Below, piece after piece: positions 1 to 64,000 of a DNA stretch of 64,000 nucleotides. Location: positions 1-64,000 of the IMG/VR virus record IMGVR_UViG_3300026522_000002, one strand, 5' to 3'. Positions within the stretch are counted from its first letter, which is position 1. Every line of letters begins with the position of its first letter. A model generated the notes under the pieces. That model had not been told where the DNA came from. It was given only the letters and a program-made list of their open reading frames with translations, and ran no database searches. The stretch is from a virus (taxonomy: Duplodnaviria; Caudoviricetes). The translations under genes and the position numbers were made by a program.

Positions 1-12600: not shown

Positions 12601-15519
12601 ATTGATAAACTAAAAAGTCTAAGCGGCGAAGTATATGTAAAACGTGTTGATACAGGAGAAATCTACTATAACTGGCTTAAAGATAGATATGCCGCAGCTG
12701 GAAAATATGACGAATTTTTACAGAAGTATACGTTTACAGCTACCGTAAAGAAATATACCAAACTACCAGACGGTTCGACAAAAGTAACAGAAGAAAAAGT
12801 AATAAGACCTCTTAGTGTTTTTTCATATAAGGCTCCGTTTAATCCGAATTGGGTTGAGTCTCCTGGTGGAACTGGAATATTCTCAGAAGTAGACCCATGG
12901 TCGTCTAATGCGATAGATGATAAATACGATCCTACAGACGCAGACTAGATACAAGTTGACAAAGATATGTATCATGACAAGGAGTTTGATGAACTTATGA
13001 AAAATAAGAAGATAAAGGCGTTTTATGACGAGTGTTTAAAAGCACTTGACAATGCCTGGTCTAAACTCCCTAGTACATATCGCAGAAACAGATACAGATT
13101 ACCACAACGTAGAGATGAGCTTGGTTCCATATCTACAAGAAAACATGGTGCGAAAGCTTGGTGGAATGCCATCAAAGGAGAATTTAAAGTAAACGAAACG
13201 GATGTGGATTACAACGAAGAGTTTACAAGACGCCCAGATGGATCTTTTGTAGAAACAATACCTTTGAGATACATACGAGATCTCGAAGACAAAAACATGA
13301 TCGACACCGACCTTGTTAGCATTCTTACAGATTTCACAGAAATGGCTCAGAATTTCGAAAACAAGCAAGCCATGTAGCCTCTATGGGAACTTGTAGGATT
13401 TTAGCTCAGAGGTGGATTTGCTGGTCGTTCTGAAGGTATTAGTGACCAATCTAAACGATTTGATACTCACAAGAGTATGTATATGTATGGTCGTATGAGA
13501 ATGGGTGTAAACCCTGGTGTGAAGATGGGTAGAGTACAACAGATTGTATCTAAACTTACGTACAAAATGATGTCTCTTGCACATAGTAAACTCATGGTGC
13601 ATAACTGGCCTGCAGTATTAAAGAACTGGTGGGACTCTGGTTCAACTCTTTATGCAGAAATAGCATCTGGCAGAGACTTTGACGTTTCATGCTTCAAAAA
13701 CGCTATTTGGAGAATGGCAAAGGATCTTCCAAATACTGTAATGTCAATGCCTTTAGGTAGAACACACACTAGATGTGAAACTGCCGCTATGATGCAGGCA
13801 AACGGAGTTAGCTCCTCTATACACGAGATGTTTAGAGGTACTAATAAAGCTTGGGCAAGGCGTGTATTAGAGAATCACGGATCTATGGGTGAATACAGTC
13901 TTGTTGACTATATGTACAAGGGATTGATTACTCAGATGATTTACGATAGCGTACGACTCATAGAAGACCCTTTAACCGGCGAACAAGTATTTGCTACAAA
14001 ACAACAGGCTTAGTATTATTACACAAAAGCTGGTTATACAGCAAAAGAAGGTAAAAAGGCTTGGAGAAAAGGTATACCTCATGTAGACGGATTGGGTAAA
14101 ACAGTATACGCTAGAGTTACTTTAGCCGATGCTTTTTATGTAGAACAAGACGGAAAATATACATTAAAACCAGAATTTGAAGATTTAGTAAGACCAGTGA
14201 TAGACGAGTCAACAGGACGTAGATCAAACAAACTCGAGACACAAGTAGAAGGTTTTATACGTGAACGTTCTTCTGTTGTAAACGGTATGTTGGATACTTA
14301 TGATAGAAACGGTGCTCAAACAAACTTTATCGGAGCTGCAATAATGTAGATGCGTGGATGGTGTATTGCTCAACAGGTAGACTATAACAAAGACGGTCAT
14401 GATTTTGCTGTATATGCCGAAGATGATGAAGACTTTGATAAAAATGCATTACAGAAGCTTTATGGTAAAGCTATGAGAAGCGCATATGATTCAAGTGCAG
14501 GTCTTGTACTACAAGAGGCACCTGAAGGATATGAAGGTCAATACGACTTCCTTTCTGGTGGAACTAGACAAGGAGCTTGGACTCTTATACCATTCTTAAA
14601 AGCTTATGCAAAATTGTTCCAAGATCTTAATTTCATCAAATTTGCTATTCCTGATACATCATTAGATAAGCTTGGTGTGGAAAGTAGCACACTTACAGAT
14701 CAACAAAAGTACATAATAGCTCGTATGAACTGTACATTACTTTCAATAGCTGCTACTTCTCTTATCACATTTTTATCTGGTAAAGGCATAGAAGACGATC
14801 CTGATGAATGGATATTATGGCTATTGTATGCAGCATCAACCGCAGGTATTTCTGAACGTGCTGCTCAAATGTGGTTCGTCGGTCTCGTGTTTACTCTTAC
14901 CGATATTATTAAAACTCCAGCGGTGTCAACAGCTTACTATCAAGACTTTGGTTATGCGTTAGATGCAATTCAAGATTTGATGGCACTTATGTACGACAAA
15001 GCTACTGGCGGTAGTGGTAATATAGAAGCACATCAAGTAATTAGTTCTGGAGCATATAAAAATAAGGAAAAATGGCAACGAGATGTATCAAGAGCATCAA
15101 GTTTGATTCCTGGTATATCAGAACTTGGTTTTGATAATTTATATCGTCGTGGAGTATTTGACGGTTCTATCAACGGTTTGCGTTCAACAGCAACTTGGTA
15201 CTATCAAGTCTTTCCTACAAACACGCTTGTATATAGACCACAAGTTACCACAGAAAAAGGTAAACTTCGTAAGGCTAAAGAAGGAGAACTTAAACCACAA
15301 CGAGGTGTATATGGTCTTATATATAATGAAAAAGGTACTAGTTTCGCAGATTATTTCTACGACCCTAATACCAGTATGACAGACAAGCTTAAATTTATGA
15401 TGTTTGGATATAAAGATAACGATGCCAACGATGGTAAGCAGAAGAAAAGCACAAAAAAGAAAGCTATAACTCCTGTATCACCATATGGCGGCAAATCAAA
15501 GAAAAGTTTTGCCTTGTAA
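9616..15519 (+). CDS. Large virion cargo/ejection protein of the RNAP cluster (~1970 aa, TAG=Gln)
   Basis: Frame 1 from ATG 9616 (MQCLVKSNPEV) to TAA 15517-15519, interrupted only by TAG where checked. C-terminal hydrophobic segments. Position directly after the RNAP is typical of crAss-like phages. Confidence 0.8.
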
Positions 15520-15563
15520 TCGTCAATCTATCCTCACGATGAATCAAGCGTATAAAAACAAGC

Positions 15564-15604
15564 AAAGCGGAGCACTTCAGTATTGAAGTGTCCCGCTTTT
15601 TTTG
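15564..15604. terminator. Probable bidirectional intrinsic terminator between convergent modules
   Basis: AAAGCGGAGCACTTCA-GTAT-TGAAGTGTCCCGCTTTTTTT hairpin followed by a T-run, at the strand convergence point. Confidence 0.7.
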
Positions 15605-16077
15605 TCCCAGTAGACTTTAAACTCTGGTTTATAGTCCTCTTCTGGAATAACATTGTTAACAAACTTGCTATACATCACGTACAGCGGATTTAGCATGTAT
15701 CGATTTACATCCGCATCGGTTAAATTCCAAAACGCGAATATTCGCATTTTATCATTATCGCTTAATGCGCAAGCATTATTCATAATACTCTTAATACTTT
15801 TATTTATTATTGTAAAAGCAAAAAGAATAAAATAAGTGTTACCTATGTAAATTTTATACTTGCCATATAGATTCTTCGATGAACTTAACTTCTTTTCTGT
15901 TTCAAACGATTCATTTGTAAGAACGTTTGAAGCATAAAGTAAAAAGATATGATTATCCAAATAAGGACGATTTATATCCTCTGAATAAGCATCTACAAAT
16001 CCTGCTGTAGGACTTATATCTTTTTTTGTTATTTGCTCATCAAGTAGTGGTATGATCAACTTGAATTGTAGGCTCAT
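15577..16077 (-). CDS. Hypothetical protein, end of replication operon
   Basis: 166-aa ORF in operon order. Confidence 0.75.
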   Translation of the reverse strand: MSLQFKLIIPLLDEQITKKDISPTAGFVDAYSEDINRPYLDNHIFLLYASNVLTNESFETEKKLSSSKNLYGKYKIYIGNTYFILFAFTIINKSIKSIMNNACALSDNDKMRIFAFWNLTDADVNRYMLNPLYVMYSKFVNNVIPEEDYKPEFKVYWDKKSGTLQY

Positions 16078-16083
16078 AGGCTC

Positions 16084-17085
16084 TTATAAGTTGAGTTTTT
16101 CGCTTCCATCACCTTCATAATATGCTCGAGTATGATCCCACTGGTCTGTAGTCTGGTGCCACCATATGTCTTGCATTGCACCCAAGATAGTGTCTTTTCT
16201 TGAATACACATCATTTTTATCGATTTCAAACACACGGATCTCATTACTACCTGTAGTATCTATACCTATAATATAGAACTTAAATGTCCAATCATTCCAA
16301 TCTTTCACTCTAAGTTCATATCTTAGATACCATACTACAGCCTGATAGTAAAAACACAACTGTCTCAAATAATCATATTGGTGTATACTTTCCTCAAAGT
16401 GCCACAACTTTTGTGTAGTCTTCAAATCATAAATAATAGCCGTTTTACTTCTGAAATCAAGCGTCAAACCGTCTAACAACGATTTACATTTGACCCCGGC
16501 AGCCATTTTTATATAGTATTCCCAGTTTATATGAAACTCATGGTGATTTTCACTATCTTCATCAATACCAGGTGGATTAATTATTCTCCAAGCAAGTCTA
16601 TGCTCTTTGATATTCTCCTTAATCTTCTCAAGCATTTTGACATCCCAAGGTCCAATCATCTTTCGACTATCATTAGACTTTAGGAAGTCAATATACTCTT
16701 TTAGGTCAGAAGCTATTTTAAGGCCCTCTGAGAGCATTTTCTCTTCAGACCGGTTAGTTGTACTATAGGATGCCTGATATGCGCTTAGAATGGCCTTATT
16801 CGGCTCTATTTCGGCGCTATTTGCCAACTCTTGACAGAACTTCTCTTGCTGTGCAGAAGAAGGTCTACGTTTGTCCCAGACTACATAGTCTTTTTTGAAC
16901 TCTTCAGGCGTTAACAAATAAGAATGTATCATAGTTCCACGCTCCAAAGTACTATTCTTTTCCTCTGGAGGTGGATTTGTAAGCATCTTATGTAAAAAGG
17001 CTGGTCCTTTATTCAAAAACCAACCTATGTTCGAGTTACTGATACGGGATAAGTCCTCGTAGTAAGGAGTATCAATGACCATCAT
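16084..17085 (-). CDS. PD-(D/E)XK exonuclease (RecB/RecE-like)
   Basis: ISNSNI, GTMIH, CKSLLD..IYDLKTT and YLRQLCFY motifs. Confidence 0.85.
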   Translation of the reverse strand: MMVIDTPYYEDLSRISNSNIGWFLNKGPAFLHKMLTNPPPEEKNSTLERGTMIHSYLLTPEEFKKDYVVWDKRRPSSAQQEKFCQELANSAEIEPNKAILSAYQASYSTTNRSEEKMLSEGLKIASDLKEYIDFLKSNDSRKMIGPWDVKMLEKIKENIKEHRLAWRIINPPGIDEDSENHHEFHINWEYYIKMAAGVKCKSLLDGLTLDFRSKTAIIYDLKTTQKLWHFEESIHQYDYLRQLCFYYQAVVWYLRYELRVKDWNDWTFKFYIIGIDTTGSNEIRVFEIDKNDVYSRKDTILGAMQDIWWHQTTDQWDHTRAYYEGDGSEKLNL

Positions 17086-17867
17086 TTTTTCGTAAGATTC
17101 ATATCGTTAAACAAATCTTCAAGAGTCCAATTTGGAAATGCTTTTATCTCCTCTACAAATGATAAAATGTTGTCAAAACTAACACACTTAAAGTGCTTAT
17201 AAACAAAGTCGCTTATCTCCTTTGCCTTAGCCTCATCGTCAATTTTATCACTTACTACCTGTTTAATCATCTCCTCTGACATCTTGTCAAATCGCTTCCA
17301 GTATCGTACACGAGAACAACGGTCCTTAAGGAATTCACTTATCTTTTTATCATCGTTACATGCAAAAAGCATCAGTTTTTTTCCTACAGTATTCATACCG
17401 TCTAGAACCTGCAACAAATCACCCATACTATAATCAGAGTTCTGCTTATCTATCTCATCGAATACAAAACACACTTCTGTGTTTACAAGTCCTTGAAATA
17501 AAGATTTGAATTTGTATTCTGGGAATTCCCTATCAAGTAAGACAATAGGAAGTTCTGACATAAGGGCAATTTGCTTAAGCGTGACTGTTTTACCAGAACC
17601 TTTCAACCCTGATAACATTACACCTGTAACTCCGCTTTCACTATTGCGATACTTATATAATATCTTCTTAATGAAATCGTTATCCTTCTGAGTACTATAT
17701 ATCTTAGATGGAAGTGTAAACATTTTTGCTGTCTCAAACGAGATATCTCCCGTAAAGCGACTATACTTAACATTATACACCTTACCACCTTCGAGTTCGT
17801 ACTCTAAACCGTCCATAGATGGCTTAAATAATATCTTGTCACCTACTTTCAGAAAGTTCTTTTCCAT
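17082..17867 (-). CDS. AAA+ ATPase
   Basis: Walker A GLKGSGKT; Walker B FVFDEIDK; LLQVLDG. Confidence 0.88.
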   Translation of the reverse strand: MEKNFLKVGDKILFKPSMDGLEYELEGGKVYNVKYSRFTGDISFETAKMFTLPSKIYSTQKDNDFIKKILYKYRNSESGVTGVMLSGLKGSGKTVTLKQIALMSELPIVLLDREFPEYKFKSLFQGLVNTEVCFVFDEIDKQNSDYSMGDLLQVLDGMNTVGKKLMLFACNDDKKISEFLKDRCSRVRYWKRFDKMSEEMIKQVVSDKIDDEAKAKEISDFVYKHFKCVSFDNILSFVEEIKAFPNWTLEDLFNDMNLTKK

Positions 17868-18255
17868 GATCTTTTTGACTTAAAAGTTCTTCAATCATTT
17901 CATCTACCTGCTTATGATTTCTCACAAGGTAACACTTCATTTTACTGTTGTGCCTTTTTAGGTAGTATTTGAACAGCTTGTATCGTAATGGAAATGAATC
18001 TCCCATAAGGCCTTTACATTCCACTACAAACGAAGTGTTCTTATATCTACCTATAAAATCAGGTAAATATGTTATTGCTCGAATATTTTCCCCTAAATAG
18101 GAGAATTTTGGAAGCAAGGTGAAGTGCTTTGGCTCATACTTTACAGGTATTCCTGCTTTAGTAAAAGCTTCATAAGTATAGCATTCGAGCTTACTACGAA
18201 AATGTAGTCCATACTTATCGACCTTTGTCGCATTCCTCACCCTGCCTTTATTCAT
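17839..18255 (-). CDS. T7 endonuclease I/DUF1064-like nuclease (resolvase candidate)
   Basis: FRSKLE...YEP...TYLPDF...VVECKG. Confidence 0.78.
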   Translation of the reverse strand: MNKGRVRNATKVDKYGLHFRSKLECYTYEAFTKAGIPVKYEPKHFTLLPKFSYLGENIRAITYLPDFIGRYKNTSFVVECKGLMGDSFPLRYKLFKYYLKRHNSKMKCYLVRNHKQVDEMIEELLSQKDHGKELSESR

Positions 18256-18496
18256 CGACTACATCTTTTATAAACCAATCGATTTTGTCTTTTGCGGGAT
18301 CTAATACTGCAAGGCATGATTTTCCTCCTTTCTTTGCGTGGAAGAATATTTCACTCATTGCAATACTTTCACATGTTGTTACTTCCCACCCATTCTTTTT
18401 AATATGGAGGTACTTTGACTTACTTTCACCATAAAAATATCCAGTGATGGCTGCTGCTGTTACAGCAATAATGCCAAGGATCAATGTCTCAATCAT
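18248..18496 (-). CDS. Small membrane protein
   Basis: N-terminal hydrophobic helix; overlaps neighbouring genes in operon fashion. Confidence 0.6.
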   Translation of the reverse strand: MIETLILGIIAVTAAAITGYFYGESKSKYLHIKKNGWEVTTCESIAMSEIFFHAKKGGKSCLAVLDPAKDKIDWFIKDVVDE

Positions 18497-19469
18497 AGTA
18501 TTTTTCGGTTTCTTTTGTCATCCAGGCTCTAATTTGAGCGAATGTGTTATACTTAACTGCATCAGAAATGTCTTTTGCATTGAACTTTTTGTTGACAAAC
18601 AATGCATCAAACTTATACTGTCTGCTGTATTCACGAGCTTTTAACATTCCTGTCCTATCTCTATCGAACAGTATGACAATATGTTTCCACTTACTCCTTA
18701 ACGACTTTAAAATGTCTTCTGGAATAAATGTTGTTTCACTTGAAGGAGATATAGCATAAAACCCCATCTCATACAAACACATCACATCTTTAAGAGATTT
18801 TGTGATGATTAAGAGATTGCCACCCTCTTTAGGCAACTCGGCTAGCCCCTGAACGTGTCGATTTGTCAGATTGGTACGCCATTTAGTATACTTAGAGGCA
18901 AGTGGACGATAAATCTTAAATCTATCATACACTTTATATGCATACATAGGACTAGCTTCTTTGTAGGTTCCTCTGACGACTCTATTACAAAGAAAGTATT
19001 TTATACTAAAAACATTAAACTTACGTAAAGTGTCTAGCGATATGTGGAATTGCTTCCAATATTGCTTATCTACTTCAGTAAACGGTTGACGAACTATTCC
19101 GATTTCTGTTGGCCCTGAATCCACCGTTTTCACAGATCTTGCTTTTACATCATTGCGTATCGGATCCATTTTTCGGACGATGCGCAACAATTCTCGTTCA
19201 AGTTCATCTCTGGTTTGTATTCCTCTATACAACTTTATGAAACTAAGAGCATTGCCATACGCTCCTGTTCCGTGGTCTTTAAATAACAAAACCCCGTTTC
19301 TACCTTTAAAGATAGCGAACGAGGGCATTCTATCATCAGACCTTAACGGACTATTCATCAGTTGTCCTACCTTGAATTCTCCAAGATAGTAGGAATAGAT
19401 TGCATAGTCATCAACCTTTTCCAATAAGTCTCTAAGACTTGTTGTAATTGCTGTTTTTGTACTATACAT
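18489..19469 (-). CDS. dnaG: DnaG-family primase
   Basis: SPLR..D..PSF...FKDHG N-terminus; TOPRIM IITKSLKD and LFDRDRTG. Confidence 0.9.
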   Translation of the reverse strand: MYSTKTAITTSLRDLLEKVDDYAIYSYYLGEFKVGQLMNSPLRSDDRMPSFAIFKGRNGVLLFKDHGTGAYGNALSFIKLYRGIQTRDELERELLRIVRKMDPIRNDVKARSVKTVDSGPTEIGIVRQPFTEVDKQYWKQFHISLDTLRKFNVFSIKYFLCNRVVRGTYKEASPMYAYKVYDRFKIYRPLASKYTKWRTNLTNRHVQGLAELPKEGGNLLIITKSLKDVMCLYEMGFYAISPSSETTFIPEDILKSLRSKWKHIVILFDRDRTGMLKAREYSRQYKFDALFVNKKFNAKDISDAVKYNTFAQIRAWMTKETEKYYD

Positions 19470-19491
19470 AGGCTTATAGCTCTTATAGTTG

Positions 19492-19626
19492 TACTATTAC
19501 CAAGATTCGAACTTGGATTAACTGCACCATATATGGCCGTTCTATCTTTATGGAGAACGCCTTCCTCTCCTTCCGTCCGACATTTTATCTCGCGGCAGTG
19601 GTATTCCAATTCCCACTCATAATAGT
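19492..19626 (-). ncRNA. tRNA-like RNA with ~65-nt insert replacing the anticodon loop
   Basis: Acceptor ACTATTA/TAATAGT-A; T-arm CCAAG-TTCGAAT-CTTGG; ACTGC/GCAGT stem encloses a large insert. Confidence 0.7.
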
Positions 19627-19648
19627 ATTCTATGTTGTATATATTTAG

Positions 19649-19722
19649 CGGACTATGTAGGACTTGAACCTACGACCCCATGATTAACAGTCATGTGCTC
19701 TAACCAACTGAGCTAAAAGTCC
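19649..19722 (-). tRNA. tRNA-Asn(GTT)
   Basis: Canonical cloverleaf; anticodon arm CATGA-CTGTTAA-TCATG. Confidence 0.93.
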
Positions 19723-19824
19723 ATAGAGGCTAGGTCGCGAGGAACCTAGCCAATCTCGTTTTTATTTATATCCCGCTTGTGAGATCAGTCGAGCGGCCGA
19801 TTTAATGTAGAAATAAAAATGTTG

Positions 19825-19952
19825 TGGGATAGAGCAGAGTCGAACTGCCCAATAGTACAATAACACATTATTTATAAACAATCTAAAATCCAACCATCGA
19901 CGTGTTTTTATGGTATTGTTTACTTTAAGGTTTGTACTATTCCGGATATCCC
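19825..19952 (-). ncRNA. D-armless tRNA-like RNA with a long central stem
   Basis: Acceptor GGGATA/TATCCC-A; 10-bp AATAGTACAA/TTGTACTATT stem; T-arm GGCAG-TTCGACT-CTGCT. Confidence 0.72.
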
Positions 19953-19957
19953 AGTTG

Positions 19958-20067
19958 TGCGGTCGTTTGGAATCGAACCAAACAGATAGGAAAAACGAAA
20001 CTCTCTAAAGAATTTATGATATTTAAAAACCTATCTTGTCGTATGTTTCACAACATCCTGACACCGC
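19958..20067 (-). ncRNA. tRNA-like RNA with an expanded anticodon arm
   Basis: Acceptor GCGGT/ACCGC-A; T-arm TTTGG-TTCGATT-CCAAA; AGATAGG/CCTATCT stem around a ~40-nt loop. Confidence 0.65.
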
Positions 20068-20071
20068 GTAG

Positions 20072-20129
20072 TAGCATGGAGGGGACTCGAACCCCTCTGT
20101 CCAACTGTTCTAAAGCTGGTTACCATGCA
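20072..20129 (-). ncRNA. 58-nt minimal D-armless tRNA-like RNA
   Basis: Acceptor GCATGG/CCATGC; arm CCAGCT-TTAGAAC-AGTTGG; T-arm AGGGG-TTCGAGT-CCCCT. Confidence 0.7.
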
Positions 20130-20234
20130 TGCCAGGGATTGACTGTAACAGAACATTGTTCCAATTGGCCCCGTTCTGTATTTTAATCAACCTCTCCACC
20201 ACTGACCTTTAAATGGTCGTCAGCACCTTATTGT

Positions 20235-20326
20235 TACCGTAGCACGGATTCGAACCGAAATCTTCAACTCAGACGCCGTCACTCTCTCAGGCTCGTTGAT
20301 GTTTTATCCAATTAAACTACTACCGT
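20235..20326 (-). ncRNA. tRNA-like RNA with a 26-nt anticodon loop
   Basis: D-arm GTTT-AATTGGATA-AAAC; TCAAC/GTTGA stem with a large loop; T-loop GGTTCGAATCC. Confidence 0.65.
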
Positions 20327-20360
20327 CGTGAGGGCTATTTCTAGTCTCCACCACTGACCA

Positions 20361-20696
20361 TTAATATGGAAATAATTGTTCAGGATCTTTAAATTGTTTT
20401 AATAGTTGTGGTGATATGTAGTATTTTCCGATCTTATAATCTGCATACTTTACATTTTTTCTTTGTAAATATACTTTTATATTCGGTTTTCCAATAGGAT
20501 GTAACCACCAATAATAAATATCAATGTTTTCATCCAGCGAATTACCAAATTTTGATTGTAATTTCGGAATAATTTGATTTTTGTCAAATTCTATATAATC
20601 TCCACGACCACCATGGACTATTCTATTATATCCTTTTGCAAATAAACTTCCATCTTTAAGAAATATTAATTCCTTAAAATGGCAGGTCGTCAGCAC
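20361..20696 (-). CDS. AT-rich hypothetical protein inserted after ssb
   Basis: ORF with a GYNRIVHGGRGDYIEF motif; exact start uncertain. Confidence 0.6.
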   Translation of the reverse strand: MLTTCHFKELIFLKDGSLFAKGYNRIVHGGRGDYIEFDKNQIIPKLQSKFGNSLDENIDIYYWWLHPIGKPNIKVYLQRKNVKYADYKIGKYYISPQLLKQFKDPEQLFPY

Positions 20697-21291
20697 CTGT
20701 TGTCTCAGTAACCGAAGTACTTGCTCCTACTGGAGCCGCAAACGGATCTGCAGCGGTCTCGTTGTCCGCTACAACTGGGCGCTCAAGAAGATCTTTCTTC
20801 CAGAGCTTAATCTGAGACTGTTCTATACTCATAGGTTCAACAAATGTACCAAGAGAAGATACACGAGTATATCCATTCTTGTCATAAACTACCTTTAAAC
20901 GTAATGGATATTTATTCCATTCGGCCGTTTCTTTTACATTTTCCAATGTGGTTTTTACCCAATTGATCATTTCTACAAAGTTCTCACCTTCAAATTCAGG
21001 TGCGTTTTCATAGAAACAGTTGATGACTTGAAGAATACGACCAAACTGCTGATCATCACGACGTTGTAAATCTTCGTCGGTCTTAATCCACATGTTTTTC
21101 TCGTTTTTCCATTCTGTGAACGAAGCCGTCTGTCCTTCAGCGTTAGTAAAGACAAACTCAATGTAATCTCGTCCTTGTGGAGACTTCATCACATTTACTG
21201 CATTCAATGTTACGTTTTCGTTGATGCCTACAGGCATATATGAGCTGTTAAACTCAGTATTGTTTGTTGTTGCTGTTTTTGTACTATACAT
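20674..21291 (-). CDS. ssb: Single-stranded DNA-binding protein (crAss-type)
   Basis: Acidic C-terminal tail GADDLPF; lies next to a Sak4-like ATPase. Confidence 0.78.
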   Translation of the reverse strand: MYSTKTATTNNTEFNSSYMPVGINENVTLNAVNVMKSPQGRDYIEFVFTNAEGQTASFTEWKNEKNMWIKTDEDLQRRDDQQFGRILQVINCFYENAPEFEGENFVEMINWVKTTLENVKETAEWNKYPLRLKVVYDKNGYTRVSSLGTFVEPMSIEQSQIKLWKKDLLERPVVADNETAADPFAAPVGASTSVTETTGADDLPF

Positions 21292-21314
21292 AATTCCTTA
21301 CTGACTTATAGTTC

Positions 21315-22058
21315 TTATTCTGGTTTATAAACTTTATCCCAATAGGTTGTTAATGAGCCGTCTTCATTTCCCGTAGCAATGACAATATCTCTTCCTGCAA
21401 TATGTTTCGCTCTTGCCTCAAGGACGGAGTCTCCATTGCCACCTTTAAACGAGATATGAGTTTCGTTTTCCTTTCGGTAAACATACCCGACTGCATCGGC
21501 AAGTCCACAAATGATTCTTCCGAGTTTTCCAACGAGGTCGATCTCTTTTGCGTTAACTTCTTGTCCATCTTTGTCTGTAATACTGTCTTTAACGTGTCCT
21601 ATTAGAATAAATTCATCACAAAGATCTTTGAACATGTCAATAACCTTTTTAACGGCATCTCGAAGATATTTATAACCAGCACCTCTTGCGAGAGTAGTTA
21701 CATCATCCCCTTTCCAGTTCTTGCCAAGTTCGGTTTTCCGATACAAATTACAAGCGTAACTCATACAAATATCTTCCAATCGAGTAGCATTATCTATCGT
21801 AATGTGTTTATAAAAATTATGTCCTACTTCCTCATTCTTAGCCCTAATAGCTTGTGCAATCTCTCCCAAATCCGCAATGCTACGTGCTTGTACAGCAAGT
21901 GCATCAATGAACTTAGATCCGCCTTCAAGGTCTATAATGAGATTATTAGGTAATTGTGCCACGCATGAGGTCTTACCAGCCTTCGGAAGTCCATAAAGGA
22001 CCAAATATGAAGGGTTCGTAGACTCTGCTGGTACAGGTTTTGTAGGTAGTACTATCAT
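21315..22058 (-). CDS. AAA_24/Sak4-like ATPase (ssDNA-annealing recombinase)
   Basis: LYGLPKAGKT, IIDLEGG, ITIDN, ILIGH and ADAVGY motifs. Confidence 0.85.
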   Translation of the reverse strand: MIVLPTKPVPAESTNPSYLVLYGLPKAGKTSCVAQLPNNLIIDLEGGSKFIDALAVQARSIADLGEIAQAIRAKNEEVGHNFYKHITIDNATRLEDICMSYACNLYRKTELGKNWKGDDVTTLARGAGYKYLRDAVKKVIDMFKDLCDEFILIGHVKDSITDKDGQEVNAKEIDLVGKLGRIICGLADAVGYVYRKENETHISFKGGNGDSVLEARAKHIAGRDIVIATGNEDGSLTTYWDKVYKPE

Positions 22059-22071
22059 GTTAGTTCTAGAC

Positions 22072-22572
22072 TTAAATGATATTAATGGTAATGTTCTTAT
22101 TACCAGCATTCAGAATGTTGATAATAATCTTCTTTGTTGGTGCACTCAATGTCTTCAAGAAGGCAGTGTTGCTAAAACTGTCATACGAATACAGATCCAT
22201 ACCAATCTGAATCTCATCGTCGTAGAAGCAAATGGGTGTACCGTCAATAAGCTTATATGTTTTGCCGTAAATGAAAGGCAGCGTCTTATACGTTGTCTTA
22301 CCGTAGTTAGCAATAAAGTTTGCGGCCTTTAAGAACTTGTCGTTCTCGTTCAGATAGCCGTCGAAAAGACCAAAGGAATGCTTCTTCTTCGAATCTGCGA
22401 TAATCGCGGAAATCTCGTCATAATCCTTGTTGTAACTCTTATGCAGGTAAGGATTAGTATCCTTTATATTAGCAATAATAAGGTTATCAAGAATCTTAGA
22501 ATAGTTTGTGCCGAGAAAGGAATTGTTATTGTTAGAAGTGTTAGCAATCTTAAAAGTTGTAGTCTTACTCAT
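22072..22572 (-). CDS. Hypothetical protein
   Basis: ORF in the replication operon. Confidence 0.7.
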   Translation of the reverse strand: MSKTTTFKIANTSNNNNSFLGTNYSKILDNLIIANIKDTNPYLHKSYNKDYDEISAIIADSKKKHSFGLFDGYLNENDKFLKAANFIANYGKTTYKTLPFIYGKTYKLIDGTPICFYDDEIQIGMDLYSYDSFSNTAFLKTLSAPTKKIIINILNAGNKNITINII

Positions 22573-22607
22573 ATAGTCAGCCAATATTTAAAAGTTTAAC
22601 AATATGC

Positions 22608-23531
22608 TTATGTTTCAACGATATTGTTATACATCAGGTCGTTCTCGAATTCAAGAATACACGGTTTTCCTGCATCTCTGTTTTTCAAGATATGCATAAA
22701 TATTTTATTGTTTGTAGGTAAATGACTTGGACCGTATTCTTGTATACCAAGTATTTCTGGTCTGTGAATCACTATTACGTAATCACTGCCCTGAAACATA
22801 GCATCCGAAGAGCTCAAATCACTTCGCATTGGATAGTGAGAGAGCGGGTTGTTTATTCTTTCAGAAGACTCAATATTTCTATTCATCTGCGCTAATTGTA
22901 CTACAGATGTCATTGGCAGTTTCTTTGCCTTAATGAATACCCTTTCAAGTTCACTTATCGTTTCTATTACAGAACCAACCTGTTTAGTTAAAAGAGCATG
23001 ATCATATGTAATAATAAAGTGCTTGTTTGTGCCTTTTACATAGTGATTGTAGAAAGATTGAATTGTTTCTTCAACTTGCTTGGGAGTACCAGGATCATCT
23101 ACAAAGTAGATTGGATATTCCTTTAGCTGATTGGATACAGCGACAACTTTTCTGAACGTATCGTCGTCGAGGCTCGTTTCCGAGCTATACAAAGTCGAAG
23201 TCGTTTTCCTAAGCTTATTAGAAAGCGTTCTTCCAACTTGCCTAAATCCAACCATCTCTAATGAGAAGTTCAAGATGATAATGTCTTCATCTGGATTCAA
23301 ATCAATTATATCTGTAGTAAGTTCATTTACAAAACTAGACTTACCACTAGCCGAAATACCAGCTATGGTAATAACGACATTTGGTTCAATGCCTCCCATA
23401 CACTGCTTATTGAACTTAGTCCATCTTGTCTTTAAAGACGTAATAGACTTGTCTCTTCGTCCAGCTATATATGCTACAGCTTCTTTTGTGACTTGAGACA
23501 TTGAACGTATGTTAGATAAGTTCTGTTCCAT
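22608..23531 (-). CDS. dnaB: DnaB-like replicative helicase
   Basis: IAGISASGKS, FSLEM, LAQMNR, SDLSSS and ILKNR motifs. Confidence 0.92.
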   Translation of the reverse strand: MEQNLSNIRSMSQVTKEAVAYIAGRRDKSITSLKTRWTKFNKQCMGGIEPNVVITIAGISASGKSSFVNELTTDIIDLNPDEDIIILNFSLEMVGFRQVGRTLSNKLRKTTSTLYSSETSLDDDTFRKVVAVSNQLKEYPIYFVDDPGTPKQVEETIQSFYNHYVKGTNKHFIITYDHALLTKQVGSVIETISELERVFIKAKKLPMTSVVQLAQMNRNIESSERINNPLSHYPMRSDLSSSDAMFQGSDYVIVIHRPEILGIQEYGPSHLPTNNKIFMHILKNRDAGKPCILEFENDLMYNNIVET

Positions 23532-24075
23532 ACGCAGCGGAGTTTGTTTTCGTGTCTGACATTTCTTGCTCAGATTCTTCCCAAGCATGTTCTACTAACC
23601 ATTTGTACATAGTTTTCATGTAGCCTAATTTACCAGTTCTAACCTTTTTAGATACTTCGAAATCTAAGCATTCTATAAGGTGTTGAGCCATGGCTTCACT
23701 AAGTCCTGTATACAAATTAAACAGGTGATGGCACCTGTTTATATTGGTTTTTAGATAGGCTTTTGTCCCATCTGGTCGTAAAACATATTTTGGATATATC
23801 TCGCTAAACTGTTCGAAATAAGTTTTCGAAGGCTTTAGAAAATCTGTAAGCTTTTCAGTTGGGCGATATATAATTGCATCTCCTTCAGTAGTAGAGGAGA
23901 TGAGATTCTGATCAATTAAATACTGTATTTCGTCGTCGCTAATTAGGCTGACAATCTTGCGGACGTCTTGATTAGATTTTTGATTCTTATCCAATACAGT
24001 ACTAAGGAAGAATAATTGATTTGTGTTGATTTGCTCTGGCATGTGCAAGAGCTTCGTATTTACTTCAATAATCAT
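23512..24075 (-). CDS. Putative replication initiator/helicase-loader-like protein
   Basis: Lies upstream of the helicase; FEQFSEIYP and YMKTMYKWL pattern. Confidence 0.55.
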   Translation of the reverse strand: MIIEVNTKLLHMPEQINTNQLFFLSTVLDKNQKSNQDVRKIVSLISDDEIQYLIDQNLISSTTEGDAIIYRPTEKLTDFLKPSKTYFEQFSEIYPKYVLRPDGTKAYLKTNINRCHHLFNLYTGLSEAMAQHLIECLDFEVSKKVRTGKLGYMKTMYKWLVEHAWEESEQEMSDTKTNSAAYGTELI

Positions 24076-24105
24076 CTCTTATACTCAAGGTTAACAAGTT
24101 GGTTA

Positions 24106-26300
24106 CTAAAATAATTCGAGTTGCTGATATGACAAATCTGCTATAATCTTATTCGCTTCCGAAATATAGTAATTATAGTTAATGTGTCTTTCAGTTATAG
24201 GTAAGTCGTCCATTTTATTTAGTATTGTGACACCTGACTTCGTGAGCATATTTTCCTCTTTCCCGTCTTTGTCTACCTTATAAAGTGAATAACCATTAGT
24301 GCTGGCATAATATCGATTTATACGTTGTACAAACCGATCGCCGTGTCGGACTTTAAATTTCTTATCAGTTCTTTGACTCATTAAGAAATCATGTATATCT
24401 GTCTGTTGTCTTATAAATTCAGACACAGGTTGTTTCGTTAAGAAATAGTTTATCACAGCTTTTGGAATTACTGTCGGTGCTAACCCTTTTCCCAAAACAG
24501 GTTCTGTTCTAAACATTCCTCGTTTTTCTATCAGTTCTGGATCATGTGATTGTTCATATCCATCAACGACCCCAAAATAATCGTTGACTGCGTACTGATA
24601 AAACGCCTCATAGTTGTCGCTTTCAAAAGTAAGTTGTGTTATTTGCTCTACTTCAGACACTGTTTCCTGAATCTCATCTTTAGCGGTTTTCTTAGCAATA
24701 AACATTACACCATCTGTATTGATTTGCACAATCTCGCAATTCAATTCCAGCAAACGGTCCACTAACATAAGAAGTATCAATTGTCCATTAATACGTATCC
24801 TGAAAACGTTAAATGGATCGTACATCCAACTTTCTTCTTGTTGCATTTTTCCCGTGACAGAATTTAAAGTTAATTTAAGGGCTTTATCTTTAATTTTCTG
24901 TCCGCTATGTTTTGCTTCTATGCGCTCATTGTATATTTGCTCATAGACTTTCAAAAAACTTTCACCTAAGTGTCTGGGAGTAAGTTTATGCTTAATAAGC
25001 AAACTCGGATACATTGCCACGTTGTGATACACTAAGATGCGTAATTGTGTATCCAGATCTTTCAATCCTTGTCGACTATATCATAACTTAATATCATAAT
25101 AAGTTCAAATTATTTCGAATATGCGCATCAATCATATCCTACTCTCTTTCGAGATAGTCTGTGAACGTTCTTCCGATTGGAAGCTTCGCTGCGGATTGCC
25201 CAATCTTTACTGCTTTTACAATATGACAGGTCATTACCCTATCTGCTGCCATTTACATTTCTGCAATGCGCTGTGAGTAAAGCTCTAAGGGGGTTCCCGC
25301 AATTAAATTTGTTTTACTGGCGCCAAATCTTCAACGCCACATCACTGTGTCCGATATACTCGTCAGGTCCTGGTCGGAATATCTTTGGTTTATTCAGCGA
25401 ATGAATACCTCCTACACCAATAGAATACACCGTATTCGAGAGAACGAACTTCTTCTCGTAGCCTTTGCGTTCTTTTGAGTAGACTATTTGCCCTTTCATC
25501 TCCTCAAGAACGGCTTGTAATTCTGGGTTTTTATATTTGATGAATGGAAATATAACATCCTTTAGAGGAATGTAATCCATCGGAGAACGCATCTCTTTGA
25601 GTTCATTCATTGAGATTCCTGTCGCTTCACAATATTTTTTAGCAAGAATTGTTTCTCCGAATTTCACACTATCCATCGAAAGTGCGTCAATTCCATATTC
25701 ATCTTGAATAAACAAACGTATTTTTATGTCTTTTTGAAGGCGATTTAATAACTCTTCTGTAGACTCTACGTCGTTTATATTGTATGCAATCATTTTATCT
25801 ATTTCGTATACTGGTAAATACGCTCCAAAATCTCCATCGTACTCTTGCACGTTTTTGTAGTGCATTGTTACCTGCATACTTTTTAGACTAACTCTTAATT
25901 TAGAGCTGAATTGCATTGTAAGCAAATCCATAGAATAAAAGTAATGTGCGTACTTCCACTTCTTGAATTTACTTATCTCTTCCATTGTTGTTGCTTTTAT
26001 AACAGCATTTGAGAGATTGTACAACGATTCACAAACTTGTTCTATTGATTTATGAATTAAGATACCGTAATGGTAAATGATGTAGTTTATGATTACATCA
26101 TCGTAGTGTTTATTGTTATAACCACAAAATATTACGTTCTTTTCCATAAAAAAGTAAACAAGACTTATTAGGTCTCGTTTACGCTCAGATAGTTCGAATT
26201 TGTATAGTTGTCCAGTCTCTGTATTCTTGCAACAACAATGAAATACATTTGGAAATACCTCAATATCGTAGGTAATTACCGGACAGTTTCGTATACACAT
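24106..26300 (-). CDS. polB: Family B DNA polymerase (exons 26300-25334 and 25016-24106)
   Basis: Exonuclease YDIE and GYNNKHYD; spliced motif A DVASMYPS; KLTLNSVTG; NTDG. Confidence 0.94.
25017..25333 (-). mobile_element. Compact ORF-less group I intron (317 nt) in PolB motif A
   Basis: P1 TGGCGT/GCGCCA with a U.G pair; core AATCCGCAGC, GTTCACAGACTA and ATGATATAGTCG; terminal G. GCG T|CA ATG TAT CCG restores ASMYP. Confidence 0.94.
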
Positions 26301-26326
26301 GACTTATAGTTCTTAGTTATACTTAG

Positions 26327-26416
26327 TGGACATGATGAGACTCGAACTCACTGTAAGCCACCGCCTCAGACGTCAAATGCTTTCCCTCTAGGGTACTCGG
26401 CCGGTCCTACATGCCC
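26327..26416 (-). ncRNA. tmRNA-TLD-like mini RNA with alanine identity elements
   Basis: Acceptor GGGCATG/CATGTCC-A (G3.U70, A73); no D stem; T-arm GTGAG-TTCGAGT-CTCAT. Confidence 0.68.
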
Positions 26417-26421
26417 AATCG

Positions 26422-26495
26422 TAGCGGGAGAGGGATTCGAACCCCCGATTCTGAGATTATGAGACTCAGCGGATAGACCACTTCCATATCCCGCG
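26422..26495 (-). tRNA. tRNA-Met(CAT), initiator-like
   Basis: CTCATAA anticodon loop; C1 mismatch; T-loop GGTTCGAATCC. Confidence 0.85.
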
Positions 26496-26730
26496 ATACG
26501 AGGACTTTCGTTTTGAGGCGTCCTCTATGTGCTTCCCTGTATCCTGTTGATTTTTTCAGTCCTAGATCCTAGGCAGTTGTCACAAACCTCATTGTCCGTA
26601 TCGCAGAATTGTACTACTCTCTATTGCCCATAGAGAACCAACTAGTTGTTAACAACACTTGGTGATACGGTGTTCCAGTGTACTTCCTGAAACGTAATCA
26701 CAAATTATCTATTTTTCATAGATTATGTGA

Positions 26731-27258
26731 CTATGCTGCCTTCTTATAAGCCTCTTTCGATTCCTTATTTTTGGACTCTAATATACTATAAATAAGAGGG
26801 CGAGTATATTTCTTGACGTACTTTTGACTCAAGAACTGCACTATTTTATCGTGTTGTGCTTCACGCTCTGCTACCCATTTAGGATATTCTTCCTTGTAGA
26901 AGATGTCGTTCTCCAATGGTTTTGGATTTTTCTTCTCCCATTTGGATAGTTTGTCTTTGAGGTAAGCTTCGATATACTCTTCATGAGTCGTCTTTGCTTG
27001 CTTACGATTGTTTTCAATAGCGATACTTTCCTTCTTCGTAAGGTAATACCAAGGCTTCTGCTTATTAAGCTTTTTGCCTTTTCCTACTCGATCCTTAATC
27101 GTGGTAGCACTTATGGCTGGACGGAAGTCACGATATTCGTCTATACCATCATATTCGCCAGGATCGTTTGCTTTTATTGTAGGAGGAATACAGCACTTCT
27201 GATTTCTAATGCTGTAGAGCTTCTTCTGAAGCTTCTTATTTATTGTTTTCTTGCCCAT
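26731..27258 (-). CDS. Basic hypothetical protein ending in -AA
   Basis: 175-aa ORF preceded by the CATAATCAAT-ATG leader. Confidence 0.75.
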   Translation of the reverse strand: MGKKTINKKLQKKLYSIRNQKCCIPPTIKANDPGEYDGIDEYRDFRPAISATTIKDRVGKGKKLNKQKPWYYLTKKESIAIENNRKQAKTTHEEYIEAYLKDKLSKWEKKNPKPLENDIFYKEEYPKWVAEREAQHDKIVQFLSQKYVKKYTRPLIYSILESKNKESKEAYKKAA

Positions 27259-27550
27259 ATTGATTATGAATTAAATCTGACAATTGGGAATCAGTTAAAA
27301 ATACATTGGATATTACAGCCCCGTTAGAAAATGTTATAACACAAGGCTTAGAGTTTGTCTCTATCATATAGTTTTCAACTAATTCATACCATGCCTCTTT
27401 TTTGTCTTCTTTCGTAAAAGCAGCAGTTCTAATTGTTATAATTTCCTTCTTATCGAAGAAAAAATCTACCATAAGCGTATATGGATCTTCTTGTGGTTTT
27501 CCAATTACTTTCTTAGGAACTATTGTTTTTAAAATTACCGCCGTTTCCAT
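27236..27550 (-). CDS. Hypothetical protein
   Basis: Coupled ORF. Confidence 0.65.
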   Translation of the reverse strand: METAVILKTIVPKKVIGKPQEDPYTLMVDFFFDKKEIITIRTAAFTKEDKKEAWYELVENYMIETNSKPCVITFSNGAVISNVFLTDSQLSDLIHNQYGQENNK

Positions 27551-28083
27551 TATGCTGCTGCTTTAAAGTTCAATTTCTGCTGTACAGGCTTTTGTGAGCC
27601 CTTAAATTTGGCCCGTTTAGGGGTCACCACGGCCTTTTTACTCTCTGCCCTGATCATTGCAAGGGTAGCCTTTTTTACGCGCTTAGAGAGCTTCTTATCG
27701 TAGTTGGTCGTTTTACTACCTGTACTGTGCACAGTACCACTAACCTTCTTCTTGTGGAGGCGCTTGAGCTTACCAAGAGCCAATTCTGGAGCAAGTGTTG
27801 CTGATATATAACGCACCTTATAGACCTTAAGGTTGCCTGTTTTGGGGGATTTGAACTCGAATTTTACATCCTGAACAAGCTTCTTGATACGTTCTGCCTC
27901 TTCCTTTGTGAGGTCCTTCATATAGAAGTATGTTTCGGTTGCAATCTTAGGTTCGAAGTGATTGTTCTGAAGAACAAGACTTACTTCTGTTTCGAGAATT
28001 GGGTCATATCCGACCATCAAGTTGTATTTCATTGGACGAGCTGCTAACTTAGCTGCTACGTTTGCTTTCTTATGCTGTTTCAT
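27550..28083 (-). CDS. Lys-rich hypothetical protein ending in -AAA
   Basis: ORF with the conserved leader. Confidence 0.75.
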   Translation of the reverse strand: MKQHKKANVAAKLAARPMKYNLMVGYDPILETEVSLVLQNNHFEPKIATETYFYMKDLTKEEAERIKKLVQDVKFEFKSPKTGNLKVYKVRYISATLAPELALGKLKRLHKKKVSGTVHSTGSKTTNYDKKLSKRVKKATLAMIRAESKKAVVTPKRAKFKGSQKPVQQKLNFKAAA

Positions 28084-28127
28084 ATTGATTATGATGTTAA
28101 ATTGTTAATATTGTGGGAAAATATTAG

Positions 28128-28198
28128 TAGTCTATACAGGACTCGAACCTGTTTCACCGGCTTACTTAGCCGGTGCTTTACCAATAAGCTAATAGACC
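28128..28198 (-). tRNA. Atypical tRNA (nominal AGT/Thr anticodon, A33 in place of U33)
   Basis: Full cloverleaf; anticodon arm CCGGC-TAAGTAA-GCCGG. Confidence 0.7.
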
Positions 28199-28398
28199 TA
28201 CGTTGTTGCACTATACGTATTCGTACAACAACGCAATGAAACCCCTTTTATAATCCGCAACGGCAAGGTCCTTATTTGTGTGCCGTTCACTGCGCGCGAC
28301 CTTAATCTTAGGATTATTACTTAGTTTTTCACACCTTGTAGTTTGTGACGAACCGACCGTCATAGAAAGTCCTTGCATACTTCAAACTATATCGAACA

Positions 28399-28947
28399 TC
28401 ATATTGTGAGTTCCAACTTAAAGTCGTCTGCAATTGACGTGATGTCGATATCTGTGTTCTTATTGAACTTCTCCATTGCTGCATCATACTTATTAGCCTC
28501 AAGCTGGAGAGTCTTTTTCAGGGAAGCGATTTTTGCACTTGTGAAAGTTTCCTTCTTAGAGAGACTTGCTTTACCCTTCTTTGCCTTCTCGATTGGGTTC
28601 AAGGTAGGAATCAAAGAAAGCTGTGCAAGAGCCTCTTTTGCCTCACATGCTGCAAAAATGCTATAATTATTTGTCTTTTTGAAGGCTTCATAATCGAATG
28701 TTGTTATGCCTAAATTCAGGTACATAAGCATACCTTTAATCTTGATACGCTTATCCTGAAGCTGAGTAATATAGTTGTACAGTGCCTTGAGGTCTTTACC
28801 AGAACCGAGGCCAGCCTTAATCTCCTTGGTTGACATCACGTTTTCGTTACGGATTGTCTTCCAAGACTTCGTGATCTCTGCATCGAGATTCTTACGAATA
28901 TTAATAATGTTACTTGAGTTCAACTTGATTGATGTCTTCTTATTCAT
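28399..28947 (-). CDS. Hypothetical coiled-coil protein
   Basis: ORF; likely start MNKKTS. Confidence 0.75.
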   Translation of the reverse strand: MNKKTSIKLNSSNIINIRKNLDAEITKSWKTIRNENVMSTKEIKAGLGSGKDLKALYNYITQLQDKRIKIKGMLMYLNLGITTFDYEAFKKTNNYSIFAACEAKEALAQLSLIPTLNPIEKAKKGKASLSKKETFTSAKIASLKKTLQLEANKYDAAMEKFNKNTDIDITSIADDFKLELTI

Positions 28948-29179
28948 GTAGATTTGATTTAAATTAAACATAACAGTTGAATTCGAGTGCCATTTACCTA
29001 GTCCTCTAAATACCCTCACGAATATTTAAAGGAACTACCTCAGAAGTAGATGCACGCATGCGTCTCTTCTGGGGTAGTTGTATGTTTAGGAGATCTTCAA
29101 TAGACTTTAGTATTTTTACAGTTATACTTTGGTTAATGAGTACATATCCCGCAGGCACGCACTCGTAGTCCGCAGACCA

Positions 29180-29770
29180 CTAAATCCGCCGCACACCCGT
29201 AATACCATACGTTAAGCCTACATGGAGTGAATCTCCAATACTGTCGAGTATAGGAATAACTTTTGTGGTGCCATCCTCAAGCTGTATCACAATTTGAGAT
29301 GGCCCGCTGCGCTCGATTAATACCTGCTTACCGTCTTGGCCATTAGCCAGAGCCCCCTCGGGAGCTACGGGTTGCTGGTACCCACCGCTGAGCTGAGCCA
29401 CATGGCGCCAACAATCAAAGAGCCGATTAATGACCCCGTCGTAATTTTTATCACGAACCGAGTTCATTACAATCTCTTGAGACAAACCCTTTAAGATCGC
29501 ACGATTGTTTAAACCACTCGAGCAATCCACAAGGGAATCCCAAATGTTTAATGCTACAGATTCAAATGGAAATTCATCCTGACAATTCAGAAGTCGATTC
29601 CACCAACGAACGGACGTTTTACCGAAAATTACAGCTCCGCTGTCTTCGATTGTACAAATCTTGTACTTTTCTTTGTCCTTGGTGTTCTCTAACAACTTTA
29701 CCGAAATCTTCGGGTCTGCTATCAGAATTTCCAGTAGTTTTCTGCATGCTGGCGATATTAATGCCGACAT
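29180..29770 (-). CDS. Hypothetical protein
   Basis: 196-aa ORF ending in TAG. Confidence 0.7.
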   Translation of the reverse strand: MSALISPACRKLLEILIADPKISVKLLENTKDKEKYKICTIEDSGAVIFGKTSVRWWNRLLNCQDEFPFESVALNIWDSLVDCSSGLNNRAILKGLSQEIVMNSVRDKNYDGVINRLFDCWRHVAQLSGGYQQPVAPEGALANGQDGKQVLIERSGPSQIVIQLEDGTTKVIPILDSIGDSLHVGLTYGITGVRRI

Positions 29771-29775
29771 AAGGC

Positions 29776-30417
29776 TTAGTCAGTTACAATGATAACTTCC
29801 TTGCTTGCAGGAGCAGCCTTACCTGGGAGATTTACTACCACGGGCGTGGGAGTGTCTTCAGGGTTAGTACCCTTAGTCAACTGATCGTAATACTCCTTGG
29901 ACTTCTTGTTGTTCTCGTTAATAGCCGAGTCAACCTGAGCGATTGCCTTGTTGATCTCCTCGCGGAGCTTCACAAGACGCTCTTTCTCATCATAGTTGAG
30001 AACGTTTACCTTCTCAACGAGTTTCTTAGCGTCAGCGAAGATGATGTTCTTGTCGCCAGTAAGAGCCTTGCCGAGAGCATCCTCAGTTACGTTAGAGAAT
30101 GTCTTACCATCAGAACTGATAGATACAGACACTTCGTCTTCAGTATCCTTATTCAGGATCACCTGAGCGTCACCGAGAGCGCCATTAGCCAGTTGTACAC
30201 TGAGAATGTCGTGACCTACTACGCGGAAACGACGAGGGGTACGGTTGAGGATTAAGTCCACATTACCGTTACGTTCAACTTCTACTTTTCGCTTTTCGAA
30301 GTCGAGAATCGCAGCCCGTGCTTCGGGCTTAAAGAACTGGGTACCAAGAGTACCACCAATGATACGAAGATCAGGGCGGCATGACTCAGCCACCTTGCTT
30401 AAATCTACTTTTTCCAT
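29776..30417 (-). CDS. Hypothetical protein (likely highly expressed)
   Basis: 213-aa ORF with biased codon usage. Confidence 0.8.
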   Translation of the reverse strand: MEKVDLSKVAESCRPDLRIIGGTLGTQFFKPEARAAILDFEKRKVEVERNGNVDLILNRTPRRFRVVGHDILSVQLANGALGDAQVILNKDTEDEVSVSISSDGKTFSNVTEDALGKALTGDKNIIFADAKKLVEKVNVLNYDEKERLVKLREEINKAIAQVDSAINENNKKSKEYYDQLTKGTNPEDTPTPVVVNLPGKAAPASKEVIIVTD

Positions 30418-30469
30418 TTACTTATCCTATTTGATATCGTGGTTGATTCCACCAACGATAAGTTAAACA

Positions 30470-32340
30470 TGTTTGAATTCCGTATTCTGCATACGGGTTT
30501 TTATTTTTGTTGTTCAATACTTATTTTACGTTACGATTGCTGTTCTAATGTTTAGCACGCTTTCGTCATAGGCTAGTTATACCCCAAGGGATATAACGGG
30601 GATCCAACGGTAGGATCATCCAGGCCCGTAATCTATGGCGTTTTTTAAAGCTTTGAATGTCGTATGTGTATAATCAAATACTAAGTTTTTGAACATGATT
30701 TTTAGAAGTATAAAAATTATGTGATTTTACCCACTAAGCGCTCTACTTATCAGGAAATAAGGGAGGGTTCACTAGCTGAGGTAATTCCACATTGTAGATA
30801 AAAAGATTTGTTTTGGTTGATATATCTTCGATATTTTCCCGTTTTTGCAAAGACGTATCTTCCTGATTTACAGTTTACTCTGGTGCCGTAAGTTTATTGC
30901 GCTGGCTTACGGGCCTCGTTTCCTACTTTTGTGCTTTTGGGTGCTTGCGTGAGGAGTACGCTTCATTATCGGACGATCTCGGGACTCCAGAATCCTTCAC
31001 AGACCTTACGGCTTTTTAAGACTTTGCTGTCCCTTTGTTTATAGTGCACGAACACTGGGGAGTTCAACCCATACACATAGTTTCTTGTCACCCACTTACC
31101 TTGCTTGTCACACACCTCGAGACAGGAGGTAGTGATCTACCTGCATACGCTTCGAGCACTGCGTCTAATGGCTACAGTAAGCTGCCCATCGATTTTTGTG
31201 TATTCGGCTCTATGCTTTCCACCCACATGAGTTGCTGCTCAATGCTTCGTTTCGTTTCGCATTCTGCCTAAATTATTTCACAGTTACGGTTGGCACTCGA
31301 CTTTCTCCGATCAGTTCCACTACTTACAACGTAGGTTTTCCTAGGAGGGAACAGTCAATTTTGTTAAACATGTTATCATCATTCTTTGTTGTATTTTGTT
31401 TTCATTCAAAATCTAATACGGATATACGCATACGACAACAGTCTTTTTTTCATATCTTCATCACAAAAAGAGGTATAAATATGCGGCACCATTTCGAAGG
31501 TACTTGCTAATACAAACACGTAAGTATAATGCGCTTTCTCAACTGGGTGTGAGAGTCTGAATATACTCGCGTATAGATTTGAGTTTTTGGCTATCACGTA
31601 ACCACCGAGGGGTGTAAGGTTTTTATCCTTACTACCGAACATACACTTGTTACGCCTAAATAACTTATGTATGGAGAATCAGCCATATGTACGCGGGCTC
31701 GTTCCGCTGAGGCGGGGCCTTCCACCTCCTAATCATTTACTTTTATATAACCGCTTGAACGATCAAAGCCTGGCGGTCTATACTCCATATTAAATCAGCC
31801 GTATTACCCTCTTACTCCCCTCGTGTTAGACGCCGAGAGGCACTGGATTTGCACCAGTTTGGACTTACCTAGGCTACGTAGTTACGGTACGCATTCAGTT
31901 AGAACTAATCTGAATCTCCATTAATACTTCTGTATAACTTTTTCGCTCCTTCATAATGAGTTTGGACCTCATGAACACTAAGCTCGGCTAAATGACATAT
32001 CATACTTATTGTGGATGCTGTGCCTTGGTATGTGCGATTACCTTCATCGCTTCCCTGGTCTCGGCTAAGTATGTGGCAACTCGTGTTTCGTTATACTGTG
32101 TTTATATGTCATTACACAGCATGTCCGATACGGTACACTGTTTTGCTCCTTTTGAGTCTTATGCGTCTTCTCTTGAATACATCACCAGACGGTTCTCATG
32201 CATCAGAATAGGGTTTTAGTACTACGCTCTCCCTAATACAAAGGAGTTTTTCACGCTCCAATGTCTTCCATCCTACCTTTTGAGCTCTATTTTCAAGCTT
32301 TATCGCCATCAGAGATGGTTTACATATTCTCGGATCAAGT
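30470..32340 (-). ncRNA. ~1.9-kb ORF-free structured region, candidate giant ncRNA(s)
   Basis: No credible ORF in either code. Many hairpins plus long-range pairs such as CTGTTCCCT/AGGGACAG. Confidence 0.5.
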
Positions 32341-32342
32341 AG

Positions 32343-32478
32343 ATTGTTACTTACCATATCTCCCGTATTAAAAATCTCAGCTATTCTCACGAACCACTGA
32401 GACGAGCTTAATAATAACATTCAAACTAAACAAGTATGCCTTGTGGGAGAGCGGGGAGTCGAACCCCGCAGTAACAAT
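32343..32478 (-). ncRNA. Circularly permuted tRNA-like element
   Basis: ATTGTTACT-G-CGGGG-TTCGACT-CCCCG-CTCTCCC-A comes before its partner GGGAGA-TATGGTA-AGTAACAAT. Confidence 0.68.
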
Positions 32479-32504
32479 AGTTGTATCAGGGCTAATGAGA
32501 CCCT

Positions 32505-32897
32505 TTATAGCGATACTGAATCTGTAATTGTTTCAGGCATAATTATTGTAGGCTTGGATATACGTATGGTGTCTACATCTATCGGAGCCTTACGTTCAAC
32601 TGTGTCTGGAACAAATACTTTCTTCGTTCTCCACTTAGTTTTATACACTGTCTTTGTGGAGCCAACACAGCATATTTCAAGAGGGATTGTATCGCGAACT
32701 GTATCGCGAACAACCGTTAGACCGACATTGTTCGTATGACCTAACAAAAGGTCTTTCGGATACTGCATAATTACCGGTGACGGCATTGTTGCAGCGACTG
32801 CTGTTTTGTTATATAACGCGGCATGTTTTGTTGCAGCGATGGTGAATCCACCAATGGCGAAACAAATACAGCAGATGATAGTTGTAATTTTCTTCAT
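32505..32897 (-). CDS. Secreted/membrane hypothetical protein
   Basis: Signal-peptide-like N-terminus; VRDTVRDT repeats. Confidence 0.7.
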   Translation of the reverse strand: MKKITTIICCICFAIGGFTIAATKHAALYNKTAVAATMPSPVIMQYPKDLLLGHTNNVGLTVVRDTVRDTIPLEICCVGSTKTVYKTKWRTKKVFVPDTVERKAPIDVDTIRISKPTIIMPETITDSVSL

Positions 32898-32971
32898 ATT
32901 GATTATGTTATTCTGTTAGAAGAGTCTTTTTACGCGACAGCAAAAAGCAACTATCCGATCCTTGAGTGTCG

Positions 32972-34375
32972 CTACTCTTTTTTTCCTTCTTCCCCTTCCT
33001 TTGCAACAAGAACCATCTCTGTGAGGTTTGCTTCGTTGTATTCTAGGTTTGGAGTAGTAGGATCACGGAACAGATTCACGATGATACCTGCACGCTGCTG
33101 AACGTTGTGCTTCACGGTAGCTATATCGTTCTTCTCAAGGTCTACGTCGCTATAATACGTTTCGAACACTTTCTGGAAAACGAGTCGTGCTGCACGATTG
33201 TTGCTAGACTTAGCATCAGCATAGTCTATGATGAGAGAATCTACAGTGTCTGTAGATGCGTTGGTAAGCATGTCGATGATATCTTTGCAATGAGCGATAG
33301 AGTTCTTGCAAGATTCAATCTTACCTTCAACATCCTTGATACCTTCTGCGTTCTTCTTAGCGTCCTTCTTCAGAATGGCAAGATTCTTCTCATGCTCAGC
33401 GATGCGGGCATTGTAGTTCTCAATAGAGAGCTCGTTTACCCAAGTGACAATAGCGCGAGTGTAATCAGCCACTTCGCTATCACTAAGTTCGCATTCGCCC
33501 GTCTTGCGGTCCGTAGCGGAACTCTTGAGCATGCAGAACGCAACAATAGGACTCTTAGTAGAGCCTGTGAAGGTCCCCATGGATCTCCCAATACCTGACA
33601 GTACAATGGGACAGTCGTGAATCACATTCTTGATCTCATCGAGGAGTTCAAGATTGCTCTTCTTATTCAGTGCGGCAAGCTCTTCTTCTTTCTTGTCGCT
33701 CTTGTTTGCTTTTGCGCTGAGGTAGGAACGATAGAACTGAATAGCGTTCTTGATCTTTTCCCAACCATTCTTTGCGTCAGCCATGATGAAGTTGATGGCG
33801 TCTTTGAGTTCAGCGTCACTTTCGATCTTTGTAGGGTCGATGTTTGGCTTCTTCTCAAGGATTTCATGCTCCTTCTTAAGCTGCTCTTTTGCCTCTTTTG
33901 AAGGCTTGATAGCTATAGATGGAACCTGAATCGTACCATCTTCGCTTGGTGCAGGGAGTGCCTTCTGGTCGATTGTGATTCCCATATCATGCGCAGCATC
34001 GATGATTGTAGGAAGCATGCTCTGACGAATTGCTCCAGCAAATGCCGATGTTCCAAACATGCCTTCTTGTGCTGCAACGACAACCCAACCGTGAGCGGTA
34101 AATACGTTGACCTTGTCTACAGTTTCCTGTGAAATGCCAAGCTTATCAGCTGCATTAGGCTGCATGAAATGACGATCGAGACCGTTCAACAGATCTACCT
34201 GATGATTTGCATCAAGGCCTGGTCTCGGATTGTTGAGCTGATCTACAAGACCGTCTGCGTCAATTACGTTGACTTTTTTCTTGTTGTTGATTACTTCAGG
34301 CTCAACAACTTTTTCCTCGGCTTTCACCTCTGGAGCTGGGGGTACCTTTGACCCCTTTTTGTTATTCTTTCCCAT
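32972..34375 (-). CDS. Hypothetical protein (467 aa)
   Basis: Long ORF with biased codon usage. Confidence 0.85.
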   Translation of the reverse strand: MGKNNKKGSKVPPAPEVKAEEKVVEPEVINNKKKVNVIDADGLVDQLNNPRPGLDANHQVDLLNGLDRHFMQPNAADKLGISQETVDKVNVFTAHGWVVVAAQEGMFGTSAFAGAIRQSMLPTIIDAAHDMGITIDQKALPAPSEDGTIQVPSIAIKPSKEAKEQLKKEHEILEKKPNIDPTKIESDAELKDAINFIMADAKNGWEKIKNAIQFYRSYLSAKANKSDKKEEELAALNKKSNLELLDEIKNVIHDCPIVLSGIGRSMGTFTGSTKSPIVAFCMLKSSATDRKTGECELSDSEVADYTRAIVTWVNELSIENYNARIAEHEKNLAILKKDAKKNAEGIKDVEGKIESCKNSIAHCKDIIDMLTNASTDTVDSLIIDYADAKSSNNRAARLVFQKVFETYYSDVDLEKNDIATVKHNVQQRAGIIVNLFRDPTTPNLEYNEANLTEMVLVAKEGEEGKKE

Positions 34376-34522
34376 TTTGATAATGTGGTTTTAGAATTGT
34401 TAATACTTGTGTTAGCGATTGTTACTCTCCAATATGTTTCCGTATCTGCGAGTCTCTCATCGCAGGCTTCCACATGCTTATAGCTTATTTTGGTTTGTAA
34501 CAAACATGGTAGAGTCAATGCC

Positions 34523-34885
34523 CTATATTCTAGGGTGATATTCTGGTGGATCTGTTAGAGTCTCTTTATAAGACTCTTTTGGAAGGTTACTTACCTCACT
34601 TGAGCCAGGTGTGGTATCCTGACTCGCAGGGTTTGGCACAAGGCTCTGGGTTGTGGGCGGCACGTCTGCCAAGAAACTGTACGCGTTTGGCGTGCAGCTC
34701 ACCACCTGCGTGGGGCACACCTGAGTGAGGGTTTCGTCCTTCTGATCCACCTTAGTAATTATTGACTCTGCAGCAATACCTACTGTAAAGGAAGTAAATG
34801 CTGCCCAGAAGAGCTTGTGGCTCTTATTGATGCGTGCAATAGCAATTGCGAGCACCAAGCCGATAATTAACCAAAGTAAAATCAT
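34523..34885 (-). CDS. Two-TM membrane protein coupled to the sigma factor gene
   Basis: Two hydrophobic helices; 4-nt overlap with the sigma ORF. Confidence 0.7.
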   Translation of the reverse strand: MILLWLIIGLVLAIAIARINKSHKLFWAAFTSFTVGIAAESIITKVDQKDETLTQVCPTQVVSCTPNAYSFLADVPPTTQSLVPNPASQDTTPGSSEVSNLPKESYKETLTDPPEYHPRI

Positions 34886-35445
34886 AGTTGTTGTTTTAAT
34901 TTGTTTTGTAATCTTTGCCTCGAACGTCTTAAATGCGACTTTACGGTATTTTCAGACATTTTCAGCGTTTTACCAATATCTTTCGATGTCATATTGTCTA
35001 AATAAAACAATCTACATACTGTTCGTGCTTGCTCGGAGAGTGCGTTAAATTCTTCAAGCAATTGTTCATATGTTAACCGATTGACTAGATCAGTTTCATT
35101 TGAACTTGCTGGTACGTTAGAAACTAGTCGGGAATCTAATGTATCAGACACTATTGGTACATGTTTTGTTCTACGTAGATAATCTATCGCAGTGTTATTG
35201 GTTATGATTCGCAGCCAGCCCCCGAAGGAGTCATATGCTGTGAACTTTTCAAGTTTGTCGTACACTTTCAGAAACACAATGTTTGCAATATCGTTGGCTT
35301 CATCTTTATCTTTGATGTAACCGTACAATATTTTACTTACAAATGATTTGTATTTCTTATATATACGATTGAAAGCAATAATATTGCCTTCTTGTGCAGC
35401 TTTGATAACCTTAATTTCTTCTGGAGTAATTTTTGGGGTTTTCAT
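34882..35445 (-). CDS. ECF-type sigma-70 factor
   Basis: Region 2 (EANDIANIVFLKV...FGGWLRIITNNTAIDYLRR) and region 4 HTH (SKDIGKTLKMSENTVKSHLRRSR). Confidence 0.92.
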   Translation of the reverse strand: MKTPKITPEEIKVIKAAQEGNIIAFNRIYKKYKSFVSKILYGYIKDKDEANDIANIVFLKVYDKLEKFTAYDSFGGWLRIITNNTAIDYLRRTKHVPIVSDTLDSRLVSNVPASSNETDLVNRLTYEQLLEEFNALSEQARTVCRLFYLDNMTSKDIGKTLKMSENTVKSHLRRSRQRLQNKLKQQL

Positions 35446-35508
35446 AGGCTACTTTGGTTTTTTGATAGTTATAAGCGTGTCACTCGCGGAGTAGATATCA
35501 GCTACTTG

Positions 35509-35592
35509 TACCGAAGATGGGATTCGAACCCACACGGGCGCAATGCCCAAGGGATTTTAAGTCCCTAATGTCTACCGTTCCATCACTTCGGT
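35509..35592 (-). tRNA. tRNA-Leu(TAA)
   Basis: Cloverleaf with a long variable arm; AGGGA-CTTAAAA-TCCCT. Confidence 0.93.
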
Positions 35593-35597
35593 ATCGT

Positions 35598-36053
35598 CTA
35601 GAAAGGCAATGTTTCTATTCTATCTTCATAAAATGGAATATGATTTGAGTGCCATAAATCTAGACAGTTTGTTACTATGTTGTCAAAATAAAACAGACTA
35701 AGTTCTTTTGATATTATCCCACTATTTTCAATCTTATTCAACATGCCAATAGCGATACGAACTTTTATTCGTGTCGTTGTTAAACTCATCGTTGGAATTT
35801 CATATATTATATTTTTTGATATCCAATCTGCAAGATCGTGTAGTTCTTTAATGTGATATATATTGAACCAAGTATCATGTTGTTTGGCAATATAGTCTAA
35901 AGTTGTAATAGAATGACAATATAATACCTGATGAATGGTATAATTTGCATTTTCCTTTAAATAAGATAATGCTTCTGTCAAATCATTACACGTAGATACG
36001 CCCGCTTCATGTTTGAAGCGTTCAAAGATAATTTGGGAAAATAAACTTATCAT
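35598..36053 (-). CDS. Hypothetical protein
   Basis: ORF in the early operon. Confidence 0.65.
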   Translation of the reverse strand: MISLFSQIIFERFKHEAGVSTCNDLTEALSYLKENANYTIHQVLYCHSITTLDYIAKQHDTWFNIYHIKELHDLADWISKNIIYEIPTMSLTTTRIKVRIAIGMLNKIENSGIISKELSLFYFDNIVTNCLDLWHSNHIPFYEDRIETLPF

Positions 36054-36486
36054 AATGTTGATACAATTTTTCTCGCCAATCTGGAGTTAAATCTTTGAAT
36101 AACTTAGAACAGATGTATTCTTTTGTTTGTTCATCGGTTTTGTTCTCCAGTTTTTTGGTTTTCCATGTTTCTACCACTGTGATGGTATTCTGTTCAAACC
36201 AGTTGACCCACTTTTTTACAGAACTCCAATATTCGGCTTCTTCTTTGTCAAGGTTGTACCAATCAATGGTATCATCAAAGTTAAAACCTCGAGAATATTT
36301 TGCTAATCCCATAAGGCTTCGTACTTGACAATTTCGAGCTTCTTTCTCAACAAGAAACCAAACAAAGTGATAGTATACATGTTCAACCCATTTATTTTTA
36401 GCTTTACACCATTTCAGAGCCGCGTCTACTGTTTGTGGTACACGGTCTCTTATCATAGCTTTGTAGCCTCCTTGTGCTGTTTTCAT
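36022..36486 (-). CDS. Hypothetical protein
   Basis: Likely start MKTAQ overlapping the upstream stop. Confidence 0.65.
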   Translation of the reverse strand: MKTAQGGYKAMIRDRVPQTVDAALKWCKAKNKWVEHVYYHFVWFLVEKEARNCQVRSLMGLAKYSRGFNFDDTIDWYNLDKEEAEYWSSVKKWVNWFEQNTITVVETWKTKKLENKTDEQTKEYICSKLFKDLTPDWREKLYQHYDKFIFPNYL

Positions 36487-36683
36487 TTTACTAACACTGG
36501 ATAATTTGTCATACCAAACGTTTCCACACACGATTTGTGGCAGCCGTTTCTGCCTAATATACATGAAACGCCATTTGCTTTTTTACAATTTATACATGCA
36601 AATAGTGCACTATGTGTTTTTTTACATCGATATACATGTTTGCCAACTGTACATAATTGTCCAGGTTTTAGCTGTTTTGCCAT
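36483..36683 (-). CDS. Small Cys-rich KPGQL-family protein
   Basis: MAKQLKPGQLCTVGKHVYR...CINC; paralogues elsewhere in the window. Confidence 0.7.
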   Translation of the reverse strand: MAKQLKPGQLCTVGKHVYRCKKTHSALFACINCKKANGVSCILGRNGCHKSCVETFGMTNYPVLVK

Positions 36684-36696
36684 ACACAATTGATTT

Positions 36697-36756
36697 GCGG
36701 AGATCGAGGATTCGAACCTCTACACTCCTTGTTAATAATAACGTTAATAATCTCCG
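36697..36756 (-). ncRNA. Minimal tRNA-like element downstream of the tmRNA coding piece
   Basis: Acceptor CGGAGAT/ATCTCCG; T-arm GAGG-TTCGAAT-CCTC; short AT-rich interior. Confidence 0.62.
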
Positions 36757-36759
36757 TCC

Positions 36760-37030
36760 TCACTTTCGTAGTTAGCACGTGACCACATCAGGCTGCCAGC
36801 TTGGTGTAGTCAGCAATATAAGAATTGCCAGTTATATAGTAATATCCCTTAATGTATTTCCTTCCACATACGATCAAAACCTGTCAGGCCCGATTGTAAC
36901 CTTTTTCGCTCATGTCGCCGCCAAACTTAGCATTTACCGAATATCGCTATGGTTACATAAAAAGTCGCGTCGGGTGGACCTGGGGGTAGTCGAAACCCCG
37001 TCTCGCATGCGTATCTCATACAGGATAAAA
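36760..37030 (-). ncRNA. ssrA: Circularly permuted (two-piece) tmRNA
   Basis: Acceptor piece ...CGCATGCGA-GAC-GGGGT-TTCGACT-ACCCC-CAGGTCC-A (ends 36975) comes before the coding piece GGGCCTG-ACAGGTTTTGA-TCGTATGTG (starts 36891). G3.U70 present. Tag ORF 36829-36788 follows ATAACT: GNSYIADYTKLAA-TGA. Outer ends are approximate. Confidence 0.92.
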
Positions 37031-37526
37031 CTTCGATAGAAACATAATTGATCAGATTATGCTCTAAACAGCTCATAAATGGCTCTCTAAGCCACGATCT
37101 CCTTTAGGGTAGTTAGCTACTCCATCCTATTGGAAAAAGTGTCTCAGAGAGCGGTTTTGAAAAGCTATTATTCTTGTTGATACAGAGGCCACAGGCAGAC
37201 TTAAAGTTCGGCAATGGTATGCATCCGCATTTTTTGATAAGAATATGAGTACTTCGTACGCAAGGCTAACTTGATGACTAATACTGGCTCCAGGCTCACA
37301 TATTCTGGTTAATTGATCAAAATGGACCTATAGTTTTACATCCGTAGGTTCAGATGCTATATACCCCTATTACTGGCTTAAAGCTCTCAATAGATGTCGT
37401 TATTTCGACTATAGTTTCCGCTCATACATCTTACACGTCCGACTCAAACGGCCCCCGATGTAACTATTGCAGTAAGGATTACTGGTTCAAGACTCTCAAT
37501 CCTCGGTATAGTTTCCTTACGCTAAA

Positions 37527-38144
37527 TCAATAGCGCCAAGAATAATCATAGTAGTCCCCGAACTCGGCATCGAGGTTCTTGCGGTCTGTAGCGTACACTT
37601 TGTCGGCTTCAGACATCTTCTTCTTTGTCTCTTCGCCGATCTTCTTCTTCAACTCGTCATATGCGACATAGTTGATGATTGGAGGAACGGTTTCACCGTC
37701 CTTGAAGGTCTTCTTCTTACCGTCCATCAGTACGATTTCAACGGTCTTCTTGTCGAAGTCGATCGTCTCTTTCTCGAAGAGAGTGTCCTTCAGTTTGCTT
37801 GCATGACGGAACTTGACGTCATTACAGTCAAACACAAAGCCCATCAGATAACGAGCTAAGCGGTCGCGCTGTGTCAATTCGTCATGCTGAATGTCGTGTA
37901 CATCTCGCTCGTGGCGGAGCTTGATCAGGCCGGAGATAACTTGATAACGCGCTTCCTGATAACGACGTTTCATTTCACGCTGGGTATTCTCGTTTTTCTC
38001 CTTGTTGATTTCTGCGAGTACGGCTTCACTCATTTCTTGTGAGCCGATAGTACCTTTACCGAGTTTCTCGCGAATGTTGTCTACAGTGATCTCCGTAGTT
38101 ACTGATGTCTCAGCACCTTTTTTGTTTTTGTCTTCCTTTGCCAT
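37527..38144 (-). CDS. Hypothetical protein
   Basis: 205-aa ORF. Confidence 0.8.
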   Translation of the reverse strand: MAKEDKNKKGAETSVTTEITVDNIREKLGKGTIGSQEMSEAVLAEINKEKNENTQREMKRRYQEARYQVISGLIKLRHERDVHDIQHDELTQRDRLARYLMGFVFDCNDVKFRHASKLKDTLFEKETIDFDKKTVEIVLMDGKKKTFKDGETVPPIINYVAYDELKKKIGEETKKKMSEADKVYATDRKNLDAEFGDYYDYSWRY

Positions 38145-38189
38145 TTTTGATAATTGGTTTTAAAGGATTAATATTATGGTTAATTAACT

Positions 38190-38432
38190 CTATACGACTA
38201 TTACGTTTTTCAATGACCATTCTTTTGGGAATTTCCATTGATTTACGCATAGCCATATTATCGCTTTACGTGCTGTTTGTGCAGCTTCTTTTGAGGGATA
38301 ATACTTTGTGGTTATCAATTCTCCTCGATTTCCATTCTTATCTCTCTTATAAAGCTTTACTGGAAACATGTCGTCATACATAGTCTTCGTAACATTTGTG
38401 TTTATACTTGTCCTTTTTGTAAGGGCGTGCAT
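38190..38432 (-). CDS. Hypothetical protein
   Basis: ORF; start uncertain. Confidence 0.5.
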   Translation of the reverse strand: MHALTKRTSINTNVTKTMYDDMFPVKLYKRDKNGNRGELITTKYYPSKEAAQTARKAIIWLCVNQWKFPKEWSLKNVIVV

Positions 38433-38488
38433 TTTTGTGTTGAGGCTTAGAATAGCTTTGTGCCTCGAATTTCTTTGTTTTACACATA

Positions 38489-38932
38489 TTACACAAGATT
38501 ATTTTCGTACAACGACTTTAACATCACGTATACTGTTCGCTTTAGGCCAAACTTACCACCAAACAGGTGTTCTTGGTCAGGATATGTACAAATCAATGTG
38601 ACTGCGTTTGCCCACCATTGTGGATCATCGCCGTCCATTCCTCGTAGTTTTCGAAGAATGTTTACAATGAATGCACGTTCTTCCCCACACTGTTTGTATA
38701 CTTCCATGATTGGCGCAATAGCCTTTCTCAGAGCATTGTCGATAGTTGACACCTCTGGATGTAACAGTAGCGCAACATCGTCCGCATGTGGTGTTTCAGA
38801 CCAACTCCATTGGTGAACAACAATGTTGTCGTTCGAGATTGCTTCGCTGGTAGCTATTTCGGTTACGATGCGAGCCAACAAGTCATGAGAAATTTCATCA
38901 TGACCTGGGAGGATGAATGTCACCTGTCTCAT
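38489..38932 (-). CDS. Hypothetical protein
   Basis: Coupled ORF. Confidence 0.7.
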   Translation of the reverse strand: MRQVTFILPGHDEISHDLLARIVTEIATSEAISNDNIVVHQWSWSETPHADDVALLLHPEVSTIDNALRKAIAPIMEVYKQCGEERAFIVNILRKLRGMDGDDPQWWANAVTLICTYPDQEHLFGGKFGLKRTVYVMLKSLYENNLV

Positions 38933-39381
38933 AGCGCTTCAAATGGTATTATTTTGGCTGAATCGGTGGAATCGGGGACACTTTGTTGCATAGACGGCAA
39001 AGGCGTCTCAGGGAGAGCACTATAGATGCGTTTATTTGCACGATATTCGTATACAATGTCGGAAATGCCGTATGTCTTTTGTTGCTTCCCGAGCACCGTA
39101 CAGATATTTGCAATAGTTTGGTCTGGTAGTGTCAATAGAATAGAATCGAATTCCAACTGCCTTCGTCGCTCTTGCTGGTATGCAATAACGTCTGTTGGAC
39201 TGTCGAACTCGTACATCTTTTGTAACGCAATAGGCAGATATTCGTCTACCTGTTGTTTAAAAACACTGTCTGGCGGAGCGATCTCCTCTTTGATTCTTTC
39301 ACAGGACGTTGTTGTAGCTATTCCTGCAATAAGAAGTCCACCAATTAAGGCGAACATCAAATACTTAATAAACTTTTTCAT
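38929..39381 (-). CDS. Putative lipoprotein
   Basis: MKKF-hydrophobic stretch-TTSC, a Bacteroidota-type lipobox. Confidence 0.72.
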   Translation of the reverse strand: MKKFIKYLMFALIGGLLIAGIATTTSCERIKEEIAPPDSVFKQQVDEYLPIALQKMYEFDSPTDVIAYQQERRRQLEFDSILLTLPDQTIANICTVLGKQQKTYGISDIVYEYRANKRIYSALPETPLPSMQQSVPDSTDSAKIIPFEAL

Positions 39382-39506
39382 TGATTGATAGTTTTTAAGT
39401 TGATAATAATGTTAATTAACTCATGTCTGTCTTTCCAGACTGTCAAACGCTTGTCCCTAATGTGAGAATCGAACTCACTTTAACCATTAAAGGGTGCGAG
39501 AGTGAG

Positions 39507-39749
39507 CTATTGCTCACCCTCGTTTTGTAAGATTTTACATAGTTCCTCATATTGTTGTGGCGAGAGGAACCATGCTCGTAAGTCTTCGGGTACCATACTA
39601 TGTTGTACTCCGATAAACACTCGATGTTGACACCATCCGCATACCCAAGAACCATTGATATAATTATCGTCTGGTCCCATTACGGTCATTTTATTGTCGA
39701 AGGTAATTCGAACAAATTCGACAAAACTGATATTATGAATTGTTTTCAT
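39507..39749 (-). CDS. Hypothetical protein (CxxC)
   Basis: Coupled ORF. Confidence 0.6.
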   Translation of the reverse strand: MKTIHNISFVEFVRITFDNKMTVMGPDDNYINGSWVCGWCQHRVFIGVQHSMVPEDLRAWFLSPQQYEELCKILQNEGEQ

Positions 39750-39949
39750 ACTTTAACAAAGATTAGACCGTCTATATCACAATTCAGTGGATTTTTATTT
39801 TCCACATTCTGAAATGATATATTCGGGCACGAGAATGGATTGTTTAGAGCACATCCTGTGCAACTCATAAAGTTTTCAGGTGTTCTCTTCTTAGCACGAT
39901 ATAAAACCTTGTTAATCGTGCACAATTGACCAGGTTTTAAACGTTTCAT
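39746..39949 (-). CDS. Small Cys-rich KPGQL-family protein
   Basis: MKRLKPGQLCTINKVLYR...CTGC. Confidence 0.7.
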   Translation of the reverse strand: MKRLKPGQLCTINKVLYRAKKRTPENFMSCTGCALNNPFSCPNISFQNVENKNPLNCDIDGLIFVKV

Positions 39950-40206
39950 GCTCTTGTTTGAAGAAATCTTCCTTCGATTTTACTGTTGTGTCTTTTGATG
40001 TAGCTCTCAATATACATCGCAAGAGAATCTGCAGCCAATGCTGTCATGCCTTTACACAATAGCATTGTATTCTCCCCAGATTTGAAGAACAGACGTACTT
40101 TTTGTTGGCAATCATACTTCAATCTTGGTTTACGATGCAGTTGATTCTGGTAGAAAGATACTGGCTTACTCATAGTCTTGCAGTTCATCAAATGCTTCGA
40201 TTGCAC
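39946..40206 (-). CDS. Hypothetical protein
   Basis: Coupled ORF; start may be MSKPV. Confidence 0.55.
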   Translation of the reverse strand: MQSKHLMNCKTMSKPVSFYQNQLHRKPRLKYDCQQKVRLFFKSGENTMLLCKGMTALAADSLAMYIESYIKRHNSKIEGRFLQTRA

Positions 40207-40816
40207 GTTCTTTTGTTACTTCCAATTCATTTTCCAAAGATACTACTTTACATACCGTGTATATAAAGGTGCGGAGCAGTTTCTCAAATTTATCAAGATC
40301 CTTCTTCCTTGTACCAGTTGGGAAGGTTTTGGTGATTACAAGCATTGTAACCTTGTTACCTTCATGCATAACAAGTGCCTCAGTTACATTGAACTTTGCA
40401 TCGTGTAGACCTGCAAGTACTCTTGTAGCTTGTCCGTGGTTGAAAAGTATTTTGCACTGCCATCCAATTGACTCTTCATCAATGCTATGAATGCTGACAC
40501 CTAGCTCGTCATCTGTTATTTCTTGCAGCTTTCGCCTTTTTTCTGGTCCACAGACGTCGACAATGGTATAACTTACATCATATGGCCTTGCTATTGCTTT
40601 GATCTGTTCTTCTGTTTTTTCTGAATCAATGACTACAGAGCGTTTTACGTGGGAGCCATTATTCTCCTTTGGAGGATTTTGTTCATCTATCAGATCTACT
40701 GTCTCTTTTAAGCAGAGGTTGGTCATTTCCTTTACAACTTTTGCTAAATGTAGTTTGTTGGAGGATTGTAATTTAACTTTCATTTGTTTGTAATTTTGAT
40801 AATTATCTACTTGCAC
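40166..40816 (-). CDS. Hypothetical protein; N-terminus resembles the ribosomal L7/L12 C-terminal motif
   Basis: KLHLAKVVKEMTNLCLKETVDLID resembles K(I/L)xxIKxVRxxTGLGLKEAKDLV; weak. Confidence 0.55.
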   Translation of the reverse strand: MQVDNYQNYKQMKVKLQSSNKLHLAKVVKEMTNLCLKETVDLIDEQNPPKENNGSHVKRSVVIDSEKTEEQIKAIARPYDVSYTIVDVCGPEKRRKLQEITDDELGVSIHSIDEESIGWQCKILFNHGQATRVLAGLHDAKFNVTEALVMHEGNKVTMLVITKTFPTGTRKKDLDKFEKLLRTFIYTVCKVVSLENELEVTKERAIEAFDELQDYE

Positions 40817-40844
40817 AGGACTTTGCCACCTATGCTTGGTTTGC

Positions 40845-41084
40845 TTATTTTACGCGTTTTGGATAATTGAGTGGACCACATATTGTAAGACAATCGAATT
40901 TCTCACGTCCGCTTCGTTCTGAATCTGCGATACATTTTGTTCGATTGTGTTTGATGTATTGTGCATTTGCTTTTTTGCAATCATCACACGTCCATCCATT
41001 TTTCCCAATAGAAGTTACAATGTATTTTTGGTTACGATACTTAAACTCTGCTCCAACTGGAAGTTCTTCTTTAATCATTTTCAT
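40845..41084 (-). CDS. Small Cys-rich protein
   Basis: LPVGAEFKY...CDDC...C...CG..YP; resembles the KPGQL family. Confidence 0.62.
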   Translation of the reverse strand: MKMIKEELPVGAEFKYRNQKYIVTSIGKNGWTCDDCKKANAQYIKHNRTKCIADSERSGREKFDCLTICGPLNYPKRVK

Positions 41085-41150
41085 GTTTGTTTAAATGATA
41101 AAATAATAACCATAACGCGAAAAACACTATTCCAAGAAATATTTCATCTT

Positions 41151-42386
41151 TCATAGGCTTTCTCTTGCTTTGATGTACTCATCGTACGCAGGTCCAGGAT
41201 CATATGCATCAATCCAATTAAAGTTGGATTCAAGAGAGTCAAGCAACGTTTCTGATGCTTGGTAGTACTGTTGGTATTTGTGTAGTTCCTTTTTGGTAAT
41301 ACACGTTACTACAATCATTACAGCTGTAATTGAACACAGCATTGAGACGATAAAGATCATTCCGCCAATTGCATGGAACAATCCTTTAATTTGGAAGATT
41401 AAGTCAGACTTTTTCATATCTCGTTCGCTTTTACAAAAGACATTACTTTCTCCCATTCATTGTCTCTTGCAATGTGGATAGTTTCGCCATCAACCAAGTC
41501 AATTTCTGTGTTTTCTTCGTCTACATCCACAATTGTTTCCAGATTTACAATGTATTCTTCTATTTCATTGTAATCATTTTCATGATGAACTTTTAAGAAT
41601 GTTGCCATAATACTACTTGATTTGTTGTTCTACAAGTTGTTCTGGAATTGGAATAAACACAGGACTGTCCTTGAATTTAAGGTTTTTGTACCAACTTGAT
41701 GGTAATGCCATCATTTCACAGGTCGCATTACATCTAAGTTCACCTAATTGTGTATTATAATCTTTACACTTTTTAGGCTTTGATGTGTAGGCATATAGGT
41801 GACCATTTTCGTCTCTGGCTATCCAGACACCTTTTTTAAATCCTCCCATATTGATTATGTTTTAGAGGTTAATTATTTTCATGAGACTTCACCGCTCATG
41901 ATCGGTATACATTTGCGTAAAACAAATATGCCATTATTAAGTTGTCTATTGCATATACCCATGAAGGCATCTGTTCTTTTGTAATAAAAGCTCCAATTGC
42001 AAAAGCGACATTGATAATTATGGCAAGAGTCGTAAACATTTTAATGATTTCTTTTGTCATATTTGATAGATTTTTTTGAATTCTAACCATCGTTTTTCTG
42101 GGTCTCTTTCCAATATTCTTTGAAATGTATAATTGTAATCTTCATATACTGTTTCATACGAATCATACTTCCAAAAAATAAGTTTATTTGCGAGGTATTC
42201 TACTGAAACTCCAGTCTTCCACATTCTATGGATAGTACACGCCTTTGACAATGATTTGTCGTTTATTAAATTGTAGGCAATTATTTTTTGAGGAGTCAGT
42301 TTATACCTTTTTAAGACTTTTGTACGATTTAAGAATTCAATTAAACCATCTCGTAATTGACAATAATGGTTGTATGTAATTGTCAT
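41151..42386 (-). other. Cluster of five small early ORFs (41151-41456, 41414-41608, 41613-41849, 41896-42090, 42057-42386)
   Basis: Tightly packed co-directional ORFs; two carry the CATAATCAATATG leader. Confidence 0.65.
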
Positions 42387-42414
42387 ATTGATTATGATTT
42401 GATTACTTGTTTTG

Positions 42415-51006: not shown

Positions 51007-51081
51007 TGCTCCATGGTGTAGCGGTAGCACGGGAGGCTCTAACCCTCCAGGTCCGGGTTCGACTCGATGGTGGGGCGACCA
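51007..51081 (+). tRNA. Amber suppressor tRNA (anticodon CTA), Gln-like body
   Basis: Anticodon arm GGAGG-CTCTAAC-CCTCC; acceptor TGCTCCA/TGGGGCG; encoded CCA; irregular T-stem. Confidence 0.9.
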
Positions 51082-51103
51082 ATAACTTAAACATAAGTAT
51101 AAA

Positions 51104-52530
51104 ATGGAATTGAAGATTAAAAGACTAACTGAGGATGCAATCCTCCCAATTCGCGCCCATAAAGGAGACGCTGGAATTGATTTAACTTGTACAACAATTA
51201 CTCAGGAAATTAACGAGTGTGGTCAGTTGATTATAGTATATCATACTGGCTTAGCAATTGAAATTCCTGAAGGTCATGTTGGGTTGTTGTTCCCTCGCTC
51301 AAGCATTGCAAACAAGTCATTGTCGCTTACGAATAGTGTAGGTGTAATAGACGCTAAACTCTGCATCGTTTTTTAACCTATCGATGCAACCAGTTCTATT
51401 ATATTTTGCGTTATCTTTATATAACCAAAAAAGATATCGATATGCTTATAACAAAAACATGTTTAATGTGTGGAAAAGAGTTTCAAGTTCCACATTGGAG
51501 AAAAGATAGCGCAAAATATTGTTCCGTAGAATGTAGACAATCTGCATTACATGGAGAACTTAATTGTACGTGTGAAGTTTGTGGAAAAAGATTTCACATA
51601 AAAGAATCTCAATTAAACCGATATAAACATCATACATGCTCAAAGAAGTGTATGAATGAGTTAAAAAGAACATTATATTCTGGAATTGGAAATCATCAAT
51701 ATGGTTTAAAAGGAGATTTAAATGCTTCGTTTAAAGGAAAAGAATTAACAAAGATCAACAACGATTTAGTAGATATTTACGTTTACTGTCCAGACCATCC
51801 GTATGCAAATAAAAACGGAAGAGTCGTTAAACACAGATTAATCGTAGAACAGCATTATGAATTGTTTGATTTTAAATACTTCGAAAAAGTAAAAGGGCGT
51901 GTAGTATTAAAAAAGACTACTCAAATTCATCATATAAACGAAGATCACAACGACAATAGAATAGAAAATTTAATACCCGTTACAAGGTCTGAACACAAAA
52001 TAATACATAATCTTTTTAAAGATATTGTGAGGGATCCGAAAAACGGAAGAATAACTGGCGTCATTAAACAGGGTGAATTGCTGGAAAAGCCGGAAGCGGC
52101 CAATCAGCAGCCAAGCTTAGATGGTAACATCTCTGAAGGTTCAGAGACTAGCAGTCGAGTCCTTATTGAGGACGGTAATACTGCCAAGAGTGCCCTGCCC
52201 AGTAATACTGGTGAAGATATAGTCCGACCTGCAGATATAACAAACGAAACTGCAGAATTGCAGGATAAAGAGCCTGTAAGTTAACATATGGGTTATCGCG
52301 GTGAGGTTATGGCTAAGATGCGCTCCACTACAGATGTGGTTCCTGCAATCTACAAACCAGGCGAGCGATTCGCACAACTTGTTATCGTTCCAATTCCAGA
52401 AGTAGAGATAACTGAAGTAGCCGAACTTAGCGAAACAGATCGTGGTGAAGGCGGCTTTGGTTCAACAGAAAATACTACAGAAGCTCCCGCAGAGATGGAC
52501 TCTGTAGAGCCAGCTGTGGCAGCTGAGTAA
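51104..52530 (+). CDS. dut: Trimeric dUTPase (exons 51104-51355 and 52291-52530)
   Basis: DAGIDL, PRSS, spliced GVIDA|[11 protein letters not shown] and RGEGGFGST motifs. Confidence 0.95.
51356..52290 (+). mobile_element. Group I intron in dUTPase motif III
   Basis: Exon GACGCT pairs with IGS GGCGTC (52057-52062); P10 ATAACT/GGTTAT; core AATCAGCAGCCAAG, GTTCAGAGACTA and AAGATATAGTCC; terminal G. Confidence 0.95.
51442..52284 (+). CDS. Intron-encoded HNH homing endonuclease with N-terminal Zn-finger repeats
   Basis: CxxCGKxF...YCSxxC repeats; HRLI...[16 protein letters not shown]...EH...H. Confidence 0.9.
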   Translation: MLITKTCLMCGKEFQVPHWRKDSAKYCSVECRQSALHGELNCTCEVCGKRFHIKESQLNRYKHHTCSKKCMNELKRTLYSGIGNHQYGLKGDLNASFKGKELTKINNDLVDIYVYCPDHPYANKNGRVVKHRLIVEQHYELFDFKYFEKVKGRVVLKKTTQIHHINEDHNDNRIENLIPVTRSEHKIIHNLFKDIVRDPKNGRITGVIKQGELLEKPEAANQQPSLDGNISEGSETSSRVLIEDGNTAKSALPSNTGEDIVRPADITNETAELQDKEPVS

Positions 52531-52579
52531 TCAGTAAAACAGCATGAACAAAATGTGTTCATAGTCCAAATTATTTTTA

Positions 52580-52618
52580 GCAGGTATAGGGGATCCTTAG
52601 GGTCCCCATTACCTGTTT
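52580..52618 (+). terminator. Hairpin after dut
   Basis: AGCAGGTA-TAGGGGATCC-TTA-GGGTCCCC-AT-TACCTGTT. Confidence 0.5.
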
Positions 52619-52821
52619 ATACACGTAAGCTAGTAATACTGTTTTGCGAAACGACTTTATGAACCCTTACGTTGTTTACGTAATCCTATAAGTTTCGCAC
52701 ATCTTGGACATGTGTTAAGGTTGATATTAAACACAGATGTAGGCCCGACTACTTATTCGGGATATAACGAGCCCCGCTTTAGGGGCTCTATTTTATCAAC
52801 TTAATATTCAACCTTAATTCT

Positions 52822-53721
52822 ATGGAAAGTTCAAAAATTATGATGTTCCCCGAAGTTGGGAACAACTCGGGCATTGACCCAAATCTGCTCTTAGCAATGA
52901 ACAACAATGGTGGATTCGGTGGTAACAACTGGATCTGGATATTGTTTCTTTGGCTTATTTGGGGCGGCTACGGCTATGGTAATGGCGGCTTTGGAGGTGG
53001 CAACGGCGCCGGTTTCTTGTCTAATCAAATTAGCAACGACGCTGGCAGAGAGCTCCTCATGAACGCTATTCAAGGTAACAGAGATTCTATCAACAGCCTT
53101 GCTAATCTGTTGAACACAGAGGTAAGCACTGTACAGAACGGTATCTTTACTTTGAACAACGCTATTACTTCAGTAGGCACTCAAGTAGGTATGAGCGGTT
53201 TGTAGATCCAGAATGCTATCCAGGCAGGCAATGCTTCAATTGCTTCACAGATCTGTCAATGCTGCTGCGAGAACCGTCTGGCTATTGCAAACCAGACAAA
53301 TACACTCCAGTCTACTCTTGCTGCTAACCACGCTGCTGATCAGCTTGGTGTATGCCAGTAGACCAACACACTCACGACACAAGCAGAGCGCAACACCCGT
53401 GATATTACGGATGCAATTAACGCTCAAAGTGTTATGATCAACGATAAGTTCTGCGATCTTGAAAAGCGTGAGCTTCAGAATAAGATCGACACTCTGACTG
53501 CAGATAACGCACTCTTACGTTCTAATGCAAATAACGATCGTCAGACTGTATTGATCAACAGCAGATTTAACGAGCTTGAAAATCAGCTTACTGCTATTAA
53601 GGCAGCACAGCCAAATACAGTTCCAGTACAGTGGCCTAACCTTACTGCTGTAAACACTACCCCATTTGCAGGTGGTTTTTATGGTTTCAATGGTTGGGGA
53701 TCTAACAGTTTCTGGAATTAA
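52822..53721 (+). CDS. Conserved Bacteroidota phage Gly/Asn-rich protein (TAG=Gln)
   Basis: GGNNWIWILFLW...ICQCCCEN...; frame 1 is continuous across two TAG. Confidence 0.82.
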
Positions 53722-53738
53722 TCGGAAAGGAGGTACTT

Positions 53739-54095
53739 ATGTTTGGAAGTACTACTTATCCGTTTAATTTCTGTAACAGGAATGGTATTCCAATGTTGGA
53801 AACCAATCAGGTAACTGTTACTGCAGACAATGTGGTTCTTACCCTCCCAAATCGCGCGTTTAGATTCTTAAACGACAAGGGGTTGGTATTGATACGATTA
53901 AATCAGTCTATACCTACTGGTACAACTGACACATTGCCAATTGTATTTTCATCAAATGATTTCACACAGCCTTTGACAAATGTAGGAGGCGAGGCTGTGA
54001 CAGTAGCCCAATTCCTAGAACCTGGTGTATACTTAGTATATTATTCCAAAGAAGCGAATTTAATGTAGCTGCTGACAACTCAAATTCCTGCATAA
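53739..54095 (+). CDS. Hypothetical protein (TAG=Gln)
   Basis: Extends through TAG 54066 to TAA. Confidence 0.75.
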
Positions 54096-54114
54096 CTTTA
54101 ATTGATTATAACAT

Positions 54115-54420
54115 ATGATGGTAATTGAATTGCGCAAAGCAGCTCAAGATAAGGCATTCGAACTTCTCGATGAGATCAAGGATCTTGGTCATCAAAAGAA
54201 GATGGTTCTGTGTGAACTCGAAGATGCTCTTTATGAGTGTTTTGAGTCTTCTGAAGAAGAGTACGAAGACTATGAAAAGGAGCCAGAAATGGACTTTCGT
54301 AGACGTGGTCAATATCGTTACAGTATGCGTAAAGGTATGAAGAACCGCGATTACGATGATTACGAAGACATGCAAATGCGTCGCGGAATGCGTATGCGTA
54401 GCGGTCGTCGTGCAGCTTAA
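54115..54420 (+). CDS. Acidic/Arg-rich hypothetical protein
   Basis: ORF. Confidence 0.78.
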   Translation: MMVIELRKAAQDKAFELLDEIKDLGHQKKMVLCELEDALYECFESSEEEYEDYEKEPEMDFRRRGQYRYSMRKGMKNRDYDDYEDMQMRRGMRMRSGRRAA

Positions 54421-54483
54421 TAAAATTAACACGTGTCTAAGGGCGGGGAAACTCGCCCCGAAACACAATCCAAGATTTATATT

Positions 54484-55005
54484 ATGTTTTTAGGATTACG
54501 TCAAGGAGCAACTCTTTACATATTAGATAAGAGTAAAGAACCTAGAGTTGTTATGGGGTATGTTGAAAGTATAACAGCACCTCGTCCAATGTATAAAACT
54601 TATAATCCAGCGGTTAGCTTTGGTACTAATTTGCAGACCGTTGTGGATATAGTTGTTAAGTTAGATAATGAGAAGAAGGAGTTCGTAGGAATACCTAGTA
54701 CAAATACGGTACATTCTTACGGAGATTTTGTCATTAGTGAAACTAGGGAAGGTATGATACAGGAAGTAGATGCAATGCTACAGAATAGTAAGAATGTAGT
54801 GGCTAGTGTAAATCAGCACGAATCAAATATAAAGGCGTGCGAGAATATACTAAAGACGCTTAATCCTGTATACGCGAAAGAATCTGAGAGAGACGAAACG
54901 TTAGATAGCCTTACTAAGTAGGTAGACAATATGCAAAGTGTGCTTACTAGACTAGAATCTATAATAACTAAACAAAATACAAATGGAGACGTCTAGGCTA
55001 TTTAA
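54484..55005 (+). CDS. Hypothetical protein (TAG=Gln)
   Basis: MFLGLRQGATLYILDK...; continues through TAGs to TAA. Confidence 0.75.
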
Positions 55006-55363
55006 AAAGTACCAAAAACTATATGGGCCGCATTTTACAAAAGAATTGTGCAAGTTTGCTGTAAGTTTAATGGAAACCGAAAACGGACCAATTAAACCGT
55101 TTACAAAAGAAGAGATCGAACAAAAGCTAAACGCTTTTGGGATCAAGCTCGAATACAACAAGTTGTACGATTTTGTATATGTGGCGAATATGTGTAAGGC
55201 AGACTTTTTAGGCGATGCTGTACCAAACGATGACTAGCACTTATGTATGTACATAAAGAAAGTTGTTGATGATCCAGATGGTTATGATGGTTAGATATTT
55301 AACCGTTGGCTATCTGACATGAAGGGCATGAGAATACCTGTAGATTGGTCAGAATTCGTTTAA
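54983..55363 (+). CDS. Conserved hypothetical protein (TAG=Gln)
   Basis: YGPHF...YVANMCKADF...DDPDG...RW; open across two TAG. Confidence 0.78.
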
Positions 55364-55364
55364 T

Positions 55365-55760
55365 ATGGCTGCTCAATATATACAATTAGGTAGAAGAGGC
55401 TGGAACGTGCTTGTGTATTACAATGTGGACGAAGACGACTTTGTGGAGATAGAGGACTCTTTAAGATAGTTAGACTGTCCTACATAGGATGTTTAGAAAG
55501 CGTTTAAGGTGCTAACTAAAAGAAACACTGGATTCACATTTAGTAACTCCGAATACAAAATGAGTATTGTGTGTATAGGCAAGACTACCAAAGTGGAAGA
55601 ATTTGTAAATACCGCAATACACGAAGCAAAACATGTACAGTCTCACATATGTTCGTATTACGATATAGACGAGAGTAGCGAAAAAGCAGCTTACATTATA
55701 GGCTATCTTGTACAACGAATGTATAGATATTTTGCAAAACTTGTAAAACGATATGTTTGA
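55365..55760 (+). CDS. Small HExxH zincin-like protein (TAG=Gln)
   Basis: TAIHEAKH...SEKAAY. Confidence 0.72.
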
Positions 55761-56271
55761 CATTCAAGGAGATAAAATTCGGTTCAATACAGAAGATCTT
55801 GCAATACCTCCTTTCAAAGACCATTATAATAATGCGAAAGATAAGGGTCAAGCATTGAAGGAAATAGAATACGTTGTTTGGCTACATAAATGGAATACGC
55901 CATACGAGGCATATCCTGCAAACCAAAGAGCTGGCATTGTAGCCAAAGACGTGTTCAAAACTGACAAGTATATTCCTTCTGATGAAGTAAAGATGTTAGA
56001 ATAGCGGTTTATAGAGTTTTAGGAAACCCCTGGAACAAGATTGCTTTCAGCATCACAAACTGCCGCAGAAGGTCTTATAGCAGCATTAAATGATTATTCT
56101 AGTGTAGCTATGGATATTGATACTGCTATAAAGGTTACGAGGATATTAAAAGATGTAGGTAACATAGTTAAGTCACTCGATATTGCTATGAAACAGGCTA
56201 AAGCAGAGATGCTTGAGACTGGTAAAGTGAAGGGTGGCGGTACTATAGGATTATACGAAACTGTAAAATAA
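55753..56271 (+). CDS. Conserved protein upstream of the terminase (possible small subunit; TAG=Gln)
   Basis: Continuous across two TAG; gene position. Confidence 0.65.
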
Positions 56272-56272
56272 C

Positions 56273-58336
56273 ATGGTAGATTTTAACAAGCGAATACATA
56301 ACAGCAAGAAATTCTCTCCAGCAGCAGAATTCTTCAAAGAGCACGGCTGTTATACACTGGCCCCACGAGGAACTACCGATTATATTAGATATTGGGACCA
56401 GGAAACAGAAAGGTGCTTAAATGGATATATAGCGGATGACGGTGATGCAATAACAGGTTATCACTACTTTTATCTGAACTACAGTCCTATCATGTTGCTT
56501 AAGGAAAAAGAATATACAGACAGATATGGGCAAAAAAGAACCAGACGAGAACGTGTGTTTGACTTCCCTAGATTCTGGGATGGCGATTACTATTATTTTA
56601 ACGCAATTGAAGAAGCTGAAGATGAAGGAAAGCACATGGCTGTACTCAAGGCCAGACAGAAAGGATACAGCTTCAAAGGGGCTTCTATGCTAGTGCGAAA
56701 CTATGAACTCATACCAGGTTCTAAAAACTTCGCTGTGGCTTCTGAACAAAAGTTTCTTATTGGTGATGGCATCCTTACTAAGGCTTGGCAGATCATGGAT
56801 TTCATAGATAAGAATACAGCATGGTCTAAACAAAGATTGACAAGTACTCGTATGGAACGAGTGTCTGGTTATAAAGTAACAGATGAATTTGGTAAGTAGA
56901 CAGAGCAAGGTTATATGTCGTCTATTACCGGTATTACATTAAAGAACGACCCAGAACGACTCAGAGGTACCCGTGGTAAGCTTGTACTATTTGAGGAGGG
57001 TGGTAAGTTCCCAAATCTAGAAACCGCGTGGCGAGTAGAGCAACCTGCAGTAGAAACAGACGATGGTAAAGCATTCGGCCTTCTTATAGCATTTGGTACT
57101 GGAGGCACGGAGGGCGCGTCCTTCGACGGTTTGAAAACAATGTTCTACAACCCAGATGCCTTCAACATATTAAGCTTTCCTAATATATGGGATGATGGTA
57201 GAGAAGATACCAAGTGTGCATTCTTCAGTCCCTCATATATGAATATGGAAAGTGTTGATGAGAACGGTAAATAGAGATTTATGGACGAGGACGGCAATAG
57301 TTTTAAAGAGAAAGCTATAGAAGAACTTATAAGTTAGCGCAATGTTATTAAAGACGGAGGTGCTACGCAGACATCTATTGACCGTTTTATCTCGGAGCGC
57401 CCTACTAAACCACAAGAAGCCGTACTCGAACTTGGTAAAAACATTTTCCCACGTAAACTGCTAATGGATCAATTAACACGCATACGTACAAGTGAGAAAC
57501 TAAAGAGTATGAAACACATTGTAGATCTCGTATGGGACGGTAATGGTAAAGTAGAAGCTAAGGAAAAGAAAAGTGGAGACATTACTACATATCACCTAAA
57601 GAAAGATGATAAACCGCACGGTAGTGTAGTAATATGGGAGTATCCAATAGAAGACCCACCGTTTGGGTTATATATAGCAGGATGTGACCCTTATGACCAC
57701 GACGAGTCGTTTACAAATTCACTTGGCTCTACATTTATATTTAAGCGTGTACAAGCTGGAGAAGCGTGGTCGGATGTAATAGTGGCAGAATACTCTGGTA
57801 GACCAGATACCGCAGAAGAATACTATGAGAATGTAAGAAAACTGCTGGTATTATACAACGCAAGACTCTTGTTTGAGAACGAGCGTAAAGGTATATATCC
57901 ATATTTCACAAACAAACATTGTGACTATTTACTGGCAGATTAGCCAGATAAGGTGATTACGGAAATCTTTAAAGATAGTAAAGTGCAGCGCCGAAAAGGC
58001 TGCCACATGACAAAATCAATTAGGGCTTACGGGGAAGGATTGATCCTCGAATGGTTGATGGACGAATATGAACCAGGCCACCCTAATGTAGAGAGAATAT
58101 ACAGCGAACCACTGCTGGAAGAACTTATAGAAAATGACGGTATACGAAATGTCGACAGAGTCATAGCCTTGTGTATGGTTATGATATACAGAGAAGAGTT
58201 GTTCTAGATTAAAGTGTCCGCTGCAAAAGAAAAAAATAAATAGGTTGAACTCTTTGAACTGCCACTGTTCGGCTCCAGATACTGGGAGCAGGACGACACG
58301 AGCACGTAGAGTGATGTACCTTTATTCACGTTTTAA
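56273..58336 (+). CDS. terL: Terminase large subunit (TAG=Gln)
   Basis: LKARQKGYS, VLFEEGG, FGTGG, AGCDPY and NVDRVIA motifs; frame 2 to TAA. Confidence 0.93.
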
Positions 58337-58338
58337 CG

Positions 58339-60819
58339 ATGATAAGAATAGAAGACAACTTATACAACTCTTCGTTCCCTCAACAGAAGGTTTCGCTTAA
58401 AAAGAAGAACGAGAAGTGGCAACACGATTGCGTAAACTACATCATTGGTGAGGGCAATGTGGTATCTGGAGGACAGACGAAAACCAGATACGGAGAGATG
58501 CAAACCTATTATAATCTATATAATAGTATATTCGACGAAAAGGATTTTAAGAGAATTACAAATCCGTTTAAAGTCGAAGATGGTTTCCCAGTTACTCCAC
58601 AAGATTTTAACATTATCAGACCAAAGGTGGATCTGCTTATTGGAGAGGAAACCAAACGACCTCTTAACTTTAAAGTAGTTAGGACGTCACAAGATGCTGT
58701 ATCTGAGCTTCAAGAGAAAGGTAAGGAGATGCTCCTTAACTACATCATGGCTTCCATTACTGCTCGCATGAGTGAAGAAGAAGCGGCTCAGTATCAGCAA
58801 CAATTAGACAATGGCGAAATAATGCCGCCTGAAGAGATAGGCAAATATCTCGACAAGAGTTATAAAGACGTTATTGAGAATACAGCCTATCATACACTTA
58901 CATACTTGAGAGAAAAGCTTAACTTTGATAACGAGTTTATCAAGGGGTGGAAGGACGCTCTTATTGCAGGTACAGAAATATATTATGTAGGAGTACTTAA
59001 TAGTGAGCCGTATTTGGAACGAGTAAATCCGTTATATTTTTCTTACGACAAGAGTCCAGATCTCGAGTTTATCGAAGATGGCACATGGTGTTGCCGTAGA
59101 ATGCGTATGCCTTATACTGAGATATACGATAGATATTATGATAAACTTACAGAAAAAGATTTGAACAAACTTGAAGAGATGATGACTGGCAGACCGTCAA
59201 ACGACATTGGTGACAAAGGCCCGATAGATAATGTAAACCATATCAACATGCATATCTACGACAATCCAATGTACGATCAAAATACAAGATATAATATTAA
59301 TGTTTGGCACTGCTGCTGGAAGTCATTTAAGAAGATTTACTATGTTACATATTTGGATGAAACGGGCACTCCGCAGGTTGAAATAGCCAACGAAGACTAC
59401 TAGAAAACTGGCCAAGAGATTTCAGTAGAGCCTGATTGGGTGGTTGAAGTCTGGGAAGGTTACAGAGCTGGAACTGATCTCTACTTTGGTATACAGCCTT
59501 TAGAGTATCAGCATGTTTCAATTGACAATCCTAATTCTCAAAAGCTGCCCTACACTGGAGCTGTCTACAGTAATACTAATAGTAAACCCCGTTCTCTTGT
59601 TAGCATTCTTAAGCCTCTGTAGTACATGTATATTGTTCTCTGGTATCGTCTCGAACTTGCTATTGCCAGAGACAAGGGAAAAGTAATCAACATGGATATT
59701 GCTCAGATACCTAAGTCTATGGGTATTACACCAGAGCGTTGGTTACACTACCTTTCTTCAGTCGGCGTTAACTTTATCAACCCGTATGAAGGCAACCCTT
59801 CAGATCCAAACGGTAGTAGAGCCTCATCGTTCAATCAATTCTCATCTGTAGACCTTACGATGGGTAACGTGATTGCTGAGTATATACAACTGATGGATAA
59901 GATAGAATACCTCGCGGGTGTTATTTCTGGTATTACAGAACAACGTCAAGGACAGGTAAGTACACATGAACTTGTAGGTAATGTGGAACGAAGTGTCCTT
60001 CAATCTTCACATATTACAGAGCCTCTGTTCTGGGTACATGCGCAGTGTAAACGTAGAGCGCTAAACATGCTTCTTAATACTGCTAAAGGTGCCTGGGAAG
60101 AGACTGGTAAGAAGAAGTTGTCATATGTATTCGATACTGGCGAACGTGCATTCTTAGATATTGATCCTAGATTCTACTATGAAGACATGGATGTGTTCGT
60201 AAGTGATACTTCTAAGGATCTTGAGAACTTGCAAGCTCTTAAACAACTTATTCAACCTGCTATGCAAAACGGGGCATCACTCCTTGAAGCAGCTGAGGTA
60301 CTTACTACAGATAACCTCAACCTCCTTAAGCAGAAGCTTATGGATATGCAGAAGCGTCAAGAAGAAGCTCAACAACAACAGCAACAAGCAGAACAAGAGC
60401 AAGCAGTACAATTGCAGCAAATGCAAAATGAGCAACGTGAACAAGAGCTCATGCTTGAAGAAGCTAAGATGGATCTTGAAAGATATAAGATTGATCAAGA
60501 CAACCAGACTAAGATTGTTGTGGCAGAAATCAGTGCATATCGTGGTACTGAGGATAAGGATATCAACAACAATGGTATTCCAGATCCTGAAGAATATGCT
60601 AAACAAGCTCTTGAACAACGTAAGATAGATTCTGCAGAGTATACTAAGAGATACGAACAACGTCAGAAGAAAGAGATTGAAGATAAAAAGATTCAACTTG
60701 AAAAAGAAAGGATGAAGCATGAGATGGAGTTACAGAAGCAGAAGGATACCGCTGCAATGGAGCGAGAAAAGCTTAAAGCAAGAACATAGCTTAAAAACAA
60801 GGTTCCTGGAGAAAAGTGA
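58339..60819 (+). CDS. Portal protein (TAG=Gln)
   Basis: Follows terL; FPQQK, NIIRPKVDLLIGEE, VWEG and ISGITEQRQG; Gln-rich C-terminus. Confidence 0.9.
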
Positions 60820-60972
60820 TGAACTTCTTGAGTTGACTAGAGAAAACAACCAAATGCTTCATTGGATTATGTCATATCTGATGCACGAGAGTTAGCACGA
60901 CGATACACAAGACTTTGTATAGAACGTTGTTGCTAACCTCGTGTCTAACAGAGTAGATTTTAGGAGGGATGT

Positions 60973-62328
60973 GTGATGAAAGATTCTACAGAATTTAAAC
61001 AACGGTTTAAAAGATGGCAAGAAGGAGAAAAGGTATATGAAGCCGGTAAGATTCTTCCTAAATACGACGATGGTACAGACGATAAGACATATCTTCCAGA
61101 ATACGAATATGAAGCCACTGTTACACCACAAGGTACTTCATTAGAGAAACATAAGCGTATAACTAATGAAGAAGATTGGTAGAAGTATTGGGGTGATGTT
61201 GGGGCTGGTTATGTGAGTTAGGCATAGGAAGCCGCTGCCCCTGTTGTACTTAATGGAATGTCTATGTTGATGGGTAACCCGTTGGGGGCATTTGGTGGTT
61301 TAGTAGGAAGTACAGTTGGAGAAGAACTTGGCGCTAATTTGGGACCTACTGGTAGAACTATAGGAGGTCTTGTTGGCGGAGTAGTGTTGGACCCAGCAAA
61401 CATCAGATCTTCTATTGATTATATAAAAAGAATAGGCCCACACATTGCTGCCAAATCTGCAAGACAAGGTGCTGCATTTGCGTATTAGTTTTTCCCAAAC
61501 AAAACGGAAAATTTATATAAAAGGCTGTTAAGTGGTATAGACATCGGAGACGAATTAACACCGTTGCATAAAGATATCGATGTTTACGCAGTAAAAAAAG
61601 GAGTTTCTGTAGATCCTAGATATATTGGTAATGGTTCCATGCATGTTGTTGTACAAAACCCAAATAATCCAAACACTGTCTTAAAATTTGGAACGGAGCC
61701 GATATCAAAAGAACGGTTACAACGTAGAATATTATCTTTGCGCAGAGTAAAAGATTTTAAATATTTGGAGCCAGAAAAATATATAGGGTACACAAGAGAT
61801 ACAAAATATCCATAGCTGTTTTATGAAGTTCTGGAATAGAACAAAATTGTTCCAAAAGACAAAACGTAGATTTTTGATAATATTACAAAGAGAATGAAAT
61901 CTGAGAAAGTATTATCTTAGGAAGATAAAGAACAGTATGACATATTAAACGGAATTTATAAATCTGCAACTCAGAACGGAGCTGACACAAGAGCTTTTGA
62001 AGACATGCATTATATTAACCACAACGGATCTACTATTTTGGATTTTGGTCATAGGCATAATATTGGGTATAATCAAAAAGGCGAACCAATAATATTTGAT
62101 CCGCAAATATCTACGCCTAAGCATGTGGGATTAGTAGACATGCTTTTTCCGCGATTAATCGGGTATGACAAAGGTAAGTCTATACACATCAATCCCGCTA
62201 ATAGGGGTAAGTTTAAAGCCACTATGAAGAGAACTGGTAAGTCTGCAGAAGAGTTATCTCATAGCAAGAATCCTTTAACTCGTAAGAGAGCAATTTTCGC
62301 ACTCAATAGTCGTAAATGGTCCAAGTAA
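60973..62328 (+). CDS. Recoded ~450-aa virion-associated protein with a protein-kinase-like domain
   Basis: YIGNGSMHVV...VLKF and ILDFGHRHNIG...IIFDP; C-terminal IHINPANRGKF...RKRAIFALN..KW. Confidence 0.68.
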
Positions 62329-62334
62329 TATATT

Positions 62335-62763
62335 ATGAAAACAAACAATATTAACATTCCAACATGGTTACTGAGATTTAGCAGTACGCCGTTGATCGTA
62401 TATACAACTTTTAAAGAATTTGGTTTCTTTAAAGGATTGAAAATACTGTATAATTATACTCACGTATATTTCTATTTCTGGTTTATTAGAAACTGTAAAT
62501 GGTATAGAAATAAATTACACAAGAGATTGAAAAATCTCTGCGGTGAAGAGGGTGAAATATTGTTTGACATGATGGTTGATATGCCAAATTGTGATCCGAA
62601 AAAGATATTAAACAAGTATCCAAAATTTAGGTAGGAGTTTATTAAAAAATTTGAGGAGAATAAACAATCCATTATTGATGATCACATAAAATCTGGCGAA
62701 TTAAAGACCGAAGAAGAAATTCAAGAATTTAGCGAACAGCTCAAACTTGAGAATTTTATTTGA
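62335..62763 (+). CDS. Hypothetical protein (TAG=Gln)
   Basis: Continues past TAG to TGA. Confidence 0.62.
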
Positions 62764-62764
62764 C

Positions 62765-63145
62765 ATGGCAAAGATAAAAACAATACCGTGTGATATCTAT
62801 AGATAGAATATAGATGTCTTCTTGGGTACGCATGAGGAATTTAGAAAATACGTATATAAAAAATACAGGAAAGATAAGGAACTTCAAGACATAGTAGATA
62901 ATGAAGAACCTGGCATAGGTGATTTCTACTATGGACCAGGTGTGTTAATAGTTCGTATAGGAGGATTCCCTACTACACCTAAAGAGATAGGTACAGCATC
63001 ACATGAAGCACTACACGCGGCTATGTGGATACTTAATTGGGCTGGTGTACATTATGAAAACAAAGATGCGGACGAAGCGTTGACTTACTTACAAGAATGG
63101 ATTCTTACAAATATATTAGAAAAGAAAGGATATAAGAAGGTATGA
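62765..63145 (+). CDS. Small HExxH zincin-like protein (TAG=Gln)
   Basis: TASHEALH...DEALTY. Confidence 0.72.
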
Positions 63146-63714
63146 TACTAGGGAGTCATAATAGTTGGAGTTATCTACCTCCAAAGAAATGGTACATGAA
63201 GCCATTTAGATTTACAGCACAGTGTCAAGATTGGGACATAAAAACTCAATATGAACACGGAGTGCGCTGCTTTGATTTACGATTGTAGTATGATAAAGAT
63301 ACACTACACGTTGTACACGGATCAATGATATACAAAATTACATGTGCAGAATTGCTAAAAGACCTCGAATGGTTGAATAAACATGGTGATGTATATGTAA
63401 GAGTATTACATGACGCTCGTACTAAGAAATTGCACAATGAAAGAGCTGTAAAGAACTTTCAGAATGATTGTGCAGCATTTGAACAACTTTACCCAAATAT
63501 TAAATTCTGGTGCGGCAAGAACCTATATAATTGGACAAACGACTATGAATTCAAAAATAACCCTTCTTGCGCGGAGTATTATAGTTCTGTTGTTCTTCCT
63601 AAAATCGATGACCTTTATCCGAGGTGTTATGCGAAAAAGAACAACAAAATGATCTACGAAAAGGGTACTGATAAAGATATACTATTGTTAGATTTTGTAA
63701 ACTATGTGGTTTAA
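63142..63714 (+). CDS. PI-PLC-like phosphodiesterase (TAG=Gln)
   Basis: LGSHNS...Q...QYEHGVRCFDLR...HG, PI-PLC X-domain motifs. Confidence 0.82.
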
Positions 63715-63925
63715 AGAAAGTAATAGAGACAAGCACTTCCTTTACGCTATACCGTGCGGATTAATAGGAACAGAGCTGTTTGTAGCTGGTCTTGCTACAG
63801 GAATGGAATTTAAAGATAAATCATACGGCAATAAATGGGATTGGATTGACTGGTTGATGACAATGGCCGGTGGTCTAATTGGACAAGCTATATAGGCAGG
63901 CATTATTTATGCTATAGTAAAATAA
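63704..63925 (+). CDS. Small membrane protein (TAG=Gln)
   Basis: DKHF...EFKD...WDWIDWLMT..GG. Confidence 0.68.
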
Positions 63926-64000
63926 CGCAACAATAAGCGTACACAAATATTGACACATAATTATATTATTATAATAATATGAAGAAGAAACAAAATATTC

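Follow-up and report, generated by a model that had tools for sequence, protein, structure and literature searches.

The protein-free gap at positions 30418-32504 (2087 nt) of the window, as we call the whole 64,000-nt stretch of DNA analysed here, most probably encodes, on the minus strand, a very large non-coding RNA with extensive structure, either as one gene or as a set of closely linked genes. Comparison with its relatives marks it as a real, conserved and strand-specific locus of about 2 kb for a predicted multi-domain structured RNA. A single RNA of about 1.9-2.0 kb would be the simplest reading, and two or three co-transcribed RNAs are possible. The giant structured RNA proposed at this place in a preliminary description is supported by synteny, by covariation from end to end above shuffled and slid controls, and by the lack of any coding signal; the covariation looked for was found, and no conserved small ORFs explain the region.

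Genomic context and coding potential

The host record is the complete 100,574-bp genome of a crAss-like gut phage with direct terminal repeats, of which the window forms the first 64 kb and in which the element is present in one copy. The gap extends from the stop of the ORF 32505-32897 to the ATG (30417) of the ORF 29776-30417, both on the minus strand, in a leftward block whose genes are all on this strand and mostly unannotated. A sigma-factor-like gene at 34882-35445 is the sole Pfam or PHROGs lead among the neighbouring proteins, for which the ESM Atlas returned no usable match; the AlphaFold model (pLDDT 79.5) of the conserved 467-aa upstream protein has no PDB match at E <=0.001, retrieving only generic helical repeats. 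The same 64-kb window contains tRNAs at 28127 and 35508, a suppressor tRNA, two group I introns and a permuted tmRNA at 36697-37065.

There is no ORF longer than 104 aa in the gap under code 11 and nothing of note with TGA=W or TAG=Q, and with 109 codons the longest stop-free run is as long as in shuffles (mean 105). In comparisons of close relatives, variable sites are spread over the three codon phases (123/123/138) without 3-nt periodicity, no ORF of at least 25 codons is conserved in place beyond about 120 columns of the relatives' alignment, and a close relative from public runs differs in the region by indels of 1, 3, 4, 12 and 71 nt. Given the absence of ORFs under three codes, the random-level stop-free runs, the missing codon periodicity and the indel sizes, the region is non-coding. 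It had been described as the largest ORF-free region of a gene-dense window; the freedom from ORFs holds for all 2087 nt and three codes, but it is not the sole gene-poor stretch, as another lies at 45690-47666. This second stretch contains ORFs of 52-71 aa only, without a phage match. The minus strand, said to be purine-rich, does have such an excess, albeit a modest one (A 0.34 + G 0.22).

That two group I introns and a suppressor tRNA occur in the same window might suggest a self-splicing intron, another mobile ribozyme, or a protein gene that has decayed or been recoded, yet the reading frames stay closed under TAG or TGA reassignment and codon periodicity is missing. Of the flanking ORFs, one closes with a stop and the other opens with ATG, leaving no exons to be joined; no intron model matches the region even at E up to 10, in a search which finds the two group I introns elsewhere in the window; and the element, far from being scattered, occupies a single site in every lineage. 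We regard any origin of this kind as extremely unlikely.

The stretch also occurs in six RNA-labelled public runs; in the four of them that were examined the entire phage is covered, with contigs of up to 20 kb. Because of this coverage in long contigs they have to be taken as virome or DNA-containing libraries, and are uninformative on transcription, ends and strand.

Relatives and synteny

BLASTN against phage records yielded patchy identity of 68-84% to unannotated DNA of Suoliviridae crAss-like phages. Syntenic unannotated gaps of 2.0-2.2 kb are present in cr272_1, cr273_1, cr7_1, cr124_1, cr130_1, Bohxovirus and Dulem virus 42, and the same gap arrangement is seen in the Loutivirinae cr4_1 and cr53_1, the gap being found in named Suoliviridae of two subfamilies. 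In the shared gene order a sigma-factor-like gene comes first, then a protein of about 470-500 aa and one or two small proteins; the gap follows, and beyond it lie two proteins of about 200 aa. Relatives gathered with an invariant 14-mer and then with a three-block pattern amount to at least 109 IMG/VR and at least 119 metagenome stretches; at least 163 loci carry the three-block 5' motif, mostly on 95-105-kb contigs from human, pig, macaque, bovine and other gut samples, and these collapse at 92% identity to about 40 lineages among the matches listed. In a more distant group (class 2) the 5' domain is strongly kept and the remainder weakly, the order being unchanged, with gaps of 2.0-2.5 kb and the same synteny.

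All parts co-occur in the same order and with similar total length in every lineage sampled, and judged from these genomes the family is a constant component of crAss-like phages of the Suoliviridae. In the guts of humans and animals these phages rank with the most abundant ones, and every sampled lineage devotes 2% of its genome to the element.

Covariation across the region

The features of the region are compiled in Table 1. Even the plain MAFFT alignment displays invariant single-stranded blocks between stems whose two sides change together. Helices were sought as stretches of four or more column pairs in which standard pairs make up at least 88% across 36 relatives, a scan also run on 19; with 36 relatives it returned 148 helices, 20 of them with at least 3 co-varying pairs. 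A column-permutation null is too lenient here, since conserved columns cluster, and was set aside in favour of slid controls: in the 21 non-overlapping helices between 32335 and 30439, 95.8% of the cells are paired, as compared to 32-47% after the partner columns have been displaced by 1-3.

Table 1 Features of the structured region (window coordinates; paired segments are separated by a slash)
Feature	Position	Strand	Remarks
H0 anticodon-arm-like hairpin	32483..32516	-	overlaps stop codon (32507-05) of upstream ORF
H0 outer stem GUAUC/GAUAC	32516-12/32487-83	-	then 5' bulge
H0 inner stem AGGGU/GCCCU	32504-00/32492-88	-	7-nt loop CUCAUUA 32499-93
Permuted tRNA-like 3' half	32441..32469	-	sequence reading and fold
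T-stem GCGGGG/CCCCGC, loop UUCGACU	32469-51	-	part of permuted tRNA-like element
Acceptor 3' strand UCUCCC	32450-45	-	then discriminator A (32444), then CAA, not CCA
Spacer with 8-bp hairpin GUCUCAG.../...CUGAGAU	32359..32440	-	leader fold and comparison with L004, L227
Acceptor 5' strand GGGAGA	32364-59	-	at end of spacer
Conserved RNA core start ACTTGATCC	32340	-	19 nt after GGGAGA
5' domain	32160..32340	-	covariation, A3 and A4
P1	32335-32/32273-70	-	5' domain
P2	32318-15/32309-06	-	5' domain
P3	about 32254-32232	-	5' domain
P4	32235-31/32213-09	-	5' domain
P5	32227-24/32166-63	-	5' domain; pseudoknot
P6	32203-198/32182-77	-	5' domain; capped by invariant loop UGAGAACCGUCUGGNGA
Central domains	31480..32159	-	helix scans on 19 and 36 relatives, 3-7 co-varying pairs per helix
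Central hairpin with loop contact	32120-14/32101-095	-	loop GACAU (32110-06) pairs with AUGUC (31998-94)
Central hairpins	31983-80/31948-45, 31893-88/31880-75, 31857-54/31846-43, 31708-05/31695-92	-	
Central hairpins	31699-96/31684-81, 31604-01/31591-88, 31552-49/31543-40	-	
Conserved block GACCGCCAGGCUUUG..GCGG.AUAUAAAAGU	near 31780	-	central domains
A/U-rich, poorly structured linker	31355..31479	-	conserved AACAUGUUUAAC; alignment A1
3'-half core	31036..31354	-	covariation, A5
Closing helix AGUGC/GCACU	31297-93/31047-43	-	3'-half core; spans about 250 nt
3'-half helices	31334-31/31323-20, 31245-38/31231-25	-	
3'-half helix GCUUA/UAAGU	31182-78/31098-94	-	
3'-half helix	31129-26/31118-15	-	with outer extension
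3'-half GGG/CCC hairpin	near 31068-54	-	
Invariant GUGGGUGACAAG and UUCGUGCAC	within 31036..31354	-	3'-half core
Less conserved 3' region	30479..31035	-	helix scans on relatives
Co-varying hairpins of 3' region	30681-78/30671-68, 30616-13/30605-02, 30597-92/30581-76	-	loop of the first UUGAUU
Terminal hairpin	30495-30479	-	probable 3' end
Conserved hairpin UUAUCGUUGGUGGAAUCAACCACGAUAUCAAAUAGGAUAA	30422..30461	-	directly before ATG (30417) of next gene

The 5' domain and the 3' half were assessed on alignments not fitted to structure (A3 and A5, respectively). In A3 (MAFFT, 32 sequences including class 2) 85.1% of the cells of the 5' domain are paired versus 67.5% in shuffles, and the covariation score is 0.457 versus 0.170 shuffled (0/500) and 0.08-0.16 slid; both sides change in 29 of the 33 pairs, among them the pseudoknot that joins the P4 loop GCGU to ACGC. 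A covariance model of this domain (R1) gave exactly one full-length match in each of 74 loci, at 97-192 bits, with two further matches truncated by the locus end, and a single match in the window; in the model-fitted alignment A4 the score is 0.645 versus 0.186. The loop-loop contact of the first central hairpin, the second one of tertiary type, co-varies as well. For the 3'-half core, A5 (17 sequences) has 92.9% of the cells paired versus 79.6% in shuffles and a covariation score of 0.398 versus 0.167 shuffled (0/500) and 0.05-0.13 slid, with changes on both sides in 20 of 31 pairs. RNAalifold, run on plain MAFFT alignments, recovers only in-register helices.

Two hairpins pointed out in the preliminary description, CTGG/CCAG (about 31857-31843) and GGG/CCC (about 31068-31054), are kept in the relatives, the first with stem swaps. 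The long-range pairing of CTGTTCC (31354-31348) with GGGACAG (31033-27), also suggested there, had to be dropped, being not kept in 36 relatives with most cells unpaired. The bounds of 30470-32340 given to the region do enclose structure, but are too narrow on both sides, as it extends upstream to 32516 (H0) and downstream to about 30422. A resemblance to RNase P motifs, seen in GUAAGUCC with CAGGCUUU, was considered and rejected, as these show neither covariation in the alignment nor an Rfam match.

One molecule or several

No solidly co-varying helix joins the 5' and 3' halves in the helix scan with 36 relatives, and two candidates with spans of about 1.9 kb (32306/30458 and 32272/30458) were discarded, as they conflict with each other and also clash with P1 and P2. 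Together with the poor structure of the linker and with the class 2 relatives, which keep the 5' domain far better than the remainder, this gives some ground for a string of several smaller independent structured RNAs or domains, for example a 5' one of about 0.86 kb and a 3' one of about 0.88 kb, split at the linker 31480-31355. Against such a division speak the constant company of the parts, with order and total length similar in every lineage, and the lack of internal signals: neither a conserved promoter motif of the Bacteroides type (TAnnTTTG) nor a sense-strand terminator-like site was found within the region. That the promoter motif is not conserved upstream of H0 either weighs against the main reading. 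A division into several RNAs is thus a serious but lesser possibility.

The single RNA, which we prefer, would begin at or just before H0 (32516), with its core starting from ACUUGAUCC (32340), and the core would span three or more domains with covariation and include two contacts of the pseudoknot type. In the alignment of many relatives a hairpin with a sense-strand U-rich run can be read about 40-60 nt before the next gene. The window keeps this hairpin (30495-30479) without the U-run, and since the run is absent after the terminal hairpin, the 3' end in the window is one that we infer. The RNA would probably end at the hairpin near 30479, resulting in a core of about 1.86 kb, or about 2.04 kb with the leader.

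The hairpin UUAUCGUUGGUGGAAUCAACCACGAUAUCAAAUAGGAUAA further downstream has one occurrence in the window versus 0.01 expected by chance, and two of its helices (30452-49/30442-39 and 30461-57/30426-22) co-vary; it is probably a separate cis-regulatory element of the downstream gene. A conserved hairpin at the downstream start, both neighbours on the same strand, the overlap of H0 with the upstream stop codon and the failure to recognise a promoter of its own would also fit a giant structured leader or trailer of the neighbouring mRNAs, which in cis regulates the downstream gene of 213 aa or stabilises the upstream operon transcript. However, 2 kb with invariant loops, pseudoknots and a closed 250-nt domain exceed any known leader by far, the terminator-like hairpin with U-run precedes the downstream gene in many relatives, and in three lineages tRNA-type processing signals would separate the RNA from the upstream mRNA. 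We therefore consider a leader or trailer rather unlikely.

Strand

The predicted RNA lies on the minus strand of the window, as follows from conserved G.U pairs, gene orientation and the same-strand tRNA-like parts. A G.U pair is invariant at A5 columns 164-308, and G.U or U.G is the commonest type at columns 93-114 and 246-283; the U.G pair that closes the loop of H0 in most contexts (see below) points to the same strand. The T-arm and a tRNA-Met gene nested in one relative (L004, see below) are on the strand of the proposed RNA, and in 38 of 41 homologues it is the sense strand that gives the more stable fold, with a mean difference of 30 kcal/mol. It is the conserved G.U pairs on which the strand call rests, not helix counts, which do not separate the strands (148 helices with G.U allowed versus 132 with A.C allowed).

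This failure of the helix counts could speak for an element acting at the DNA level, such as a replication origin or a packaging or recombination site with hairpins formed in single-stranded DNA, as could the length of the non-coding stretch, its A/T-rich parts and its many inverted repeats. Conserved G.U pairs, however, would turn into A.C mismatches in the duplex or on the opposite strand; moreover, the pseudoknot and loop-loop contacts co-vary, the alignment contains no iterons or tandem repeats, and the tRNA-like parts stand in sense orientation. A DNA element is in our view very unlikely.

The 5' hairpin and the permuted tRNA-like module

H0 precedes the core in all lineages, with 57 distinct sequence contexts examined. 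In 52 of these the loop reads C[U/C]CAUUA, and likewise in 52 of 57 the loop-closing pair is U.G. The family form has an outer stem of 4-6 bp, a 5' bulge and an inner stem of 5 bp, whose pairs 2-4 co-vary across 23 stem variants. The anticodon loop of tRNA-Met reads CUCAUAA, so that H0 resembles the anticodon arm of this tRNA, with a U in position 37.

In most lineages the core follows 0-75 nt after H0. Only in the window and in two relatives (L004 and L227), that is in 3 of about 127 loci examined, does a T-arm come after H0, with the acceptor 3' strand, a discriminator A and then CAA or CUA; the acceptor 5' strand that pairs with this 3' strand is found after another 40-170 nt, immediately ahead of the core. 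Compensating changes distinguish the acceptor stems of these three elements (UCUCCC/GGGAGA in the window, AACUCCC/GGGAGUU and ACCCCC/GGGGGU in the two relatives), and the minimum free energy fold of the 171-nt leader of the window recovers both the permuted tRNA-like shape and H0 (z = -3.4). The earlier observation that the structured region starts at the acceptor 5' strand is confirmed by the core at 32340, 19 nt after the GGGAGA that pairs with UCUCCC next to the T-arm. The spacer of L004 contains a genuine tRNA-Met(CAT) gene on the same strand. Being present in only 3 of about 127 loci, the T-arm/acceptor module cannot be essential to the function of the family, and it may represent a lineage-specific, tRNA-type processing handle on a family-wide mimic of the anticodon arm.

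Comparison with known RNAs

In Rfam 15 no family matches the region, including GOLLD, ROOL, tmRNA and introns, positions 30000-33000 give noise only at E up to 10, and the relatives likewise lack a match, in agreement with the preliminary description, which had named no family. GOLLD is about 0.8 kb and ROOL about 0.6 kb in size, and we know of no ornate phage RNA larger than GOLLD. Both are large ornate RNAs of phages and prophages with published structures (bioRxiv 10.1101/2024.12.08.627333). The models of GOLLD (RF01998) and ROOL (RF03087) match nowhere in the window at the gathering score, nowhere in 30000-33000 at E up to 10, and neither in L004 nor in L227. What the element shares with them is the nature of a very large multi-domain phage non-coding RNA with covariation support and a phage location adjoining or interleaved with tRNA genes, the latter being a resemblance in context only; it differs in its predicted length of about 1.9-2.0 kb and in its occurrence in crAss-like gut phages. 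The element is not a member of GOLLD or ROOL and is comparable in kind only.

The closest approach to a known tRNA-like RNA is tmRNA_permuted (RF04321), with 13.8 bits and E = 7.2 over model positions 36-93 only, at a gathering score of 47; ARAGORN neither called the permuted element nor proposed a tag reading frame. As in two-piece tmRNA, a T-arm and an acceptor 3' strand are followed by a spacer, an acceptor 5' strand and a long structured RNA, and the acceptor stem is paired. Unlike two-piece tmRNA, the module has G3-C70 instead of G3.U70, CAA or CUA instead of CCA and no tag frame identified, its tRNA-like part is missing from most members, and H0 supplies an anticodon-like arm, of which tmRNA has none.

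The closest biological precedent comes from the crAss-like Cellulophaga phage phi14:2, in which two long intergenic regions (g004-g006) are transcribed above most genes, early and persistently, with a function that is unexplained (Drobysheva et al., bioRxiv 10.1101/2020.03.07.982082). The g004-g006 region is a gene-free gap of about 1.7 kb in the early region, and resembles the element as a gene-free stretch in a Crassvirales genome; phi14:2, in contrast, belongs to the Steigviridae. Homology to the phi14:2 region (L237) was not found: the best nhmmer E is 4.1, none of the invariant motifs is present, and R1 has no match. No published description of the element was found in the literature searched on crAss-like phages and non-coding or structured RNA, and the main genomic survey of these phages nowhere mentions non-coding or intergenic regions. 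Measured against the catalogued RNA families, none of which it matches, the element represents a family of its own, new among the giant ornate RNAs of phages.

Possible function and significance

As to the mechanism, one tentative possibility is that the RNA accumulates as a stable folded particle during infection, where it may act on the host tRNA or translation machinery; the 5' module would mimic the anticodon arm of tRNA-Met. In the window, L004 and L227 the permuted T-arm and acceptor stem might recruit RNase P and the tRNA 3'-end enzymes, which would excise the spacer and thereby create a two-piece, tmRNA-like 5' end on a giant RNA. A further-reaching version, in which one RNA of about 2 kb has as its 5' end a tRNA-Met mimic (loop CUCAUUA, discriminator A), and a permuted acceptor/T-arm is in some lineages processed, and perhaps charged, like a two-piece tmRNA, strikes us as improbable. 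If the tRNA-Met-mimic reading were true, a giant RNA scaffold would be tied to the ribosome, to MetRS or to host defences that target anticodons, and it would represent a new class of translation-directed phage RNA and the largest structured phage RNA outside rRNA-sized molecules.

Should the element be one RNA, its size is more than double that of GOLLD, and it extends the short list of giant non-ribosomal structured RNAs. It may explain the abundant non-coding RNAs of phi14:2, the only crAss-like phage with mapped transcription. A natural experiment is offered by the three lineages whose 5' module is tRNA-like and permuted, in one case together with a nested tRNA-Met; it makes a link between giant RNA and tRNA directly testable. 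About 40 diverged lineages are available for structure modelling. The invariant loops look like binding or catalytic sites. UGAGAACCGUCUGG was noted as a loop sequence of the structured RNA.

Hairpins within and around the candidate giant RNA

A phage approximately 93% identical to the window phage occurs in gut runs (pig and others), and it is devoid of the ORF 27236-27550 (window segment 27262-27549) and of the tRNA-Thr region (28126-28338). Moreover, it carries only 7 nt where the giant RNA, the co-varying, ORF-free candidate structured RNA locus, has a hairpin region of 71 nt (31801-31871; segment 31800-31872). Because of this replacement, the stem-loop 31801-31871 is dispensable.

A strongly conserved, co-varying hairpin lies immediately 5' of the ATG that opens the 213-aa gene, downstream of the giant RNA, and is retained by nearly all class-1 relatives (the closer loci of the family); we consider it a candidate translational operator. 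Long co-varying hairpins of 12-16 bp are located in many relatives (for example, the loci L213, L182, L100, L002 and L056) about 20-90 nt upstream of H0, the anticodon-arm-like hairpin heading the locus, and their apex often reads AGCUUUGCGCU. In the window these long hairpins are not present, the corresponding space being coding. They may represent terminators of the upstream gene or, alternatively, a component of the giant RNA itself.

Other non-coding elements

Structured elements of the window
Element	Position	Strand	Remarks
Hairpin preceding 213-aa gene	30422-30461	-	AUCGUUGGU..AAUCAA..ACGAUAUCAAAAAGGAU
Permuted (two-piece) tmRNA gene	36697-37065	-	51.4 bits (gathering score 47)
Group I intron	25053-25342	-	above gathering score
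Group I intron	52003-52244	+	above gathering score
tRNA, anticodon CUA (amber suppressor)	51007-51081	+	ARAGORN label Pyl
tRNA, oversized anticodon loop (tctg)	42574-42647	-	

The giant RNA lies 4 kb downstream of the phage-encoded tmRNA, on the same strand; the tag peptide of the latter is GNSYIADYTKLAA as read by ARAGORN. The minus-strand intron is flanked by the ORFs 25314-26300 and 24106-25065, which probably are two exons of a single gene.

A second gene-poor stretch of about 2 kb (45690-47666), whose longest ORF does not exceed 71 aa, contains several ORFs of 52-71 aa, mostly on the minus strand; blastn against phage records yielded no similarity and Rfam no match. It either harbours small genes or constitutes a further non-coding element. 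In Cellulophaga phage phi14:2, the 1.7-kb stretch 2905-4601, from which every small ORF annotation was withdrawn in 2020, corresponds to the long non-coding RNAs that this phage is reported to transcribe at a high level; the record assigns no Rfam family to it.

The amber suppressor and large-loop tRNAs suggest stop-codon or frameshift suppression in some phage genes; despite their presence, the ORFs around the giant RNA are intact under code 11.

Follow-up and report, generated by a model that had tools for sequence, protein, structure and literature searches.

A circularly permuted tRNA-like domain inserted in a giant non-coding RNA of crAss-like phages

Within a giant non-coding RNA of a crAss-like phage of the gut or rumen we have identified a conserved RNA domain of circularly permuted tRNA-like connectivity, which has neither a D arm nor an anticodon arm. 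The domain (hereafter, the module) consists of a 6-bp acceptor stem stacked on a 6-bp T-stem, with a GG linker in place of the D arm and a connector helix of 7-9 bp in place of the anticodon stem. It is compatible with an L shape, as it combines a 12-bp acceptor/T stack, a canonical T-loop and the GG linker, and at the acceptor end its strands are joined by a variable spacer. We consider it highly probable that this is a real and conserved fold. The overall best explanation of its presence, to which we give about as much credence as doubt, is that a permuted domain was grafted into the giant RNA and is processed in such a way that the giant RNA comes to consist of two pieces.

The stretch of DNA that was analysed (the window, 64,000 nt) is the first 64 kb of a complete phage genome of 100.6 kb with direct terminal repeats. 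The nearest annotated relatives of this phage are the crAss-like Suoliviridae/Oafivirinae phages cr272_1, cr273_1 and Bohxovirus, and the unclassified record Dulem virus 42 is also near it. A common gene order is found among these relatives: a sigma factor, a protein of ~470 aa, a small signal-peptide protein, an ORF-free stretch of ~2.1-2.2 kb, and two proteins of ~200 aa. In the window the ORF-free stretch, which corresponds to the giant RNA, lies at about 30417-32500 on the minus strand and contains no credible ORFs; reading TAG as glutamine or using translation table 4 yields no long ORF across 30417-32500, and the region is therefore not hidden coding sequence. An ORF-free RNA of ~2 kb is common to the Oafivirinae-type crAss-like phages, and a search of the giant RNA against Rfam matched neither GOLLD nor ROOL. 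The small ORF upstream of it (32505-32897, minus strand) encodes the signal-peptide protein and has a homologue in cr272. This ORF has 42 homologues in public assemblies (48-95% identity), and one cluster holds 97 member sequences, which indicates that the phage lineage is common in the sampled material; a search of viral_contigs with the flanking 467-aa protein found no relatives. The window also carries ordinary tRNAs, two group I introns, and the genuine permuted tmRNA of the phage, called by ARAGORN at 36697-37065 with its G3.U70 pair at 36891/36976. Genes for a TROVE (Ro60) protein, a CCA-adding enzyme, SmpB or a tyrosine integrase were not found in the complete phage genome.

In the window the module comprises 136 nt on the minus strand (32478-32343; all its elements are given in minus-strand order), and its elements follow one another in permuted order. 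It opens with the 5'-proximal strand of the connector helix, ATTGTTACT (32478-32470), and closes with the 3'-proximal strand, AGTAACAAT (32351-32343), the two forming nine Watson-Crick pairs; this helix, which corresponds in position to the anticodon stem of a tRNA and to P2 of tmRNA, links the module to the giant RNA, into whose body its 3'-proximal strand runs. The opening strand is followed by the T-arm (32469-32451), with a 6-bp stem (GCGGGG/CCCCGC) and the canonical T-loop TTCGACT (32463-32457), and then by the 3' acceptor strand TCTCCC (32450-32445), a discriminator A (32444), and a CAA tail (32443-32441). A spacer of 76 nt (32440-32365), which is the part predicted to be excised, closes the acceptor end: it contains a hairpin with a GUGA tetraloop (32402-32375) and then a T-rich TTTAA stretch directly before G1, and a terminator scan of the spacer found none. 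The 5' acceptor strand GGGAGA (32364-32359), whose first nucleotide, G32364, is the predicted end of an RNase P product, forms six Watson-Crick pairs with 32450-32445, and it is joined to the connector helix by the D-loop-like linker TATGGTA (32358-32352), which has the conserved GG and no D stem.

An earlier note on this DNA had described a tRNA-like gene here, with the T-arm and the 3' acceptor strand lying upstream of GGGAGA and with an extra 9-bp helix. Every element that it named is present on the minus strand at the coordinates just given, and the 136 nt, when folded, form exactly the three-way junction expected of them (-49.5 kcal/mol, z = -5.2, none of 200 shuffles as good), a junction that persists when the sequence is folded in a context of 301 nt. 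By our estimate, one 6/7 complement of the acceptor strand is to be expected by chance within a few hundred bases, so that the sequence of the window alone could not settle whether the module is real.

Comparison with relatives provides the decisive evidence. A conserved 18-mer from the ORF-free region retrieved 64 viral contigs, and a pattern built on the shared flank retrieved one further bearer of the module, the metagenome contig L069. The same permuted layout is present at the same site in L049 and L069. The acceptor helix is GGGAGA/TCTCCC in the window, GGGGTG/CACCCC in L049 and GGGGTA/TACCCC in L069, such that pairs 4-6 read AT/GC/AT, GC/TA/GC and GC/TA/AT, respectively. The T-stem is GCGGGG/CCCCGC in the window, TGTAG/CTGCA in L049 (5 bp, and hence a stack of 11 rather than 12 bp) and GAGTGG/CTGCTC in L069, while the connector helices of L049 and L069 are GCTATCTT/AAGATAGC and ATGTTGT/ACAACAT. 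All of these helix positions form Watson-Crick or G-T pairs in the three modules, and the sequences of the T-stem and connector are almost wholly different with the pairing kept. The linker reads TATGGTA in the window, CCGGG in L049 and CATGGTGG in L069 (TCCGG in an unpermuted paralogue described below), and the spacer measures 76, 46 and 94 nt, respectively. As MAFFT sets the L049 connector out of register, the pairs were tabulated for each sequence by script. Folded in isolation, the modules of L049 (z = -7.5) and L069 (z = -2.7) give the same three-way junction. The flanks of the window and L069 (200 nt) are 91% identical and the helices of the module have nonetheless been rewritten between them, which argues for selection on pairing. 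The conservation of pairing, proposed in the earlier note as a check, is thus borne out in both relatives through double changes that keep complementarity; the covariation is convincing yet statistically thin, coming from three sequences of one origin. In L069, at 732-717 (minus strand), there is a tandem 8-nt duplication in which GGGGTACA occurs twice, offering two candidate 5' acceptor strands; it is the second duplicate that gives the linker CATGGTGG, which resembles the linker of the window.

The layout is rare. A strict descriptor of the permuted layout, run over 3.79 Mb of phage sequence, gave three matches, which are the modules of the window, L049 and L069 only. A search of viral_contigs with the exact T-arm/acceptor pattern yielded no relatives; a loose pattern (TTCGAYTC-N7-8-CCCACAA) showed no permuted layout among the matched stretches listed, at least 115 in number; the pattern AAAAGGTAGGATGGAAGAC gained more relatives and no further module; and the phage records of INPHARED contained no copy of the module.

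The three sequences also bear on where the 5' acceptor strand lies. The partner chosen by cmscan was GGGAGAG at 32233-32227 (minus strand), a perfect 7/7 complement of CTCTCCC, and together with a partial match to RF04321 this could be read as a second two-piece tmRNA-like gene. GGGAGAG is, however, kept in L049 and L069, whose CACCCC and TACCCC cannot pair with it, which refutes the pairing of cmscan, and the motif is kept as well in relatives without any T-arm. In addition, the RF04321 match reaches 13.8 bits against a gathering score of 47 (E = 9.6), G3.U70 is missing, and no tag was detected by ARAGORN, so that we give this reading next to no credence. Nor does an element acting as DNA, either an attP core derived from a tRNA 3' fragment or a miniature transposon with 9-bp inverted repeats, agree well with the comparison. 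Fragments made of a T-arm and a 3' acceptor strand are typical of att cores, and a perfect 9-bp inverted repeat does flank the module in the window; these inverted repeats, however, differ completely in the three phages and yet are complementary in each, which points to selection at the RNA level and not to a transposase site. The 5' acceptor strand moreover covaries with the 3' strand, all copies stem from one insertion, and the genome has no tyrosine integrase; a DNA-level element is accordingly very improbable.

The position of the module in the giant RNA is defined by conserved structure on both sides. Upstream lies HP1, the first conserved hairpin of the giant RNA (GGTCTCATTAGCC, 32503-32489, minus strand), which has a covarying stem: RNAalifold applied to 17 relatives without the module gives six pairs, five of them with changes on both sides, and the 7-nt loop CUCAUUA (32499-32493) is invariant. 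Downstream, ACTTGATCC at 32340-32332 (minus strand) forms the 5' side of the following conserved helix, in which it pairs with GGATGGA near 32278-32265; the insertion site is bounded by it on the downstream side. The module therefore lies inside the conserved RNA rather than in front of it, as an insertion in the single-stranded linker between HP1 and the second helix, and the view of the earlier note that it is a separate gene heading the non-coding region has to be abandoned. The distance between GGTCTCATTAGCC and ACTTGATC is 149 nt in the window and 122 nt in L049, compared with 13-22 nt in most of the other loci whose two flanking blocks could be identified. The upstream ORF extends as far as HP1 in each of the three bearers (in the window, where it was read directly, its TAA stop codon at 32507-32505 lies in the HP1 stem), as opposed to an ORF-HP1 gap of 40-100 nt in the relatives checked.

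Two further observations concern the structure of the giant RNA itself. The HP1 loop CUCAUUA resembles a CAU anticodon loop with U33, but with U at the position of A37, and AUGAG in the invariant ATGAGAACCGTCTGG (32199-32185) and in GAUAAUGAA (30971-30959) are possible conserved partners of this loop. In the core of the giant RNA, at 31860-31841 (minus strand), a conserved hairpin with a covarying stem follows GTAAGTCC; its loop is TTCGATT, which is T-loop-like, in many relatives (including L003, L006, L022 and L033) and TGCAAAT in the window.

The distribution of the module is that of an accessory. Among the loci recovered with the 18-mer, a search of the 700 nt upstream of the anchor motif found no T-arm in any besides the window and L049, and the module is missing from all other loci examined (more than 60). 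A tree built from the flanking 200 nt places the three bearers in one clade (support 93/94), so that a single gain suffices to explain the distribution: one insertion, in the common ancestor of this small clade, brought the module in. As it is absent from more than 60 loci, it cannot be the general means of defining the 5' end of this family of giant RNAs, and it is an accessory rather than the way in which the family makes its 5' end. A different insert of 92-95 nt, which is not tRNA-like, occupies the same linker in another clade (L033, L043, L050, L053, L057, L059 and L068), showing that the site tolerates expansions.

Relatives of the module exist as free-standing genes. The earlier note had remarked on its likeness to an element at 19825, and the paralogue found there (19952-19822, minus strand) has indeed the same fold in unpermuted order: GGGATA, TCCGG, a 10-bp helix with a 71-nt insert, the T-arm GGGCAG/TTCGACT/CTGCTC, TATCCC, A, and CAA. 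Over 29 positions of T-arm and acceptor, it agrees with the three modules at 22-24. Other free-standing copies are located in L104 (955-1026), an Oafivirinae relative that lacks the module and whose linker, TATGGTA, is identical to that of the window, and in the viral contigs L162 (3652-3757) and L168 (5754-5859); ARAGORN called none of these four elements. Their common traits are a 6-bp acceptor, a GG linker, a 6-bp T-stem, a TTCGAYT loop, an A-CAA tail, and the lack of an anticodon arm, and the module likewise displays the GGG...CCC acceptor of 6 bp, the GG, the 6-bp T-stem with TTCGAYT (5 bp in L049) and the A-CAA. The mismatch that the earlier note placed at 7:66 (T.C) is better described as part of this 6+6 arrangement, in which acceptor and T-stem, of 6 bp each, are stacked: the counterpart of the pair G32469-C32451 is likewise G-C in L069 and the paralogue, and is C-G in L162. 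Free-standing genes have the normal order, a variable insert at the tip of the connector, and free acceptor ends; the module is circularly permuted relative to them, with the giant RNA where they have the insert. To judge from these sequences, the module is homologous to the free-standing tRNA-like genes of this phage family and appears to be a permuted member of the phage's own 6+6 family, and it is likely that it arose as a grafted derivative of that family.

A source for the permuted order is at hand in the window, where tRNA-like genes stand head to tail (for example, ...CGACCGC-A-CAA-CT-GGGATA at 19967-19947). A segment that reaches across the boundary from one tandem copy into the next would give exactly the permuted order, and we infer that the module may have originated in this manner. 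In the complete genome of L049 (G001), BLAST detected no unpermuted paralogue of the 19952 type. Further units composed of a T-arm and an acceptor strand occur in the window at 19516, 19982, 20096, 26351, 39478, 42439, 42894 (minus strand) and 50853 (plus strand), none of which was called by ARAGORN or Rfam; in several of the eight a 5' strand that matches lies 64-130 nt upstream, a non-canonical distance, and most end in A-C-N-A.

The same tandem arrangement, with its acc3'-ACAA-CT-acc5' junctions as a ready source of permuted order, would also suit a tolerated passenger, that is, a piece of a tandem-gene junction copied into a permissive linker, folded so as to spare the giant RNA, and without any tRNA-related role. 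The variability of the site (13-22 nt in most loci, and the unrelated insert of 92-95 nt in the L033 group) and the confinement of the module to one small clade are in keeping with such a passenger. The features by which tRNAs are recognised (T-loop, GG, GGG/CCC and A-CAA) have all been kept, however, while the helices were rewritten, and we therefore think a passenger rather unlikely.

Known RNAs offer several points of comparison. A search of the modules of the window, L049 and L069 against Rfam at E <= 10 gave no match apart from the partial match to RF04321 (E = 9.6). The two-piece tmRNA described by that model (Caulobacter type) has the same order of elements, including a GG D-loop without a D stem and a P2-like helix, and the spacer of the phage's own tmRNA, at about 85 nt, compares with 76 nt in the module. 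The tmRNA precursor is matured by excision of its spacer. The module differs in having G3-C70 (in the window, L049 and L069) instead of the alanine identity pair G3.U70, in its stack of 6+6 rather than 7+5 bp, in its lack of a tag frame and of pseudoknots, in its RF04321 score of 13.8 bits, and in being an accessory insertion in a 2-kb RNA that continues downstream of it. It is not a tmRNA, and the earlier note had rightly seen neither G3.U70 nor a tag; ARAGORN reports a tmRNA only at 36697-37065. Nor is the module a tRNA: neither ARAGORN nor Rfam called it as one (RF00005, including permuted genes of the Cyanidioschyzon type), and instead of an anticodon arm it has an open connector helix of 7-9 bp.

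YrlA, a Y RNA of tRNA-like form found in bacteria and phages (RF02553; Chen et al. 2014, PMC4201824), is likewise a permuted tRNA mimic carried on a larger RNA at the position of the anticodon stem, and its acceptor is closed by a loop. Compared with YrlA, the D arm of the module is reduced to a GG linker of 5-8 nt without a stem, no Ro-binding stem was seen, the carrier RNA measures 2 kb, and the phage has no TROVE gene; the module, which has no D stem, no match to the model and no TROVE gene beside it, is not a YrlA. As an ensemble, the nearest analogy is given by GOLLD: tRNAs are reported to be embedded in a linker of GOLLD RNA, and tRNA islands lie beside GOLLD and ROOL (bioRxiv 10.1101/2024.12.08.627333; PMC5737381). 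In both cases a giant structured RNA borne by a phage includes, covalently joined within a variable region, a unit of tRNA type; the GOLLD unit, however, is a complete tRNA placed in line, whereas the module is permuted, lacks an anticodon, and branches off via its connector helix.

How might such a domain act? We tentatively favour, at somewhat less than even confidence, a reading suggested by the tRNA-like features of the module and by precedents, in which the spacer would be excised by RNase P and the tRNA 3'-end enzymes to leave a two-piece RNA with tRNA-like ends. Under this model, the whole region would be transcribed together with the upstream gene for the small protein, whose stop codon lies within HP1. 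Host RNase P would cut 5' of G32364, the host's tRNA 3'-end enzymes would trim to A32444 and add CCA, and the spacer of 46-94 nt would be lost. A short 5' piece, made up of HP1, the T-arm and the 3' acceptor strand, would remain held to the 2-kb body by about 15 base pairs, and both new ends would be buried in the tRNA-like fold, so that the body would be freed from the mRNA and its ends shielded from nucleases.

A 12-bp acceptor/T minihelix is the minimal substrate of bacterial RNase P, RNase Z and the CCA-adding enzyme. The structural prerequisite for processing, such a minihelix with a single-stranded 3' tail, is present in the module. Processing is further favoured by the tail itself: the single-stranded A-CAA is identical in the three modules (as well as in the paralogue, L104 and L162) despite an adjoining spacer that is barely alignable among the modules and has been replaced outright in L049, and it matches the 3' flank of most tRNA genes of the phage; most of its tRNA and tRNA-like genes have the same A-C-N-A tail. 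The abutment of the upstream ORF on the RNA in the three bearers, set against the gap in the relatives checked, speaks in the same direction. A precedent exists in the permuted tRNA-like domain of Mycobacterium smegmatis YrlA, which RNase P cleaves in vitro and which in vivo is found cleaved and with CCA added; by contrast, cleavage was not observed for Salmonella Typhimurium YrlA and Deinococcus radiodurans Yrn1, whose acceptor stems are closed and shorter (PMC4201824). On the other side, the phage neither encodes the CCA nor brings a CCA-adding enzyme of its own, the stack of L049 has 11 bp, and more than 60 relatives do without the module.

The spacer also holds a motif of 12 nt, TCGTGAGARTAG, in its hairpin that is common to the window and L069, which would be odd for a segment that is merely discarded. 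The main rival takes up this point: the domain would stay uncut and covalently closed, as in S. Typhimurium YrlA, forming a tRNA-mimic branch whose acceptor/T-arm elbow would bind a tRNA-recognising factor of the host or the phage (a modification enzyme, a nuclease or a defence toxin) or would dock another RNA. The partial preservation of the spacer hairpin with its GUGA tetraloop between the window and L069 suggests retention, and the topology (T-arm, loop-closed acceptor, then the D side) is matched by YrlA. The T-loop-like hairpin used by the giant RNA core itself and the tRNAs reported in the GOLLD linker would also fit an uncut branch. Such a branch would leave aside, however, that a single-stranded A-CAA and a GGG start are placed exactly as in genes that need their ends processed, that the length of the spacer ranges from 46 to 94 nt, with a complete replacement in L049, and that the phage genome lacks a Ro60/TROVE gene; with these points weighed, we hold the uncut domain to be unlikely, if the strongest of the alternatives. 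Returning to the two-piece reading, its furthest extension, in which the processed 2-kb RNA would bear a genuine acceptor arm ending in CCA, chargeable by a host synthetase, seems to us improbable. If true, the giant RNA would be tethered, as a two-piece molecule, to an aminoacyl acceptor able to engage EF-Tu or the ribosome, or would alternatively display a tRNA handle, as has been proposed for GOLLD cages, and a chargeable arm would give the first functional foothold for a giant phage RNA.

To our knowledge, GOLLD and ROOL have had their shapes solved and have no known function, and why they are repeatedly linked to tRNAs is unexplained. In the present case, a different phage RNA of 2 kb has gained a permuted, anticodon-less tRNA-like arm at a defined site, and it can be compared among close relatives that have the arm and others that lack it. 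The module also documents a route by which a permuted RNA domain may arise from tandem tRNA-like genes. If its ends are indeed cut and tailed with CCA, the enzymes of tRNA processing would be used to mature or protect giant RNAs, and the two-piece design would extend from tmRNA and one Y RNA to a third, much larger class of RNA.
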